NCBI GenBank assembly: GCA_963769025.1
Contig: CAVYKI010000010.1
Span: forward strand, 416,001-480,000
Origin: an uncultured Verrucomicrobiae bacterium
GTDB lineage: Bacteria > Verrucomicrobiota > Verrucomicrobiia > Chthoniobacterales > Chthoniobacteraceae
Direction of reading: 5' to 3'
Length of the DNA: 64,000 bases
The translations under genes were made by a program, and so were the position numbers. The notes under the pieces were generated by a model, which saw nothing but the letters and a program-made list of their open reading frames with translations, did no database searches and had not been told where the DNA came from. Below, piece after piece: positions 1 through 64,000 of this stretch (the first letter of the stretch is position 1; every line of letters begins with the position of its first letter).

Positions 1-6
1 GACCCC

Positions 7-594
7 ATGCTTGCCACGCGCCAGAGCCTCATCGCGAGCCTCGGCGACCTGGATGACCGCTCGCGATGGGAGGAATTTTTCGAGACGTACTGGCGGCTCA
101 TCCACAGCGTCGCGATGCGCGCGGGACTGCACGACGACGAGGCGCAGGAGGTCGTGCAGGAGACGTGCATCGCCGTGGCGCGGAACGTCGCGCGCTACGA
201 CAGCAAGGCGGGATCGTTCAAGTCGTGGCTGCTGCAGATGGCGCGGTGGCGCATCACGGATCAGTTTCGCAAGCGCGACAACCGCCGCGCGGTGCGGAGC
301 GACGACGACACGCGCGCCACCGGGACCATCGAGCGGCTTCCGGGCGCGGGCGAGGGCGGGTTCACGGCGATGTGGGAGGAGGAATGGCAGCGCCACGTGC
401 TGGGCGCGGCGCTCGCGAAGGTGAAGCGGCGCGTGGAGCCGAAGCACTACCAGATTTTCGACTGCGTCGTCGTGAAGCAGTGGAGCGCGGCGAAGGCGGC
501 GAAGGAACTCGGCGTGAACATCGCGCAGGTGTACCTCGTGAAGCACCGCCTGAAGGCGATGCTGAAGAGCGAGCTCAAGGCGCTCGAACTCTGA
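7..594 (+). CDS. ECF-type sigma-70 factor (PVC-type, TRxSL N-terminus)
   Basis: TRQSLI start, region 2 WEEFFETYW..DEAQEVVQE..SFKSWL, region 4 HTH (AAKELGVNIAQVYLVKHR). The true start may lie upstream of the window. Confidence 0.9.
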   Translation: MLATRQSLIASLGDLDDRSRWEEFFETYWRLIHSVAMRAGLHDDEAQEVVQETCIAVARNVARYDSKAGSFKSWLLQMARWRITDQFRKRDNRRAVRSDDDTRATGTIERLPGAGEGGFTAMWEEEWQRHVLGAALAKVKRRVEPKHYQIFDCVVVKQWSAAKAAKELGVNIAQVYLVKHRLKAMLKSELKALEL

Positions 595-1857
595 CTACGA
601 GACGAGCGGCAGAAAGACGGTGAACGTGCTGCCCTGGCCGGACTTTGTCGTGAGGCGGATGGCGCCTCCGGCTTCGTTGATGAGTTCCTTCACGCTGCCA
701 AGCCCGAGGCCGGTCCCCTGCCCGGGCCGCTTGGTGGTGAAAGGCTGGTGGAAGAGCCGCGGAACGACGGCGGACGGAATGCCGGGACCATTGTCGCGAA
801 CGCTGATGGCCACCATGGGCATGTCGGCCGCGAAACGGTCGGACAGGATGAAGCGTTCGTCCGTGCCGTTCGTGAAGCCGGCGATATCAAACTTTTTCGG
901 AATCGCCTGCGCGATGACTTCGACGCGGATGGGCGCCGTCGCGCTCTGGAGCCCATTGAGCGCAAGATTGATCAGGACGCGGAGCAGATCCGTGCCGGAA
1001 ATGGCGGCGTGAGTGTGCTCATCGAGTTCGCTGATGGTGAGTTCGCAGCCCTCGGCGCTCGGGTGCTTGCTCAGGAGTTCCTGCAAGTCCACGAGCACCT
1101 CGTTCACAGCGACACTCTCGTTGACGGCGCCGTCGGCGGCACGGCGGACGCCGAGGTAGCGCCGTGAGATTTCCAGGCATCGCACGACCTGACCGTGGAC
1201 GCGGGCGATGCTGTTCTTCATCTTCTCGAGCTCCTCGCCCTCAAGGCTGGCGGCGCTGCCGACCTGCTTGTGGATGAGCTCGATGAACCCGTTGATGACG
1301 GTGAGCGGGCTGTTGAGATCGTGGAGGATGTTGCCCGCGGTGTCGCCGGCGCGCGCGATGGATCCGCCGATGGCAGAGTCCGAAATTTCCTCCTGCAATT
1401 TTTGCAGGCGCACGTGCGCCGACTTGAGTTCGTGGCTGGCGCGGCGCTTGGCGAGCGCCTTGCTGGCGGCGGTGCGCAGCGCGGCGATGTCGAACGGCTT
1501 GTTGAGATACTCCCTAGCCCCGAGGCGGAGCGCCTGCCGCGCGGTCTCGAGCGTCTCGTAGGCCGTGAGCATGATGACCTCGATGTCCTCGTCGATGTGC
1601 TTGAGCTCGCGCAGGACGTCCACGCCGGACATTCCGTGCATGAGGATGTCGAGGATGGCTACATCGACCTTGTTGCTGCGCGCAAGTTTCACGGCGTCGA
1701 TGCCGTTGGAGGCGAGCAGCACGTCAAAGTCGTTCTTGAAAACGACCTTGAGCGAGGTGCGCGGCCCTTCCTCGTCGTCAACGACGAGCAGCACAGGTTT
1801 GCCGGAGGCGGGCTTTTCGAGGTGGATGACGGGTTCCGGCACGGCGGTGGAAAACAT
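595..1857 (-). CDS. Hybrid response regulator (REC) - histidine kinase
   Basis: LVVDDE..ILDILM..KPFD receiver; H-box LHDLNSPL; N-box INLALN; DNGPGIP; GTGLGL. Start placed at ATG 1857. Confidence 0.9.
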   Translation of the reverse strand: MFSTAVPEPVIHLEKPASGKPVLLVVDDEEGPRTSLKVVFKNDFDVLLASNGIDAVKLARSNKVDVAILDILMHGMSGVDVLRELKHIDEDIEVIMLTAYETLETARQALRLGAREYLNKPFDIAALRTAASKALAKRRASHELKSAHVRLQKLQEEISDSAIGGSIARAGDTAGNILHDLNSPLTVINGFIELIHKQVGSAASLEGEELEKMKNSIARVHGQVVRCLEISRRYLGVRRAADGAVNESVAVNEVLVDLQELLSKHPSAEGCELTISELDEHTHAAISGTDLLRVLINLALNGLQSATAPIRVEVIAQAIPKKFDIAGFTNGTDERFILSDRFAADMPMVAISVRDNGPGIPSAVVPRLFHQPFTTKRPGQGTGLGLGSVKELINEAGGAIRLTTKSGQGSTFTVFLPLVS

Positions 1858-1867
1858 GGATGTCGGG

Positions 1868-3145
1868 TTAGAATCGATAACCTGCACTGACGGAAATCGC
1901 GTGGCTGTTAAATTTGTAGGTGCCGTCTGCGACGCCGCCCTGGCTGACGGTGCGCGTGGGGCCGAAGGCGTACTGGTAGGCGATGTCAAAGTCCCATTGC
2001 TTGTACGTTTTGCCGAACCCCATGCTGAAGATGTGGCGGTTCGAGTCGGGCACGATCGGGTTGAACGCACTGTTGGAGATGCTGTTCTCGCTGTAGATGT
2101 AGCCGGCGCTGGCGGTGAGGCCACTGTCGAATCTGTACGTCGCGCCGAATTCGTAGAAGAACGAGGACTGCCAGTTGAACGGCAGCGGGACATTGCCGCT
2201 GCCCTTGTTGAGGAGGACGGTGTTGAGGCGGTCCCAGTCGGTCCAGTCCACGTTGACTTCGAGGTTCCACTTCTCCGTCGGACGGTAGCTGTAGCCGAGG
2301 ACGATGTTCTGCGGGAAGACGATGTTCGCCGTGGCGGATTCTCGGTTGCCGATGACGGTCGGGATGTAGGTGTTCGCGTGGCCGTCGAAAGTCACCTGCG
2401 TCTCGCTGCGATACATGAGGCCAAAGCTGTGCTTGGGATCCGGGCGCCACATGATGCCCGCGTTTGCGCCGAGGCCCCAGCCGGCGCCTTCGAATTCAAA
2501 CGCATCGCCCACCGTGACGATGCCGCGCTTGAGCGCAGTCTTGGCGTAGTTGATCGTCGGACCGGCGGCGACGGAAAGCGTCTTGGTGACCTGCCAGGCG
2601 ACGACGGGGTTCAGCGACGTGTAGGCGATGCTTCCGCTGATCGCCGCCTGCCGCAGCGGCGAATTTTCCGGATACCAGACGCCAAAGCCGTACGGGGAGT
2701 ACATGCCGAAGCCGAAGGTGAACGGGGAGTTCTCCTTTTTCCAGGTGGCGTAAAAGCTGCCCGCGACCTGCCAGCGGTGGCTGATGTCGAGCGAGCCGCG
2801 GCCGCCGGAGAGATTCACCTGGTTGCCGAGCGTGATGGCGTAGGTGCCCATGCGCAGGCGCAGGCCGCCCTCACCGCCGGAAGATTCCGGTTCCGCGGGC
2901 ACGGCCCCCTTTCCGCCGAGCGACGGCGTGAAGGCGGGCGAGTTCAGGTCGGTCGAGTAGAGCTGCGAGATGCCGGCGGGATTGTAGTAGATGGCCGAGG
3001 GATTGTCGGCGGTCGCGGTAAATGCGTTGCCCCTCGCGGTGGCGTGCGCGTCCTGATCCGAGATCCGGATGCCGAGCGCGAATGAAACGGTGGGGACGAA
3101 CGAGGCAATGGCGACAGCCAGAGCGATAGGGTGGGCTTTTTTCAT
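1868..3145 (-). CDS. OmpP1/FadL/TodX family outer-membrane transporter
   Basis: Signal peptide MKKAHP..SFA, hatch motif ADNPSAIYYNPAG, beta-strand pattern, terminal YRF. Confidence 0.9.
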   Translation of the reverse strand: MKKAHPIALAVAIASFVPTVSFALGIRISDQDAHATARGNAFTATADNPSAIYYNPAGISQLYSTDLNSPAFTPSLGGKGAVPAEPESSGGEGGLRLRMGTYAITLGNQVNLSGGRGSLDISHRWQVAGSFYATWKKENSPFTFGFGMYSPYGFGVWYPENSPLRQAAISGSIAYTSLNPVVAWQVTKTLSVAAGPTINYAKTALKRGIVTVGDAFEFEGAGWGLGANAGIMWRPDPKHSFGLMYRSETQVTFDGHANTYIPTVIGNRESATANIVFPQNIVLGYSYRPTEKWNLEVNVDWTDWDRLNTVLLNKGSGNVPLPFNWQSSFFYEFGATYRFDSGLTASAGYIYSENSISNSAFNPIVPDSNRHIFSMGFGKTYKQWDFDIAYQYAFGPTRTVSQGGVADGTYKFNSHAISVSAGYRF

Positions 3146-3313
3146 GGTTGGGCGCGAATGAGATAGCAAGTCCCCTGCCGGTCTGACAGACAAAATTCTT
3201 ATCGCAGCGAGAATGCCTTTTGTTTGGCCCGTGCAGCAGTTCCGCCGCAGATGACGCCAAATTTAATTATTTTTCCGAGCAATCCAGTCCGCCCTGACTC
3301 AAACTCTCGGCAC

Positions 3314-3985
3314 ATGAAACTACTGGTCATCGAAGACGAATTGAAAATCGCGAGCCTGCTGAAGAAGGGATTGCAGGAACAGGGCTTCGAAGTGGACATC
3401 AGCGGCGACGGCGAAGACGGCCTCGATCGCGCGACCACGACGCCCTACGACGCGATCGTCATCGACATCATGCTGCCCAAGCGCGACGGCCTCAGCGTGC
3501 TCCGGACCTTGCGCACGCGAAAGGTGACGGCGCCGGTGATGATCATCACCGCACGCGGCGACGTGACCGAGCGCATCGAGGGCCTGAACCTCGGCGCGGA
3601 TGATTACATGGCAAAGCCGTTCTCGATGGACGAAGTGGTCGCGCGGATTCGCGCCCTGATCCGCCGCGTCACCGGCGAGACCATCACGCTCTACAAGGTC
3701 GGCGACCTCACGATGAACCTCGTGAAGCGCGAAGTCATGCGCGGCACCCGGAAGATCCATCTCACCGCCCGCGAATTCCGCCTGCTCGAGCACCTCATGC
3801 GGCTGCCCGGCCAGGTGGTCACCCGCACGCAGCTCATCGAACGCGTGTGGGAATATCACTTCGACCCCGGGACGAACCTCGTGGACGTGTACATCCAGCG
3901 GCTGCGGCGGAAGCTCGATGACGGCGAGGACGTGAAGCTCATCCAGACCGTGCGCGGCGTCGGCTATAGCGTGACGGCAGAATAG
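3314..3985 (+). CDS. OmpR/CusR-family DNA-binding response regulator
   Basis: MKLLVIEDE, DIMLP, GADDYMAKPF, winged helix NLVDVYIQRLRRKL..TVRGVGY. Confidence 0.95.
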   Translation: MKLLVIEDELKIASLLKKGLQEQGFEVDISGDGEDGLDRATTTPYDAIVIDIMLPKRDGLSVLRTLRTRKVTAPVMIITARGDVTERIEGLNLGADDYMAKPFSMDEVVARIRALIRRVTGETITLYKVGDLTMNLVKREVMRGTRKIHLTAREFRLLEHLMRLPGQVVTRTQLIERVWEYHFDPGTNLVDVYIQRLRRKLDDGEDVKLIQTVRGVGYSVTAE

Positions 3986-3988
3986 CCG

Positions 3989-5380
3989 ATGAACGCCCAG
4001 CCGCTCAGGACGCGCCTGGTTTTGTGGACGGTGCTGGTCGGCGGGCTTTCCGTGGCGCTCTTCGGCGGAATCATCGGCCAGTCGCTGAAGCTGGCGATGC
4101 GGCGGCATCTCGACTCGACGCTGAAACGGGAGGGAAACAGCGTCTTCCAGAATGTCCAGCGGCTGGGTCATGCGATGAACTGGAGCGACCAGGCCGAGGT
4201 GGCGAAACTCTTCAGCGCGGTCATCAGCCTTTACAGCTTCGAGATCGAGGAGCCACCCGGCAAACTGGTGTACCGCTCCAGGGATCTCGGCGACACGCCG
4301 CTCCCCACTGGTCCGGAGGATTCGGTCTATACGGGTTCCGTCGGCGGTTCCGATGCCGTCAGGGTCCTGCAAATCAACAGGGGAACGATGCGCATCCGCG
4401 TCGCGGTGGATGCCAGCCCTTTGACCGAATGGGAGAAAAGCATGTGGTGGACGTACGCCATCATCATCCCACTCACGCTCGCCTTCCTCGCCGGCGGGGC
4501 GCGTTGGCTGTATGTGAAGGCGCTGAAGCCCGTGGACGACATCGTGGAGGCGGCGGAACGGATCACCGCCAAGAGCCTCGAACAACGCCTGCCGTTGACC
4601 GGCAACCGCGACGAAATCGGACATCTCACGACGGTTCTGAACCGGATGATCGACCGCCTTCAGCTCAGCTTTGAGCAGGCGCGGCGTTTCAGCGCCGACG
4701 CGTCGCACGAACTCAAGACGCCGCTCACCATCATCCGCGGCGAACTCGAGATCGCGCTGCGCTCGGGGGAAATTCCGCACGGAGTCGAGCGGACGATGCT
4801 CGACCTGCTCGACGAGACGGGGCGGCTCATCCACATCGTCGAGGGGCTGCTGCTCCTCTCGCAGGCGGATGCGGGAAAATTTCCGGTCGGCAGCGACCCG
4901 GTACCGCTCACGGAACTCATCGAGGAACTCGCGGAGGACATCGAGATCCTCGGGGACCGGCTGGAAATCGAAGTGACGCTCCAACTCGAGCCTTCCGTCC
5001 GCGTCAAAGGCAGCCCGCAGTTTCTCCGCCAGCTCGTGCTCAACCTTTTCGACAACGCGATCAAATACAACCGGCGCAGCGGCACCATCCGCTGCGAACT
5101 CACGACCGCCGCCGGCATGGCCGTCTTCCGCATCGCGAACACGGGCGAGACGATCCCGCCCGGCGATCGCGAGCGCATCTTCAACCGCTTTTTCCGCGTG
5201 GAGTCTTCGCGCACGCGGGGCGATGCCGGCGGCGGCCAGGGCCTCGGCCTGAGCATCGCCCGCGAAATCGTCCGCGCACACGGCGGCACGCTCACCATCG
5301 AAAACTCGGAGCCCGGCTGGACCATGTTCCAGTTCACCATTCCGCTTTGCGATTCCCCCGCGGGAAAAACGGATCGCTGA
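3989..5380 (+). CDS. CusS-like sensor histidine kinase (2 TM, HAMP, HisKA, HATPase)
   Basis: FSADASHELKTPL, NLFDNAIKY, GLGLSIA; starts 3 bp after the regulator. Confidence 0.95.
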   Translation: MNAQPLRTRLVLWTVLVGGLSVALFGGIIGQSLKLAMRRHLDSTLKREGNSVFQNVQRLGHAMNWSDQAEVAKLFSAVISLYSFEIEEPPGKLVYRSRDLGDTPLPTGPEDSVYTGSVGGSDAVRVLQINRGTMRIRVAVDASPLTEWEKSMWWTYAIIIPLTLAFLAGGARWLYVKALKPVDDIVEAAERITAKSLEQRLPLTGNRDEIGHLTTVLNRMIDRLQLSFEQARRFSADASHELKTPLTIIRGELEIALRSGEIPHGVERTMLDLLDETGRLIHIVEGLLLLSQADAGKFPVGSDPVPLTELIEELAEDIEILGDRLEIEVTLQLEPSVRVKGSPQFLRQLVLNLFDNAIKYNRRSGTIRCELTTAAGMAVFRIANTGETIPPGDRERIFNRFFRVESSRTRGDAGGGQGLGLSIAREIVRAHGGTLTIENSEPGWTMFQFTIPLCDSPAGKTDR

Positions 5381-5398
5381 TCGCCGGGGGCGCGCAGC

Positions 5399-5533
5399 CT
5401 ACTTGAGCGGATCCTTTTTGCTGCAACCGCAGCCGCCCTTGCCGGCCTTTTTCGAGCGCGCGCGCAGCACGAGATACACCACCGCGCCGAGCACCGCCGC
5501 GACGACGAGGATCTGCTGGACGGTCTCGTTCAC
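5399..5533 (-). CDS. FeoB-associated Cys-rich small membrane protein
   Basis: GTG start overlaps the feoB stop (GTGA); one TM helix followed by GKGGCGCSKK. Confidence 0.8.
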   Translation of the reverse strand: MNETVQQILVVAAVLGAVVYLVLRARSKKAGKGGCGCSKKDPLK

Positions 5534-7614
5534 TGGAAGCCGAGCAGCCGCCCGCCCTGGTAAACGACAAACGCGCCGACCCACGCGAGCACGGTCATGT
5601 AAGCGATTTGGAACAGCGGCCAGCGCCACGAGTTCGTCTCGCGCCGCACGATGGCGACGGTGCTGATGCACTGCATCGCGAGGACGTAGAAGACCATGAT
5701 CGAAAGGCACACGAGCGGCGTGAAGACGGGCGTCCCGTCGGCACGGCGCTCGGCGCGCATCTGGCTGCGGAGATCCTCATTCTCCTCATCGGCGTCCTCG
5801 ATGTTGTAAATCTGGCCCATGGTGCTCACGAAAACTTCGCGCGCGGCGAACGAGGCGACAAGGCCGATGCCGATTTTCCAATCGTAGCCCAGCGGCGCGA
5901 TGACCGGCTCGATCGCGTGCCCCATCCGCCCGCCGATGCTGTGCGCGAGGGACTCGGACGGCGTGGGATCCGGCGTCGTGGGCTTCGGATAGCTGAGCAG
6001 CGCCCAGAGGATGACGCTGAGGGCGAGGATGACCGTGCCCGCCCGGCGGAGGAACAGCACCGCACGCTCCCACATCCGCTGCACGATGCCGCGCAACACG
6101 GGCGCGCGGTAAGGCGGCAGTTCGAGCAGCAGCATGGGCGTCTCGCTGCGCAGGATCGTCTTTTTGAAAAGGCCCGCCATGACGAACGCGGCGAGGATGC
6201 CGATCAGATACATGCACAGCATCACCCCCGCCTTGCTCCACACTCCCTGCGCGGGCATGAGCAGCGAAATCATGATCGCATACACCGGGAGCCGCGCGGA
6301 GCAGCTCATCAGCGGCGCGACGAGGATGGTGACGAAGCGGTCGTTGCGGTTCTCGATCGTGCGCGTCGCCATGATGCCTGGAATCGCGCACGCGAACGAA
6401 CTCAGCAGCGGGACAAACGATTTCCCGTGCAGGCCCACGCGCGACATCATGCGGTCCATGATGAACGCGGCGCGCGCCATGTAGCCGCTGTCCTCCAGCA
6501 GCCCGAGGAAGAAAAAGAGGATCAGGATTTGCGGGAGAAATATGACGACATTGCCCACGCCGCCGATCACGCCGTCCACGACAAGGCTCTGCAGATCGCC
6601 GGGCGGAAGGTGCGCGCCTGTCCATTTTGCGAGCGCCTCCATCCCGGCGCTGATCCACTCCATCGGCGCCTGCGCGACGACGAAGATGCACACGAACATC
6701 AGCACCATCATCCCGATGAACGCGATCCAGCCCCACAGCTTGTGCGTGAGGATCTGGTCCATGTGGTCGCTGAACGTCAGCCCGTGCGAATCCTCCCCGC
6801 GACGGTGCACGACGGAAGCGCACACTTCCGACACCCACGCGTAGCGCGCATCCACCGGCGCGGCGATCGGGTCCAGCCCGCTGAGCCGCAGCCGCTCGCG
6901 CGCGGCATGGATCTCCGCGAGCAGCGCGGCATTCCCTTTCACCTCCGCGCCAAGGCGTTCGTCTTCGAGCGAAAGGAGCAGCATCGCCTCCGGGCGCGTG
7001 CTTCCCGCGTGGCAATCGATGATGCGCGACAGCGCGGCGACCTCGCGTTCGAGCACGATGGGGAGCTGCGCCTTGCGGTCGGAAACGTGGAGCGTGGGAC
7101 GGGAGAGCGCCTGCTTGAGCTCGATGAGCCCCTGCCCGCGGCTCGCGACCATCGGGATCACCGGCACGCCCAGGCTGTCGCGCAACGCGAGCAGATCGAT
7201 CGACAGCCCGCGCTTTTCCGCGACGTCCACCATGTTCAGCGCGACGATGACGGGGATGTCCAGTTCGAGAAATTGCGCGACGAGGTAGAGATGCCGGTCG
7301 AGGTTCGACGCATCGAGCACCGCGATGATCGCATCCGGCCGCGGCGTCCCGGGCACGCGGCCCAGCAGCAAATCGCGCGACACCGCCTCGTCCGGCGAAC
7401 GCACCTGCAGGCTGTAGCTGCCCGGCAGATCGAGCAGTTCCATCGCCTCGCCGTGGCTGCCAAAAAATCGCCCCGTCTTTTTTTCCACCGTCACGCCGGG
7501 ATAGTTCCCCACTTTCTGACGCAGGCCCGTGAGGGCGTTGAAAATCGTGCTCTTCCCCGTGTTCGGATTTCCGGCGATGGCGATGCGTCGGAAGAGTTTT
7601 GGAAGGTCACCCAT
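5530..7614 (-). CDS. feoB: Ferrous iron transporter B
   Basis: GNPNTGKS, NYPGVTVE, DLPGSY, NMVD G-motifs; gate motifs LEDSGYMARAAF, MSCSARLPVY. Confidence 0.98.
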   Translation of the reverse strand: MGDLPKLFRRIAIAGNPNTGKSTIFNALTGLRQKVGNYPGVTVEKKTGRFFGSHGEAMELLDLPGSYSLQVRSPDEAVSRDLLLGRVPGTPRPDAIIAVLDASNLDRHLYLVAQFLELDIPVIVALNMVDVAEKRGLSIDLLALRDSLGVPVIPMVASRGQGLIELKQALSRPTLHVSDRKAQLPIVLEREVAALSRIIDCHAGSTRPEAMLLLSLEDERLGAEVKGNAALLAEIHAARERLRLSGLDPIAAPVDARYAWVSEVCASVVHRRGEDSHGLTFSDHMDQILTHKLWGWIAFIGMMVLMFVCIFVVAQAPMEWISAGMEALAKWTGAHLPPGDLQSLVVDGVIGGVGNVVIFLPQILILFFFLGLLEDSGYMARAAFIMDRMMSRVGLHGKSFVPLLSSFACAIPGIMATRTIENRNDRFVTILVAPLMSCSARLPVYAIMISLLMPAQGVWSKAGVMLCMYLIGILAAFVMAGLFKKTILRSETPMLLLELPPYRAPVLRGIVQRMWERAVLFLRRAGTVILALSVILWALLSYPKPTTPDPTPSESLAHSIGGRMGHAIEPVIAPLGYDWKIGIGLVASFAAREVFVSTMGQIYNIEDADEENEDLRSQMRAERRADGTPVFTPLVCLSIMVFYVLAMQCISTVAIVRRETNSWRWPLFQIAYMTVLAWVGAFVVYQGGRLLGFQ

Positions 7615-7617
7615 GGC

Positions 7618-7884
7618 TCAGATTCGTTGCACGCGGATGCCCGCGGCTTCCGCCTTGCGCAGCGAAATGTGCGCGCCGCGGACCTTGAATTCCATCGGGT
7701 CGCCCAGCGGCGCAAAACGCACGACCTCGACCACCGTCCCGACCGTGAAGCCCATTTCCATCACCCGGCCGCGCATCGATCCGGGCACTTCCACGGCGAG
7801 CACCTTCGCGCGCTGTCCCGGTTGGAGCGCACTGAGAGGTTCCGCCTCGCTCCGGGGCTCCGCTGTCTCCGCGTTGTCACTCAT
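7618..7884 (-). CDS. feoA: Ferrous iron transport protein A
   Basis: RVMEMGFTVG..APLGDPMEFKVRG..LRKAEA. Confidence 0.95.
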   Translation of the reverse strand: MSDNAETAEPRSEAEPLSALQPGQRAKVLAVEVPGSMRGRVMEMGFTVGTVVEVVRFAPLGDPMEFKVRGAHISLRKAEAAGIRVQRI

Positions 7885-7890
7885 GGCGGC

Positions 7891-8133
7891 TCAGACTGCG
7901 AACCGCTCCACTTCCACGTGGTCGCAAAGTTCACGGCCCAGCGCCAGGCGCGTCCCCATCAGCAGGCAGATCACCGCAGCGCCGTCCGCGATTTTCCGCA
8001 CCACCACGTGGTCGCGGAAGCCCAGTTCACGCAGCCGAACGCAGTGCGGACAGTCCGGGCAGATGTGCCGGACACGCAACTGCTCGCCGCATTTTGCGGT
8101 CGCGAGCGTCAGTTTCGGAGTGGGGAAAAGCAT
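7891..8133 (-). CDS. feoA: Second FeoA-family protein with CPDCPHC motif
   Basis: RLRELGF..GTRLALGRE FeoA pattern; first gene of the feo operon. Confidence 0.8.
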   Translation of the reverse strand: MLFPTPKLTLATAKCGEQLRVRHICPDCPHCVRLRELGFRDHVVVRKIADGAAVICLLMGTRLALGRELCDHVEVERFAV

Positions 8134-8156
8134 CGGTGTATTTCTTACTACAGTGC

Positions 8157-8199
8157 CTGAGATTGGGTCGCAAGAACAATTGCGATTGAGTCGCAATTG
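8157..8199. promoter_or_regulatory. Tandem Fur-like iron-responsive operator upstream of feoA
   Basis: Perfect inverted repeat CAATTGCGA-TTGAG-TCGCAATTG (8177-8199) plus a degenerate copy TGAGATTGGGTCGCAA (8158-8173). Confidence 0.65.
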
Positions 8200-8302
8200 G
8201 CCTCGCGGACAGGTGAAATACCCGCCCGGAGGCACCGGATTAGGCGGTTTGTCCGCAATTTTTCCGATGTCGCACGCGCGGGAGCCGGACCACTGCCCGC
8301 AG

Positions 8303-9507
8303 TCAGCGGGAAGTACGGACTAGGCGCGCTTTGGGTGCCTGTGGGCGTCGGGAGGCAGTGAGCCACGGATGCGCGAGCGCGCCGGATGCGGACGCGCGTG
8401 CGGAAGCTTCCACCGCCAGCAGCGACGCGAGAAAATCCGCAGCGACGTCGGCTTCCGTTTTCGGGAGCTTGGAGAGGCGGCGGACAAACGGCTGCAGCGA
8501 CGTGCGACGGATCGCGGGGCGGAAACGGAGCGCGCCGTCTTGCTCGAAATAGGCGGAGCGGTAGAGGGCCGCGTCGATCATCGCGGGCGGCAGCGGCCCG
8601 CGCAGCCGGGTGATTTCGAGGAGGTGTTCGTAGTTCAGGGTGAGGTCGAGCAGATCGTCCGCGCCGCGGACCTCGCGCCATTTCTCCTCGTGGATGTTCT
8701 TCTCCCCTTCGATCTCGGACGAACCGGGCAGGCTGTTCGCATAACCCCAGAGCGTGGCGTAGGTGCCGTCGAGCGCTGTGTCGTTCAACTGCCGAGCCTG
8801 CCACACGGTGCCGTAGCGTCCGCTGCCGAGGACCTTTTCGAGCGCGTACTTTCCGGCGATGATCGTGCCAGGCTTGAATTGCTCGGCCTTTTCAACGGTC
8901 TCGTCCGCCTTCACGCTTTCGGCGAGCGGGAGTTCGATGGCTTCCTTGCCCGTGCTGAACTCGCGGTACTTTTTCGCCGCGGCTTTGCGCGGGCTGAAGA
9001 GGCGGCGGCCGGTGAGCATTTCAAAGACGGTGCAGCCGAGGCTCCACAGGTCCACGGCTGTGCTCAGCGGTGCGCCGATGATCAGTTCCGGCGCCATGTA
9101 TTCGCGCGTGCCGAAGGTGGAGCCCTGCTTGAAGCGGTTGTCGGCGCTGCCGAGGTCGGCGAGGCGCGCGGTGCCGGTGCGGGCGTCGTAGAGGATATTG
9201 TCGGGCTTGATGTCCGTGTGCGCGTAGCCGCAGCGGTGCAGGCGCTCGGTGGCGCGCAGGAGTTCGCGGGTCACGCGCTTCACGCGGGCGAGCGGCAGCG
9301 GCTCCGCGATCGAGCGCGTCGTCGAGGCTGCGCCCGTGCTTTTCGTAGGCCATGCACACGTGGCCGTCGTGGAGGAATGCCTCGTGCAGTGCCGATGATG
9401 TCCGGGCACTCGCCGAGTTCGCGGCGGAGGAGCTTGTGCAGCGACACCTCGAAGACAGCCCCCTTGCTGTAGCGGCGGCGCTGGATTTTGAGCGCGATTT
9501 TCTCCAC
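8303..9507 (-). CDS. SRPK-like (CMGC) Ser/Thr protein kinase with rearranged subdomain order; two apparent frameshifts (~9390, ~9301)
   Basis: Rebuilt: IALK, alphaC Glu (AVFE), HVCMAYE, PLPLARVK, HTDIKPDN, ADLG, TREYMAPE, DLWSLGC..FEMLTG, HPWL. GSGRYG loop is internal. Confidence 0.85.
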
Positions 9508-9513
9508 GGCGAA

Positions 9514-10857
9514 TCAGTTGTCCGTGTTGTTCACGAATGCGCGGCGGATTTCGTAGAGCACGCGGCCGATGAGCCGGATGTCCTCGGTGATGATGCTCGC
9601 CTCGCCGGTCATGTCCTGTTTGAATTGCAGCCGCTTTTTGAAGCTCGTGACGAGCGGATACGGGATGTCCACGAGCACGAGGTTCGCCCCGTCGCGCGCG
9701 ACCATGGAGACGGACTGCACGCGGCCGGTCACGAGGCCGAATTCACGGTACGGGAAGTCGGCAAAGCGGATGCGGACCTTCTGGCCTGGCTTGATTTTTC
9801 CCGCGCCGCCCTGGTTCACCGACATGCGGCCGATGAGGCGCGAGGTCTCGGGCACGATGAGGAACACCTGGCGCCCGGCGGTCACGAACTGCTGGTCGCT
9901 CCAAAAATCGTAGAAGGCGACCACGCCGTCCGCGGGCGCGCGCAGGACGTAGTCCGCCTCCCACACGTCGATTTCGCCGCGGAGCTTGTTGAGGCTCACG
10001 CGCAGCTTTTCGCGCGCGAGCGTGAGCGCCTCGTGGCGGTCGTGCTCGATGTTGCGGAGTTCGCGCTCCATGCGCGACGCCTCGATCTCGGCATCGGTGA
10101 GATTCTTTTGCATGAGCCCGTCGCCGCGCATCTGGGAAAGCACGGCCATTTCCTGCTCCTGCAATTGCGCGGTGCTGATCGAGTCGCGGCGGTGCAGCAC
10201 TTTCAGCCGGTCGTATTTTTCCTGCGCGAGTTCGAGTTCGCGCCGGGTCATCTGCTGTTGCGCGCGCATGGCGGTGATCTGGCTCTGCTTGCCGGTGAGT
10301 TGCTGGCGCAGGAGGTCGCCGGCCTTCTGCGCGTAAGTGTCGGCGAACACGGTGCGGAACTGGTTGTACGCCCCGAGGAATTCCGCGTAGCCGTCCTGGA
10401 GGCGTCCGAGGCCCTCCTCGGGTTTGAATTCGATGTCGAATGTCGCAGCGTCGCCCGCGACGGCCGGTGCGAGACGCGCGAGCTTTTCCTTCAGCGCGAG
10501 AGCGACGGCTGCCTGCGAGGGGCTTTGGATCACCGCGAGGATGTCGCCCTTTTTCACCTTCTGCTTCTCGCTGGCCTGCAGGCTTTCGAGGTGTCCGCTT
10601 TGGCGCGCGACGACTTCCACGACGGGCTGCGTGCCGGTCACGCTGAGGCGCGCGGTGATCGTGTCGGGATACTTGATGATGACCGAAAGGATGAGCAGCA
10701 GCGTGAGGACCGCGGCGAGCATCGTGGTGCCGGATTGCAGCAGCCAGTGCGGCGGGCGGCCCATGAATTCGCGCACATCCGCGTTCATGAGCGCGAGCGG
10801 CTGCGGCGGCGGGATCACCGTGAGCGTGCGCTGGGGTTGAGGTTCGTCAGCCGGCAT
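9514..10857 (-). CDS. HlyD-family membrane fusion protein
   Basis: N-terminal TM, VKKGDIL lipoyl half-motif, long coiled coil, LRAPADG, FPYREFG. Confidence 0.92.
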   Translation of the reverse strand: MPADEPQPQRTLTVIPPPQPLALMNADVREFMGRPPHWLLQSGTTMLAAVLTLLLILSVIIKYPDTITARLSVTGTQPVVEVVARQSGHLESLQASEKQKVKKGDILAVIQSPSQAAVALALKEKLARLAPAVAGDAATFDIEFKPEEGLGRLQDGYAEFLGAYNQFRTVFADTYAQKAGDLLRQQLTGKQSQITAMRAQQQMTRRELELAQEKYDRLKVLHRRDSISTAQLQEQEMAVLSQMRGDGLMQKNLTDAEIEASRMERELRNIEHDRHEALTLAREKLRVSLNKLRGEIDVWEADYVLRAPADGVVAFYDFWSDQQFVTAGRQVFLIVPETSRLIGRMSVNQGGAGKIKPGQKVRIRFADFPYREFGLVTGRVQSVSMVARDGANLVLVDIPYPLVTSFKKRLQFKQDMTGEASIITEDIRLIGRVLYEIRRAFVNNTDN

Positions 10858-13079
10858 GGGTCGACGAAACCTCCAGTTCGAGTTGGTTGCGCACGAGCCG
10901 GTAGTACGCGCCGGCCTTCGAGACGAGATCGCCGTGCTGCCCGGTCTCCACGATGCGGCCCTGATCGATGACGACGATCTGGTCCGCGTCGCGCACGGTG
11001 CTGAGGCGGTGCGCGATGACGACGACCGTGCGGCCCTGCGCAAATTCACGGAGCGCCGCGATCACCGCGCTCTCGTTCTTCGTGTCGAGAGCGCTCGTGG
11101 CTTCGTCGAGGAAAAGGAAATCGGGATTGCGGTAGATCGCGCGCGCGAGCAGCAGGCGCTGGCGTTCGCCGCCGGAGAGTCCCTGCCCTTCCGCGCCGAC
11201 GACCGTCTCCGCGCCATTCGGCTGGTTGCGCACAAATTCCTCCATGCTCGCGAGCCGGATCGCCGCGCCCATGCGCATCGGATCGATCGTCTGGCTGCCC
11301 GGCACGACGTTCCTCGCAAACGTCCCGGAAAAAATGAATCCGTCCTGCATCACCACGCCGCAGCGCGCGCGCCACGCGTGTCCGTCGAGCGCACCGAGCG
11401 GCACATTGTCCACGTATATTTCGCCGCCGGTGGGGCGGTACAGGCCGAGCAGAAGTTTCAGCAGCGTCGTCTTGCCGCTGCCGCTCGCGCCGACGATCGC
11501 CGTCACTTTTCCCTGCGGGATGACGAGGTTGATGTCCTTCAGCACATCCGCGCGTCCGGCGCCGGGATAGCGGAAGCTGAGGCCGGAGATCGGTGAGCTT
11601 TCGCGACTCGGGAAAGTCGGACGTCGCGTGCGTTTCGTCCTCGTCCTCGTCCTTGTGGTCGTAGATTTCCTGCATCCGCTCGAGGCTCAGCCGCGCGTCC
11701 TGCGCGCTGTAGATGAATTCGATGATGCGGCCGATCGGCGAGTTGAGCTGTCCGACGATGTACTGCGTCGCGATCATCATGCCGAAGGTCATCTCGCCCT
11801 GCAGGACCGCGCGCGCGGCGAGGAATGAGATGAGGATGTTGCGGATGTTGGAAAGGACGGTGACTCCGAGGCGCTGCGTCTGCTTGAGCGCGAGGCTCTT
11901 TGCTTCGAGCTGGTAGTTGCGCATCGCGATGTGCTCCCAGTCCCACCGCTTGTCGCGCTGCAGGCCCTGGATTTTGATCTCGGGCATGCCGGCGACGATT
12001 TCCATCAGCGTGTCGCGCTCCTTCGCCTCGAGGACGAAGCGCTTGAAGTCGAGCATCCGGCGTTGCTTGAGAAAAATGAGGAGCCAGCCGACGGCGAGTG
12101 CCGAGAGGATCACGAAGGTGCGAGGATTTGCCAGCTGTAGAGTGCGAGCACCATCGCGAAGACGACGAACGTGAGCAGCGAGAAGACCACGTCGAGCGAG
12201 GACGACATCAGGAAGTCCTTCACGCGCCGGTGATCGCCGATGCGCTGCATGATGTCGCCGGCGGTGCGGCTGTCGAAGAACGGGCAGCGGGAGCCGCAGC
12301 AGCTTGCTCAGAAAATCCGCGATCATCGCGATGCTCACGCGCGAGCCGATGTGCAGGAGCAGCCAGCTCCGGATCATGTCCGCGGCGGTCTGGCTGAGCG
12401 CGAGCATCAGTTGCGCGGCGAGCAGGAGGTAGATGAAATGCAGATCGAGATTCCCGATGCCGTAGTCCACGACCGCCTGCGAGAGGAAGGGCAGGATCAG
12501 CTCCAACCCGAGACCGACGAACATCCCGACTCCGACTTGCAGGAGGAGTTTTTTGTAAGGCCGGAGGTAGTTGAAAAAGAACGCAAGCCCCTTGCGGCCG
12601 CGCTCCGCATCCTTGCGGCCCGAGGCGCTCTGCTCATGGAACGCGGGGGTGGTTTCCAGCAGCAGGTAGATTCCCGGCGCGTCGGCGGAAATGGGGGTTC
12701 CCGGCGGCGAACTCGCGCGGATGAATTCCTCCGGCGAATAGTCCACAAGGCCGTGCGCCGGGTCCGCGACGCGCACCTTGTTCCGCGTGAACTCATACAC
12801 CACGACGAAGTGATCCGCCTGCCAGTGTGCGATGCACGGCAGCGGCGCCTCGTCGCGCAGACGCATGTAGCTGAGGCGCACGGCGAGCGAGCGCAGGCCG
12901 ACTTTCTCCGCCGCCTCGGAAATGCCGAGCAGCGACACGCCGCCCTTGCCGATGTGGCAGAGTTCGCGCAGCCATCCCTGCGAAAATTCACGGCCGTGAT
13001 GCGTGCAGATCATCCGCAGCGCCGCGGGGCCGCAGTCCATGGCGTCGAGCTGCGGGTGGAACGGGAAACGTTTCTTCAT
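10847..13079 (-). CDS. Peptidase C39-containing ABC transporter (PCAT); frameshifts ~12282, ~12120, ~11590
   Basis: QLDAMDCGPA (catalytic Cys), HFVVVY..DPA (His/Asp), TM domain, GASGSGKT, LSGGERQR, LDEATSALD. Confidence 0.93.
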
Positions 13080-13094
13080 GCCCGTGCGCGCGGC

Positions 13095-14700
13095 CTAAAA
13101 GGAAAGATTGTGGCGCTGGGCGATGGTGCCATCGAGCTGGCCGAGCGTGGACCATGCGCCGAGGATGGCGAGGCGGGCTTCGAGCACGCGCATCTCGGAG
13201 GTGCGGAGATCCTCCTCGGCCTCCCGAAGCAGGCGCACGGGCACCGAGCCCTTCGCGATGCTGGAGGAGCTGCTCCTGCCACTTTTCCATGCTCGCCTTT
13301 TGCGAATGCCGCGCGGCGGCGAGCTGCTGCCGGCCGAACGCGATGGCACGGCAAAGTTCGCTGATGCGCTGACGCAGCCGCTGCTCGGCCTGCTCGCGGA
13401 GGACCTCGCTGCGCGCGAGTTCGGCCCGCGCGGTTTCGAGTTGCGCGCGTTCGGCGCGGAAAGTCCACGGCAGCGAAATCCGGGCGAGGGCGACACCTTC
13501 CCAGCCCCTGCCGCCGCTGCCGTCGGAGCCCGTCTTGTTCGACGCGCCGGAAAACTCCACCTCCAGCTTGGGCAGCATGTTGTTGCGCGCGCGACGGAGT
13601 TCCACTTCGCGGCGCTCGATTTCGTTGATGAGCAGCACGGCGATCGGCGCGTTTTCGAGCGCGCGCTGGATCGAGACGGCCGGGTTCGGATCGGCGGCAG
13701 GCATCGAGGCTTCGCGGATCGGTTCAAAGACCAGCCTCGATGCTGACACTCCCTGCGGTGCGCCGATCGCAAACCACAGTTCGTCCACGCGGTCGGACAC
13801 CAATTTGGTCGCGGACAGCCAGCGCTCCTGCGCGGTGGAGACGAGGACTTCCGCCTCCAGCACGTCGAGCTTCGATGCGGCACCCGCGGCCTGCCGTGCC
13901 TTTGCATCCTCGAGCACCGACTGCGCGCGGCGCAGGCTCGCGAGGAAATTTTTCTCGCTCAGCGCCGCGACCGCCGCGGCGAAATAGCCGGATTCGGCCG
14001 CACGGAGCATTTCGAGGATCTCCGCATTGCGCGTGGCCTCGGCCTGGTCGCGCAGCAGTTCGGCGATGCGGATGCCTGCGCGGTTCACACGCGGGTCGAG
14101 GCCGCGCAGCAGTTGCTGGCGCACCGTCAGCGTGTATTCCGAAGTCGTGCTGTTGACGTAGTCGTTGCGGAAATCGCCGGTGCTCGTCGCCACCTGCCCG
14201 GCTTGAAAGTCCACCTCGGTTCCCGTCACGAACCTTTTCGACACGCCGCCGCTCCCTGCGGCCTGCGACCATGTCCGGCCCTCGGGCGTGTCCGTCCGGA
14301 CCGTGCCGGTGAAGTTCGGATCGAATTGCGCCTTCGCAGTCTCGATGCCCGCTTTCGCGGTGCGTGCGGCGAAAGATGCGTCGCGGATCCGGAAGTTGCG
14401 CTGGATCCCGTAAAGCACGCAGTCGTCGAGCGTGAGCCGTCCGCTGGAGGCGATGTGCACCTCGGCAGGCGCGGCGCTCGGCAGACTGACCCGCGCGGGA
14501 GCGGGCGTCTGTTTCGCAATCGGGCGCGGCGCGGCGGTCCCGATGGCGCGTCCGTCCTCAGCTCCGGGCGCGATGGAAAATGCGCCGAAAAGGATCACCG
14601 CGATCGTCGCGGCGAGCGGCACCCCGGAGCCGCGGCGGCGCGGGCGGGGCTGCACACGTGGCGTGCTGGGCGTGCTCGGGCGGAAGTCAGAAGGTGTCAT
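13095..14700 (-). CDS. TolC-family outer-membrane efflux protein; frameshift ~13256
   Basis: LTLDDCVLYGIQRN, QQLLRG, GAASKLDVLEAE, NMLPKL helical-barrel pattern; upstream of the PCAT and HlyD genes. Confidence 0.85.
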
Positions 14701-14761
14701 CCAGTCGAAAGGCGATCGTGCAGTGCGGAATGCAGCATTGGGAGAGCAGGATACCAGCCTA

Positions 14762-14803
14762 GAAAAAGAAAAAGCAGGAAGGCACAAAGTCCTTCCTGCT
14801 TTT
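14762..14803 (-). terminator. Intrinsic terminator between precursor gene and tolC
   Basis: 13-bp perfect stem AAAAGCAGGAAGG / CCTTCCTGCTTTT, 8-nt loop, U-rich tail on the minus strand. Confidence 0.8.
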
Positions 14804-14876
14804 GAATCTTCCGACCCGGCGACGAAGTGGGACCCGCGGGCGGACCTTCAATCGGCACCGGGTTCCGTGCGGATGA

Positions 14877-15092
14877 CTACCAACCGCAGGGCTTCGGAGC
14901 GCAGCCGCGGCGGGACTTGCTGCCGGACTTCTTGCTCTTGGAGCCGCACTTCACCTTGGATTTCTTGCTCTTGCTCTTCTTGCACTTCACGGTCTTCACT
15001 TTCGTGACCTTGCAGCCGCCGCCGCCGGTGACAACTGCGGGTGCGTTGATTGCGTCGGACGCGAACTGGTCGAGGATGCTGATCTTCTTCAT
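14877..15092 (-). CDS. Putative double-glycine-leader precursor peptide with Lys/Ser/Cys-rich core
   Basis: MKKISILDQFASDAINAPAVVTGG|GGCKVTKVKTVKCKKSKSKKSKVKCGSKSKKSGSKSRRGCAPKPCGW; first gene of a PCAT operon; consistent AAG/AGC/TCC codon use; A/C-rich leader. Confidence 0.85.
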   Translation of the reverse strand: MKKISILDQFASDAINAPAVVTGGGGCKVTKVKTVKCKKSKSKKSKVKCGSKSKKSGSKSRRGCAPKPCGW

Positions 15093-15570
15093 GATTGTGT
15101 GTGTTTGTGTTTTGTTTGTTTAACTGACTGGCAGATTTCTCTGCACGCGCCTCGTTTCTTATAATTTACAGACACCGTCAACAAAAATAAGAAATAAAAT
15201 GCACGGACCGCATGCCGTAGATGACGAATTGTTTTTGACCGGGTGCATTTACCAAACGTCAAACCTGCGGACGCGCTACTCGGCCATGGCCGGCGCAAGA
15301 CGTTGCGAAACAGGGGCCGGGGGCGACGGCGCTTAGCACACCACCACTTTCCGGCCCGCGACAATTCCGGCGCAGGTGCCTGCGGGTCTGGATATTGGGT
15401 GACTTACCGGAGCCCCCAAGGATGCGATGCAAGCCTCCAGTGCGTTCGCAGAGAGAGCCCGGCTGCATGCGTGTCGCTTCCGCCATGCCCCGTCGTTCGT
15501 TCACGCGCCCTGAGGAAAATGCTACTGATGAGTAAATCTGGTATGTTTACTGCTACTTTCCATAATCAAG

Positions 15571-16215
15571 ATGCCTATCCACGAAACAAACCGCAACCCT
15601 TCCTCCGGGCCACTCCGCTGGTCAGAGCGAGCGACAGTCCCAGTCTGCCCGGACGCGGAATCCAAACCGCTCCGCCGTTCCCGCCGGGCATTCACCCTCG
15701 TTGAAACCTTGGTTGCGGCGACGGTGGTCATCATCGCGCTCGGCGCGATCTTTATGGTGAGCAGCCGATGCATGGGGATCGTCCGCTCCTCGCAGAGCGT
15801 GGGCGTCGCCTCGGCCATTTTGCAGGAGCGCATGCAGCAGTTGCAGGCCACGGATTGGGAAACGCTGACTGACAGCGATTCCTACACGGATCAGGTGTGG
15901 ACCGATCCGGAGGATGGGACGACGGAAAATGTCGCCGGCCTCCTCAAGAGCGCGACCCTTTCGGCGGGCGCGTTCCAATTGCAAAACGCCGTGGAAACGA
16001 TCCGCGTGTCGGCATACCGGCCAGTCGCGGTCGCCGCCGCGGAACCGGCAGCGATCGTTGCGAGCCGGACGGCCACCACGCCGACTCTCACATCCGCGAC
16101 GACAAATCTCGGGGATGAGAAAATGGTCCGCATCGATGTCCGGCTCACGTGGACCGAAGGCAAGGCAGGCCTCCAGCGCTCACTCGGATTATCGGCCATC
16201 GTGGCCCGCAGATAG
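15571..16215 (+). CDS. Prepilin-type (PilV-like) minor pilin
   Basis: RRA|FTLVETLVAA type III signal followed by a hydrophobic helix. Confidence 0.8.
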   Translation: MPIHETNRNPSSGPLRWSERATVPVCPDAESKPLRRSRRAFTLVETLVAATVVIIALGAIFMVSSRCMGIVRSSQSVGVASAILQERMQQLQATDWETLTDSDSYTDQVWTDPEDGTTENVAGLLKSATLSAGAFQLQNAVETIRVSAYRPVAVAAAEPAAIVASRTATTPTLTSATTNLGDEKMVRIDVRLTWTEGKAGLQRSLGLSAIVARR

Positions 16216-16224
16216 GACGCTCCT

Positions 16225-16842
16225 ATGAAAACACCACTCCCACGCCTCCGCCGCAAAGCCGGTTTCACGCTCGTCGAGATGCTGATCGGCGCCACAGCGG
16301 CCTCGATCTTCCTCGGAGGACTGATGACCGGGAGCATCGCGCTCCAACGCTCGCTTTCCGCGAACGATCAGCTCGCCCGCGCCCAATCGGATATCCTCCG
16401 CGTGTCCGATTACATGACGCGGGACATCCGCAACGCGACAACCATCAACACGGCGGCGACGGGCTCAGTGCTCCTCACGGTGACGACCGGGGACTATTAC
16501 AACCGGAACGGCACTCCGAACAACCCCGCGGACGACGTTCCCAATTCCCCCGTCCTCGGGCGCACCACGGCGAGCTACGGAGCCAGCCCCGTGAGCATCC
16601 GCTACCTGAAGAGCGGGACGCGCATCGCCCGCGAAGTCACCCGGATCGACGCCGGTGTCTCCACCACGACCACGACTTGGATCGCCGACAATGTGGACAC
16701 TCTCAGCGTGGCTGCGGATGCGAATGGCAACATCACATTCACGTCGGCGACTGCCATGAACTACCGCGTCCGGAAGGCAGGATTCGAAGTCCCCTCGCTC
16801 TCCTTCGTGATGTCTTCAAAACCCCGAAACTCAACACCGTAA
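16225..16842 (+). CDS. Prepilin-type (PilW/PulJ-like) minor pilin
   Basis: KAG|FTLVEMLIG, DYMTRDIRNA. Confidence 0.85.
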   Translation: MKTPLPRLRRKAGFTLVEMLIGATAASIFLGGLMTGSIALQRSLSANDQLARAQSDILRVSDYMTRDIRNATTINTAATGSVLLTVTTGDYYNRNGTPNNPADDVPNSPVLGRTTASYGASPVSIRYLKSGTRIAREVTRIDAGVSTTTTTWIADNVDTLSVAADANGNITFTSATAMNYRVRKAGFEVPSLSFVMSSKPRNSTP

Positions 16843-16847
16843 ATACC

Positions 16848-18584
16848 ATGCTCCTGTTCCCGAAAAAATCCAAGTCCACGGAAGGCGCCGTGCTCGTCGC
16901 CTCCATCCTCACCGTCGCAGTCCTGGCATCGATTTCCGCCGGCGTCCTGCTCACCGTCGGGGCCAAGCACCACGACAGCTACCACGCGGCAGGCTGGCGG
17001 GAAGCACTCACCGCCGCCGAATCCGGAGTCGAGCGGACCATGGCCGAGCTGCGCACCGCCATCGACGATCCAGCCAACGCATGGACCGGCTGGGTGGTCG
17101 TCGATTCGGCAGGGAAAACGGCGGCGTTACAGCAGATCAATCGCACTGGCCGCTGGCCGGCCGGCTACACCCTGCGCATGAACGCCACGCTGCCTCCGCA
17201 GGCCGGTGAGAGCCGGCAGACCCAGTACGCTGTGCTGGTCGATGTCCCCTCCACGCTGGCCACGACATCGAGGCGGTGGAACCAGTCGTATCGCATCCGC
17301 TCCACCGGCGTCACGGCGGTGCCCGGGGCGGCGATCGCCGCGGTGGACAAGCGCGACACACAGTTGCGGCGCCTGAGCCTCTTCATGGACCGGACGGTGG
17401 GCTTTCCCGGCAGCGGCTCGCAGCTCGCGAGGCCGCAGGCGACCAGGACCATCGAGGTCATCGCCAAGCCCGAGAGCGTTTACAAATACGGGGTGACTGC
17501 GGAGATCAACTTCAAGCTGAACAAGAAGACCATCATCGACGGCTATAATTCCAACTACCCGGAGAGTTCGACCAACGGCAAATACGATCCGACGAAACGG
17601 ACGGCAAACGGCGGCACGATCCTGGCCAACCGCTGGAAGAAGAAGCCGAAGCCGGATCAGGCGGCTGAAAAATTCGATGTCGGCAAGGCCACGATCTATG
17701 GCGACCTGATGGTCAAGGGCAGCATGAAGAACGTGAAGAATTTCGAGAACGTGCAGGGCAACAAGCTCACCAACGTGAGCATCGACACGCCGACGAACGT
17801 CGCGCCGGTGTGGACCTCGGTGACGGCAAACATCGCCACGTTGGACGGCAAAATCCCCGATGCACTGAAGGCGACCTACAAGACCGCAGAAAAGAATGCC
17901 AAGGCGGGCGGCCCGGTCGCCCAATTCGAGGCCAAGAGTGCCACGGCGGCGGCCGAACTGGCTGCCAAGGGGATGGAACTGCCCGGCGGCGCCGACCCTT
18001 CCAACCCGACGCGCTACAAAGTCGAGAAGATCGGCGTGGACAAGAAGACGGAATCGCTCGTCCTGAGCAATCCGCCCGGAGTGTCCGAAAGCTGGATTGA
18101 AATCTGGGTGACGGAGGAGATGAAGATCGAAAAGGGCGGCACGATGTTTGTCTCCAATGGCGTCCACGCGACGATTTACCTCGAAGGCAAGAAGGTCGAA
18201 ATCAAGGACACCAAGGCGGACAAGGGGGGCTTCATCATCGAAAGCGGCTTCGCCGGAGACCTGCAACTCATCGGCATCGAGGCAAAGGAAGACACCAAGA
18301 AGGAAACCGACGACGAGTATTCGCCGAAAAAGCGCAGCGGCAAGATCTCGATCTCCGATGCCGACTTCACCGGCGTGATCAATGCCCCGGACTGGGACGT
18401 GGACTTCAAGCCGAAGGACTGGGACAAGGATGACACCATCTACGGTGCCCAACTCTATGGCTCGGTCCTGGGACGCAAGGTCAAGATCGGCAACGGTGCG
18501 GACTACCACTACGACGCGGCGGTCACGGAGATCGGCAGCGTCACGATGTATTCGACCGCCGGCTGGAACGAGCTCGAGCGGTAG
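16848..18584 (+). CDS. PilX-like minor pilin with large Lys-rich C-terminal beta domain
   Basis: EGAVLVASIL..ALTAAESGVE PilX N-terminus; YRIRSTG; C-terminal GVINAP..YGSVLG..HYD. Confidence 0.75.
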   Translation: MLLFPKKSKSTEGAVLVASILTVAVLASISAGVLLTVGAKHHDSYHAAGWREALTAAESGVERTMAELRTAIDDPANAWTGWVVVDSAGKTAALQQINRTGRWPAGYTLRMNATLPPQAGESRQTQYAVLVDVPSTLATTSRRWNQSYRIRSTGVTAVPGAAIAAVDKRDTQLRRLSLFMDRTVGFPGSGSQLARPQATRTIEVIAKPESVYKYGVTAEINFKLNKKTIIDGYNSNYPESSTNGKYDPTKRTANGGTILANRWKKKPKPDQAAEKFDVGKATIYGDLMVKGSMKNVKNFENVQGNKLTNVSIDTPTNVAPVWTSVTANIATLDGKIPDALKATYKTAEKNAKAGGPVAQFEAKSATAAAELAAKGMELPGGADPSNPTRYKVEKIGVDKKTESLVLSNPPGVSESWIEIWVTEEMKIEKGGTMFVSNGVHATIYLEGKKVEIKDTKADKGGFIIESGFAGDLQLIGIEAKEDTKKETDDEYSPKKRSGKISISDADFTGVINAPDWDVDFKPKDWDKDDTIYGAQLYGSVLGRKVKIGNGADYHYDAAVTEIGSVTMYSTAGWNELER

Positions 18585-18689
18585 GCTGAGTTCCCACTCA
18601 CTGCGTCACACGAGTTCTTGCTGCCGCCCGCGGCGTCCTTTGGGACCCGCGGGCGCAGTGATGCCGGGACCCGGCACCCGCCCGCTCCC

Positions 18690-18810
18690 CACTGGGAGAG
18701 GGCCGCAACGTTGAAACCGCCGGCGGCGCGATGGGACTCCGCCGGGGGAGAAACCACGAGGCGGCACTCACGGAGATCGGCAGCGTCCCGAGGTAATCGT
18801 CCGGGGCGTT
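18690..18810. repeat. Degenerate copies of the 3' ends of both flanking convergent genes
   Basis: 18768-18787 is identical to 18523-18542 (TCACGGAGATCGGCAGCGTC); 18690-18745 resembles 18901-18958 (GAGGGCCG..ACGTTGAA.CCGCCGGCGG). Confidence 0.85.
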
Positions 18811-18899
18811 TTCGAGCGCCCAGTGGAACGCGACGTCACGGTGGATCCGCACTCAGGCAGACATACGGCACCAGCCCGCTTCAGACCGCGAGCTGGCGT

Positions 18900-19463
18900 T
18901 TACTGCGGGACGAGGGCCGTGACGTTGAACCCGCCGGCGGGCCAGTGAGGCTCGTCGGAGTCCGAGGAAAAGGATACGTCCAGGATCCTCACAAACGGTT
19001 CCTGCCGCTCGATCTCCGCCACCGCCAGCAGGAGCCCGCTCATGGTTCGCATCCCTTCCTGCCTCGGCAGATTCAGATGCCAGTAGCTCCGCTCGTACCC
19101 GGGGATGCCCGGCTCAGGGATCGCCACGTTCATGCGAATCCCGGCCTCCGCGATGCCCGCACTGCGCAGGTGCTTCTTCAGCCGCACGGGGAGCCACACG
19201 GGAGTCGGGTCCTTCGGAATGTCGCGCTGCAACGAATCCAGCGATGCGCGGGCGGCCCTGGCCGCGTGCTCCTCCACGCCGATCTCGCGAATCTTCCCCT
19301 TCGAATCGCTGATCCGCTGCCGCGCATCCGCGAGCTTTTGCCGGGACTCTGCCTCGCGCAGGCGGAGGGGGACAAGCCAGTGCGTGTTGAAATACCATGC
19401 GACGCCGACCATCGCGGCGCCCGCAGCAAACCGCTGGACATAGGTGAAAGCGGAGGACGGCAT
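18900..19463 (-). CDS. PilO/GspM-like inner-membrane protein
   Basis: N-terminal TM, coiled coil, AEIERQEPFVRILDVSF ferredoxin-like end; adjacent to pilins. Confidence 0.6.
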   Translation of the reverse strand: MPSSAFTYVQRFAAGAAMVGVAWYFNTHWLVPLRLREAESRQKLADARQRISDSKGKIREIGVEEHAARAARASLDSLQRDIPKDPTPVWLPVRLKKHLRSAGIAEAGIRMNVAIPEPGIPGYERSYWHLNLPRQEGMRTMSGLLLAVAEIERQEPFVRILDVSFSSDSDEPHWPAGGFNVTALVPQ

Positions 19464-19464
19464 C

Positions 19465-20831
19465 TTATGCTCCTCCCTTCCTGACGGTCGTCGCTTCCGC
19501 CTCGAAACGAATCGTCGCATTCACGGTGAACGCTCCCCGCCGCGTTTCTGGCGTGGCAGGCGCCGCATCGGGCATGTCCTCGAAACGCTCAAACGCGATG
19601 CTCACACGGCCCGGAAACATCCGATCCAAATCCCGCTGCAGGTCGGCGCGGTAACGGTCCGCCAGCCCGCGGGGATTCGGCCCGGTCGCGACACCGCGGA
19701 CCAGCAGCGCCCAAATCTTTTCGGTGCCGGACTTCTCGCTGGCGCGCACCTCGCGCACTTCGATTTCCAGGCCCGCACATGCCACGACGCTCCGCAGCGC
19801 GGGCACCCACCGCGGCCTGGCCCGATCGGCCAAAACCCCGGCCAGTTCATTCTGGATCAATTCGCTTTTTGCCCTCGTGGCGAGGGCCGTGTCCAGATCG
19901 CCTGAAACGGTCGTCCATTCCGCATCGAGGGCCGTCTGCTGCACCGCGACCGCATCGATCCGGTCCCGTGCATCCCAGTACAGTTTCCACAAGCCCGCGG
20001 TCAGGACGAGTGCAAGGGCCAGCCCCGCGAGCAGGAATGCCGGCGAGCCGCCATTTGCGGGAAGCTCTACTTCGCCGTCCGGCCACGCGTCCGCTGCCCC
20101 CCCTCCGGCAGGGCTTCCTCGGCGCGGGCGAGAATCTTCGCCACTTTCTCAGCGAGAGCGGCGTCGTCCGGTCCCCTGGATCCGCCGGCCGACCCCGCGC
20201 CGGATGAACGGTAAATCCGCGAGGGAATCGGTTCGGTGGACGTGCCTTCGAGCACGCTATGGACCGTGCCGCGCAGCTCCATCAGCGCAATCGAGCCGAG
20301 CAGGTTTTTCGAGTCGAACGGCTTCCGTAGCACGAAGCCATCGATATCCTTGATGAAACGGCTCGTATTCTCATCCTCGCGATCCGCGCTCATGAACACG
20401 AACCGTTCGCAAAGGTCCGGATCGACGCGCCTCACCGACTGGTAGAAAAGCTCGGGCGCCGGCCCCGGCATCACCAAATCGAAGAGGATCAGCGCAAAAT
20501 CGCCGTCCATCACGTGCCTCAGGCCCTCCTGAGCGCTCTCCGCCGCCACGACCTCGTGCCCGTGTTCGACCAGACAGTCCTCGATCGTCCCGCGGAAACA
20601 GGGGTCGGCTTCGAGCAGCAACACGCGTCCCTTTTCACGAATGACGCCGTTTGCCGAGGCCGGGGAGGGCTCTTCCCGGGCATCCGTCGCTACGGCGATG
20701 GTCCCGAGCCCCTCGCCGACGGGGAGCAGATCGCGACCCGACCTCGCTGCCTCAGCGGACTGGGTATTGAGCGTTTGATTCACTTGTTGGAAGATTTGGC
20801 GACGGGGCGGGAATTTTGTCCCGGTCCGCAT
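19465..20831 (-). CDS. Probable receiver domain - TM - PilN-like fusion, split at a 7-G run (20097-20103)
   Basis: REC (LLLEAD..FDLVMP..KPFD). Adding one G continues into AFLLAGLALALVLTAGLW (TM), coiled coil and RPRWVPAL..LLVRGVA (PilN-like). Confidence 0.6.
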
Positions 20832-20847
20832 CAGAAGGCCTACATGC

Positions 20848-20863
20848 GCAGAAAACGTGCCGG
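20848..20863 (-). promoter_or_regulatory. Candidate sigma-54 (-24/-12) promoter
   Basis: Minus strand CCGGCACGTTTTCTGC has GG-N10-GC spacing with a GGCACG core. Confidence 0.45.
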
Positions 20864-21054
20864 ATCGGCACCGGATTCATGGGGCCGTGCCAAGCGCCGC
20901 ACATTCACCGAACGCAGACCCGGGACGACGGCGATCGCCCGGACCGCGCCTTCGATTCGCGATTGCGCCCCTGCCCCGCAAACACATGCAACGCCCAACT
21001 CGGATTCCGATTTCGTGCTGGCCACGAAACATTTGATACGCACATCATAACCCG

Positions 21055-21447
21055 ATGGGCCCCCACCCCCCGAAAGTCCTGATCGTCGATGACGAAGCGC
21101 ACATCGCTGCCTCCGTGTCACTCGCGCTCGGGACGGCGTACCAGGTGGATGCCGTTTCCGACGCCCACGAGGCTTTCGAACTGCTCAAGGACAACGCCCA
21201 AGGTTACGAGATCATCATTACCGACCACATGATGCCCGGCTGGGCGGGCTGGGAACTGGTGAAGCGGCTTCACGAGACGGAATTCCACGGCAAGTGCATC
21301 GTGCTTTCGGGATATTTGTCCCCGGCGATCGAGGAGATCTACCGGAACCTGGGGGTGGAGCACATCATTCAGAAGCCATTCGACCTTTCAAAACTTCGGA
21401 ACGCGGTGGGAGCGAGCGCGCGGGCGATCCGGGGCCAGGGCTACTGA
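21055..21447 (+). CDS. Single-domain response regulator (copy 1)
   Basis: VLIVDDE, ITDHMMP, LSG, KPFD. Confidence 0.9.
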   Translation: MGPHPPKVLIVDDEAHIAASVSLALGTAYQVDAVSDAHEAFELLKDNAQGYEIIITDHMMPGWAGWELVKRLHETEFHGKCIVLSGYLSPAIEEIYRNLGVEHIIQKPFDLSKLRNAVGASARAIRGQGY

Positions 21448-21718
21448 AGCGCCACCGCACCGACGTGCGTTGCCGCGAGGGGCCGGATGGGATGCAACCT
21501 GCCGGCCAGAGCAAACCAGTTCCGCCTTTCCCCGAAGCCGAAAACATGACGCCGGCGAGCGAAAATGACGACAGGCGAATCATGACAATAATAAAATTTG
21601 CGTTATCTGCGCCACCTCCATAACGTCTGGAACCTCGGATTCACCAACCCGCCGGCATTCAAATGCCGGACCGGACACAGTGAATCATCCCCCAAGACTC
21701 CCGTTCGTATTCTGCCAG

Positions 21719-22015
21719 ATGCCCACTGCCGAACTCCACACTCCACGCACGACGGACGTGAGCCACAAGCTGCGCAAGCGCAGCGCAGTGCGCAGGCGGG
21801 TGACGGGGAGCATCGGCTACATCGCGCTCGGCGTCCTGCTCTGGTACGGATGGCATCGCTTCGAGGCATTCGATGGCCCCATGGCCTCGATCAGCGCGAT
21901 ACCGCATGACCACCCCATGCACCGTGTGGTCGAAGCGGCAATCTTTCTCGCCGTCGCCATCGTGCCGGTTGTGATTTATTTTATCCTGCGCCCGCGCTCG
22001 CGTGGCAGGAACTGA
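21719..22015 (+). CDS. Small hypothetical membrane protein (2 TM)
   Basis: Two hydrophobic segments; start uncertain. Confidence 0.5.
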   Translation: MPTAELHTPRTTDVSHKLRKRSAVRRRVTGSIGYIALGVLLWYGWHRFEAFDGPMASISAIPHDHPMHRVVEAAIFLAVAIVPVVIYFILRPRSRGRN

Positions 22016-22082
22016 TCAGCCTCTTTATGACCCTCAGCACCCCACCACAGACCTTTCCCCTCATCCACAGGAGGCACGTTCC

Positions 22083-22436
22083 ATGAATCTCACCGCTGAC
22101 GACCTGCTTTTTGCGGGTGCCGTTGCCGCGTTCGTCGCGGCGCTTTGCTTTGCCAAGCGCTTTTCCGGTCCGCCCATGGCGCTGCGCCGATGGGCAGAAG
22201 AGCAGGGCTACGTGATTGTCCGCACAAAGCACCGCGAATACGCGACGGGGCCTTTTGAGAAGATCGGCTTCCGCGAACAGCAGGCTATTTTCCAAGGGAC
22301 CTTCCGCACCCCCGACGGAGTGACGCGTCGCGCATGGGTGCGGTGCAACTACGCGCCCGGCGGTGAGCGGGTGGACGTGGTCTGGGACGCTCCCGAGGGA
22401 TTGCCCGCCGCGGACGCGCATCAGGCCCGGGTGTAA
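22083..22436 (+). CDS. Small hypothetical protein with N-terminal TM
   Basis: MNLTADDLLFAGAVAAF.., LRRWAEEQGY, RRAWVRC. Confidence 0.6.
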   Translation: MNLTADDLLFAGAVAAFVAALCFAKRFSGPPMALRRWAEEQGYVIVRTKHREYATGPFEKIGFREQQAIFQGTFRTPDGVTRRAWVRCNYAPGGERVDVVWDAPEGLPAADAHQARV

Positions 22437-22553
22437 CCGACACGCATGGAACGCGTGCGCCTCGCGGAAAGTGGCAATGCGGGGCGCTGTCCCGCGCGGC
22501 GCACCATTTTCTGGCTGGGCAATCGGGGCTGAGGTGCGAACATCGCCCGCGGC

Positions 22554-22946
22554 ATGGAACCCCCTCCGACGAAGATTCTGGTCGTTGATGACGATCTTCA
22601 TATCGCCACCGCCATCATGCTGGCGCTCGGCAGCGGGTCCAAAGTCGAGACCCTTCCCGATGCTCACGCCGCCTTCGAAGTCCTCAAGGATAACGCGCAA
22701 GGATTCGACATCGTCATCACCGACCACATGATGCCGGGGTGGGCCGGGTGGGAATTGATCAAGCGGCTTCAGGAGACCGCTTTTGCGGGCAAGTGCATCG
22801 TGCTGTCCGGCAACCTGTCGCCGGCCATCGAGGCCATCTACCGCAGCTTCGGCGTCGAACACGTCATTCATAAGCCGTTCGATCTCGCGCAGCTCCGGGA
22901 TGCGGTGGAAGCGAGCGTGCGAGAGATCGAATCACAGCGGAGGTGA
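22554..22946 (+). CDS. Single-domain response regulator (copy 2, paralog of 21055-21447)
   Basis: Shares LKDNAQG..ITDHMMPGWAGWEL..GKCIVLSG with copy 1. Confidence 0.9.
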   Translation: MEPPPTKILVVDDDLHIATAIMLALGSGSKVETLPDAHAAFEVLKDNAQGFDIVITDHMMPGWAGWELIKRLQETAFAGKCIVLSGNLSPAIEAIYRSFGVEHVIHKPFDLAQLRDAVEASVREIESQRR

Positions 22947-22987
22947 AGCCAGCGCGAAGGCGCCACCGGCCCTCGGGCCTCGCGCGG

Positions 22988-23027
22988 GAAAAAGCAAACC
23001 GCCGCGCCCCTCTCGGGACGCGGCGGC
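22988..23027 (-). terminator. Probable terminator after groEL
   Basis: GC stem CCGCCGCG..CGCGGCGG followed by TTTGCTTTTT on the minus strand. Confidence 0.5.
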
Positions 23028-23088
23028 TGTGATTTTCTAGGTAGGGCGTGCTCGCCGAGCGCGCCCACTTTGAGCTGCGAGCGGAGTC

Positions 23089-25058
<1,970 letters not shown>

Positions 25059-25256
25059 GATGTTTGTGTGGTTTGTTTGTTGTTGCTTGTGGGTTTTTAA
25101 CGAACCGAAGCCGGCATTGCGGCTTAGGTTCGGTAAAGTGTGATTCGCAAAGGCCGGCACCGCGAAAGCGAGACAGCCGATGGCGAGGGAAAGGTGGCGT
25201 TTCATGGGGACGAGGACGCCGCGGGGAGAGCACGTGGCCCGCACTGCGGCGGTCGG

Positions 25257-27202
<1,946 letters not shown>

Positions 27203-27265
27203 TCAGGATTCCTTGGATTGAGGTTGGAAAAGTGGGTTGGGTGAAAAAGTGTCGGACACACTCTA

Positions 27266-27281
27266 TGCAAGGGACAGGCCA
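27266..27281 (-). promoter_or_regulatory. Candidate sigma-54 promoter of dnaK-groES-groEL
   Basis: Minus strand TGGCCTGTCCCTTGCA matches TGGC-N8-TGCA (GG-N10-GC); upstream palindrome GTGCGCCA-N12-TGGCGCAC at 27351-27378. Confidence 0.6.
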
Positions 27282-27438
27282 CGAGAACGTATATCGACAA
27301 TCACTTGAACATGCAGTTTATTACGACATATTCATGATTCTGCAAAACAGGTGCGCCAAACACCTCATTATGGCGCACTTGGCACACTCTGAAACGCGCC
27401 ACCGTGGCTCACACTCTCCGGAAACCGGCCACGCTCGA

Positions 27439-29811
27439 CTACAATGCCTTCACGACAACCCAAGTCGTCACCTTCCGCCCGGATTCCGCATCGCGCGCGA
27501 CGAGTTCATGCCGCCCCTCGACAGCGACCGCAAATGTCCGCCCCGCCCGTTCGCGCAAGCGCCAGCGTCGCGCTCTCCCATTTCACCGGTCCCGAGCCAT
27601 TCGCCACCAGCGGCACCAGACCCGAGGACGGCACATCCGGGTCGATGAGAAATGTCGAGCCCGGCTGCGGGGAGACGAGGTGCAGCTGCCCCGAGCCCTC
27701 GACCACGACGCGATCGCGGAGTTGGTTGTCCACGCTCGACGCCCATTCCGCGTACTCAGGGCCGAGCTTCACGCGGCCCGCCGCGTCGTAGTCGTCCGCG
27801 CTCTCGGCCTGCGGGATGTTGCCGGCGATGAATTTCTCCATCACCGCCCCGGCCCGCGGTCTGGCAAGCAAGTGTCCCGTGAGCGGATGCACCGGATGCT
27901 CCACGATCGTCGCCGGACGCGCGAACCACGTCGTCCCGAAGCGCTGGTGCAGATACGCCATCACATCGTGCATGATCGGCGCCGCGCCCGTGACGCCCGA
28001 CACCTCGCGCATCGGCGAGCCGTTGAAATTCCCCACCCACACGGCCACCGTGAACTCCGGCGTGTAGCCCACCGTCCAGTTGTCGCGAAAATCCGTGCTC
28101 GTCCCCGTCTTGCACGCCACGGGAAAATCGAACCGCAGCGCCGAGTTCGCGCCGAATGCCGGCACGCGCGCCGCATTGTCCGAGAGCATGTCCGCGATGA
28201 GCCAGCAAAGCTGCGACATCGCCACCCCGGGCTGGTTGTCGCGAATGCCGCCTTTGGACTGCGGCAGTCCCCTGCCGCTTTGGCCCTGCGCGGTCGAAAG
28301 CGCCAGAGGGCTGGCGCTCTCCAACAGCCGGTACGGCCGCCACTCGCCCATCCGTGCCAGCGTCGCGTAAAGGTTCGCCAGTTCGATCAGCCGCACCTCC
28401 GCATTTCCGATCGTCAGCCCCAGCCCGTATTCATCCGGCTCCATCGGCAACGTCGTCACACCCCACGCCTGCAGCCGCCGCTGCAACGGCGCCGCGCCGC
28501 CGAGCGACTGGAGCACCTGCACCGCCGGGATGTTCAGCGAACACGCCAGCGCCTCGCGATACCGCGCCGGCCCCTGGCAATGCCGGTGGTAATTTTCCGG
28601 CCGATACGGCCCCGTCGCCGTGGGAAATTCCGTCGGCACATCCGGCACGATCGTCGCCGCCGTGTCGCCGCGTTCGAGCGCGAGCAGATACGTGATCGGC
28701 TTGATCGTCGATCCCGCCGAGCGCGGCTGCGTCGCGCCATTCACCATCCCGCTGCCCGGCGCGAAATAATTCTCCGAGCCGACAAACCCGAGCACCTCGC
28801 CCGTCCGGTTGTCCAGCACCACCGCCGCCGCATCGCGCACATTCTCCGCGCGCAGACTCGCCAGCCGCTCCGTCACGCTGCGCTCGATGAAGCGGTTCAA
28901 ATCCAGATCGAGCGTGGTGCGGATTTCTCCCTGCAGCCGTAACGCGGGCAATCCTGCCCGCGAAACCTGCCCGCGGACAGGATTGTCCGCGCTACTCCCG
29001 TCGCCGCCTTTCTCCGCCTCGCGCTGCAGCACCAGGTCCACAAAATGCGGCGCATTGAAAACACGCCGCGCCCTTTCATACCGCAGCGGCTCCGCGACCG
29101 CGCGTTCGTAATCCTCCTGCGCGAGCCAGCCCGATTCGCGCATCCGCCGCAGCACCGTCTCCTGCCGCCGCTTCGCAGCAGCCGGATTCGCGTGCGGATT
29201 CAGCCGCGTCGGGATTCCACGGCAGCCCCGCGAGCAGCGCCGCCTCCGCGTTGCTCAGATCCGACAGCGGCTTGCCAAAGTAGTAGTTCGCCGCCGCCGC
29301 GATGCCGAAGTTCAGGTTCCCGAAATCCAACCGGTTCAAATACGCCGCGAGGATTTCCTCCTTCGTCCAGAGCTGCTCCAGCCGCAGCGCCGTCGCCATC
29401 TCGATCACCTTCGTCGTCCAGGTCCGCGGCCTCGGCACCGAGAGCTTGATGAGCTGCTGCGAAATCGTGGACGCCCCCGAAGTCTTCCGCCCCGCGCGCA
29501 CGCTCGTCAGCCCGCGCGCGCCCAGCCGCGAGCCAGTCCACGCCCGAGTGGGAAAAGAACCGCTTGTCCTCCGCCGCGAGCATCGCGTGGATCACATTCG
29601 CCGGCACCTCGCGATACGCCACCTCGCGCCGGAACCGCTCCCCCACCCGCGTCTCGCGCAGCGGCTGCCCGTGGCGATCCGTGAACTCCAGGCTCACCGG
29701 CGGCGTCCGCAGCAGCGCCTCGGGGACGGGGACAAACTTGAGCCCCATCCACGCGGCGACCGCGAGCCAGCACAAACACGATGCGCGCCGCGCCTCACCC
29801 ACTTCACCCAT
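27439..29811 (-). CDS. pbpC: Penicillin-binding protein 1C (multiple frameshifts)
   Basis: AAEDKRFFSHSGVD, GASTISQQL, SAGSTIKP, SLN, KTGT; directly downstream of alpha-2-macroglobulin. Confidence 0.92.
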
Positions 29812-29868
29812 CGCCGCGTCTTGATCGGACGAGTCATAAAAAGGCCGCCGCGCGTGGACGCCACATCT

Positions 29869-32800
29869 TCACAGCGCCTTCCCTTTCACGACGATCGAAT
29901 CGCTCAGCCCGAAACGCTCCGGGTGATACATCTCCTCGATCTTCGCCGGCGGCGCGGTCGCGCTGCCGCTGGCGCGCACGCGGGCGAGGTAGCGGATCTG
30001 GTGTTTTCCCGGCCACATCGTGTTCTTGAAGAACAGCGCCCGGTCATCGCGCAGCTCGTTGAAGTCCGACGCCCACGCGTTCGACAGCCCCTGCCCCGCC
30101 ATCGCCTGCGTCTTGAATTCCGGATTCACCGCCTCGAACACCGCCGGCAGCGGGTCATCAATCGCCACGTAGCTCGCCCGCGCCGGCGCGACAAAATCGA
30201 GCGTCACGAGCACGCGGTCGCCGACCTTCGGGTCGCCGAGATCGGACAGCGAGCCGTCGTCGTTGATGCGCTGATACCGCCGCGTGATCGTGTAGCCGCG
30301 ATCCTTGCGCTCCGTCACGAGCGTCTTCGGCCGCGCCTCGATTTTCACGTTCGTGAAAATGCGGCCCTTGCCCGGATTCCGCAGCTTCAGCGACGCCGCG
30401 GCGTCGAAAGGAAACTCCTTCTCGAAAAACGCACCCTTCGCCGGGAGCCGGAAGTCCGCGCCGTCGCGCGATCGTGCCTTTCACCTCCTTGCGATCCGTC
30501 TCCGTGCGCCGGACGTATTCGGCCACGCCGAGCATCGCCCACGCGTTGCCCTGCGTCGTCATCCAGCGCGCCGCCGGTGCGCGCATCGAAGACCGCCGTC
30601 GCGATCGCATCCGCCGCGCCCGATTTCGGCGCGAGCTTCGACCACGCGAGCAGCCGCACGCCTTGCGCGCGGGCGACGGAGCCGAACCAAAAATCCTCCT
30701 CCACGGCCTTGTCCTGCATCTTCAGCAGCGTGTCTGCCATCTTCGCGGGCCCTTGCCCTCGAGGATCGCGAGCGCGAGCAGCGCGCGGTTTTCCTGCGTG
30801 AGCACGTCGCGCTTCTTGAAAAGCGTCTCATGATACGCCGCCTCCGGCCGCCCCGCGAGCGCGAGCGTGTAGCACGCGAGCGAACGCGGCGAGAGCTCCC
30901 ATTTGTCGTTCGCATCCGCCGCGCCGCGCAGCGCCTTGCTCAGGTAGTCGAGCACGCGCTTGAGATTGTCCTCATCGACTTCGAAGCCCGCCTTCTTCGC
31001 CATCACGAGCCCGAGTCCGCCGTAGGCCGTCGACCAGAATTCCGAGCGATGACCGCCCGGCCAGTAGGCGAGCCCGCCGTCCGACGTCTGCATGGCAATA
31101 GATGCGCGACACGCCCTTTTCGATCGCCGCCTGGAATTCCTCGTCCGTCCGATTCAGCTCCGGCAGCATCGTGCGAAAATCGCGCAGCGCCAGCCACGGC
31201 AGCATCGACGACGTCGTCTGCTCGAGGCAGCCGTACGGGTAGTGCAGCAGCTCGCCGACGCTCTCGCGCAGCTCGAAGATGCGCGAATTCGAAATGCTCA
31301 CGCGCACCATCCCGCGCCCCTGCAGCAGCGCCGGGTCCACGCCCGCGAGCAGATTCGTCTCCGCCGCATCCACGCGCTGCTGGCGAATCTCGCGCAGGCA
31401 GCGGCGTGGGGAAAGTGACCTTCAGCCTCGTCTCCACCGCATCGCGGAACTTCGCACCCCGCCGCGCTGAAGTCCGCGCTCCAAATCCACTTCGCCTCGC
31501 CCACGTCCACGATCTCCACGGGGAAATCCACCGCAATCGAGCTCTTCGCCGGGATGCGTCACCGTGCGTTCAGTCTCCGCCGCGCTCGCGGTCGCATCGA
31601 GCTGGATGCCCACCTTCACCTCGCCGGCCTGCGCCGTCGTGTTGTGCACGACCGCGCGGAGCACGAGCTTGTCGCCGACATTTGCAAAGCGCGGCGTCGC
31701 GGGCTCCAGCATCACCGGCTTGTTGATTTCGAAAGCGCCCTCCGCGTTGCCGAACTGATCGCGCTTCGTCTGCACCACGGCCATCAGCCGGTAGCGCGTG
31801 AGGCCGTCGGGCACCTTGAAGCTCGCGCGCACCTTGCCCTCGACGTCGCTGCGCAGCGACGCGGCCCAATACGCCGTGCCGAGGAAATTCCGCCGCACGC
31901 CGGCCTCGCCGCCCTTGCCGAATCCGCCGATGAGGTAGCCCTTGTTCTCGAACAGCCCCTCGGCAATCGCATCGGGCCCTTCCTTCAGCAGCTTCTCGAT
32001 CGTCAGCCCCGTCGAGACATCCAGCCGCAGCAGCCTGCTGAAAAAGTCGAGCGGGTCCGGCGTCTCGAAGCCCGTCAGGCTCAGCACGCCCTCGTCCGCC
32101 GCCCACAGCGTGACCTCGGCGTTTGCGACCGGCTTCCCGTCCACGTCGCGCACTTCGCAAACGACCGACGCCTCCTCGCCCGGCTGATACTGCCCGCGCT
32201 CCGGCTTCACGTTCACGTAGAGCTTCGCGTCGGGCCGCACGATGCGCACCTGCGTGTAGCCGATGCGATATTCCGGCATCTTGAATTTCTTCGGGCTGTC
32301 CTCCGAGCCGCGCAGGATGACCACCGAGACGAACACATTCGGCGCGTCGCCCTCCTCCAGCGGCACGCGGATCGCGGGCGCATTGCCTTCGAGCTTCACG
32401 AAGAAATGCCGCCGCACATTCTCGCGCTCGACGGTCACGAGCGCCGGGCCGCTGATCGGCGTCTTCACGAGGATCGTCGCCTGCTCGCCCGCGCGATACT
32501 CCGGCTTGTCGGTCGTGAGTTCGATCTGGAAGCGGTTGCGATAATTCCACGCGAGCTGGTCCTTGCCGTACACGTTCACCGTCGTCGTCGTGATCACATC
32601 GCGCCCCGCCGCATCGCGCGCGACCGCGGAGATGATGTAGAGCCCCGGCTTGTCCACCTTCAGCGTCGTGTCCTTCTTGTCCGGATCGGCGAGCAGCCAT
32701 TTGCCGCCCTTTTGCACGACCTTCGCCGTGCGCACCTCCGCCTGTCCGATGAGCTGCGTGATCGGCTCGCTGCGGAAATTTTCCGCCTCGTCCGCGTCCT

Positions 32801-35584
32801 CCACGCGGTTCGTCTGCCAGTCGATGCGCGTGAGCTTCACCGTGACCTCGACCGGATCGGGGTTCGGCGTGCCATCGGTGCGCACGGCGACGACTTGGAG
32901 CGGCAGCGCCTCGCCTTCGCGCATCACGTCCGGCATGCGCATGATGCCGAGATAAAAGTCCGAGCTGTGCGCGAGGAAATCCGCGCGCTCGGCGACCGTC
33001 TGCTGGTTGATGTCCGTGATCTCGCACGTGAACCGCACGCGGCGCGGCTGCGGCAGACGCGTGTTTTGCGGCACGTTGAACGACACCTTCGACGTGCCAT
33101 CCGCGCCGATGTCCGCGTTGCCCTGCACGGAGAAGCGCGGCTCGCCGCCGAGCTTCTGCTGGAGCCGCCAGTCGAAGAGCGCCTCGGTGAACACAAAATC
33201 CTCGAACCCCGTCGGCGAAAACCGCTCGTCCATCGCGCGCACCGACCACGCGAGCTGCGCCTTCGAGAGCGGCGTGCCCATGTAGTATTTCGCCGCGATC
33301 GGCAGCTCGATCGGCGCGCCGAGCATCGGCGTCTGCGGCGTCGCCACCTTCACCTCAAACGCATTCGGAGCGTACTCCTGCACCGTCCAGCCGTGCGTGA
33401 TGTCGCTCCAGTCCTCGTCCTCGTTCTCCTGCAAAAAAGAGCTGCGCGAAAAATCCGCCGACCGTGTCCTTCGGAAGCTGGATGTCCACGTTGAACGAGC
33501 CGGTGTCCGAGAGCGTCAGCTTCTGCTGCAGGAGCACCTTTCCGCGCGGGCCCTTCACCTTCAGCGTCGCCTTCAGGCCCGCGGCCATGTGCGACTCGCC
33601 CGGCGTGTAGCTGCGGACGATGCCCTTCAGATGCACCATCTCGCCCGGCCGGTACACGGGCCGATCCGTGAAAAGGAAACCGCGCCGCTTTCCGCCGACG
33701 AATTCGCCCGACTGGATGTCCTCCTCCTCGCCGAAGACATTGATGCGGAACCGCCCGAACTCCAGTTCGCCGCGCTCGGAATCGAACCGCAGCAGATGCT
33801 GATCGCCGCCGTGCGAGACGAGCAGCCACTTCGCGTTCTCGATGTCCTTCGCCAGCCGCACCGTGCCGTCCGCCGCCGTCTTCATCTCCGCGAGCACCTC
33901 GCCTTTTTCATCGAGCATCCGCACCGAAGCGCCCGCGAGCGCCTCCGCCGTGCGCAGCGAAAAGACGTGCAGGAACGAGTCGCCGCTCACTTTCCACACC
34001 ACGCCGAGGTCCGTCACCTGCACGAGCGCCTGCGAGCCGACGCGCTTCACATTCGGCGCGGGTTTCACCGGCTGTTCCGCGGTGAGGAAAACGGCGCCCG
34101 TCTTGCCGGGACCGAGGATCTCGTCCCAATTCAGGTTGATCACCTTCCGCTCGTCCACCGCCGCATCCGTCGAGAAATCCTTCTGCCACACGACCGTGCC
34201 CGGCACCGTCCGCTCGTCCACCTTCTGGTAGAATTCATCGTCCTTCGGATCCTCGCTGTTGTATTTCGCGTACGCCTCAAATGCCGCCGTCGTGCTGTCG
34301 GCCGGGATGACCTTCGCTGTCACGCGGATCTTCGACACGTTCACGCTCATCAGCCCGAATTCCCGCGTCCCAGCGCGCTGCTGCTGCGCTGCGAATCCCT
34401 GGAAATACGAGCCGCGACGCCACGGGCGCGAAGCTCACCTTCCGGATCGCCGCCTGCCCGAGCGCGAACGGCTCCACCGCCGCCGTCTCGCCCGCGACCG
34501 TCACCGTGTAATCCGTGCCGAGCGCGAAATCGCCGCGGACGAGGATCGAATTGTCATCGCTGTAAAGGCTGTCGCCCATCGTCACCTTCAGGTTCGCCGG
34601 CGCAGGCTCGACCTTCACGAATTTCGCCGGCTCCTTCTTCACCGCCTTCGCGAGCCGCTTCGAAAAGGTGAGCGTCACCCGCTTGCCCGATACCGCGAGA
34701 TTTTCCACCAGAGCGTTGTCCAGCGTGAACGGCTTCACGTCCCCGATCGGCGCCTCGAACGCGCTCGGCAGTTTGAACGCGCCATCCGCCGAAGGCGCCG
34801 CCTGGCTCACGACGAGCCGCCAGCCCTTTCCCGGTGGCAGCGGGTTTGCGGGGGTCACGAGCAGTTGGTTCTTGAAAACCACCGCCTCCTTCGCGGCCTG
34901 CGGCGTGTTGTCATCGTCTTCATCTTCGGCCTCCGCCTTTTTCGGCCCGCCCGCGAGATGCTCGCGCACCTGCTCATCCCATGTGAGCGCGCTGCGGTCG
35001 TCGGCGCGATACGTGGGGAACATGCCGTCCTTCCCCTCGAGGTGACGGACCGTCGCGTCGATGGACCGCCTGTCGGCATCCACAAACTTGGAGTTCGCAC
35101 CGATCGCCGCGGGGTCCACATTTGCGCTGAAAAGCAGCATCACCTTTGGCTGCGCGGGCGCGTCCTTGTCGTCGAAGTAATCCATCATGTTCATGGCCTT
35201 CACGCGGAATGCCGGCGTCCGGAACGTCTCGTTCAGCGTCCCGCGAAACGCCTTTCCGTCCGCAGTCTTCAGCCCGCCCGCGAGCGTCACCTGGTAGGTG
35301 GCCCCCAGCGGCGGTGGCTCGGTCGGCTGGAAGATGCCGCTCTGCGTCGAGACCCAGCGCCAGCCGCCGGTCATCGCGGGCCGGATGACCAGCGGCGATT
35401 CGCGATCCGGTTTGCCGACCGCATCGGCCGGGACCATCGGCTCGGCGAAGCGGACTTCGAACGCGGACGACGGCTTGAGCACGAGATTGTCGTGCGCGTC
35501 CACGTGCAGCGAGACCGGCGCGTCCTTCGGCGCGGCGAGGAGTGGTAAAACCGAGAGCAGGGCGAGAAGGACAGGCAGTTTCAT
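29869..35584 (-). CDS. Bacterial alpha-2-macroglobulin (YfhM-like; multiple frameshifts)
   Basis: VQVTDLG, FTDRPVYRPGE, DEGVLSLT, thioester YPYGCLEQ, EEMYHPE. Confidence 0.93.
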
Positions 35585-35859
35585 GGCGATGGAGAGGATA
35601 ACGTTTCTGGACCGGTGATTCTTTCAACGAAAGCAGGCAAACGCGAGCGCACTCTTGTCGCGGGCGACCCGTGTTGATTCGGCACTACCTTCACCCGGGG
35701 CCGGAGGAATGCAATCGGCAGGCCGACAAACGCCGGCGATTTCCCGGACAGGATTTTCCCCGCAACCTCGGCGGCTCCCGCGGGTTTCAACGAACATCGA
35801 CCGCCCGAAACGTAACCCTTCGCGGGCGGCGCGCGTCTTCACTCCACACACCGCTCAAC

Positions 35860-37301
35860 ATGACCCCGATGAACTCCAACACCTGCGGCGACATCACCCC
35901 CCTTCTCACGCGCCGCGACGTGCTGAAGAATGTCGCGTGCGGCTTTGGCTGGCTCGCGTTTGCCGGGTTGGTCGGAAAAAATGCGATCGGCGCGGAGACG
36001 AGCCCGCTCATGCCGAAGCTGCCGCACTTCACGCCCCGGGCGAAGCGCGTCATTTTCCTCTCGATGCGCGGCGGGCCGTCGCACGTGGACACCTTTGACT
36101 ACAAGCCGAAGCTCACCGCGGACACCGACAAGCCCGGCAAGCGGCCCGGCACGAAGCTGCTCGGCTCGAAGTGGAAATTTTCGCAGCACGGCAGGAGCGG
36201 GCAGTGGATTTCCGAGCTGTTCCCGAATGTCGCGAAGCACGCCGACGAAATGTGCGCTCGTGCGCTCGATGCAGACGGATCTGCCGGCGCATCCGCAGGC
36301 GTTCCTGAAGATGCACACGGGCAACTCGCAGTTCGTCCGTCCGTCGCTCGGCGCGTGGACGCTCTACGGGCTCGGCACGGAAAATCGAGAACCTGCCGGG
36401 CTTCATCACGCTCACGCCGCCGTCGGGTTTTGGCGGCGCGCAAAATTACGGCAGCGCGTTTCTCCCCGCGATCTACCAGGCCACGCGCATCGGCTCGGAC
36501 AACCGCCCGGTCGCCAACGCCGAGGTGCGCAACATCCAGACCACGCTCGGCCCGACGGCGCAGCGCGCGGAGCTGGAACTCATCCAGACGCTCAACCGCG
36601 AGACGCTCGCGCCGCGACCGCGTACAATCCGGAGGTCGAGGGCGTCATCGAGAGCTACGAACTCGCCTTCAAGATGCAGAGCCAGATGCCCGCGGTGATG
36701 GACCTCACCAAGGAAACCGAGGCGACGAAGAAGCTCTACGGCATCGGCAACACCGGGACGGGGCGGGGGAGGCGGCCTTTGGCGAGGATGGCGACGGACG
36801 ACATCGGCCGGAAGTGCCTGCTCGCGCGGCGATTCATCGAGTCCGGCGTGCGCTTCGTGGAAGTATCGCCACGGCAACTGGGACCAGCATTTCAACCTCG
36901 GCACCGCGCTCGCAGGCGAACTGCACGCTCCGTGGACCTGCCCATCGCCGGCCTGCTCACGGATCTGCAAGCAGCGCGGCCTGCTGAAGGACACGCTCGT
37001 CGTGTGGAGCGGCGAATTCGGCCGCACCCCGCACGCGCAGGGCGGCGACGGACGCGACCACAACAACAAGGGCTTCACGCTCTGGATGGCCGGCGGCGGC
37101 GTGAAAGGCGGCCTGAGCTACGGCCAGACCGACGACTACGGCTACGAGGCGGTGGAGAACAAGGTGCAGATCCACGACCTGCACGCGACCATCCTCGCGC
37201 TGCTCGGCCTCGACCACGAGAAGCTCACCTTCAACTACGCCGGCCGCGATTTCCGCCTCACGGACGTCGAGGGCAACGTGGTGAAGGCGATCATGGCGTA
37301 G
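35860..37301 (+). CDS. DUF1501-family Tat-exported protein (frameshifted)
   Basis: TRRDVL Tat motif, [39 protein letters not shown]. Confidence 0.9.
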
Positions 37302-37313
37302 CGCGACGCGCCG

Positions 37314-37670
37314 CTACCGCTTCGCGAAGACCTCCACCATCAGCACGGTCGTCTGCCCGTCGTCGGTCGTCACCGTCACGGGCTTCAAGAGCGGCAGCGG
37401 CTTCTTTTCAAAGTCCACCTTCACGACCACCGCGCCGCTCTCGCCGGGCGCGAGCTTCTTCTTCGTCGCGTAGGCCGCGGTGCAGCACACGCAGACCCCA
37501 CGCACGCTCTCGATGCGCACAGGCGTCTTGCCAGCGTTGCGATACGGAAACTCCCGGCGCACCGACTTCTCGGCGGGCCCGACCTCGATGCGCTGCGTGG
37601 TCCCGTCCCATTTCAAGCCGCCGGCGAAGGCGGATTGCACGAGGAGCAGCAATGCGAGGAGGTATTTCAT
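37314..37670 (-). CDS. DUF1573-like secreted Ig-fold protein
   Basis: Signal peptide, FPYRNAG..CVCCT..LAPGESG. Confidence 0.75.
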   Translation of the reverse strand: MKYLLALLLLVQSAFAGGLKWDGTTQRIEVGPAEKSVRREFPYRNAGKTPVRIESVRGVCVCCTAAYATKKKLAPGESGAVVVKVDFEKKPLPLLKPVTVTTDDGQTTVLMVEVFAKR

Positions 37671-37850
37671 GGGCGGCGGACAGATGAGCGCACCGCGAGA
37701 TGCGAGGCACGGAGAAAATCGCCGGTATCCCAAACTCGATGCCGTCCGCAATTTCACTCCTCTGGAGCCATCCGGCCGGGGTGGCGACCAAGCCGGGCAC
37801 CACCGATGCTGCGCACGGCTTGACGTCACAGACGCAAAGCCCTACAGCAC

Positions 37851-39011
37851 ATGAGGATGCCACTGAATCGTCGCTCCTTCATCAAAACCCTGGGCACCGC
37901 TGGGACCGCAACGCTCCTCACAGACATGCCAGGCGTAACTTACGCGGTTACGACGCCGTCCGAGAGAGCTCCAAAACTCTCGCAGCCCGAACAGCGGGCG
38001 GTGGATGCGGTCATCCGTCCGTTCATGGAACGATTCAAGGTTCCCGGCCTTTCCATCGCCGTCGGTCGCCAAGGGCGGTTTCTGTTCAATCAGGCACTCG
38101 GCTTGGCGGACGAGACGACGCAAACGCCGCTCAGCACGGAGAGCGTGTTCCGTGTCGCGAGCATCAGCAAGTCGTTCACCGCTGTGGCGATCTTTTCGCT
38201 CATCGAGCAGGGTCGGCTCCGGCTGACCGACCTGGTCTTCGGCGAGAAAGGAACACTGGGCTTCGACTTTGGGAAGACCCTGCCCTCACCGGTGAATGAA
38301 CTCACCATCGGGCATCTGCTCACACACCGTTGCGGCGGATGGACGAACAAAGCCCAGGATCCGATGTTTCAAAACCCGGCAATGAATCATCGCGAGCTGA
38401 TCGAGTGGACGATCCAGAACGTGCCCCTCACCGAGGCCCCTGGGAAGACCTACGCATATTCCAACTTCGGCTACTGCATTCTCGGGCGCGTCATCGAGAA
38501 ACTCACCGCCCTCCCTTACCAGCAGGCGGTCCAGCGCGACGTCCTTGCAAAGTGCGGCATCACCACGATGCGGATCGCCGGCAACACCCTGGCGGATAAG
38601 GCGCCTGGGGAGGTCACCTACCATGACCGGGAGAAGGACTTTGCCTACAAGATGAACGTCGTGCGGATGGATTCGCACGGCGGTTGGATGGCTCGGGCAA
38701 GCCGACCTCGTGCATTTCCTCATGCGCGTGGACGGCATCTCATCCCCGGCGGACATCCTGCGCGCCAACACGATCAAGGTGATGACCACACCGGTATCCC
38801 CGGCCGACGGCTACGCGTACGGCTGGACATGGCGCAGGGTGGCCACTGGTGGCACGGCGGAAAGCTGCCCGGCACTGCCACGATCATGTCCCGCATGCCG
38901 AGCGGCTTGTGCTGGTCCGCACTGGCCAACACCGAAACCGAAGAACTGAGCCGGGCAATGATTCCCATGATGTTGGAACTGGTGAAGGCGGTCCCCGCAT
39001 GGCGCGCATAA
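37851..39011 (+). CDS. Beta-lactamase/AmpC-family serine hydrolase with Tat signal (compensating frameshifts ~38700-38830)
   Basis: NRRSFI, FRVASISK (SxxK), LLTH, YSN, HGG. Confidence 0.9.
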   Translation: MRMPLNRRSFIKTLGTAGTATLLTDMPGVTYAVTTPSERAPKLSQPEQRAVDAVIRPFMERFKVPGLSIAVGRQGRFLFNQALGLADETTQTPLSTESVFRVASISKSFTAVAIFSLIEQGRLRLTDLVFGEKGTLGFDFGKTLPSPVNELTIGHLLTHRCGGWTNKAQDPMFQNPAMNHRELIEWTIQNVPLTEAPGKTYAYSNFGYCILGRVIEKLTALPYQQAVQRDVLAKCGITTMRIAGNTLADKAPGEVTYHDREKDFAYKMNVVRMDSHGGWMARASRPRAFPHARGRHLIPGGHPARQHDQGDDHTGIPGRRLRVRLDMAQGGHWWHGGKLPGTATIMSRMPSGLCWSALANTETEELSRAMIPMMLELVKAVPAWRA

Positions 39012-39142
39012 TCGCATCGCAGCCCCGGCGCTGACGAAACGCATTCACAGCCAGCCGGGCAACGAGGCAACACAAGCCGCACACGGTGCGTTGCGTAAGT
39101 TGGGACTTGTTTCCCGCTGCGAAGGCAGGCGATAAGGCGCAA

Positions 39143-40041
39143 ATGAAACTCCTCCCCTCACCGCTCCTCCGCTCCGTTTTCACCGCCACCGCGCTCGTCG
39201 CGTTCGGCTTCCTGCCCCGCGCCTCCGCGGAGATCGCCGTGAAGAGCGGCGACAAGATCGCCTTCCTCGGCGACTCGATCACCGCAGGGCGGCTGGGGAA
39301 ATCCAGCGGGCTACGTCCGACCTCGTCATCGCCGGGCTCGAGGCGAATGGCATCAAGGCCGAGCCCGTCCCGGCCGGCATCAGCGGCCACAAATCCGACC
39401 AGATGCTCGCGCGCCTCGAAAAGGACGTGCTCAGCAAGAAGCCGCAGTGGATGACCCTGAGCTGCGGCGTGAACGACGTGTGGCACGGCAAGCGCGGCGT
39501 CCCGCTCGACGACGCCGCAGCCGCCGAAGCCCGGCGAATACGACGAGAAGGTCGCCGACCGCGGCACTTACAAGAAGAACATCACCGCCATCGTCGAGAA
39601 GGCCGCCGCCGCGGGCGCAAAACCCGTCATCCTCACCGCCACCGTCATCCACGAAAACCTCGACAGCCCCGAGAACGCGCGCCTCGCGCCCTACAACGAC
39701 TTTCTCCGCAAGCTCGCGAAGGAAAAGCACCTCCCCATCGCCGACCTGTTCGCGCTCTTCGCCGAGCGCATCAAAAAGGAAAACAAGCCCGGCACGAAGG
39801 TCGCTCACCAGCGACGGCGTCCACATGAACGGCGAAGGCAACAAGCTCATGGCCATCGGCGTCCTCCAGGCCTTCGGCCTCAACGCCGCGCAGATCGAAA
39901 AGGCGAAGGCCTCATGGCCCGCCCTCGAAGCCGCCGCCGCCGAAGCCGCAAAGAAAGCCGCCGGATGCCAAGGCTGCCGCTGCTGCCGCAAAGGCGAAAG
40001 CCGACGCCGCCAAGGGACAGCCTGCGCCGACGGCGAAGTAA
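39143..40041 (+). CDS. SGNH/GDSL hydrolase (frameshifted)
   Basis: FLGDSIT, GISG, GVND, DGVH motifs spread across frames. Confidence 0.88.
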
Positions 40042-40082
40042 CCTGCCGCTTTCGCAAGGAAACGGCGACTGCGTGCGCCGGA

Positions 40083-42643
40083 TTACGCGAGCGGACCAAT
40101 GCGAAGGAGGCCCATCACGGGTTCGCCGGCGGCGCGGGACGCGGCGAGATCGACCTCGAACTCCGCGACCCAGTCATTCGCCTCGGCGGGATCGATGAGC
40201 ATCTGCTGCACGCGCCAAGTGCGCTGGTCCTCGGACGGCGTGACGTAGGTGTGGCGCACGTTGCGCGCCTCGGGATCGAGGCGGATGCGCTCGTGCTCGA
40301 CGTGGTATGCGTCCAGCGCCTGGCGGAGCCGCTCGGCGGTCCACGGCTCGCCTTCGGCGTCCGCGGATGACGCGATGGACGCGAGCGCCGCTTCGAAATC
40401 GCCGCTGAGCAACGCGCGCAGGAAGGTGAAGATGCGGTTGCGAATCGCGGCGGTGAACGCCTTCGCGTCGCGCGTGATGTCGCGCGCGGCTTCCTCGGCG
40501 CCGGGCGGGCGCACTTCCGGCTGCTCGCCGCGCGGCTGGTAATTCGGGTCGCGCATTTTCTCCCACTCCTCGAGCAGGCTGGAATCGATCTGCCGGAGCA
40601 TCGTGCGCGAGGTAGAGTTCCATCTCGCGCAACGGCGTCGTTCTTCGCCGCGTCGGGCACGGTTTGCGCGAGCACTTTGTGGACGCTGGAGAGATGCCGC
40701 AGCAGCAGCCCTTCGGCGCGCTGGAGTTCGTAGACCTTGATGTAATCCGCGAAGGAGCGGAACTCCTCGAACATCTCCCGCGCGATGGATTTCGGGCGGA
40801 TGTTTTCCTGCCCGACCCACGGATGCCGCGCGGCGAAGGCATTGAACGTCGAGTAGATGAAATCGCGGTTCGGCTTCGGGTATTCGAGCTTCTCCAGCTC
40901 CTCCATGCGCTGGTTGTATTCGATGCCCTGCATCTTCATCTCGGCGATCGCCTGGCCCTTCACCTTGTCGAGTTGCTTGCGCAGGATGACGTCCGGATCT
41001 TCGAGGATGGATTCGACCAGCGTGAGCACGCACGAGCGCGTAGTCCGGCGCCTGCGGGTCCATGAGCGGGAGCGTGTCGTGGACGTAGAGCGAGAGCGTC
41101 TGGTTCATCGAAAAATCGTCCTGCAGCGCGACGTTCACGCGCACCTTCGCGCCCTCGGTCGGTCTGCGGGATGAACTCGATGATCTTCGCGCTCGACGCA
41201 GCGCGCGGAAGAGCTGCCAGCCGCGCTTCGGGTCAGCGCCTTCTTCGCCTTCGGCGTTTCGTGGCAGCGCGCGATGAGCTCGCGCATCGCGCGGCAGCCG
41301 TCGCCCGGGCGGCTGAGCACATTGAGCAGCATGCCGTGCGTCACCTGAAACTGGCTCGTCAGCCGCTCCGGCGGCGCGGCGATCAGGCGCGCAAAGGTCT
41401 GCTTGTCCCAGTTCACGAAGTTCCGCTCCGGCGGTTTGCGCTTCACGAATTTCTTCCCGCCGCCCGCCTGCTTTTGCTCGAGCTGCAGATTCTCGATCAC
41501 ATGCTCCGGCGCCTGCGCCACCACCCAGCCGACATCGTCGAAACCCTTCCGTCCCGCGCGCCCGCTGATCTGGTGAAAGTCGCGCGCGCTCAGGATGCCC
41601 GTCTTCTGCCCGCTGAATTTGCAGAGCTGCGTGAAGAGCACGGTGCGGATCGGCACGTTGATGCCGACGCCGAGCGTGTCCGTGCCGCAGATCACCTTGA
41701 GCAGCCCGCGCTGCGCGAGTTGCTCGACGAGCACGCGATATTTCGGCAGCAGCCCGGCGTGATGCAGGCCGATGCCGTGGCGCAGCCATTTCTTGATCTC
41801 CGGCCCGTACGGACTGCGTGAACTTGAAGCCCTCCAGCGCCTGCGCGATCGCCGCCTTCTCCTCGCGCGTGCAGACGTTCGTGCTCATGAAATCCTGCGC
41901 GCTCTGCGCCGCCTCGGTCTGCGTGAAATGGACGACATAGACCGGCGCCTTTCCCGCCGGCGACGCAGCGCTCTCGAGCGTCTGCGCCAGCGGCGTCTCC
42001 GCGTAGGAAAACTCCAGCGGCACCGGCCGATCCGTCGACGCGACGGTCACGGTCTCGCGCCCGTTCAGCCGCGTCAGTTCCTCCTCGAAAAACGCCGTGT
42101 CGCCGAGCGTCGCCGACATCAGCAGAAACCGCGTCTGCGGCAGCGTGAGCAGCGGCACCTGCCAGGCCACGCCGCGCTCGCGATCCGCGTAGTAGTGGAA
42201 CTCGTCCATGATCACGTCGTCGCACATTCGCGTCGCGCGCCTTCGCGCAGCGCGATGTTCGCGAGGATTTCCGCGGTGCAGCAGAGGATCGGCGCGTCGC
42301 GATTCACCGACGCGTCGCCCGTGCTCAGCCCGACATTCTCCGGCCCGAACTCGCGGCAGAGCGCGAGCCATTTCTCGTTCACCAGCGCCTTGATCGGGCA
42401 GGTGTAAACCGAGCGCCGCCCCTGCGCCAGGCTCTTGAAATGCAGCGCCGTCGCGACCAGCGATTTGCCCGAGCCGGTCGGCGTGTTGAGGATGACGTTC
42501 TTCTCCGTCGAACAGCTCCAGGATCGCCTCCTCCTGCGCGGGATAAAGCTCCAGCCGCTTCGCCGAACGTAATCCAGAAACCGCCCGAGCAGCGCGTCAT
42601 TCCCGGTGTGCCCGTCTTTGGGAATCGCGTCGTAGAGCGTCAT
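40083..42643 (-). CDS. Ski2/HelY-like DEAD/DEAH helicase with DUF3516-type C-terminus (frameshifted)
   Basis: [49 protein letters not shown]. Confidence 0.92.
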
Positions 42644-42854
42644 GGGCATCCGGCGGACGGTGATGTGCCGCGCAATTTCCCGCAACACGCTTCTCGCGAT
42701 GGCGTGCGTCCGGCGGCGGCGGCGCATCTTGACACTCGTCGCGGCGCTTTGTCAGCGTCGCCCCGATGAATCTCCCGGCCACCACGGCCATTTTCCGCAG
42801 AATCATTCGCGGGGTGGCCCGCACCGAAACGCTCCGTCACCGGCGCGCGGCCTG

Positions 42855-44405
42855 ATGCTGTTCAGCTCCTGGCAGTTCATCTTCGTCTTCCTGCCGCTCG
42901 CGGTGGCGGGCTTCTTCGCGATCCCGGCGCGGGCGCAGGTCGCGCGGAAATGGTGGCTGCTGCTCGTGTCGCTGTTTTTCTACGGCTACTGGAAGGTCGA
43001 GTACGTGCCGCTGCTGCTGTTCTCCATCGGGTTCAACTACGCGGTGGCCGAGGGCATCATCGGGTGGCACGGCCGCCCGCGGCGCGGTGGTTCATGACGG
43101 CGGGCGTCGCGATCAATCTCCTGCTGCTCGGCTACTACAAATACACGAACTTCATCCTCGACGCGCTCGGGCGCGTGGGCGGGCCGGAGATTCATCGGTT
43201 CGACATCATCCTGCCGCTGGCCATCTCGTTCTTCACGTTCACGCAGATCGGCTACATCGTGGACGTCTATCGCGACCAGAAGCTGCATTACCGACTGCTC
43301 GACTACTCGGTGTTCGTCGTCTTTTTCCCGCACCTCATCGCGGGGCCCATCGTGCGGCACTGGGAGATCATCCCGCAGTTCGCCGAGAAGCAGCTCAAGG
43401 CAAACCGCGAGGACATGGGCGCGGGCATCGCGATGTTCCTGCTCGGGCTCTTCAAAAAGGTGCTGCTCGCGGATCCGGCGGCGCACTTCGCCGACACGGT
43501 CTATGGCGCGGCGGAAGCGGGGACGGCCATCACGTGGTTCGACGGCTGGCTCGGCACGCTCGCGCTACGCGATGCAGATCTACTTCGATTTCTCCGGCTA
43601 CTCGGACATGGCGATCGGGCTCGCGCGGATGTTCGGCATGAAGTTCCCGCGCAATTTCGACTCCCCCTACAAGGCCGGCAGCATCATCGAATTCTGGCGG
43701 CGCTGGCACATCACGCTGTCGCGCTTCCTGCGCGACTACCTCTACTTTCCGCTCGGCGGCAACCGCTGCGGGAAAACGCGGCACCTCGTGAACATCATGA
43801 TCACCATGGTCGTCGGCGGGCTGTGGCACGGCGCGGGATGGACCTTCCTCGTGTGGGGCGCGCTGCACGGCACATACATCGTCATCGCGCACCTGTGGCG
43901 GAATTTCCACACGGCGCGCGGCTGGCGTTTTGCCGCGCACTGGAGCTACCGCGGCGCATGCGTGGTCGTGACGTTCATCGCGGTGCTGTATGCGTGGGTG
44001 TTCTTCCGCGCGAAGACGCTGCCGGAGGCCGGGCGCGTCGTCGCGGCGATGGCCGGCATGAACGGCTTCACGATTCCCAAAGCCGTGAACGATCCGAAGC
44101 GGCAGCCCGGGCCGATGCTCGAGACGATGGGCGCGCGCTTCGTGGATCAGAGCCTCGGGGACAAGTTCTACAAGCCGGGCATGCGCTGGATGGCCGCGCT
44201 GCTGCTCATCGTTTTCCTGTTGCCCAATACGCAGCAGCTCCTCCGCGGAACCGATCCCGACGCTCGGAGCCGGTCGAGCGCCCGTGGCGATGGCAGCTCG
44301 GGCTCAACGCGGTCACCGGCCTCGCTCCTCGGCGTGCTGCTGTTCGTCGTCATCTGCAGCTACTTTGTCGCGCGGCCGAGCCCGTTCATCTATTTCAACT
44401 TCTGA
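42855..44405 (+). CDS. MBOAT O-acyltransferase (AlgI/DltB-like; frameshifted)
   Basis: LPLAISFFTF, FFPHLIAGPI, QIYFDFSGYSDMAIG, FWRRWHITLS, GLWHGA, FIYFNF. Confidence 0.93.
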
Positions 44406-44411
44406 TCCGCC

Positions 44412-45418
44412 GTGAAAGTCCGCCGCTCCTTTTTCATCGCGCTGCCCCTCGGGCTGCTGCTGTCCGCGGCGATCTATTTCGGCCTGTTTCTCCTCCAGCT
44501 CGGCGTGCCGACGGCAAAGTGGGCATGGCTCCACGAAATCATCGTGGCCAAGCGCAAGCTCGCCGAATCCATCACCCAACCGAAGCTGCTCATCGTCGCC
44601 GGATCGTCCGCGCTCTACGGCATCAGCGCGGAGGAAATCGAGCGCCAGACCGGATTCCCGCGGTCAACTTCGGCACGAACGCCGCGCTCGGCCCGGACTA
44701 CATCCTGCACATGACGCGCAAGGTCGTCCGCCCCGGCGACACCGTGCTGCTCGCGTTCGAGTACGAGCAGTATCTCTTCGGCAATCTCACCGGCGAGACC
44801 ACGGACGAGCTGTTCATCGACTACATCCTCGGCCACGACCGCGAATACGTCCGCAGCCTCAGCTTCCACACGCAGTTCAAGCTCGCCCTGCTCACCTCCA
44901 CCGACCGCCTCTGGATGGGTGCCCGCGCCGTTTTCCAGAAGCCGGTGCAGAGCGAGGCCACCGCGGCCTTCATCCACGGGATGCTCGAAGCCATCAACAG
45001 CCACGGCGACCAGACCAACGCCGTGCCGGAACGGCGCCCTGCGGAGGCCGCGATGCGCTCGATGGCCACCTTCATCCCCCGGTACGGCTTTCCGCCATCG
45101 GTGCCGGGCTTCCCGCCGATCCGGGAATTCGCCGCGTGGGCAAAGGCCAACAACATCCGCGTCCTAGCCACCTTTCCCAACACCACGCATCGCCCCGAGT
45201 ACGACCTGCCCGAAGGCACGCGGATGCCCGGGCAGTTCCGCGCCTACTACGAAGCCATGGGCGTCCCCGTCATCGGCGAACTCTCCGAGGCCATGCTCCC
45301 CGAGGATCAGATGTTCGACTCCTTCTACCACCCGATGCGTTCCGCCGCCCTCGAACGCACCCGCCGCCTGCTCCCCCACCTTGCCCCGTATCTCAAGTCC
45401 CAGCCGGGCGCGCGTTGA
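44412..45418 (+). CDS. MBOAT partner, periplasmic SGNH-like (DltD/AlgJ-like); frameshift ~44655
   Basis: N-terminal TM, IVAGSS, NFGTNA, FDSFYH; follows the MBOAT gene. Confidence 0.65.
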
Positions 45419-45433
45419 AGGCCGCGGCCAGTT

Positions 45434-46819
45434 TTACTCCGGCAGGAAGCGGATGCGCTTGTTGATGTCGGTGTTGATCGAGTGGTACGGCTGCGTGAGG
45501 TTCCCGGCGGCGAAGAGCGTCTGGCGGGTGTGCTCCATGTCGTCGTTGCCGATGGCGCTGGTGAAAATCGGCAGCAGGTATTCGATGCCGAGGCGCGAGG
45601 GTTTCAGCAGCTTCGTGTCGTAGAGCGCGGGGTGCATCTGCCGCGCGTGGATGAGGCCCCAGCGGTCGCGGAAGCGGTTGGCGTCGTAGCCCTCGACGTG
45701 GAAGCCGGTGGACTTGCTGTATTGCAGGACGGAGACGGCGTTGTTGCGCCCGTCGTTGAGCAGTTCGACGGCCTTTGCGCCGAGCTGCGCGGCGTAGAAG
45801 CGGTCGAACGCAATCGGCCTGCCGCCGCGCTGCGTGTGGCCGACCTTTCTGGTGAAGATGGCCTCGCGCGCGGACTCGCTGCGGCGGTAGCTCTGGAAAT
45901 ATTTGTCGCCGAGCATCTGGATGAGCTTCGCGCGCAGGGCCTCCGCGGCACCGCTCAGCGCGACGTTGCCGGCCGGGTCGAAGGTTCTCGATTCCGCGCC
46001 GAGTTCGTTGCCCTGCGCGTCCACGATGCCTTCGCCGCACACGATGACGACGTTCTTTTGCAGGTCGTAGATGCTCTTCACCCGGTCGGCGAGGTGATCG
46101 ACGTCCAGCGGCACCTCCGGCACGAGCACGATGTCGGGCCGGCCGTAGGTGGAGCCGAGGGCGATGTAGCCGGAGTGCCGGCCCATGACTTCGACGATGG
46201 CGATGCGGCGGTGGCTCTCGGCGGTCGTGCGGAGGCGCTCGACGCCGCTCGCGGAGACGAAGACGGCGGTGGCGTAGCCGGGCGTCACGTAGTTGACCAT
46301 CTGCTCGAGGTCGAAGACGGACTGCGATTCGCTGCGGCGGTAGCGCATTCCGCTTTTCGCCGCGGGGTCGTGCGAACGGACCCATTCGTCGGGCTCGCTC
46401 GCGTAGTTGAGGCCGAGGTCGTTGTCGATGGTCTTGGGGGCGAGCACGGTGGGCAGGCGCTCGGCGAGCGGCTGCAGGCCGTTGAGCGTGCCGTCGCCGC
46501 CGACGCAGACGAGGCCCTCGATGCCGAGGCGCTGGAGGCGCTCGACGATGAGCTCGAGCTCTTCCTTTTTGTCCGGATCCACGTAGTCGCGGGACGAGCC
46601 GATGAGCGTGCCGCCGATGGTCGGGTCGAGCTCGGGGATGGTCTGGTAAAGCGGGTTGAGGTGCACGTGCGGCACCTTGGGATTGAAGAGGCTGTTGAAG
46701 CCCTTCATGAGGCCGAAGACCTCGATGCGGAGCTGATTCGCACGGACGACCGCGCCGTGGATGGTTGCGTTGAGTGCGGGCGTGTCCCCGCCCGCCGTGA
46801 GAATGCCGATTCGCTTCAT
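45434..46819 (-). CDS. pfkA: 6-phosphofructokinase (PfkA family)
   Basis: ILTAGGDTPALNA, GGTLIGSSR, VGGDGT, PKTIDND, EVMGR, GHTQRGG. Confidence 0.93.
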   Translation of the reverse strand: MKRIGILTAGGDTPALNATIHGAVVRANQLRIEVFGLMKGFNSLFNPKVPHVHLNPLYQTIPELDPTIGGTLIGSSRDYVDPDKKEELELIVERLQRLGIEGLVCVGGDGTLNGLQPLAERLPTVLAPKTIDNDLGLNYASEPDEWVRSHDPAAKSGMRYRRSESQSVFDLEQMVNYVTPGYATAVFVSASGVERLRTTAESHRRIAIVEVMGRHSGYIALGSTYGRPDIVLVPEVPLDVDHLADRVKSIYDLQKNVVIVCGEGIVDAQGNELGAESRTFDPAGNVALSGAAEALRAKLIQMLGDKYFQSYRRSESAREAIFTRKVGHTQRGGRPIAFDRFYAAQLGAKAVELLNDGRNNAVSVLQYSKSTGFHVEGYDANRFRDRWGLIHARQMHPALYDTKLLKPSRLGIEYLLPIFTSAIGNDDMEHTRQTLFAAGNLTQPYHSINTDINKRIRFLPE

Positions 46820-47003
46820 GTTTGAAAAAACGTTTGCCGTTGAACCGGCGAACAGCAACGGCACGCGCACCGAAGAGTCAAGCCTTCGCACGGTGCCAGC
46901 CCGGCAGCGGACCGATGCCGCGCCCTTCCGGAGGGACCCGCTGAGCGAGGTGACGTGCGGGATTTTCGTTTACATGCATTTTCGAGGAGATGAGCTTCTT
47001 CAA

Positions 47004-48104
47004 ATGTCCGAAGCGCTCCCACAAAAGTCATTTGCCGAATTGCTCGGGGAAGAAGCGCGGAAATCGAACCTCGCGGCCCGGGAAGTCAGCTTTCCCGCAG
47101 GGCAGATGATTTTTGGAGCGGGCGAATTGGGCGACGGCCTGTACGTGATCGACGAAGGCATCGTCGAGATTGCCACCGCGATGCCGGACCGGCAGTCGCG
47201 GGTTCTTTCCACGCTGGGGACCGGGGCGTTCTTCGGCGAGATGTCTGTGATCGACGACCTGCCGCGCTCGGCCAACGCGAAGGCGCTGACGGCCACCCGC
47301 GCACGATTCTTTCCACGCGAAGAAGTCTGGCGCCTGGTCGCCCAATCACCGCCGCTCCTGATCGCGCTGATGCGGGAAGTGATCGGTCGGATGAGGCGCG
47401 CGGAGCAGCGCGCCATGCAGGAGGCGTTGGAGGCCGCGCGGCTTTCGGTCGTGGGCCGCTTTGCGCAGTCCATCGTGCATGATTTGAAGAATCCGCTGAA
47501 CACGATCGGGCTCGGCACGGAGCTCGCATTCTCGGATCATTCGACCCCCGAGATACGCAAGGAAGCGGGGCTCCTCGTGCGAAAGCAGGTGGACCGGCTG
47601 GCGGGGATGATTCACGAAGTGCTCGAGTTCACGCGTGGGACGACACGGTCGCTGGATCTGGTCCCGGTGGATTTCCGGGAGTTCATCGCGAGCGCCGTCG
47701 AGGAACTCCGCCCGGAGGCGGAGGCGCGGGCCGTGAAGCTGGAGCTTGCGAACGAACCGCCCGAAGTGCCCGCGCTGATCGATCGTGTGCGGCTCATGCA
47801 CGTCATCCACAATCTGGCGAACAACGCGATGGATGTGATGCCTTCGGGCGGGAAAATCCTGTTTCAGTTCCGGCTGGAGGACGGGGGCGTCGTCACGGAA
47901 ATGGAAGACACAGGGCCCGGCATCGCGCCGGAGGTTGCGAACCACCTCTTCGAGCCGTTTGTCACGCACGGGAAGTCCCACGGGACCGGGCTCGGCCTTT
48001 CCATCTGCAAGCGCATCGTCGAGGACCACGGCGGCAAGATCGCGGCGATCAGCCAGCCAGGGCGCGGCGCGAAATTTTCATTCTCGCTGCGGCGGCAGTG
48101 CTGA
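47004..48104 (+). CDS. Cyclic-nucleotide-binding domain histidine kinase
   Basis: GAFFGEMS..PRSANA phosphate-binding cassette; VHDLKNPL; DTGPGI; GTGLGL. Confidence 0.92.
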   Translation: MSEALPQKSFAELLGEEARKSNLAAREVSFPAGQMIFGAGELGDGLYVIDEGIVEIATAMPDRQSRVLSTLGTGAFFGEMSVIDDLPRSANAKALTATRARFFPREEVWRLVAQSPPLLIALMREVIGRMRRAEQRAMQEALEAARLSVVGRFAQSIVHDLKNPLNTIGLGTELAFSDHSTPEIRKEAGLLVRKQVDRLAGMIHEVLEFTRGTTRSLDLVPVDFREFIASAVEELRPEAEARAVKLELANEPPEVPALIDRVRLMHVIHNLANNAMDVMPSGGKILFQFRLEDGGVVTEMEDTGPGIAPEVANHLFEPFVTHGKSHGTGLGLSICKRIVEDHGGKIAAISQPGRGAKFSFSLRRQC

Positions 48105-48166
48105 GGCTTCAAGCCGCCGGCCGATCCTGCGCCTTTCGCCAGCACATCCGAGCCGCGGTGTTTCCG

Positions 48167-49057
48167 CTAGAAGCGGTAGCTCGTGCCGATTCCGATTCCG
48201 AAAGTCTGATAGGACGCGCGCGAGACGTTCGAGTCGTTATCGACCAAGTAGGTCGTCAAATTGGCCGTCCAGCGATCGCTGATCTGATACACGAAATTCA
48301 AGCCTGCCAGGTTGCGCGAATCGTGCCGGGCCACACTGGTGTAGTTGCTGTACTGAAAGGCATAGAAGAGCTGGCAGTAGAGGGCGAATCCGAGCCGCTG
48401 CGTCACACCCACCGTGACCCGGTGCGCGTTGCGATCATCCGCGACGGGAAAGCTGAAGTAGTTCGAGAAATTGTAGCCGATGGAGAAAACGGTCTGGTCC
48501 CGGTTGAAAGTCCACTCCTTCTGGATGCCTGCCGAAATTGGCAGGGCTTCGGTGAGCTGATCGCCGGTGCGGGCGCTGGCGTACCAATACGGCTCGATGC
48601 CGGCGTAAAAACGCACCGCGTCCTTTGACGGCTGATAATTCAGAAGCGCCGACCCGCTGAAGCCCCAGAAGCTGGACTCATCGAACTTGGTATAGACGAA
48701 GGCGTCGGATCGCGCACCGAACGAGAGCGAGAAGCCATGGTCGAGCGGCTCGTCAAACGACACCCCAATGCTCGGACGAAGCAGGAAATCGCCGCTCCCG
48801 TGATTGCCTGAATACAGCGCGTTGGAGACATACTCCGTGCTGACCGACGCGGTCAGGCGTAACCGCTCGAGGAGCGGTTTGTCCGCGAGCGGACGGATGT
48901 CCCCCAAATCGTCGATGACGGCCGGCGGCTGTTGCGGCACGCCTCTCGCCGCTTCCACGATCTGCGTGACCTGAACCACGCGGTCCGACTGCGAAAAGGC
49001 GTTTTGAACGAAGCCAGTCGCTACGAGTAGCGCGAAGAGAACTCGATGGAGTTTCAA
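48167..49057 (-). CDS. Outer-membrane beta-barrel protein
   Basis: Signal peptide, alternating aromatic beta strands, terminal YRF. Confidence 0.75.
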   Translation of the reverse strand: MKLHRVLFALLVATGFVQNAFSQSDRVVQVTQIVEAARGVPQQPPAVIDDLGDIRPLADKPLLERLRLTASVSTEYVSNALYSGNHGSGDFLLRPSIGVSFDEPLDHGFSLSFGARSDAFVYTKFDESSFWGFSGSALLNYQPSKDAVRFYAGIEPYWYASARTGDQLTEALPISAGIQKEWTFNRDQTVFSIGYNFSNYFSFPVADDRNAHRVTVGVTQRLGFALYCQLFYAFQYSNYTSVARHDSRNLAGLNFVYQISDRWTANLTTYLVDNDSNVSRASYQTFGIGIGTSYRF

Positions 49058-49087
49058 GGGATGATGGGTGGGTGGGTTGATCGGCCG

Positions 49088-49934
49088 TTACGGATTGCCG
49101 CCGGGACGCCGGGATCCGGGATTGCCGCCGGGATTCACGGGATTGCCGTTCATGGTCGTTGGTTGCACCGTCGTTCGTCGACGCGGTCGGCGTGACCGGC
49201 TCCGTGCTGACCGGTTGCGGAATCGCCGTTGGCTGGCGCGACGAATTCACCAGGGCGGAATCGACTGCGTTGGCATCATGCAAACCCGGAAAAAGGGATG
49301 CGAGCCAGGTCCGTTTGATCTGGATTCCCGTATCTTCGGGAAGCGGTCCCATGGCGTACAGCTTTCCCCGCGTTGCCTCCTTCGGGTCGAACTTGAAGAG
49401 CGTTGCCTTGCCGTTGGCGACCCTGATCGCCCATCCGGCGGGAATCTTGTACTTCTTTCCGGCGACCGTGACCGTGGTCGAACCTCGCAGTATGGCCAGC
49501 ATGTCGGGCGTGAGCTTGCCGACCGTACCGGTGATTGCTGCGGTGAGCGCCGGTGTCTTGATGGTCCGGACTCCCTGGTTTGGCGCGGCGTAGAAAAGCA
49601 TGTCGCCCTTGTCCAGCGAGAGCGCGCGGGTTCTTCCCTCGAAGGAAAAGACCGAGTTCTGCCCGACGCGGACGAGGCTGCTGTCCTTGAATTGCAGTTC
49701 CGCACGCGAGTCGCTGCCGGTCTGGACAATCTGCGTCGCCTTCACCGAATCCGAAACGACCGCGGCACGCCGTGCCGACACCTGCCCTGCCTTGATTTCC
49801 GCCACGGCCACCTTGTTCTGGACCCGGGTGATCGTTGCGGAATCCAACGGGGGCTGTGCCATGGCCACGCTCAAGCTCGCGAGGATGAACACAGCGCCCC
49901 AGGGAAGTCCGGCGGAGAAGGTGTGCCGTTTCAT
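49088..49934 (-). CDS. Secreted FecR-domain protein with Pro/Gly/Asn-rich tail (probable frameshift ~49160)
   Basis: QTGSDSRAELQFKDSSLVRVGQNS, IKTPALTAAITGT; GNP repeats ending at TAA 49088. Confidence 0.8.
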
Positions 49935-50074
49935 GCCGTTTCCTTGCCCGGCGCGGCGGTGCCAGTCAAGCCCTGCGCACTGGCTGGCAGTCCCCGCAAT
50001 TGAACGCGGAATGCCTCGCAAGCCGCCCCCCGCCATCGCCACAGGCTCTCGATTCCGGATGGCTCCGCCCGCCG

Positions 50075-50933
50075 CTATCGCAACCCCAAGAATATCCCGA
50101 TCGAATCGAAGATTCCGACCCGTCCGTCAGGAAGGACTCCGGTGATTGGCCTGTTTGTCCCGACGAGGGATCGGTTGATAAGACGGCTGCTCTCAGAATC
50201 AAATCCGACACCGGCGGCGTCATACAGACGAATGACGGCGTAGTCCGCGTCCGCCTCCTTGAGCCATGGGCTGAATTTCGCCATCTTGGCCTCGGCCTCG
50301 TCCGGGAGCGCCGCCCACTCCAGGAGCTTTCTCCGCGCCCGGGACCACAGTTCATCTTCGCCATCGGATTGATAAATGACCAGCGTGCCAAACACCCACT
50401 TCGCGGCGTTGTGATCGGTGCCGGCCTCGATCACCGCCTTCTTGTCCACCCCATCCTGCCTATAGAAGAGCGGGATTTTCCCGTCGAGGGCGAGGACACC
50501 ATCGAGCGAAAAGAGCACCACAGTGCCCGTGATCGCCGCGGTCAGGGCCGCGGTCTTGAGTTTTACCCCGGACTTGCCCGGCGGCAGATAAAAGAGCATG
50601 TCGCCCTTTTCGAGGGAGAGCGTGCGCGAGTGGGCTTCGAAGGAAAAAATGGAGTTTGGCCCGACACGGATGAGGCTCCCGTCGTTGAACTCCAGTTCCG
50701 CCCGCGCAGCGCTCGCGGTCTGGAGGAAGTGGTTTGCCCGGATCACCTCGGAGACGGTGGCCGGATGCGCACCCGTGGCCTGGCCCGCCTTGATCTCCGC
50801 CACGATGGCTTTGTTTTCCACCCGCTTCACCGTCGCGGTGTCGAATGGCGGCGCGCGCGTGAGCGGGGATGAGACCCGCGACAAGAAACGCTACGATCCG
50901 CCAAGGCACACCGGGAACTCTGCGGGGGTTCAT
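50075..50933 (-). CDS. Second FecR-domain protein (frameshift ~50850)
   Basis: RAELEFNDGSLIRVGPNS, LKTAALTAAITGT; paralog of the neighbouring gene. Confidence 0.8.
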
Positions 50934-51037
50934 GGCGTCGTAGGTCTGCCCCCGCGCGTGCCGAGTCAAGCCGGAAAAGGGTCGCCAAATCCGAGGTGTT
51001 CGCCCGATACTCCCGCGGTGCGAGGTCCTGCCACCCC

Positions 51038-53156
51038 ATGAATTTCCTGAGCCGCCATCGACGCGCCTTTCTGGTCGTGGTTTGCGTCGTGTGCACAGGC
51101 ATCATCGCGGCGGCGCACTGGACGAATTTCGAACCGCTCGTGCGCATGGAATCGAGCGCCCGTGATTTTCTGACGCGGCACGGCGACCGCTCACCCACTC
51201 GGCCGGAGCTCGTCTATCTTGCGATCGATGCGGCGACCATCTCCCTCGACAATGCGTTCGACGACGAGATCAACGCGTCCCCTGCCCTGCGGTCGATGAA
51301 GGCCTCGGGCTGGCCGTGGTCCGCGCGACGTCTATCCGATGATCATCGAACGGCTGCTGAATGCCGGCGCGCGAGTCATCATATTCGACATGCTGTTCCC
51401 GACCGAGCGGGAGGGCGACGCGGCGTTCCGCGCGGCGCTGGATCGCTACGGCGACAAGGTCGTGATCGGCGCGAACTTCGTCGAGACCCCGCTCACGAAG
51501 ACGCTCACCGTCCCGGCTCCGTCGCTGATCCCGTCGGAGGATCCGCTCGATCCGCGGGTGGGCTACGTGAATTTCTGGGCGGAAATCGACGGCACCGTGC
51601 GCACCGCCAACTACCGGATCACGGAAGACGAGGTGAATGGCTGGCGGCCGAGGCCCGATTCCAGGGTGCTCTATTCGCTCGGCGGCCGCGCGCTGTCCAA
51701 GCTCGGGCACGAGGATCTGATCCCCCGCGAGGGCCGCTGCATCCGCTTTGCGATGGACGATCCGAATTCGCTGACCGCATTTCCGCCTCGTTCGTTGTGG
51801 CAAATTTTTGCCGCCCCGACATGGGAGGCTCATCCGTACAACAGCGGCGAGTTTTTCCGGGACAAGATCGTGCTCATCGGCCCCGAGGGCGACTGGGCCC
51901 ACGATGTCCTGCGCACCCCGCTGGGCCTGATCCCCGGCCCGGCCCTGCACCTGCACGCGATCAATGCGGCGCTCAACCGGGACTTTGTGCGCGAGCCCTC
52001 GCGGACGGGAGATCTTGCCGGCATCCTCATCGCGGGGCTCGTCGCTTGGGGGCTGAGCATGCTGATCCGGCAGCCGTTTTTCCGCTTCCTCGCCTTCATC
52101 GGCGGAAGCGTCGCCTATTACTTCGTGGCGCAGGGCGTCTTCGACTTGAAATCCGGCGCGGTCATCCTCGGCCTCATGCCGCCGCTGCTGGCCGCGAACG
52201 GCTCGGGACTCGTGTGGCTCGTCTGCGAACAGGTGATCGACCGCCTCGAAAAGGCGCGCACGCGCCGGACGCTCGAACGCTACGTGTCCAAGGATCTCGT
52301 GAAGGAGATCCTCGACAACCCCGCGAGCATCCTGAACGCGCTCGGCGGCACGCGCCGGTCCGTGGCGATCCTCTTCAGCGACCTGCGCAATTTTACGACG
52401 ATGACCGAGGAGGCCGACTCACGGCAGCTCGTCGCGCAGCTCAACGAATACTTCACCGCGATGGTGGAGCGCATCTTCCACAGCAAGGGCACGCTCGATA
52501 AGTTCATCGGCGACGCGATCATGGCCGTCTGGGGCGAGGTGCAGAGCGAGGGACCCGTGCGGGACGTCGAGCGCGCGGTCACCGCCGCGCTGGAGATGCA
52601 GGTGGCGCTCACGGCCTTGAACCGCAGTTGGGAGCAGCGCGGCATCCGGACATTCAAGATGGGAATCGGCATCAACTACGGCCCGGTCATCGTCGGCAAT
52701 ATCGGCGCGACCGGCGCGACGGAGAAAATGGAGCTGACCGTGATCGGCGATCCGGTGAACCTCGCCTCGCGCCTCGAAGGGCTCACCAAGCAGTTTGGCG
52801 TCGAGCTGCTGCTCGGCGAAGGCGCGGCCGATCTGGTGACGGACCTTTTTCACCTCCAGTTTGTGGATCAGGTCAGGGTGAAGGGAAAAACCCAGCCCAT
52901 CCGCATGTACACCGTCCTCGGTCCGCAACGCACGCCGCTCCCGGAAAACACGCTCAGCTACGCCGCCTACTACGCGGAGGGCGTGAGCCGTTACCAGATG
53001 GCGCACTTCGCGCCCGCCATCGAGTCGTTCAGCCGCTGTCTCAAGTGCATCCCCGACGATCCGCTCGCGTCGATGTACCTGAGCCGTTGCAGCGACCTCC
53101 GGGATCACCCGCCCGGGCCGGAGTGGGATGGCGTTTTTGTGGCGACCAAAAAATGA
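51038..53156 (+). CDS. CHASE2-domain class III adenylate cyclase with C-terminal TPR-like region (frameshift ~51325)
   Basis: LAIDAAT..WPW, FDMLF CHASE2; 3 TM; LFSDLRNFT, DKFIGDAIM, TVIGDPVNLASRLE, VKGK. Confidence 0.93.
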
Positions 53157-53213
53157 ACCTGCGCCCCAAAGGCCCGGGCCGCGTTCGCGTCCGTCCCGCC
53201 TGAAAGCGGAGCG

Positions 53214-54081
53214 CTACGCCGCGCCGCCCGCCTTGCTTTCCACCATTCGCCGCAGCCGTGCGATGTTGCGCTCGACCCGCTGCACGTACTCGTTCGGCCC
53301 ATCCGGGTAGGGCCGGTTCAGAAAAGTGTACAGCCGTTCAAAATCGCTCTCGATTTTCGTCCGGACGTATCCGTCCCAAAATGCCGGCGTCTTCCGCAGC
53401 AGATCGTCCAGGCTCGTGAAGGGAGATTTTCTTCGCCGCCGCCGGCCCGTCGAACCGCGCGGCTTCCGCGAATTCCTCGTAAAGCACCGGCAGCTTGTCC
53501 ACGTAATCGGGGGCGGCCATCTGCCCGAGCAGATCCGCGGTGCCGAGCACATAGCCCATCATCCGCTCCTCGGCGTTTTGGAAAGGAATCGCCTGGAGAT
53601 CCACATTCACGCCGGTGCACCGGATCATGTGCTGGATGGCCGTCGTGTCCGCCTCCGTCCAGCCCTTGCGGGAAAGAAACTCCGTCGCAAACACCGCGCT
53701 CCGGGAGACGTGCGTCAGCGTGTATTTTGCCCCGGTCCCTTCCGTGTCATCCTTCTTTTTAAGATAGCCCGTGTCGTGGAAAAGGATCGCCAGAAGTCCC
53801 AGCTGAAATCCTTTTTCCGAGAGCGCCGGGCGCGCCTTCGCCTCGTGGCGCCCGTGCAGCAGACGCGCGAGGCAAAGCGTGCCCTGCAGCGTGTGCTCGA
53901 AATCGTGGTAGAGCGCATCGATGGCATGGTAGCCGTCGTATTCGCCGGAAAAAAACTGCCCCGCCCACTCGAACGCCTGCCGGACGAAACCCCGATCGCC
54001 CTCCGGGAACATGCTCCGGTAAATCGACGCGACACACTCCTCCGCTGCGCGGGGCACTTTGGTGTCCACCTCGTCAAACAT
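53214..54081 (-). CDS. HD-superfamily metal-dependent phosphohydrolase (frameshift ~53430)
   Basis: YHDFEHT, LFHDTGY, HVSRS, ADLLGQ. Confidence 0.8.
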
Positions 54082-54145
54082 GCGCGGAGCGTGGGCTTTT
54101 TCCCGCCTTTTGCAATCATTCTCCCGTGCCCGCGGACGCTCGCTC

Positions 54146-55094
54146 CTACGACGCGAGAACGGCTTCCGGCGCGACCGAAGTGAGATCGCCTGAAGGCGCG
54201 CGGATGATGCGCACGTGTTCCCCGACCGGCGCCCAGACGGACGGATCGGTCGGGCCGAAAAGCAACGTGGACGGGATGCCGGTGGCGGCGGCGATGTGCG
54301 AGATGCCGGTGTCGTGCCCGAAGTAGGCGCTGCACCCCGCGAGCAGCGCCGAGAGCGTGGGAAGCGGGAGATTCCGCGCGACGAGCGGCGCGTGCACGGA
54401 AAGCGAGCGGGCGAGCGTGTCGAGTGCGCTGTCGTCGGCCTCGCCGCCGATGAGGAGGAGCCGCGCGCCGCCCGATGCGATGCGGTCGCCGAGGCGCTGC
54501 CAGTTTCCCGCGGGCCAGTTTTTCCTCGGGCTGCCGGAGCCGGGGTGGAGCGCGACGAGCGGGCGCGCATCCTTTTCCGCGGCCTGCTCGGCGAGCCACG
54601 CAGCGGCGGCAGTTTTTCGTCGGTTCGTTCGGGAAAAGTCGCGTGGCATTTTCGTCGAGAAAGACGGCCATCCGTTCGAGGCCGCGCGCGAGCTGGACGC
54701 TGGCGTGCTGCTGGTCGGTGATCTTTTCGTGGACGCCGAGAAAGTTGCGCACGCCCGCGCGTTCGAGGTTCGCGGCGAAGATGCCGTCGGGATCGAAGAG
54801 CCAGCTCACGACCTGCTGGAAGCCGGCAAAGTACGCGCAGAGGTCGGGCGCGAGCTGCCCGGCGCGCGCGAAGAACGCGGCCATCGGGCCGTATTCGATA
54901 TTCCGCACGGCGTCGGCGTAAGTCTTCCCGGGCTCGGGGCCGCCATGCAGCGCGAGTTCGGCGATGTGGCGGTAGCCGAGGATCTCGAGGTGGCAGTGCG
55001 GCAGCGTCTGCCGGAGCATCCGGATCGCGGGAAGCGTAAGGACGAAGTCGCCAATCGCTCCGCCGCGGATGACGAGGATGCGCGGCTTGCTCAC
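54146..55094 (-). CDS. Glycosyltransferase family 9 (heptosyltransferase-like; frameshift ~54650)
   Basis: GAIGDFVL, HPGSGS..KNWP, GHDTGISHIAAA, LFGPT. Confidence 0.9.
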
Positions 55095-55315
55095 CGGTTA
55101 CTTCCGCTCTGGATCTCTTCCACCTCGCGCTGGATCGCCTCGATCTACCGCTTGGATTCTTCGAGCGTCCTCATCGCCTGGCGGTGCCTTGCGTCTTCCC
55201 TTTCCATATTCTGCCTAAACAGGAAGACGCCGACACCCACGAGGATTGTAACGAGGAGTTTGGTGATGCTGGCAAGCTTGCCGGGCGATGGGCGGGGCGT
55301 TGCGGCGGGCTGCAT
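55091..55315 (-). pseudogene. Small TM + coiled-coil protein interrupted by an in-frame TAG (55145-55147)
   Basis: MQPAATP..LLVTILVGVGVFLF..LEESKR*IEAIQREVEEIQSGSNR*; final TGA overlaps the GTG start of the GT9 gene. Confidence 0.55.
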
Positions 55316-55322
55316 GGCAGGG

Positions 55323-56837
55323 TCACATCAGGTTCGCGGCGACCTCGGCCATCTCGCTGCGCTCGCCCTTGAAGAGATTGATGTGCGCCATCCACGGCTG
55401 GCCTTGCAGGCGGTTGCGCGCATAGACGAGGCCGTTCGTGTGGGCGTCCACGTACGGATTGTCGATCTGCCCGAGGTCGCCGATGAGGATCATCTTGCTG
55501 CCTTTGCCCATGCGGGTGATGAGCGTCTTCGCCTCGTGCGGCGTGAGCTGCTGCGCCTCGTCCACGATGAAGACGGCGTTCGGGATGCTGCGTCCGCGGA
55601 TGTGCGTGATGGCCTCGATCTCGAGCCGCCCGCTCGCGGTGAGATGTTCCCACGGGCGCATCGGTTTTGTCGGCCCGCTTTGCTGCGAAGGGTTCTGCTG
55701 GTGCTGCGGCTGGCGGTCGTCGGCCTTGCGCTGGCTCTGGCGCTTGTTCTCGAATTGCTCCGGCCGGCGCGGGCGCGTGAGCAGGAGTTCCAGCGCGTCG
55801 AATGCGGGCTGCACCCACGGCTGCATTTTCTCCTCCAGCTTTCCGGGGAGGAAGCCGATGTCGCGTCCCGTGGGCATGATCACGCGGGTGATGAGCATTT
55901 TCTCAAACACGCCGACCTGCACCTGCTCCAGCGCCGCGCCGACGGTGAGCAGCGTCTTCCCGGTGCCCGCCTTTCCATAGACGGTCACGAGCGTGATGGC
56001 CGGATCGTAGAGCGCGTCGAGGAGGAAGCGCTGGCCGAGATTCAGCGCCGCGAGCGTGCGGCCCCCGCGGATGGTGATGCGGTCGCGGCGCAGCTTGTGA
56101 AGTTCGCCTTCGCCGACGTGCCGCGCGGGGATGGCGTGCGTGGGCTCCTCCTCGTTGCGGAGCAGGAGGTAGTGGTTCGGGTGAAAATCCTTCGCCTCGG
56201 GGATGACGATCGTCTCCTGGCTCGCGTACGCCTGCACGGTGTACGGCGCCACGTCGAGCGTCTCATATTCCTCCTCGCTGCGGCGCATCGTGAGGCGGAT
56301 GTCCACGTCCTCCACGCGGTCCGTGCGGTAGTCCTGCGCCTCCATGCCGAGCGCGCGGGCCTTCAGCATCATGTTGAGGTCCTTCGTCACGAGGATGACG
56401 GAGCCCTTTTCCGCGTCCGCGACACCGCACGCGGCGGCGAGGATGCGGTTGTCCGGCAGCGTGAGGTCGGCGAAGAGATCGCGCAGCGCCTGGAAGCGCG
56501 GCGAGTCGCTCACGAGCTGCCAGCCCTCGCCGTCGAAGCGCGCGACGGGATTGATGCAGACGCGCAGCGTGCCGCCGTTCTCCAGCTTCACGCCCGCCTG
56601 CATGTCGCTGGGGTTCATGAAGCGCTCGCTCAGCCGCCGGTGCACCTCGCGGGCGTTCGCGCCGCGCGTGGAGCTTTCGCTCTTGAACCGATCCAGCTCC
56701 TCGAAGACCTCGACGGGGATCCAGACGAAGTTCTCCTTGAACTGGAAGGGCGAGCCCGGGTCGTGGATGAGGACGTTGGTGTCGAGGATGTAGTGCTTCG
56801 GGGTGGGGCGTGGCGCAGCGGCTGGCTTCGGTGGCAT
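55323..56837 (-). CDS. PhoH2/YlaK-type PIN + PhoH ATPase
   Basis: ILDTNVL, EELDRFK, DNRIL, LVTKD PIN motifs; GKAGTGKT, IRGRS, DEAQ, GDLGQID. Confidence 0.93.
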   Translation of the reverse strand: MPPKPAAAPRPTPKHYILDTNVLIHDPGSPFQFKENFVWIPVEVFEELDRFKSESSTRGANAREVHRRLSERFMNPSDMQAGVKLENGGTLRVCINPVARFDGEGWQLVSDSPRFQALRDLFADLTLPDNRILAAACGVADAEKGSVILVTKDLNMMLKARALGMEAQDYRTDRVEDVDIRLTMRRSEEEYETLDVAPYTVQAYASQETIVIPEAKDFHPNHYLLLRNEEEPTHAIPARHVGEGELHKLRRDRITIRGGRTLAALNLGQRFLLDALYDPAITLVTVYGKAGTGKTLLTVGAALEQVQVGVFEKMLITRVIMPTGRDIGFLPGKLEEKMQPWVQPAFDALELLLTRPRRPEQFENKRQSQRKADDRQPQHQQNPSQQSGPTKPMRPWEHLTASGRLEIEAITHIRGRSIPNAVFIVDEAQQLTPHEAKTLITRMGKGSKMILIGDLGQIDNPYVDAHTNGLVYARNRLQGQPWMAHINLFKGERSEMAEVAANLM

Positions 56838-56961
56838 GGAGATTTTGGTGCCCGCATCCGCAGGCGAGGCGACCGTGAACCCGGACCCCCCGCAGGCGCA
56901 AGAAGGGAAACGCGGACAAATGCGGGTGCCGGACGTGTCTGGAGACGGGCGCGGATTATTT

Positions 56962-57072
56962 AACGCAGAGACGCAGAGACGCAGAGGACAAAAAACGGGA
57001 TACAGGTATGCGCCGTGTGATCACTTTGATGGTGTCGTGCTTCGCTTCTCCGCGTCTCTGCGTCTCTGCGTT
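56962..57072. repeat. Intergenic inverted-repeat element with arms built from ACGCAGAG 8-mers
   Basis: AACGCAGAGACGCAGAGACGCAGAG (56962-56986) and its reverse complement (57048-57072), one mismatch in 25 bp. Confidence 0.9.
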
Positions 57073-57170
57073 TCAAAACTGCGGCGCGCCCGGCGTAGCA
57101 TCGCGGCTAAGATTTGCACCGCGCGCGCGGCTTTGACTTCCCGACTCCAAATCCCTACAGCCGCACCTCC

Positions 57171-58428
57171 ATGAAACTCCGCGCCCTCATCCCTCTCGCC
57201 GCACTCACCCTTTCCGCCACCGCCGCAGACTGGCCGCAATACCGCGGGCCGAATGGCGACGGCTCCACGACCGAGTCGCTGCCCGCGCAGTGGCCCGCCG
57301 CGCCGAAGGTGCTCTGGAAGGTCCCCGGCGGAACCGGCTTCGGATCGTTCGTGGTGAGCGGCGCGTGGTGTTTCTCCATCGAGGGAAAAGGCGCGGATGA
57401 AGTGCTCGTCGCGCGCGACGCGGCGACAGGGAAGGAAAAGTGGACCGCCAATCTCGGCCCCGCGAAATACCAGGGCGGCGGCGACGCCGGCACGAATGAC
57501 AACAAGGGCGGCGACGGCCCGCGCAGCACGCCGACGCTCGCCGGCAAGGTCATCGTCGCGATGCACAGCGACCTCGTGCTTCACGCGTTCGACGCCGTGA
57601 CCGGCAAGCCGCTCTGGAAGCGCGACCTCGTCGCGGAGCACGCCGGCAAAAACATTTCCTGGTCGAACGCCGCGAGCCCGCTCTTCGAAGGCGGCCTCAT
57701 CTACGTCGCCGGCGGCGGCGCGGGGCAGACGTATCTCGCCCTCGACCCGCTGAAGGGCACCGTGCTCGCGAAAACCGGCGACGACACGATCACGCACGCC
57801 ACGCCCACCGCGGCGACGATCCACGGCCAGCGGCAGATCATCTTCTTCATGAAGAGCGGCCTCACTTCCCTCGACCCGAAGACGCTGAAGCAGCTCTGGC
57901 ACGCGGATTTTCCGTTTAACGTCAGCACCGCCGCGAGCCCGGTCGTCGCGGGTGACTACGTGTATTGCAGCGCCGGCTACGGCACAGGCGCGGGCGGCTT
58001 CAAGATCACCAAGTCCGGCAACGACTGGAAGGCCGAGCAGGTCATGCGCGTGCCCGCAAAAGCCGCTCGCCAACCACTGGAGCACGCCCGTGCATTTCGG
58101 CGGACATCTCTACGGCATGTTTCAGTTCAAGGAATACGGCAAGGGCCCGATCAAGGCCGTGGCGCTGCCGGACGGTGAGATCAAATGGGAGCAGCCCGGC
58201 TTCGGCCCCGGCAACCTGATCCTCACCGCAGGCGGCAATCTGCTCGCGCTGAACGACACCGGCGAACTCGTCGGCATCGCCGCGCGGCCCGACGCCTACA
58301 AGGAAATCGGCCGCTTCAAGGCCGTGAGCGGCAAATGCTGGTCCACGCCCGTGCTGAGCAACGGCCGCGTCTTCGTCCGCTCCACCACGGAAACCGCCTG
58401 CATCCAGCTCGGCACACCGGGCAAGTAG
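57171..58428 (+). CDS. PQQ-like beta-propeller (BamB-like) secreted protein (frameshift ~58060)
   Basis: Signal peptide, DWPQYRGP, DAATGKEKW, ASP repeats, WSTPVLSNGRVFVR. Confidence 0.88.
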
Positions 58429-58466
58429 CCGCTGGCGGCGGCGTGCACACCCGGTAGAGTAACGCC

Positions 58467-59888
58467 ATGACCCCCGATCTCCCCCATCTCACCCGTCGCA
58501 CCTTCCTCGGCAACGCCGCGCGTGGCGTCGGCGCGGTGGCGCTCGGGTCGCTGCTGAATCCCGCTTCGCTTTTCGCCGCGCAGAAATGGCGCGGCATTTT
58601 GGCGGCGCCGCATTTTCCGCCGAAGGCGAAGCGCGTGATCTGGCTCACGATGGCGGGCGGGCCGTCGCATCTGGAGACGTTCGACCACAAGCCGAAGCTC
58701 GCCGAGATGCACGGCAAGCCGATGCCGGAGAGCATCACCAAGGGGCAGCAGATCGCGCAGTTGCAGGGCAAGCAGCTGAACTGCTTCGGCCCGCAGTGGG
58801 CGTTCAAGAAGTTCGGCCAGTGCGGCGCGGAAATCTGCGAGCTGTTCCCGCACATCGGCTCGGTCGCGGACGACATCTGCTTCATCCGCTCGATGACGAC
58901 CGACGCGATCAACCACGATCCCGCGCACATGCTTCATGAACACCGGCTCGACCGATCCCCGGCCGCCCGAGCATGGGCTCGTGGCTCACGTACGGCCTCG
59001 GCAGCGAGGCGGAGGAATTGCCCGGCTTCGTCGTGCTCACCTCGCTCGGCAAGGGCGGGCAGAACCAGCCCATCGCCGCGCGGCAGTGGAGCGCGGGATT
59101 TCTGCCGAGCCGCTTCCAGGGCGTCGCAGCTGCGCGAGCAAAGGCGATCCCGTCCTTTACCTCACGCAATCCCGCCCGGCGTCTCGCGCGAGCAGCAGGG
59201 CGACGTCATCGACGCCGTCAACAAGCTCAACGCGCAGCTTCGACGCCGTCGTGGACGATCCGGAAATCGCCACGCGCATCGCGCAGTACGAGATGGCGTT
59301 CAAGATGCAGGCCAGCGTGCCCGAACTGATGGACATGGCGAAGGAACCGCAGAGCGTCCTCGACCTCTACGGCTGCAAGCCCGGCGACGGCTCCTTCGCC
59401 GCAACTGCCTGCTCGCGCGCCGGCTCGCCGAGCGCGGCGTGCGCTTCATCCAGCTCTACCACAAGGACTGGGACCACCACGGCGGCGTGAAGGACGGCAT
59501 CAAGCTCAAGGCCGAGGAAGTGGACCGCGCGTGCATGGCGCTCATCACCGACCTCAAGCAGCGCGGCATGTTCGACGACACGCTCGTCGTCTGGGCCGGC
59601 GAATTCGGCCGCACGCCGATGTCGCAGGGCGGCAGCGGACGCGACCACCACATCCTCGGCTTCACGACCTGGATGGCCGGCGGCGGGATCAAAGGCGGCA
59701 CGCAATGCGGCGAGACCGACGAATTCGGCTACAAGGCCGTGAAGGACGTCGTCCACGTCCACGACATGCACGCCACGATGCTGCACCAGCTCGGCATCGA
59801 CCACACGAAGCTCGTCTTCCGCACCCAAGGCCGCGACTACCGGCTCACGGATGTGTTCGGGAAAGTGGTGAAGGGGATTCTGGCGTAA
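58467..59888 (+). CDS. Second DUF1501-family Tat protein (frameshifted internally)
   Basis: [42 protein letters not shown]. Confidence 0.9.
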
Positions 59889-59931
59889 GCGGACGGCAAT
59901 CGCCGAGCTGGGAGCTTGATCACCGTTTCCG

Positions 59932-60459
59932 ATGAGTAAGCGCTGGATTTACCTTGGAGCGGGAATTGCAGCCTATACCGCGCTCGTTTTTTTTGGAAAA
60001 CGCACGGACCTTCTTTATTTAGTTCCCGTTGGTTTGGTGTTTTCAGCAGCCGGCGTCCTTAATTATCTCGGCATCCGGTTGTACTCTGCCATTTCCGGAC
60101 GTTCGTTCGGTGAGCGACTTCGCTTTAATTTGGCACTGGCCGCCTTCGGTGTCGTCCTGGCGCTCCCATTTCCCCTCCGGGTAGCAATTGACCGGCAGCG
60201 GGTGTCTGCTGCGAAGGCGTATCCTGCTCTCGTCGCGCCGGTGTTGGAAAAGTATCGTCAGCAACACGGCGCATATCCTGACAGCCTCGACGAACTGCGG
60301 TCGCGACCGTCCGTTCCCGGATTACTGCGCGGCAGCAAAGGCTACCGAAGATACGGTGCTGGCGATTACTCATTTGCCTTTCCCGACCCCACAAGGAGTT
60401 ACGGAGGTTGGACCTACAGGAGCGATAACCGCACTTGGAGCTATTCCGAATTCGACTGA
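59932..60459 (+). CDS. Hypothetical membrane protein (3 TM, lower GC)
   Basis: Three hydrophobic helices, then LEKYRQQHGAYPDSLDEL; visibly T-richer codons. Confidence 0.65.
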   Translation: MSKRWIYLGAGIAAYTALVFFGKRTDLLYLVPVGLVFSAAGVLNYLGIRLYSAISGRSFGERLRFNLALAAFGVVLALPFPLRVAIDRQRVSAAKAYPALVAPVLEKYRQQHGAYPDSLDELRSRPSVPGLLRGSKGYRRYGAGDYSFAFPDPTRSYGGWTYRSDNRTWSYSEFD

Positions 60460-60642
60460 AGGCCCGGATCTGTGTGCGGAGTAATGGAAGTTCATTCGGG
60501 CGCACCCCTCCCGGCACCACCTTCACCACTATCATCGCCGGCGACGCTGAATCGATATGTCCGGGGCTGGTGCGACGCAGGAACGAGGAGCTGAATGAGT
60601 TCCGAGTTGTCCGCACCGCCCGGAGCGGCTACTGTCCGCCGC

Positions 60643-60870
60643 ATGAAAGCACCCGCGCTCAAAGACGGACGGTTCGTGACCGACGCGAAAGGCAAGACGG
60701 TCGGCGTGCTGCTCGACATGAAGACCTATGAGCGGCTGCGCGAAGCGGAGGAAGACCTCGCCGACATCCGCGCCTACGACACCGCGCGCCCGAAGGTGCT
60801 CGCCGAGGTGAAGGCCGGACAGGTTTCCACGCTGACCGAGTACCGCGCCCGGCGTTCGCGGAGGAAATGA
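60643..60870 (+). CDS. Putative type II antitoxin
   Basis: FVTDAKGKTVGVLLDMKTYERL..EDLAD; ATGA overlap with the downstream toxin. Confidence 0.75.
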   Translation: MKAPALKDGRFVTDAKGKTVGVLLDMKTYERLREAEEDLADIRAYDTARPKVLAEVKAGQVSTLTEYRARRSRRK

Positions 60871-61121
60871 AATACCGCATCGTCCTGCCGAAGACCGTCC
60901 AGAAGGCCCTGGACCGTTTGCCGGACGCAGCAGCGGGACGAATCCTCGTCTCGTCTCGCGGAACTCGAAACCAACCCACGCCCGCCGACGTGAAGAAGCT
61001 GAAGGGCCGGGATGCTTGGCGAATCCGCGTGGGAGATTACCGCGTCATTTACGAGATTCACGACCGCGAACTGCGAGTGCTCGTCATCACCGTCGGCCAC
61101 CGCCGCGACATCTATCGCTGA
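60867..61121 (+). CDS. RelE/ParE-family toxin
   Basis: KKLKG..WRIRVGDYRVIYEI..VGHRRDIY. Confidence 0.92.
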   Translation: MKYRIVLPKTVQKALDRLPDAAAGRILVSSRGTRNQPTPADVKKLKGRDAWRIRVGDYRVIYEIHDRELRVLVITVGHRRDIYR

Positions 61122-61171
61122 CAGCTTGCGCGCTCGACAGATGCCGCATTTTTAGCGACAGCTTCGTCCGC

Positions 61172-61576
61172 ATGTCGCCGGAAAATTCCCCACGCATCCG
61201 CGCGTTGCGGATGCTGATGATGATGGATGCGGTCGTGCTCACCGGGCTGGGCGTGCTGTTCATCACCGTGCCGCGGCGCATCGAGGCGGCGTTCCATTTC
61301 CAGGATCTGCCGGCCGGCGTGGACTACATGATCGGCCTGTGGGGATGCGTCTTCGCGACGCTCGGGCTCGGCTACGTGCTGGCCGCCGTGGAGCCGCGAC
61401 GGAACGTGCTCTGGGTGCAGATGGGAATCGCCCGCGGACTGCTGGAGGTGGTCTTCGGGGTGATGTGCGTGTTCCGCCAAATCGTGACATGGGAGCAGGC
61501 ATCGTTCGGGATTTTCACGGCGGTGTTCATCGCGGCGGCCTACACGGTGCTGTATCCGCGAAAGGAGGAGGCGTAA
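61172..61576 (+). CDS. Hypothetical 4-TM membrane protein
   Basis: Four hydrophobic segments; translationally coupled (TAATG) to the next gene. Confidence 0.65.
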   Translation: MSPENSPRIRALRMLMMMDAVVLTGLGVLFITVPRRIEAAFHFQDLPAGVDYMIGLWGCVFATLGLGYVLAAVEPRRNVLWVQMGIARGLLEVVFGVMCVFRQIVTWEQASFGIFTAVFIAAAYTVLYPRKEEA

Positions 61577-61785
61577 TGCAGTTCCTGAACATCATCCCCG
61601 CGCTGGTGATCATCGGCGCGCTGATCTGGGGCTTCAAGCTCGCGGGCCGTTGCACGGCGAGCGTTCCCTTCCAGATGTTCCTCGGCGTGCTGCTCGGCTT
61701 CGCGATCCTCGTCGGCGTGGTGTGCGTGCTCTTCGGCGTGCTGTTCGCAGGCTGCCTCATCATGGGCTCGCCGTCGTTTCATTGA
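61576..61785 (+). CDS. Small 2-TM membrane protein
   Basis: AGGAGG SD, TAATG overlap, ends FAGCLIMGSPSFH. Confidence 0.6.
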   Translation: MQFLNIIPALVIIGALIWGFKLAGRCTASVPFQMFLGVLLGFAILVGVVCVLFGVLFAGCLIMGSPSFH

Positions 61786-61789
61786 GGCG

Positions 61790-62098
61790 ATGCCGCTCCG
61801 GCTGCCGATCCGCTGGTGGGAATGGGCGCTGCAGTTCACGCCGGCGGCGGTGATGTTGCTGGGGTCGGCTTACGAAGTGACGTTCATCCCGCGGGGCGGG
61901 AAAATGCTCGTGGGCGTGGAAGGCGCCGTCGCCGGTGCCTGGATCGCGCTTCCGCTTTGCTTCGTGGCCGCGTTTTTTCTCACGAAACCGCATCCTACCC
62001 CGGCGGTGCGGGCGCTCAGGATCGTGCTCCTGGCCGTCGGCCTCGCCGTCGTGAACTGCGCAATCGCCTTCGCCGGCTGCGTTCTGGTCCTGCCCTGA
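61790..62098 (+). CDS. Small 3-TM membrane protein
   Basis: Hydrophobic; ends FAGCVLVLP. Confidence 0.55.
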   Translation: MPLRLPIRWWEWALQFTPAAVMLLGSAYEVTFIPRGGKMLVGVEGAVAGAWIALPLCFVAAFFLTKPHPTPAVRALRIVLLAVGLAVVNCAIAFAGCVLVLP

Positions 62099-62291
62099 CA
62101 TGTCGAGCCCCCGCACGCGCTCGGCCTTCTCGATCCGGACCTTCCGGAAAAGAGCCACCCACCCGTGCCGCTGGAGCCGGTGAAGAGTCGATGCGAGCGG
62201 ACGCTCGGTCCGGAAGCCGAAGCTGGCCAGCGCCTCCGCGAAAACCCAAAGTGCGCCCCGCGACCGGTGTCCCCCTTCAAGAATGTTTCCC

Positions 62292-63710
62292 ATGCTCAAA
62301 AACATCGTCCTCATCCTGCTCGCCGCCGCCCCGCTGATTTACCCCGCCACGGCAGCGGAAGCTGCGCCGGAGGCGCGCGCACTGCGCGTGGATCCTCGAA
62401 GCGGCGACGACAAGAACGACGGTACCACGGCGCCGCTCAAGACCATCGCCCGCGCAATCCGCCTCGCCCAGGCCGGCGACACGGTTCACCTCGCGACGGC
62501 GCGCTATTTTGAAAGTGCGGACCTCACGAACAAGCACGGCACACCCGGCAGACCGATCACACTCGACGGTCACGGCTCGGTGCTCGATGGGAGCGAGTCG
62601 GTGCGCCTGGCAGATTGGGAGGCGCTCGGAGGCGGGCTTTTTCGCAAGGTGAAGCTCATGCCGCGCATGGATGACGCGATCATGGGGCGCTGGTTTTTCG
62701 TGTGGGATGGGAAGATGAATCACATGGGTCGCACCTCGAAGGGCAAAAGCGCGCCGCTGAAGACACCCGCCGATCTCCAACCGGACGAGTGGACCTATGT
62801 GAAGGACGAGGACGCCTTTTACATCCGCCTCGCCCCGGAGCGCGGCCCCGACACCGCAAACATCCGCTACCCGGCGCGCAGCAGCGGCGTGGTCCAGGGC
62901 GGCAAGGGCTCGCATCTCATCGTGCGAAATATCATCGCCACGCACGTCTATAACGACGGCTTCAACATCCACGGCGAACAGCGGGCCATGGTGTTCGAAA
63001 ACATCGCAGCCATCGAGTGCGGCGACGACGGTTTCAGCGCGCACGAGGATGGCGAGTGCCGCATCGACGGCTTCGTGAGCATCGGGAACTCGACCGGCAT
63101 GTGCGACACGGTGTCGAGCGTCACGCACTACCGGAATGTCTTCATCCGCGGCTGCCTCGGTTACGACGTGTTCTTCATCGGCGACTCGTCGCACAGCATC
63201 GAAAACGCGATCATCGAGAGCAGCGCGTTGCGCGCATTCGAGGCGGGACAGCATGCGGATCGCGAGCCGAATGGACCGTGCAGTGTCGTGCTGAAAAATG
63301 TGCGCTTTCGCCGTATCGGCATGCCTCAGGAGCTCCACGTGGGCAGCAACGCCAAGCTGAACGCCGAGCACTGCACCTTCCTCGGCCTGAGCGTCCAGGT
63401 TTCGCCCGGCGGTGAAATCGCCGCTCGCCAGTGCGTATTCGGCGGCGATCCGAAACCCGAAATTTTCCTGCAAGTGAACACGATCTGGCGCGGCGCGGGA
63501 AACCTCTACGACCTGAAATCGCTGCGGCTGGACAAAACGGCCTTCACCGCAGAGACATTCCCCGCCTTCCAAAAACTCACCAGAGGCGATGCGGCCTCGC
63601 GGTGGGGCACCGATGCGAACCGTGCTGGCATCGGCGCGGATCCAGCATCGCTGATGCCTCTGGAGCAGATGGCCGCCGGTGTCCTCCAGCGCTGGCGCGA
63701 AACGCGATGA
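62292..63710 (+). CDS. Secreted right-handed beta-helix (pectin-lyase-like) protein
   Basis: Signal peptide, GDDKNDGT..PLKTIARA, AGDTVHL, NDGFNIHG, DDGFSAHE. Confidence 0.8.
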   Translation: MLKNIVLILLAAAPLIYPATAAEAAPEARALRVDPRSGDDKNDGTTAPLKTIARAIRLAQAGDTVHLATARYFESADLTNKHGTPGRPITLDGHGSVLDGSESVRLADWEALGGGLFRKVKLMPRMDDAIMGRWFFVWDGKMNHMGRTSKGKSAPLKTPADLQPDEWTYVKDEDAFYIRLAPERGPDTANIRYPARSSGVVQGGKGSHLIVRNIIATHVYNDGFNIHGEQRAMVFENIAAIECGDDGFSAHEDGECRIDGFVSIGNSTGMCDTVSSVTHYRNVFIRGCLGYDVFFIGDSSHSIENAIIESSALRAFEAGQHADREPNGPCSVVLKNVRFRRIGMPQELHVGSNAKLNAEHCTFLGLSVQVSPGGEIAARQCVFGGDPKPEIFLQVNTIWRGAGNLYDLKSLRLDKTAFTAETFPAFQKLTRGDAASRWGTDANRAGIGADPASLMPLEQMAAGVLQRWRETR

Positions 63711-63758
63711 CATCGCGGAGCCTTGGCTCCCTGCCACGGTGCGGCGCGGGGCAAGCCG

Positions 63759-64000
63759 CTAGGTCTCCGACTTCATGTCCTCTGGCGTCTCGCAGTCATC
63801 TTCCTCCACCAGAATCGAGCGCTGCTGGAGGATGTGGTCGAGTCGCTTCCAGTGGAACCACAGGCCGACAATGTTTTCGTAGCGCTTGATGACCCGCTGC
63901 TGGTTGTCCACGGCGATCAGGTCGCCGCCGCCAAATCCGAGCAGCGTCTCGAGCACGTCGCGATATTTCGTCATGAAGCGCAGGCCCGTCCGATCCGTCC
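63759..64000 (-). CDS. C-terminal part of a hypothetical protein running off the window
   Basis: Open frame with host-like codon use; no recognised motif. Confidence 0.45.
   Translation of the reverse strand, partial: TDRTGLRFMTKYRDVLETLLGFGGGDLIAVDNQQRVIKRYENIVGLWFHWKRLDHILQQRSILVEEDDCETPEDMKSET

Follow-up and report, generated by a model that had tools for sequence, protein, structure and literature searches.

Phosphorylated RiPPs are already known, and none of those in the literature that we found has been described with an SRPK-type enzyme. Phospeptin, from Ca. Eudoremicrobium malaspinii, is, according to the accessible part of its description, a linear RiPP that carries two phosphates, with a single maturase that resembles the LanM dehydratase, adopts a lipid-kinase fold and has a disabled elimination site; as we propose for the peptides discussed here, Ser/Thr phosphorylation is the only modification and the pathway ends with the phosphorylated form, but that part of the source describes no K/S repeat core and reports no linkage to PCAT, HlyD and TolC (PMC9259500). 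Paeninodin and pseudomycoidin (lasso), salivaricin 10 and the cyanobactins with kinase domains are stably phosphorylated ribosomal peptides as well (PMC12639078). They bear one or two phosphates on other scaffolds, added either by kinases of other families or by a domain that forms part of a macrocyclase. The class III and IV lanthipeptide synthetases, LanKC and LanL, apply a Hanks-type Ser/Thr kinase domain to a leader-bearing precursor, as proposed here, but that domain is fused to a lyase and a cyclase, and the phosphate is eliminated. Poly-phosphorylation of disordered repeats with a high content of Ser, Lys and Arg is carried out by CotH, a dedicated, co-clustered kinase of atypical, Fam20C-like fold that acts on structural proteins outside the cytoplasm (30 pSer or more in CotB); its substrates are spore-assembled proteins of 24-46 kDa, not leader peptides exported by a PCAT. 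Exporters of the colicin V CvaAB-TolC type and the NHLP-type PCATs combine a GG leader, a C39-ABC exporter, HlyD and TolC without a kinase, and the class II cargoes are unmodified and hydrophobic or amphipathic rather than K/S repeats. The SRPKs phosphorylate Ser within basic dipeptide repeats, and their kinase domain is by definition split by a large spacer, which separates the catalytic loop from the DLG motif.

The window analysed here, a 64,000-nt stretch from an uncultured Verrucomicrobiae bacterium, contains a locus that unites a complete export set for GG-leader cargo (the cargo itself, a C39-ABC exporter, a membrane-fusion protein and an outer-membrane channel) with a gene for a stand-alone SRPK-type kinase, with no linked lyase or cyclase. 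With moderate confidence, we favor the reading that the kinase is guided by the leader and would multiply phosphorylate the core before export through PCAT, HlyD and TolC, making the product a putative phosphorylated RiPP. The preliminary description of this DNA had proposed five co-oriented minus-strand genes, all of which were recovered by the ORF calls and Pfam searches (Table 1), and every part of it that could be computed passed its test and is thus supported.

Table 1. Features of the kinase-exporter locus, in window coordinates
Feature	Position	Strand	Evidence and remarks
Precursor peptide gene	14877..15092	-	71 aa; ORF call
Terminator-like hairpin	14770..14803	-	13-bp stem and T-rich tail
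TolC-family outer-membrane channel	~13095..14700	-	Pfam OEP, E 3.2e-26
PCAT (C39 peptidase fused to ABC exporter)	10847..13079	-	Pfam
HlyD-family membrane-fusion (periplasmic adaptor) protein	9514..10857	-	Pfam HlyD_3, 3.4e-15; frame intact
SRPK-like Ser/Thr kinase	8303..9507	-	Pfam Pkinase (PF00069), 9.6e-34; ~385-400 aa

The kinase gene begins, as had been noted, 6 bp past the hlyD stop (GTG at 9507, stop at 9514-9516). In the PCAT, which matches Peptidase_C39 (E 4.1e-30, the leader-removing protease encoded in the cluster), ABC_membrane (3.7e-10) and ABC_tran (3e-31), the cysteine of DCGP and the histidine of DHFVVVY are both readable, in agreement with the claim of an intact catalytic pair. 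A related locus, L013, carries an intact PCAT orthologue of 743-767 aa, which among NCBIfam models is matched best by the NHLP-type peptidase/permease/ATPase, at a score under the model cut-off. The TolC of the window, the C-terminus of which runs on in another frame, shares 54-67% identity with the unbroken TolC of L013, and the HlyD proteins of the two loci are 57% identical over 471 aa; alignment with the orthologues suggests that HlyD starts at MPADEPQ. The hairpin lies in the gap that separates the stop of the precursor gene from the start of tolC and has the longest stem among the 14 terminator-like sites observed (7.3 +/- 2.9 in shuffles). It is likely an attenuator that would yield the precursor transcript in excess. 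The 5' leader upstream of the precursor gene is A/C-rich, with no obvious SD seen.

The precursor of the window consists of the leader MKKISILDQFASDAINAPAVVTGG, present in a single copy in the genome, and a 47-aa core with 18 K+R, 10 S+T, 5 Cys and 0 acidic residues. Another 17 precursors carry homologous leaders, and the consensus across all eighteen reads MKKSILDQFAxDAINAPAxVTGG, with F9, A10, G22 and G23 invariant; scans of four precursors against Pfam and NCBIfam matched no family. A leader that is conserved while the core varies is what RiPP precursors show. The cores, which contain 10-18 K+R and hardly any acidic residues, diverge in sequence and nevertheless keep repeats of the KS, RS, RT or KTP type (KSKSKK, SRKSRS, TRTRTRTR, KTPKTPK). 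Altogether, 159 of the 204 Ser/Thr in the cores are adjacent to Lys/Arg, compared with ~102 expected from composition-preserving shuffles. Individually, 10 of the 18 cores show this excess at p<0.05; the core of L022 has none (6/14, p 0.72), and seven others are not significant. Two to five Cys along with many Ser are found in 13 of the 18 cores, and the other five (L023, L024, L098, L100 and L101) contain no Cys.

Survey of the neighborhoods of related loci bore out the proposed linkage: kinase homologues occur together with PCAT and HlyD and with a short ORF that carries a GG leader and abounds in K/S (or R/T). Of the 21 assessable loci, 20 have hlyD immediately upstream of the kinase, namely 16 of the 17 genome loci (L017-L033), all three assessable metagenome loci and the window, although these counts overstate independence because the related loci are kin. 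The spacing between the two genes is often a 4-bp overlap or at most 13 bp, and the one kinase without an adjacent HlyD is that of L026. Fifteen of the 17 genome loci include a PCAT, the remaining two ending at contig edges, and a precursor is present in 13/17 genome and 3/5 metagenome loci, those that miss one stopping at a contig end. In the window, as in 6/17 genome loci, TolC belongs to the cluster. The kinase family comprises ~30 clusters at 50% identity and was found in 11 of the 151 genomes (5 of the 29 genera) of its GTDB family and in none of 400 further genomes drawn from across the phylum. We read the locus as a RiPP-type operon that is conserved among Chthoniobacterales-like Verrucomicrobiota, with the patchy distribution that is usual for accessory clusters.

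The SRPK likeness claimed for the kinase is borne out by both sequence and fold. The best PDB sequence matches are Sky1p (E 1.6e-32) and SRPK1 (~1e-24), and the top Foldseek matches are SRPK1/2, CLK3 and Sky1p; the AF2 model of the orthologue has a pLDDT of 90. The motifs HTDxKPxNIL, DLG and TREYxxPExLLGAP and the C-terminal region of the CMGC insert and helix G align with those of the SRPKs, and the presumed substrates likewise carry a basic residue next to Ser/Thr in repeats. The catalytic motifs are intact: K10, E23, H98-D100-K102-N105, D119-L120-G121, P141-E142 and G227/G229 are invariant in all 19 aligned kinases. The family nevertheless differs from the SRPKs in that it is bacterial, is only ~20-23% identical to them and is linked in an operon to an exporter. 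Only ~13 residues separate HTDVKPENIL from DLG, so that the SRPK spacer is missing, and the insert of the family lies after helix F instead. Furthermore, the 19 aligned kinases and five more distant members all begin at beta3 (VALKIQRRRY), and the GxGxxG hairpin (beta1-beta2) is found at residues 218-240, after helix F, where phmmer aligns it with residues 19-54 of Sky1p, in which the hairpin is N-terminal. The Gly-rich hairpin has thus moved from its canonical N-terminal place into the C-lobe insert, and the domain order is therefore permuted. At the level of sequence, the kinase reads as an SRPK/CMGC derivative with the beta1-beta2 hairpin encoded after helix F, and in three dimensions the relocated hairpin would be expected to take up its kinase position. 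Lacking the spacer and with the Gly-rich loop relocated, it is not an orthodox SRPK. A term search of a review of bacterial pseudokinases (PMC12599244) returned no mention of SRPK, CMGC, permutation, Verrucomicrobia, HlyD or ABC transporter.

A model of the complex places the leader on the surface of the kinase. The modeled leader-kinase pair reached an ipSAE of 0.68 (0.68, 0.74 and 0.67 in separate runs, with at least 55% of contacts shared and a partner pLDDT of at least 50), compared with 0.33 for the best control and 0.02 when an unrelated protein replaced the kinase; in the calibration, which holds only roughly here because the alignments were our own, 116 of 157 solved complexes and 2 of 215 mismatched pairs attained the mark. 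Leader residues 2-23 contact residues 180-198, 249-260 and 272-290 of the kinase, a surface that includes the family-invariant K181, Y182, E184, F185, W276, D284, D287 and L288. As in the SRPKs, the modeled docking site is near the helix-G region, with the docked segment outside the stretch that is phosphorylated. The complex score may owe something to model memory of the solved structures of SRPK1 with its docking peptide.

These contacts also bear on whether the peptide is the substrate at all. The kinase might instead regulate the exporter or serve in signaling, acting on PCAT, HlyD or another protein, while the peptide stays an unmodified GG-leader peptide of class II type; hlyD, rather than the precursor gene, is its tightest and most constant neighbor, and bacterial Hanks-type kinases commonly regulate membrane machines. 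We consider this unlikely, given that the modeled leader lies on residues that are invariant only in the kinase family, with the control in which an unrelated protein took the place of the kinase close to zero, and that the basic-hydroxyl pattern persists in cores that are otherwise unrelated, including K-to-R and S-to-T swaps, which would be difficult to account for if phospho-acceptor sites were not under selection.

In the leader-guided phosphorylation that we favor, the precursor is made with a double-glycine leader of 23-24 residues and a polycationic core of basic-hydroxyl repeats, as observed, and the cytoplasmic kinase would bind the conserved leader through the family-specific surface formed, in the model, by the KKYxEF and W...GADDLLDLA segments. 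It would then phosphorylate many of the Ser/Thr that neighbor Lys/Arg, similar to the way in which SRPKs proceed along RS repeats. From what is known of the respective families, the C39 domain of PCAT is expected to cut after VTGG, and the PCAT-HlyD-TolC channel would expel the peptide across both membranes. The predicted product is a secreted, multiply phosphorylated and near-zwitterionic peptide, often bracketed by Cys. The same ties between kinase and peptide (synteny, leader, complex model and acceptor pattern) would fit a kinase whose phosphates are transient, serving for self-protection or chaperoning: by neutralizing the polycation, the kinase would keep it from binding the nucleic acids or membranes of the producer, and after removal of the phosphates at or after export the active product would be an unphosphorylated, cationic, bacteriocin-like peptide. 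The charge of the cores is typical of membrane- or nucleic-acid-active peptides, and the exporter genes are those of a bacteriocin/microcin-type system. This possibility appears improbable to us, however, because no phosphatase is conserved in 35 flanking ORFs of the related loci or in the flanks of the window, no immunity-like small membrane protein was seen, and export coupled to TolC would bypass the periplasm.

The claim that no lanthipeptide, YcaO, radical-SAM or ATP-grasp gene accompanies the cluster agrees with our scans, in which none of these families was found among 12 flanking ORFs of the window or among the 35 ORFs scanned beside 15 related loci; the corresponding readings were dropped. 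The scanned flanks show no conservation of a further tailoring enzyme, in line with the suggestion that the kinase is the only one. A lysyl oxidase is adjacent in 3 of 17 loci (L017 and L020 among them) and was not found in the window genome (83% complete), and it was rejected as an obligatory partner. Elimination of phospho-Ser/Thr to Dha/Dhb, followed by capture by the flanking Cys, either spontaneously or through an unlinked lyase/cyclase, would make the product lanthipeptide-like; the Cys and Ser content of most cores would suit such a route, class III/IV synthetases rely on a Hanks-type kinase domain in their first step, and the LanL and LanKC models of NCBIfam match our kinase weakly. 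We regard this as highly improbable because those matches are far under the cut-offs (52.7 bits vs 650 for LanL and 28.2 vs 575 for LanKC), no lyase or cyclase domain occurs in the scanned flanks and five cores have no Cys. The protein, of ~385 aa, is a kinase only, unlike a class III/IV synthetase, and its Pkinase domain with an SRPK-like fold also sets it apart from phospeptin-type systems, where the sole maturase is homologous to the LanM dehydration domain. The preliminary description had further pointed to no described RiPP family in which a stand-alone SRPK-type kinase is the sole tailoring enzyme; we likewise found no paper on an exporter-linked system of an SRPK-like kinase and a peptide, but for a kinase as sole maturase in general phospeptin is, by the accessible part of its description, a precedent (PMC9259500).

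If the favored reading is true, the locus would represent a new RiPP family, with the hallmark that a stand-alone, leader-guided kinase of SRPK ancestry densely phosphorylates the Ser/Thr of a polycationic repeat peptide. The enzyme would be a leader-guided candidate for producing polyphosphorylated peptides, its relatives a natural, populous kinase family whose Gly-rich loop comes from elsewhere in the chain, and the system a bacterial setting for the study of SRPK-style repeat phosphorylation with a 50-residue substrate. A bolder scenario, which we offer as speculation and hold to be rather unlikely as a whole, is that a eukaryote-type SR-protein kinase was acquired by a bacterial lineage, its fold rewired with the ATP-binding hairpin in the C-lobe insert and its docking surface turned into a binding site for a RiPP leader; the (K/R)(S/T) repeats would then give rise to secreted, densely phosphorylated, zwitterionic peptides, a bacterial counterpart of SR domains, of CotB/CotG or of silaffin-like polyphospho-polycations, that act as an extracellular matrix, adhesion or mineral-nucleation material and not as an antibiotic, and that in some lineages are further cross-linked by the lysyl oxidases beside the cluster.

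The window cluster contains six single-base frameshifts within 6.8 kb and is translatable only by reading through these breaks. The frameshift noted earlier in the kinase gene is in fact one of two there (~9390 and ~9303), and such breaks are not confined to that gene: three lie in the PCAT gene (~12281, ~12119 and ~11591) and one in tolC (~13246). The number of breaks in so short a span could suggest a decaying pseudogene array that yields no product, a reading that we reject as extremely improbable given the lack of in-frame stops and large deletions and the fact that essential genes of the same 13-contig assembly are broken likewise, the rpoB domain PF00562 being split over four pieces in different frames and the PF00133 tRNA synthetases being split as well. 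Contigs of relatives from four metagenome runs show 1-nt indels relative to the window at 9303, 9390, 11591/11593, 12119, 12281/12285 and 13246, coinciding with all six break sites, so that each break is a single base absent or extra at that position in the relatives. Because rpoB is split too and the indels of the relatives fall at the same six sites, the frameshifts are assembly errors and not cluster-specific decay. The individual runs cover only small shares (at most 0.11), and the four runs contain relatives at 85-99% likeness rather than the window strain. The host is a bacterium of soil and sediment.

The cluster occupies positions 8303-15092 of the minus strand and comprises five genes in one orientation, as the preliminary description had claimed: four were recovered by Pfam and the fifth as a precursor ORF to which neither Pfam nor NCBIfam assigned a family. 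The 47 core residues of this precursor include 18 Lys+Arg, 10 Ser+Thr and 5 Cys, with no acidic residues. The claimed catalytic dyad of the C39-peptidase ABC exporter (PCAT) is legible in the window (Cys in DCGP, His in DHFVVVY), and the GTG start of the kinase indeed lies 6 bp past the hlyD stop. The gap between the precursor and the next gene is the customary attenuator site in peptide operons, and the hairpin located there is a putative attenuator. An A/C-rich tract at 15093-15150 (e.g. AAACAAACAAAACACAAACACACACAATC) precedes the precursor ATG, with no obvious Shine-Dalgarno sequence; comparable tracts lie upstream of orthologous precursor starts in three related loci (L021, L026, L028). 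The divergent genes upstream of the cluster probably form a module of pseudopilin or type II secretion-like character that has no relation to it.

Features of the cluster, its flanks and neighbors in related loci (L017, L018, L020)
Feature	Position	Strand	Description
Precursor	14877-15092	-	71-aa ORF; MKKISILDQFASDAINAPAVVTGG, then core
TolC/OEP protein		-	Pfam E 3.2e-26
PCAT		-	Pfam Peptidase_C39 4.1e-30, ABC_membrane 3.7e-10, ABC_tran 3e-31
HlyD adaptor		-	Pfam 3.4e-15
Protein kinase	start 9507	-	Pfam Pkinase 9.6e-34; GTG start
Hairpin	14803-14770		13-bp stem + T tail; between precursor and tolC
FeoA-domain ORFs	7618-8235	-	two in tandem; with FeoB, immediately downstream of kinase
FeoB	5530-7614	-	intact, 694 aa; follows FeoA pair
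Pseudopilin-like genes	15571-18584	+	PF07963 prepilin-type N-terminal methylation motifs; large DUF7305 protein
Lysyl oxidase-domain protein	L017:11227-15429	+	PF01186, secreted; beside cluster
Lysyl oxidase-domain protein	L018:7666-11604	+	PF01186, secreted; beside cluster
Lysyl oxidase-domain protein	L020:4061-5623	-	PF01186, secreted; beside cluster

When 40 related genomes were searched, 4 of the 24 other genomes of the genus proved to encode a full-length kinase ortholog (E 1e-100 or better), and two related loci, L013 and L014, carry the same five genes, intact and closely packed, with hlyD and the kinase overlapping by 4 bp in L013. Among species-representative genomes, the family kinase is encoded in 17 loci (L017-L033), all from MAGs, and is full-length in 16, with 38-100% identity to the L013 kinase; the loci are mostly labeled Chthoniobacteraceae, Chthoniobacterales or Verrucomicrobiota, and single ones Planctomycetota, Akkermansia muciniphila or 'bacterium'. 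The linkage of kinase homologs to a PCAT and a GG-leader ORF, raised in the preliminary description, is borne out, with a PCAT in 15 of these loci (the other two, L029 and L031, end at contig ends) and a precursor in 13. HlyD is immediately upstream of the kinase in 16 of the 17 loci, the exception being L026, and in all three assessable loci (L098, L099, L100) among five from metagenomes, in two of which (L098, L100) the PCAT adjoins the kinase; TolC lies within the cluster in 6 of the 17. None of 35 flanking ORFs in 15 loci is conserved between loci.

The distribution of the kinase family is patchy: within its GTDB family, 11 of 151 genomes, from 5 of 29 genera, carry it, whereas it was found in none of 400 further genomes drawn from across the phylum (E 1e-40; four candidates scored per genome). 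In protein databases, 8000 candidates were scored and 252 of them matched with E 1e-5 or better; the 120 matches listed share 45-98% identity with the L013 kinase and, with few exceptions, are about 380-400 aa long. After clustering at 50%, there are about 30 representatives whose match is full-length and uninterrupted. The next-best metagenome matches outside the family (L102-L176) are kinases with 25-39% identity, several of which (e.g. L106, L138, L150, L166) align up to query residue 379-383.

The precursor set numbers 18: one in the window, the others spread over 13 of the 17 genome loci, where L026 has two, and three of the five metagenome loci; loci without a precursor end at a contig end. 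The leader, MKKSILDQFAxDAINAPAxVTGG, is strongly conserved, with F9, A10, G22 and G23 invariant and K2, S4, I5, D12, I14, P17 and T21 nearly so. The cores, which contain 0-3 acidic residues each, defy detailed alignment and share a design, a repeated basic residue beside a hydroxyl residue, as in KSKSKKSK, SRKSRSNKS, SGKSGKS, TRTRTRTR (L098, L101), RRTHRRTHR...RTRNRTRTR (L024) and KTPKTPKPKS (L100). Ser/Thr adjoins Lys/Arg in 159 of 204 cases against about 102 expected (2000 shuffles per core), counts that are non-independent trials, the sequences being mutually related; individually, p is below 0.05 for 10 of the 18 cores, and the L022 core has no such excess (p 0.72). Lys is exchanged for Arg and Ser for Thr while the alternation is kept, a pattern that speaks for selection acting on phospho-acceptor sites within a basic context.

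The kinase resembles SRPKs. With phmmer against PDB sequences, yeast Sky1p ranked first (1.6e-32) and SRPK1 second (~1e-24), followed by DYRK2/3 and CLK1-3, and the best Foldseek matches were SRPK1, SRPK2, CLK3 and Sky1p (E ~1e-15, TM 0.60-0.72, 20-23% identity). The earlier designation as SRPK-like thus stands for likeness, but we do not class the family as SRPK proper: the spacer that SRPKs have between catalytic loop and DLG is missing, and the glycine-rich hairpin is displaced. No Gly-rich loop precedes beta3 (VALKIQRRRY), at which every member begins; the GxGxxG hairpin (AGKYxLxRxLGxGRFGTVW, residues 218-240; G227 and G229 invariant) sits inside an insert of about 110 residues after helix F, where it would cap the ATP site. 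By alignment, the domain order is permuted, Sky1p being matched in three pieces: query 218-248 to Sky1p 19-54 (the N-terminal Gly-rich hairpin; 9 bits alone), 50-176 to 99-239, and 293-383 to 248-338. The AlphaFold2 model of the L013 ortholog (pLDDT 90.0, pTM 0.90) shows beta3, helix C, beta4 and beta5 in that order at its N-terminus and forms a beta hairpin over residues 220-239, and the distant members P0131, P0141, P0145, P0148 and P0153 retain the permuted order. This rearranged fold is a notable second finding besides the cluster. Because the catalytic residues are invariant among 19 aligned members (beta3 K10, helix-C E23, HxDxKxxN H98, D100, K102 and N105, DLG 119-121, APE P141 and E142), the enzyme should be active. 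In one member, P0121 (716 aa), the permuted kinase is fused to an extra N-terminal part of about 330 residues that itself resembles a kinase (LLVKVEK ... HRGNVLL ... IDFGRS).

The predicted complex of kinase and precursor scored 0.68 (runs 0.68, 0.74, 0.67) against 0.33 for the best control, a score to which memory of solved SRPK1-docking-peptide complexes may contribute; custom alignments were supplied. Of 157 solved complexes, 116 attained the score mark, as did 2 of 215 mismatched pairs; with an unrelated protein in the kinase's place, the score was 0.02. The runs share at least 55% of contacts, with partner pLDDT of at least 50. Confident contacts involve leader residues 2-23 and core residues 67-74 of the precursor and kinase residues 18-28, 180-198, 249-260, 272-290, 318 and 328, including K181, Y182, E184, F185, W276, D284, D287 and L288, which are invariant in the family and not general to kinases. 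The model supports, short of proof, binding of the leader to the kinase.

We consider it fairly likely that the leader docks on the kinase, which would phosphorylate the core at many sites, after which the C39 domain would cleave behind VTGG and the peptide would be expelled via PCAT-HlyD-TolC. Phosphorylation might instead serve merely as transient neutralization of these basic cores, which we regard as unlikely, and we think no better of the possibility that the kinase regulates the exporter it adjoins rather than the peptide. Phospho-elimination toward thioether rings is quite improbable. Of the 18 cores, 13 contain 2-5 Cys, typically one near either end (GKC ... C.PPPPKC), and five have none. 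No lyase, cyclase, YcaO, radical-SAM or ATP-grasp enzyme was found among the 35 flanking ORFs of related loci and, in line with the initial claim, no RiPP-type enzyme among the scanned genes flanking the cluster in the window. That the cluster is dead, as six single-base breaks might suggest, is scarcely credible.

Because of these breaks, the window kinase spans three frames and TolC two, and the PCAT alternates between frames, switching three times. Cluster-specific decay was rejected as their source. In the same assembly (G000; 13 contigs, 83% complete), the rpoB domain PF00562 lies in four pieces in differing frames within 1.6 kb (contig C3:126485-128054), and class-I tRNA synthetase domains (PF00133, C3/C9 loci) are likewise split over several frames. 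Contigs of relatives from four metagenome runs (85-99% alike) show 1-nt length differences at 9303, 9390, 11591/11593, 12119, 12281/12285 and 13246, the six frame junctions, which were mapped independently. The frameshifts are assembly errors, and since breaks occur elsewhere in the genome and the relatives' indels coincide with them, we treat the cluster genes as intact in the organism; folds and searches used intact orthologs rather than the window copies. Single-base indels are frequent in this assembly and probably also depress its completeness estimate.

Class III and IV lanthipeptide synthetases contain a Hanks-type kinase domain fused to lyase and cyclase domains. In the literature searched, mostly outside subscription journals, we found no account of K/S-repeat precursors and a PCAT in linkage with an SRPK-like kinase, in keeping with the initial claim of novelty for this combination; phosphorylation as such and a single maturase have precedents. 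Phosphorylated RiPPs named in the introduction of one paper are microcin C, paeninodin, pseudomycoidin, phospeptin and salivaricin 10, to which its own results add a kinase domain in cyanobactin macrocyclases (PMC12639078). Phospeptin is closest in logic, a linear peptide di-phosphorylated by a single maturase, but this maturase is LanM-dehydratase-like rather than SRPK-like (PMC9259500). A functional parallel for the substrate type is bacterial CotH, which phosphorylates the Ser/Lys/Arg repeats in CotB and CotG at many positions (PMC7821199).

In 3 of the 17 genome loci, a secreted protein with a lysyl oxidase domain is encoded directly next to the cluster, in two distinct arrangements. The adjacent protein is the sole PF01186 match in the 7.9-Mb genome of L020; genomes G022 and G006 each have two matches, of which one is adjacent, the single match in G007 is non-adjacent, and none was detected in G000 or G011. 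The adjacency may link a Lys-rich secreted peptide to a Lys-oxidizing enzyme or may be due to chance. In L020, the gene just downstream of the SRPK-like kinase (11285-16984, minus strand) encodes a protein of 1899 aa that combines lamin-tail, laminin-G and CotH-kinase domains.

Follow-up and report, generated by a model that had tools for sequence, protein, structure and literature searches.

The kinase gene at positions 8303–9507 of the window (the whole 64,000-nucleotide stretch of DNA analysed, from an uncultured Verrucomicrobiae bacterium; all features described here are on its minus strand) encodes a protein kinase in which the segment resembling strand beta1, the Gly-rich loop and strand beta2 is located in an insert of the C-lobe. 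The best explanation of the whole, to which we assign a probability of about 0.7, is that of an active, permuted SRPK-like Ser/Thr kinase, which is supplied with its Gly-loop hairpin in cis and would phosphorylate the core of a co-encoded peptide before this peptide is exported. The beta1 strand, Gly-rich loop and beta2 strand, which make up the first 45 or so residues of a normal kinase, would have moved into an insert that separates helix alphaF from helix alphaG, a non-circular permutation with segment order b-a-c. The insert would reach back from the C-lobe, allowing its hairpin to complete the five-stranded N-lobe sheet beside strand beta3, and the relocated hairpin would clamp ATP like an ordinary Gly-rich loop, within the same chain. 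The protein kinase fold is among the most studied in biology and, to our knowledge, the order of its segments is regarded as fixed.

The gene, a member of Pfam family PF00069, is divided over three frames in the present assembly by two extra bases. It starts with the GTG codon at position 9507, which opens the sequence V-E-K-I-A-L-K-I-Q; the start codon and the beta3 strand V-E-K-I-A-L-K occupy 9487–9507, with the codon of the ATP-binding lysine at 9487–9489 (K7, present in 98% of 162 aligned relatives). The start is located six bases past the stop codon of the preceding HlyD gene (9514–9516), which in the window is in the same frame, leaving no room for an amino-terminal Gly-rich loop. The original prediction, that the protein begins at subdomain II directly after an in-frame HlyD stop, is thus correct for the window. 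The shared frame itself is a matter of chance, as the frames of the HlyD end and the kinase start differ in five of six loci compared by hand (L013, L014 and L016–L019). A consistent in-frame read-through from HlyD was considered and rejected.

After beta3, the motifs of the window copy follow each other in the order HTDIKPDN, DLG, FEMLTGRRLFSP, FKPGTIIAGKYALEKVLGSGRYGTVWQA and NYEHLLEI. The catalytic loop HTDIKPDN (9197–9220), with its H, D, K and N 100% conserved, is followed by DLG (9149–9157; D117 100% and G119 97% conserved), which is the SRPK-type form of the DFG motif. Between helix alphaF (FEMLTGRRLF) and helix alphaG (NYEHLLEI), an insert of 120 amino acids is present (8636–8995), predicted to contain four short helices and a beta-hairpin; measured against yeast Sky1p it comes to about 110 residues, with query residues 174 to 289 corresponding to Sky1p residues 239 to 244. 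Inside this insert, around 130 residues past the catalytic loop, the relocated beta1/Gly-rich loop/beta2 hairpin is found (8795–8878, with GSGRYG at 8810–8827), of which G227, G229 and W235 are 100% conserved. The segment encoded there is identical to the one named in the original prediction, which had placed a subdomain-I-like segment in a C-lobe insert between subdomains IX and X, and this is exactly its location. One long open piece (9307–8306) carries HTDIKPDN, DLG, the APE region, FEMLTGRRLF, the stretch of about 120 residues and NYEHLLEI, and continues to H-P-W-L.

The PF00069 match of the window open reading frame (E 9.6e-34; 117.4 bits versus a cut-off of 31.7) covers only profile positions 95–216 of 263. 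The catalytic residues found in the window comprise the beta3 lysine, the alphaC glutamate, the H-x-D-x-K-x-x-N motif, the DFG aspartate, the APE glutamate, the subdomain IX aspartate and the subdomain XI arginine. Directly before beta3, where PF00069 has its Gly-rich loop, there is none; the motif is retained, but its place has changed.

Both frameshifts consist of one base extra relative to related sequences, the first at 9389–9392 and the second at 9302–9305. Contig L093 from a metagenome, with 94% identity in this region, has one base fewer near 9390 and near 9303, and reads through. Contigs of related strains in the sequencing runs X1, X2 and X4 are without one base at 9390 or 9391, while at the second site (9303) one base fewer is present in both X1 contigs and likewise in X2. 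The contigs covering the frameshift sites are those of relatives only, none of the sequencing runs containing over 14% of the sampled words; run X3 has two contigs of 100% identity, neither of which extends to the two sites. The TolC and ABC exporter genes of the same operon have one frame change each (near 13250 and near 11600, respectively). In the same assembly, made up of 13 contigs and with an estimated completeness of only 83%, the match to rpoB is broken up into nine pieces that lie in different frames, and that to rpoC into several. As the organism could not live with such an rpoB, the assembly is ridden with indels, and judging from these comparisons the two kinase frameshifts are almost certainly assembly errors and not gene decay. 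A window copy that is a decaying pseudogene, or a motif order that is an artefact of the assembly, would agree with the frameshifts in the kinase, TolC and ABC genes, and reads from the sample itself were not found, so that a real lesion in one strain is conceivable; yet with essential genes of the assembly equally broken, and an identical motif order in 162 independent sequences, we consider this very improbable. In the window's genome the kinase has no close paralogue and the insert occurs only once, so the assembly was not confused by a duplicated gene.

The family was delineated by a search of a collection of 5.8 billion proteins, which gave 590 matches, the best 120 of which were examined. 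These are mostly intact, 380–420 amino acids long and 46–87% identical to the window copy. A Gly-loop pattern is located 105–135 residues past the HxD motif in 118 of these best 120 proteins, while a beta3 motif can be recognised in the first 26 residues of 113; none of these 113 has a Gly-rich loop ahead of beta3. Four of the 120 contain a chance Gly-loop pattern near residues 30–39, after beta3. In the 27 genome loci inspected, the loop always follows HxD, and in no case is a Gly-rich loop present in open frame upstream of beta3. The original prediction had pointed to a normal amino-terminal Gly-rich loop in homologues, or to misassembly, as what would speak against a permutation; instead, the homologues share the motif order of the window, and its recurrence in independent assemblies excludes a misassembled gene order. 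The same order is also found in members that are only 35–40% identical. The labels of the 27 loci are those of Verrucomicrobiota such as Chthoniobacteraceae and Verrucomicrobiaceae, with one Planctomycetota and two Akkermansia among them. The hosts of the family appear to be a bacterial group of soil and freshwater.

When a profile was searched against 1.84 billion cluster representatives, about 30 clusters (at 50% identity) gave a single full-length match, after which ordinary kinases followed, matched in several pieces. All 162 distinct full-length relatives that were aligned, from Verrucomicrobiota, have the same segment order. One relative, P0121, carries an extra amino-terminal ABC1/APH-like domain and also has no Gly-rich loop before beta3, and among the sequences inspected there are no intermediates with two Gly-rich loops. 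Residue numbers (K7, H96, G227 and so on) are those of the intact relative P0002. In the 162 sequences, G227, G229, W235, H96, D98, K100, N103, D117 and E140 are conserved in 100%, the beta3 lysine K7, the alphaC glutamate E20, the subdomain IX aspartate D152 and the subdomain XI arginine R370 in 98–99%, and V234 in 97%. Mean column identity in an alignment of 77 sequences (A1) is only 54%, and invariant motifs against such a background are typical of an enzyme that is active and continues to rely on its Gly-rich loop. From this pattern we infer that the kinase with the relocated hairpin is active.

In a phmmer comparison with all solved structures, the best match of P0002 is yeast Sky1p (E 2.5e-33). 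SRPK2 and SRPK1 come next (around 1e-23), followed by DYRK, HIPK, PRP4 and CLK, with E-values no better than about 1e-22 for DYRK, HIPK and CLK. The alignment to Sky1p is made up of three permuted pieces, in which residues 218–244 correspond to Sky1p residues 19–45 (the Gly-rich loop), residues 44–174 to 95–239 and residues 289–384 to 244–339. BLASTP against P0197, an SRPK-like protein of canonical order, pairs residues 2–192 with 55–262, residues 293–382 with 258–347 and residues 219–240 with 30–51; the two BLASTP comparisons made with canonical-order relatives give the same three pieces, the insert segment being placed on the Gly-rich loop of the relative. Since phmmer and BLASTP each align the segment separately to canonical Gly-rich loops, its likeness to a Gly-rich loop is not due to chance. 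The proposal of a non-circular permutation agrees with this result, the Gly-rich loop being matched as a separate piece in permuted order.

Comparisons at the level of the fold lead to the same relatives. The top Foldseek matches for the predicted model are SRPK1, SRPK2 and Sky1p, onto which it can be superposed by VIA-align with a Z-score of around 30 and an r.m.s.d. of 1.8–2.2 Å over 271–275 residues, at 30–32% sequence identity. In these superpositions, model residue 1 corresponds to residue 103 of SRPK1 and residue 181 of Sky1p, the start of beta3. PfCLK3, PRPF4B and DYRK1A are within 2 Z units of the SRPK structures, so the fold alone identifies the protein as a CMGC kinase and not as an SRPK specifically; the ESM Atlas contains only generic eukaryotic CMGC clusters as matches. 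Together, these comparisons support a kinase that is CMGC by predicted fold and SRPK-like by sequence, and the assignment to SRPK made in the original prediction holds, with Sky1p, SRPK1 and SRPK2 as the best matches by both sequence and fold.

Features in common with Sky1p, SRPK1 and SRPK2 are the DLG motif in place of DFG, a short activation segment and a region from alphaG to the carboxy-terminus that can be aligned up to H-P-W-L. Where the SRPKs have the segment order a-b-c, the Verrucomicrobiota family has b-a-c, its chain starting at beta3; the family further differs in the insert of about 110 amino acids between alphaF and alphaG, its bacterial host and its location in an exporter operon. 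In SRPKs, the catalytic loop and DLG are separated by a large spacer that divides the kinase domain. A spacer of this type is absent here, only about nine residues being present between H-T-D-I-K-P-D-N-I-L-Y and A-D-L-G. Of two SRPK-like proteins of canonical order, P0194 has a spacer of several hundred residues and P0197 a short one.

Closer to the permuted family are the kinases encoded on three AT-rich metagenome contigs (L109, L111 and L112), which have the canonical order and share 29–33% identity with the family along their entire length. Their amino-terminal L-G-x-G-R-F-S-T-V-W is followed by V-A-I-K-V, and the family shares with them a motif of the L-G-x-G-R-F-S-T-V-W type as well as N-Y-x-H-L-L. 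They also contain an insert at the identical alphaF-alphaG site, before N-Y-x-H-L-L, but this insert is an acidic, low-complexity sequence and does not contain the hairpin. A scan of viral contigs with one canonical-order relative protein gave a single weak match. The common insertion site suggests that the alphaF-alphaG loop was already tolerant to insertions in the ancestor, and points to a possible origin of the rearrangement, in which the 5' segment may have been copied into the alphaF-alphaG loop, after which the original amino-terminal copy would have been lost.

A monomer model, one of the checks proposed at the outset, was predicted for the intact relative P0002 with AlphaFold2, using 77 family sequences. 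The model is a single rigid body with a mean pLDDT of 92 and a pTM of 0.89. Its insert contains four short helices and a hairpin formed by strands 220–228 and 232–239, this block having a pLDDT of 95–98. As the pTM of 0.89 is reached despite a disordered tail of 30 residues, nearly all other residues, those of the insert among them, should be within about 2 Å expected error of the core, according to our own arithmetic. As a control, the window's own product of 326 amino acids (P0001), which is without the N-lobe, was folded with the same family alignment. The pLDDT of the Gly-loop block is about 96 in the full-length model versus 78 without the N-lobe, and that of the segment following the hairpin 96 versus 77. 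The activation segment, which in kinases touches the N-lobe, has values of 97 and 93 versus 79 and 81, while the remaining C-lobe is mostly at 92–98 versus 91–98. The hairpin strands themselves have 95–98 in the full-length model and keep a pLDDT of about 92 without the N-lobe, so the hairpin is also stabilised by the insert itself; for this reason the control is weak evidence for docking, fitting a hairpin of which the tip would be located at the N-lobe and the ATP cleft. In a prediction of the complex between residues 1–60 and the hairpin segment (residues 205–250), the score was 0.28, versus a mark of 0.32, a value that counts neither for nor against docking. Direct-coupling analysis of 153 sequences (an effective number of 88, which is too few; the result is mostly noise, with top pairs that look phylogenetic) placed only one pair between beta3 and the insert in the top 100, formed by residue 8 and residue 215 (rank 29).

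The pTM, the invariance of G-x-G and W and the control taken together make it probable that the hairpin docks in cis on the N-lobe. The main alternative to this arrangement is that the hairpin is supplied in trans, in a domain-swapped dimer in which each insert would complete the N-lobe of the partner. The linkers, about 45 residues before and after the hairpin according to the predicted secondary structure, are long enough to permit such a swap, but the monomer is modelled confidently as a single rigid body with no second chain present, and we consider a swapped dimer rather unlikely. It is also conceivable that the insert segment is a relic, or has a regulatory or docking function, in a kinase that works without a Gly-rich loop. 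The Toxoplasma WNG kinases (WNG1) are reported to be such Gly-loop-less kinases (PMC6442604); like the permuted family, they are of the ePK type and without an amino-terminal Gly-rich loop, but where the WNG kinases have lost the loop, the family retains an invariant one elsewhere in the chain. The high pLDDT that the hairpin keeps without the N-lobe would agree with a relic or a regulatory element. The G-x-G, the V and W that follow it and the surrounding motif are, in contrast, conserved at 97–100% in 162 sequences that are otherwise about 50% identical, as fits nucleotide binding, and a segment without a role in catalysis is therefore improbable, more so than the swapped dimer.

The kinase gene stands at the end of a tightly spaced operon, the order of which is double-glycine-leader peptide, TolC, C39-peptidase ABC exporter, HlyD and kinase. 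The HlyD-family membrane-fusion protein (9514–11049, exact start uncertain; PF13437 E 3.4e-15, TIGR01843 E 1e-31) immediately precedes the kinase in 24 of the 27 loci; of the three exceptions, two (L020 and L039) have another gene order and one (L037) has no upstream DNA. The C39-peptidase ABC exporter, or PCAT (10847–13079, with the assembly frameshift near 11600; PF03412 E 4.1e-30, PF00005 E 3e-31; TIGR03796 and TIGR01193), contains a C39 domain with D-C-G-P, and the TolC-like outer-membrane protein occupies 13098–14770 (TIGR01844 E 1.9e-13; start uncertain, assembly frameshift near 13250). In the relatives, PCAT and TolC are also present in the cluster, upstream of the kinase or, for PCAT, after it. 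All NCBIfam matches of the exporter components are under the curated cut-offs, and as the equivalog cut-offs are not reached, the exporter belongs to no named subfamily. A cluster that combines a C39-peptidase ABC protein, HlyD and TolC with a double-glycine leader matches the peptide cleavage and export systems of the NHLP-type bacteriocin export kind; unlike the known PCAT export systems, the operon has an unclassified K/S/G-rich cargo and a protein kinase as a fixed member. Between the peptide gene and TolC, a terminator-like hairpin of 13 base pairs with a T-rich tail is located (14770–14803), found in a consensus scan that gave 13 sites, versus 7.5 expected in shuffles; from its sequence, this hairpin may act as an attenuator.

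The first gene of the operon encodes a precursor peptide of 71 amino acids (14877–15092), the leader of which ends in V-T-G-G. Its core of 47 amino acids contains 18 K/R, 10 S/T and 5 C residues, no acidic residue and 15 basic-Ser/Thr dipeptides. Counting the window, 22 peptides of the same type were found; those of relatives come from 20 of the 27 loci, including loci of which the kinase is 35–40% identical. The seven loci without a peptide seem, from their gene order, to end before the site where it would be expected. When the 22 cores are pooled, their composition is 23% K, 22% S, 20% G, 7% R and 7% C, with less than 1% acidic residues. Each core has 7–22 basic-Ser/Thr dipeptides, and in two loci R-T repeats take the place of K-S. 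No family of Pfam or NCBIfam matches the peptides. Among 41 related genomes, kinase (E below 1e-100) and peptide co-occur in the same five (G000, G006, G007, G011 and G022), a co-occurrence that is not a statistical test because these genomes are kin.

SRPKs phosphorylate serines in Arg/Ser repeats, and the RS repeats on which Sky1p and the SRPKs act resemble the peptide cores encoded next to the family kinase. From the context of the operon, the RS-like peptide is most likely the substrate of the kinase, phosphorylated before export. The kinase would phosphorylate multiple Ser and Thr residues of the very basic, RS-like core in the cytoplasm, after which the exporter would cut off the leader behind G-G and secrete the product. 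The secreted product may then carry the phosphates, or phosphorylation may serve to mask the charge of the cationic peptide until it is exported. Each end of the core has conserved cysteines, which could form disulfides outside the cell. Alternatively, the kinase may act on the exporter or on other proteins of the cell instead of on the peptide, or be cargo itself. The link between kinase and peptide is one of gene neighbourhood and co-occurrence only, which leaves space for another target; against this, the cores are built of basic-Ser/Thr repeats, which are like those of SRPK substrates, and against the kinase as cargo, it has no double-glycine leader. These other roles are unlikely, although we give them somewhat more weight than a hairpin supplied in trans.

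A kinase that modifies the peptide would have functional counterparts. The kinase domains of LanKC and LanL and a cyanobactin kinase domain are reported to be Ser/Thr kinases that act on ribosomal precursor peptides encoded nearby, and the operon resembles these systems in having a Ser/Thr kinase beside a ribosomal precursor peptide (PMC10604976, PMC12639078). Unlike the class III and IV lanthipeptide synthetases, the protein is of a permuted CMGC/SRPK type, and no lyase or cyclase domain fits into its 385 amino acids. The NCBIfam models of lanthipeptide synthetases match the kinase core only, with 51.7 bits versus a cut-off of 650 and 26.8 versus 575, and as these scores are far under the synthetase models, a lanthipeptide route is unlikely; a lyase or cyclase gene was not seen in the cluster. 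In a wider reading, to which we give about an even chance, the permuted kinase, with a Gly-loop hairpin supplied from its C-lobe, would be the tailoring enzyme of an undescribed class of exported, RS-like, multiply phosphorylated peptides, and would correspond in bacteria to the action of SRPK on RS domains or protamines.

Full-text searches, in a collection largely without the subscription journals, found no description of a permuted protein kinase or relocated Gly-rich loop, of SRPK-like kinases of Verrucomicrobia or of such peptides. The nearest concepts found there are the Gly-loop-less kinases (WNG1, PMC6442604) and the RiPP kinases (PMC10604976, PMC12639078). New here, and absent from the original prediction, is a kinase that closes a conserved operon together with a double-glycine peptide of K/R-S/T repeats and an exporter.

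If the proposed arrangement is true, the C-lobe of a protein kinase can deliver the Gly-loop hairpin, and the strands of the N-lobe sheet need not come from one contiguous part of the chain. The family would then be a natural test case for the evolution of folds by permutation, for the engineering of split kinases and for structure predictors. For the Verrucomicrobiota, the combination of an SRPK-like enzyme, RS-like secreted peptides and a dedicated exporter would point to ribosomal peptide products of a new kind, consisting of poly-phosphorylated or charge-masked cationic peptides.

Directly 3' of the precursor-peptide gene and ahead of the TolC gene, a consensus scan finds a strong terminator-like hairpin (window positions 14770-14803, minus strand), made up of 13 pairs followed by a T-rich tail. 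This hairpin may be an attenuator that keeps peptide output high relative to that of the machinery. Upstream of the peptide gene, in divergent orientation, are genes with prepilin-type amino-terminal motifs (F-T-L-V-E, recognized by eye) and a gene for a large secreted protein (15571-18584, plus strand); these motifs suggest a type II secretion or pseudopilin cluster. At the other end of the operon, two FeoA-like genes and FeoB, for ferrous iron uptake (5530-8235, minus strand), are located 3' of the kinase gene on the same strand, separated from it by a 68-base gap. This FeoA/FeoB neighbourhood of the kinase was not seen in the related loci.

The precursor peptides vary between loci. At two permuted-kinase loci (L016:8298-8462 and L019:8288-8443), the cores are cysteine-free and built from R-T and R-T-H-R repeats, in place of K-S repeats with cysteines; the chemistry of the product may differ in the R-T/R-T-H-R variant. 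One locus contains two tandem precursor genes, both after the kinase gene (L020:3744-3965 and 4361-4582).

One member of the permuted family, the 716-residue database protein P0121, is annotated as a fusion. Its amino-terminal part is an ABC1/APH-like atypical kinase domain (Pfam E-values of 7e-6 and 4e-5), carboxy-terminal to which the permuted kinase begins at residue 335 with F-A-L-K-I-Q. P0121 may represent two genes joined by the gene caller. Two operon-carrying metagenome-assembled genome records, L033 and L036, are labelled Akkermansia muciniphila; these labels look doubtful, because their gene content is similar to that of the other environmental Verrucomicrobiota loci.

In the genome to which the window belongs (G000), rpoB is split across nine matched pieces in several frames, and rpoC is likewise in several pieces with differing frames (contig C3, 124523-132440, outside the window). 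Single-base indel errors are numerous in this assembly, so calls of frameshifts or "pseudogenes" in it are provisional without accurate reads.

SRPK-like kinase genes of canonical order are present on three AT-rich metagenome contigs with a GC content of 31-46% (L109:520-1833, L111:2720-3961 and L112:172-1407). These kinases share the alphaF-alphaG insert site with the permuted bacterial kinase; their insert is acidic and of low complexity. They are candidates for the source lineage of the permuted kinase family.
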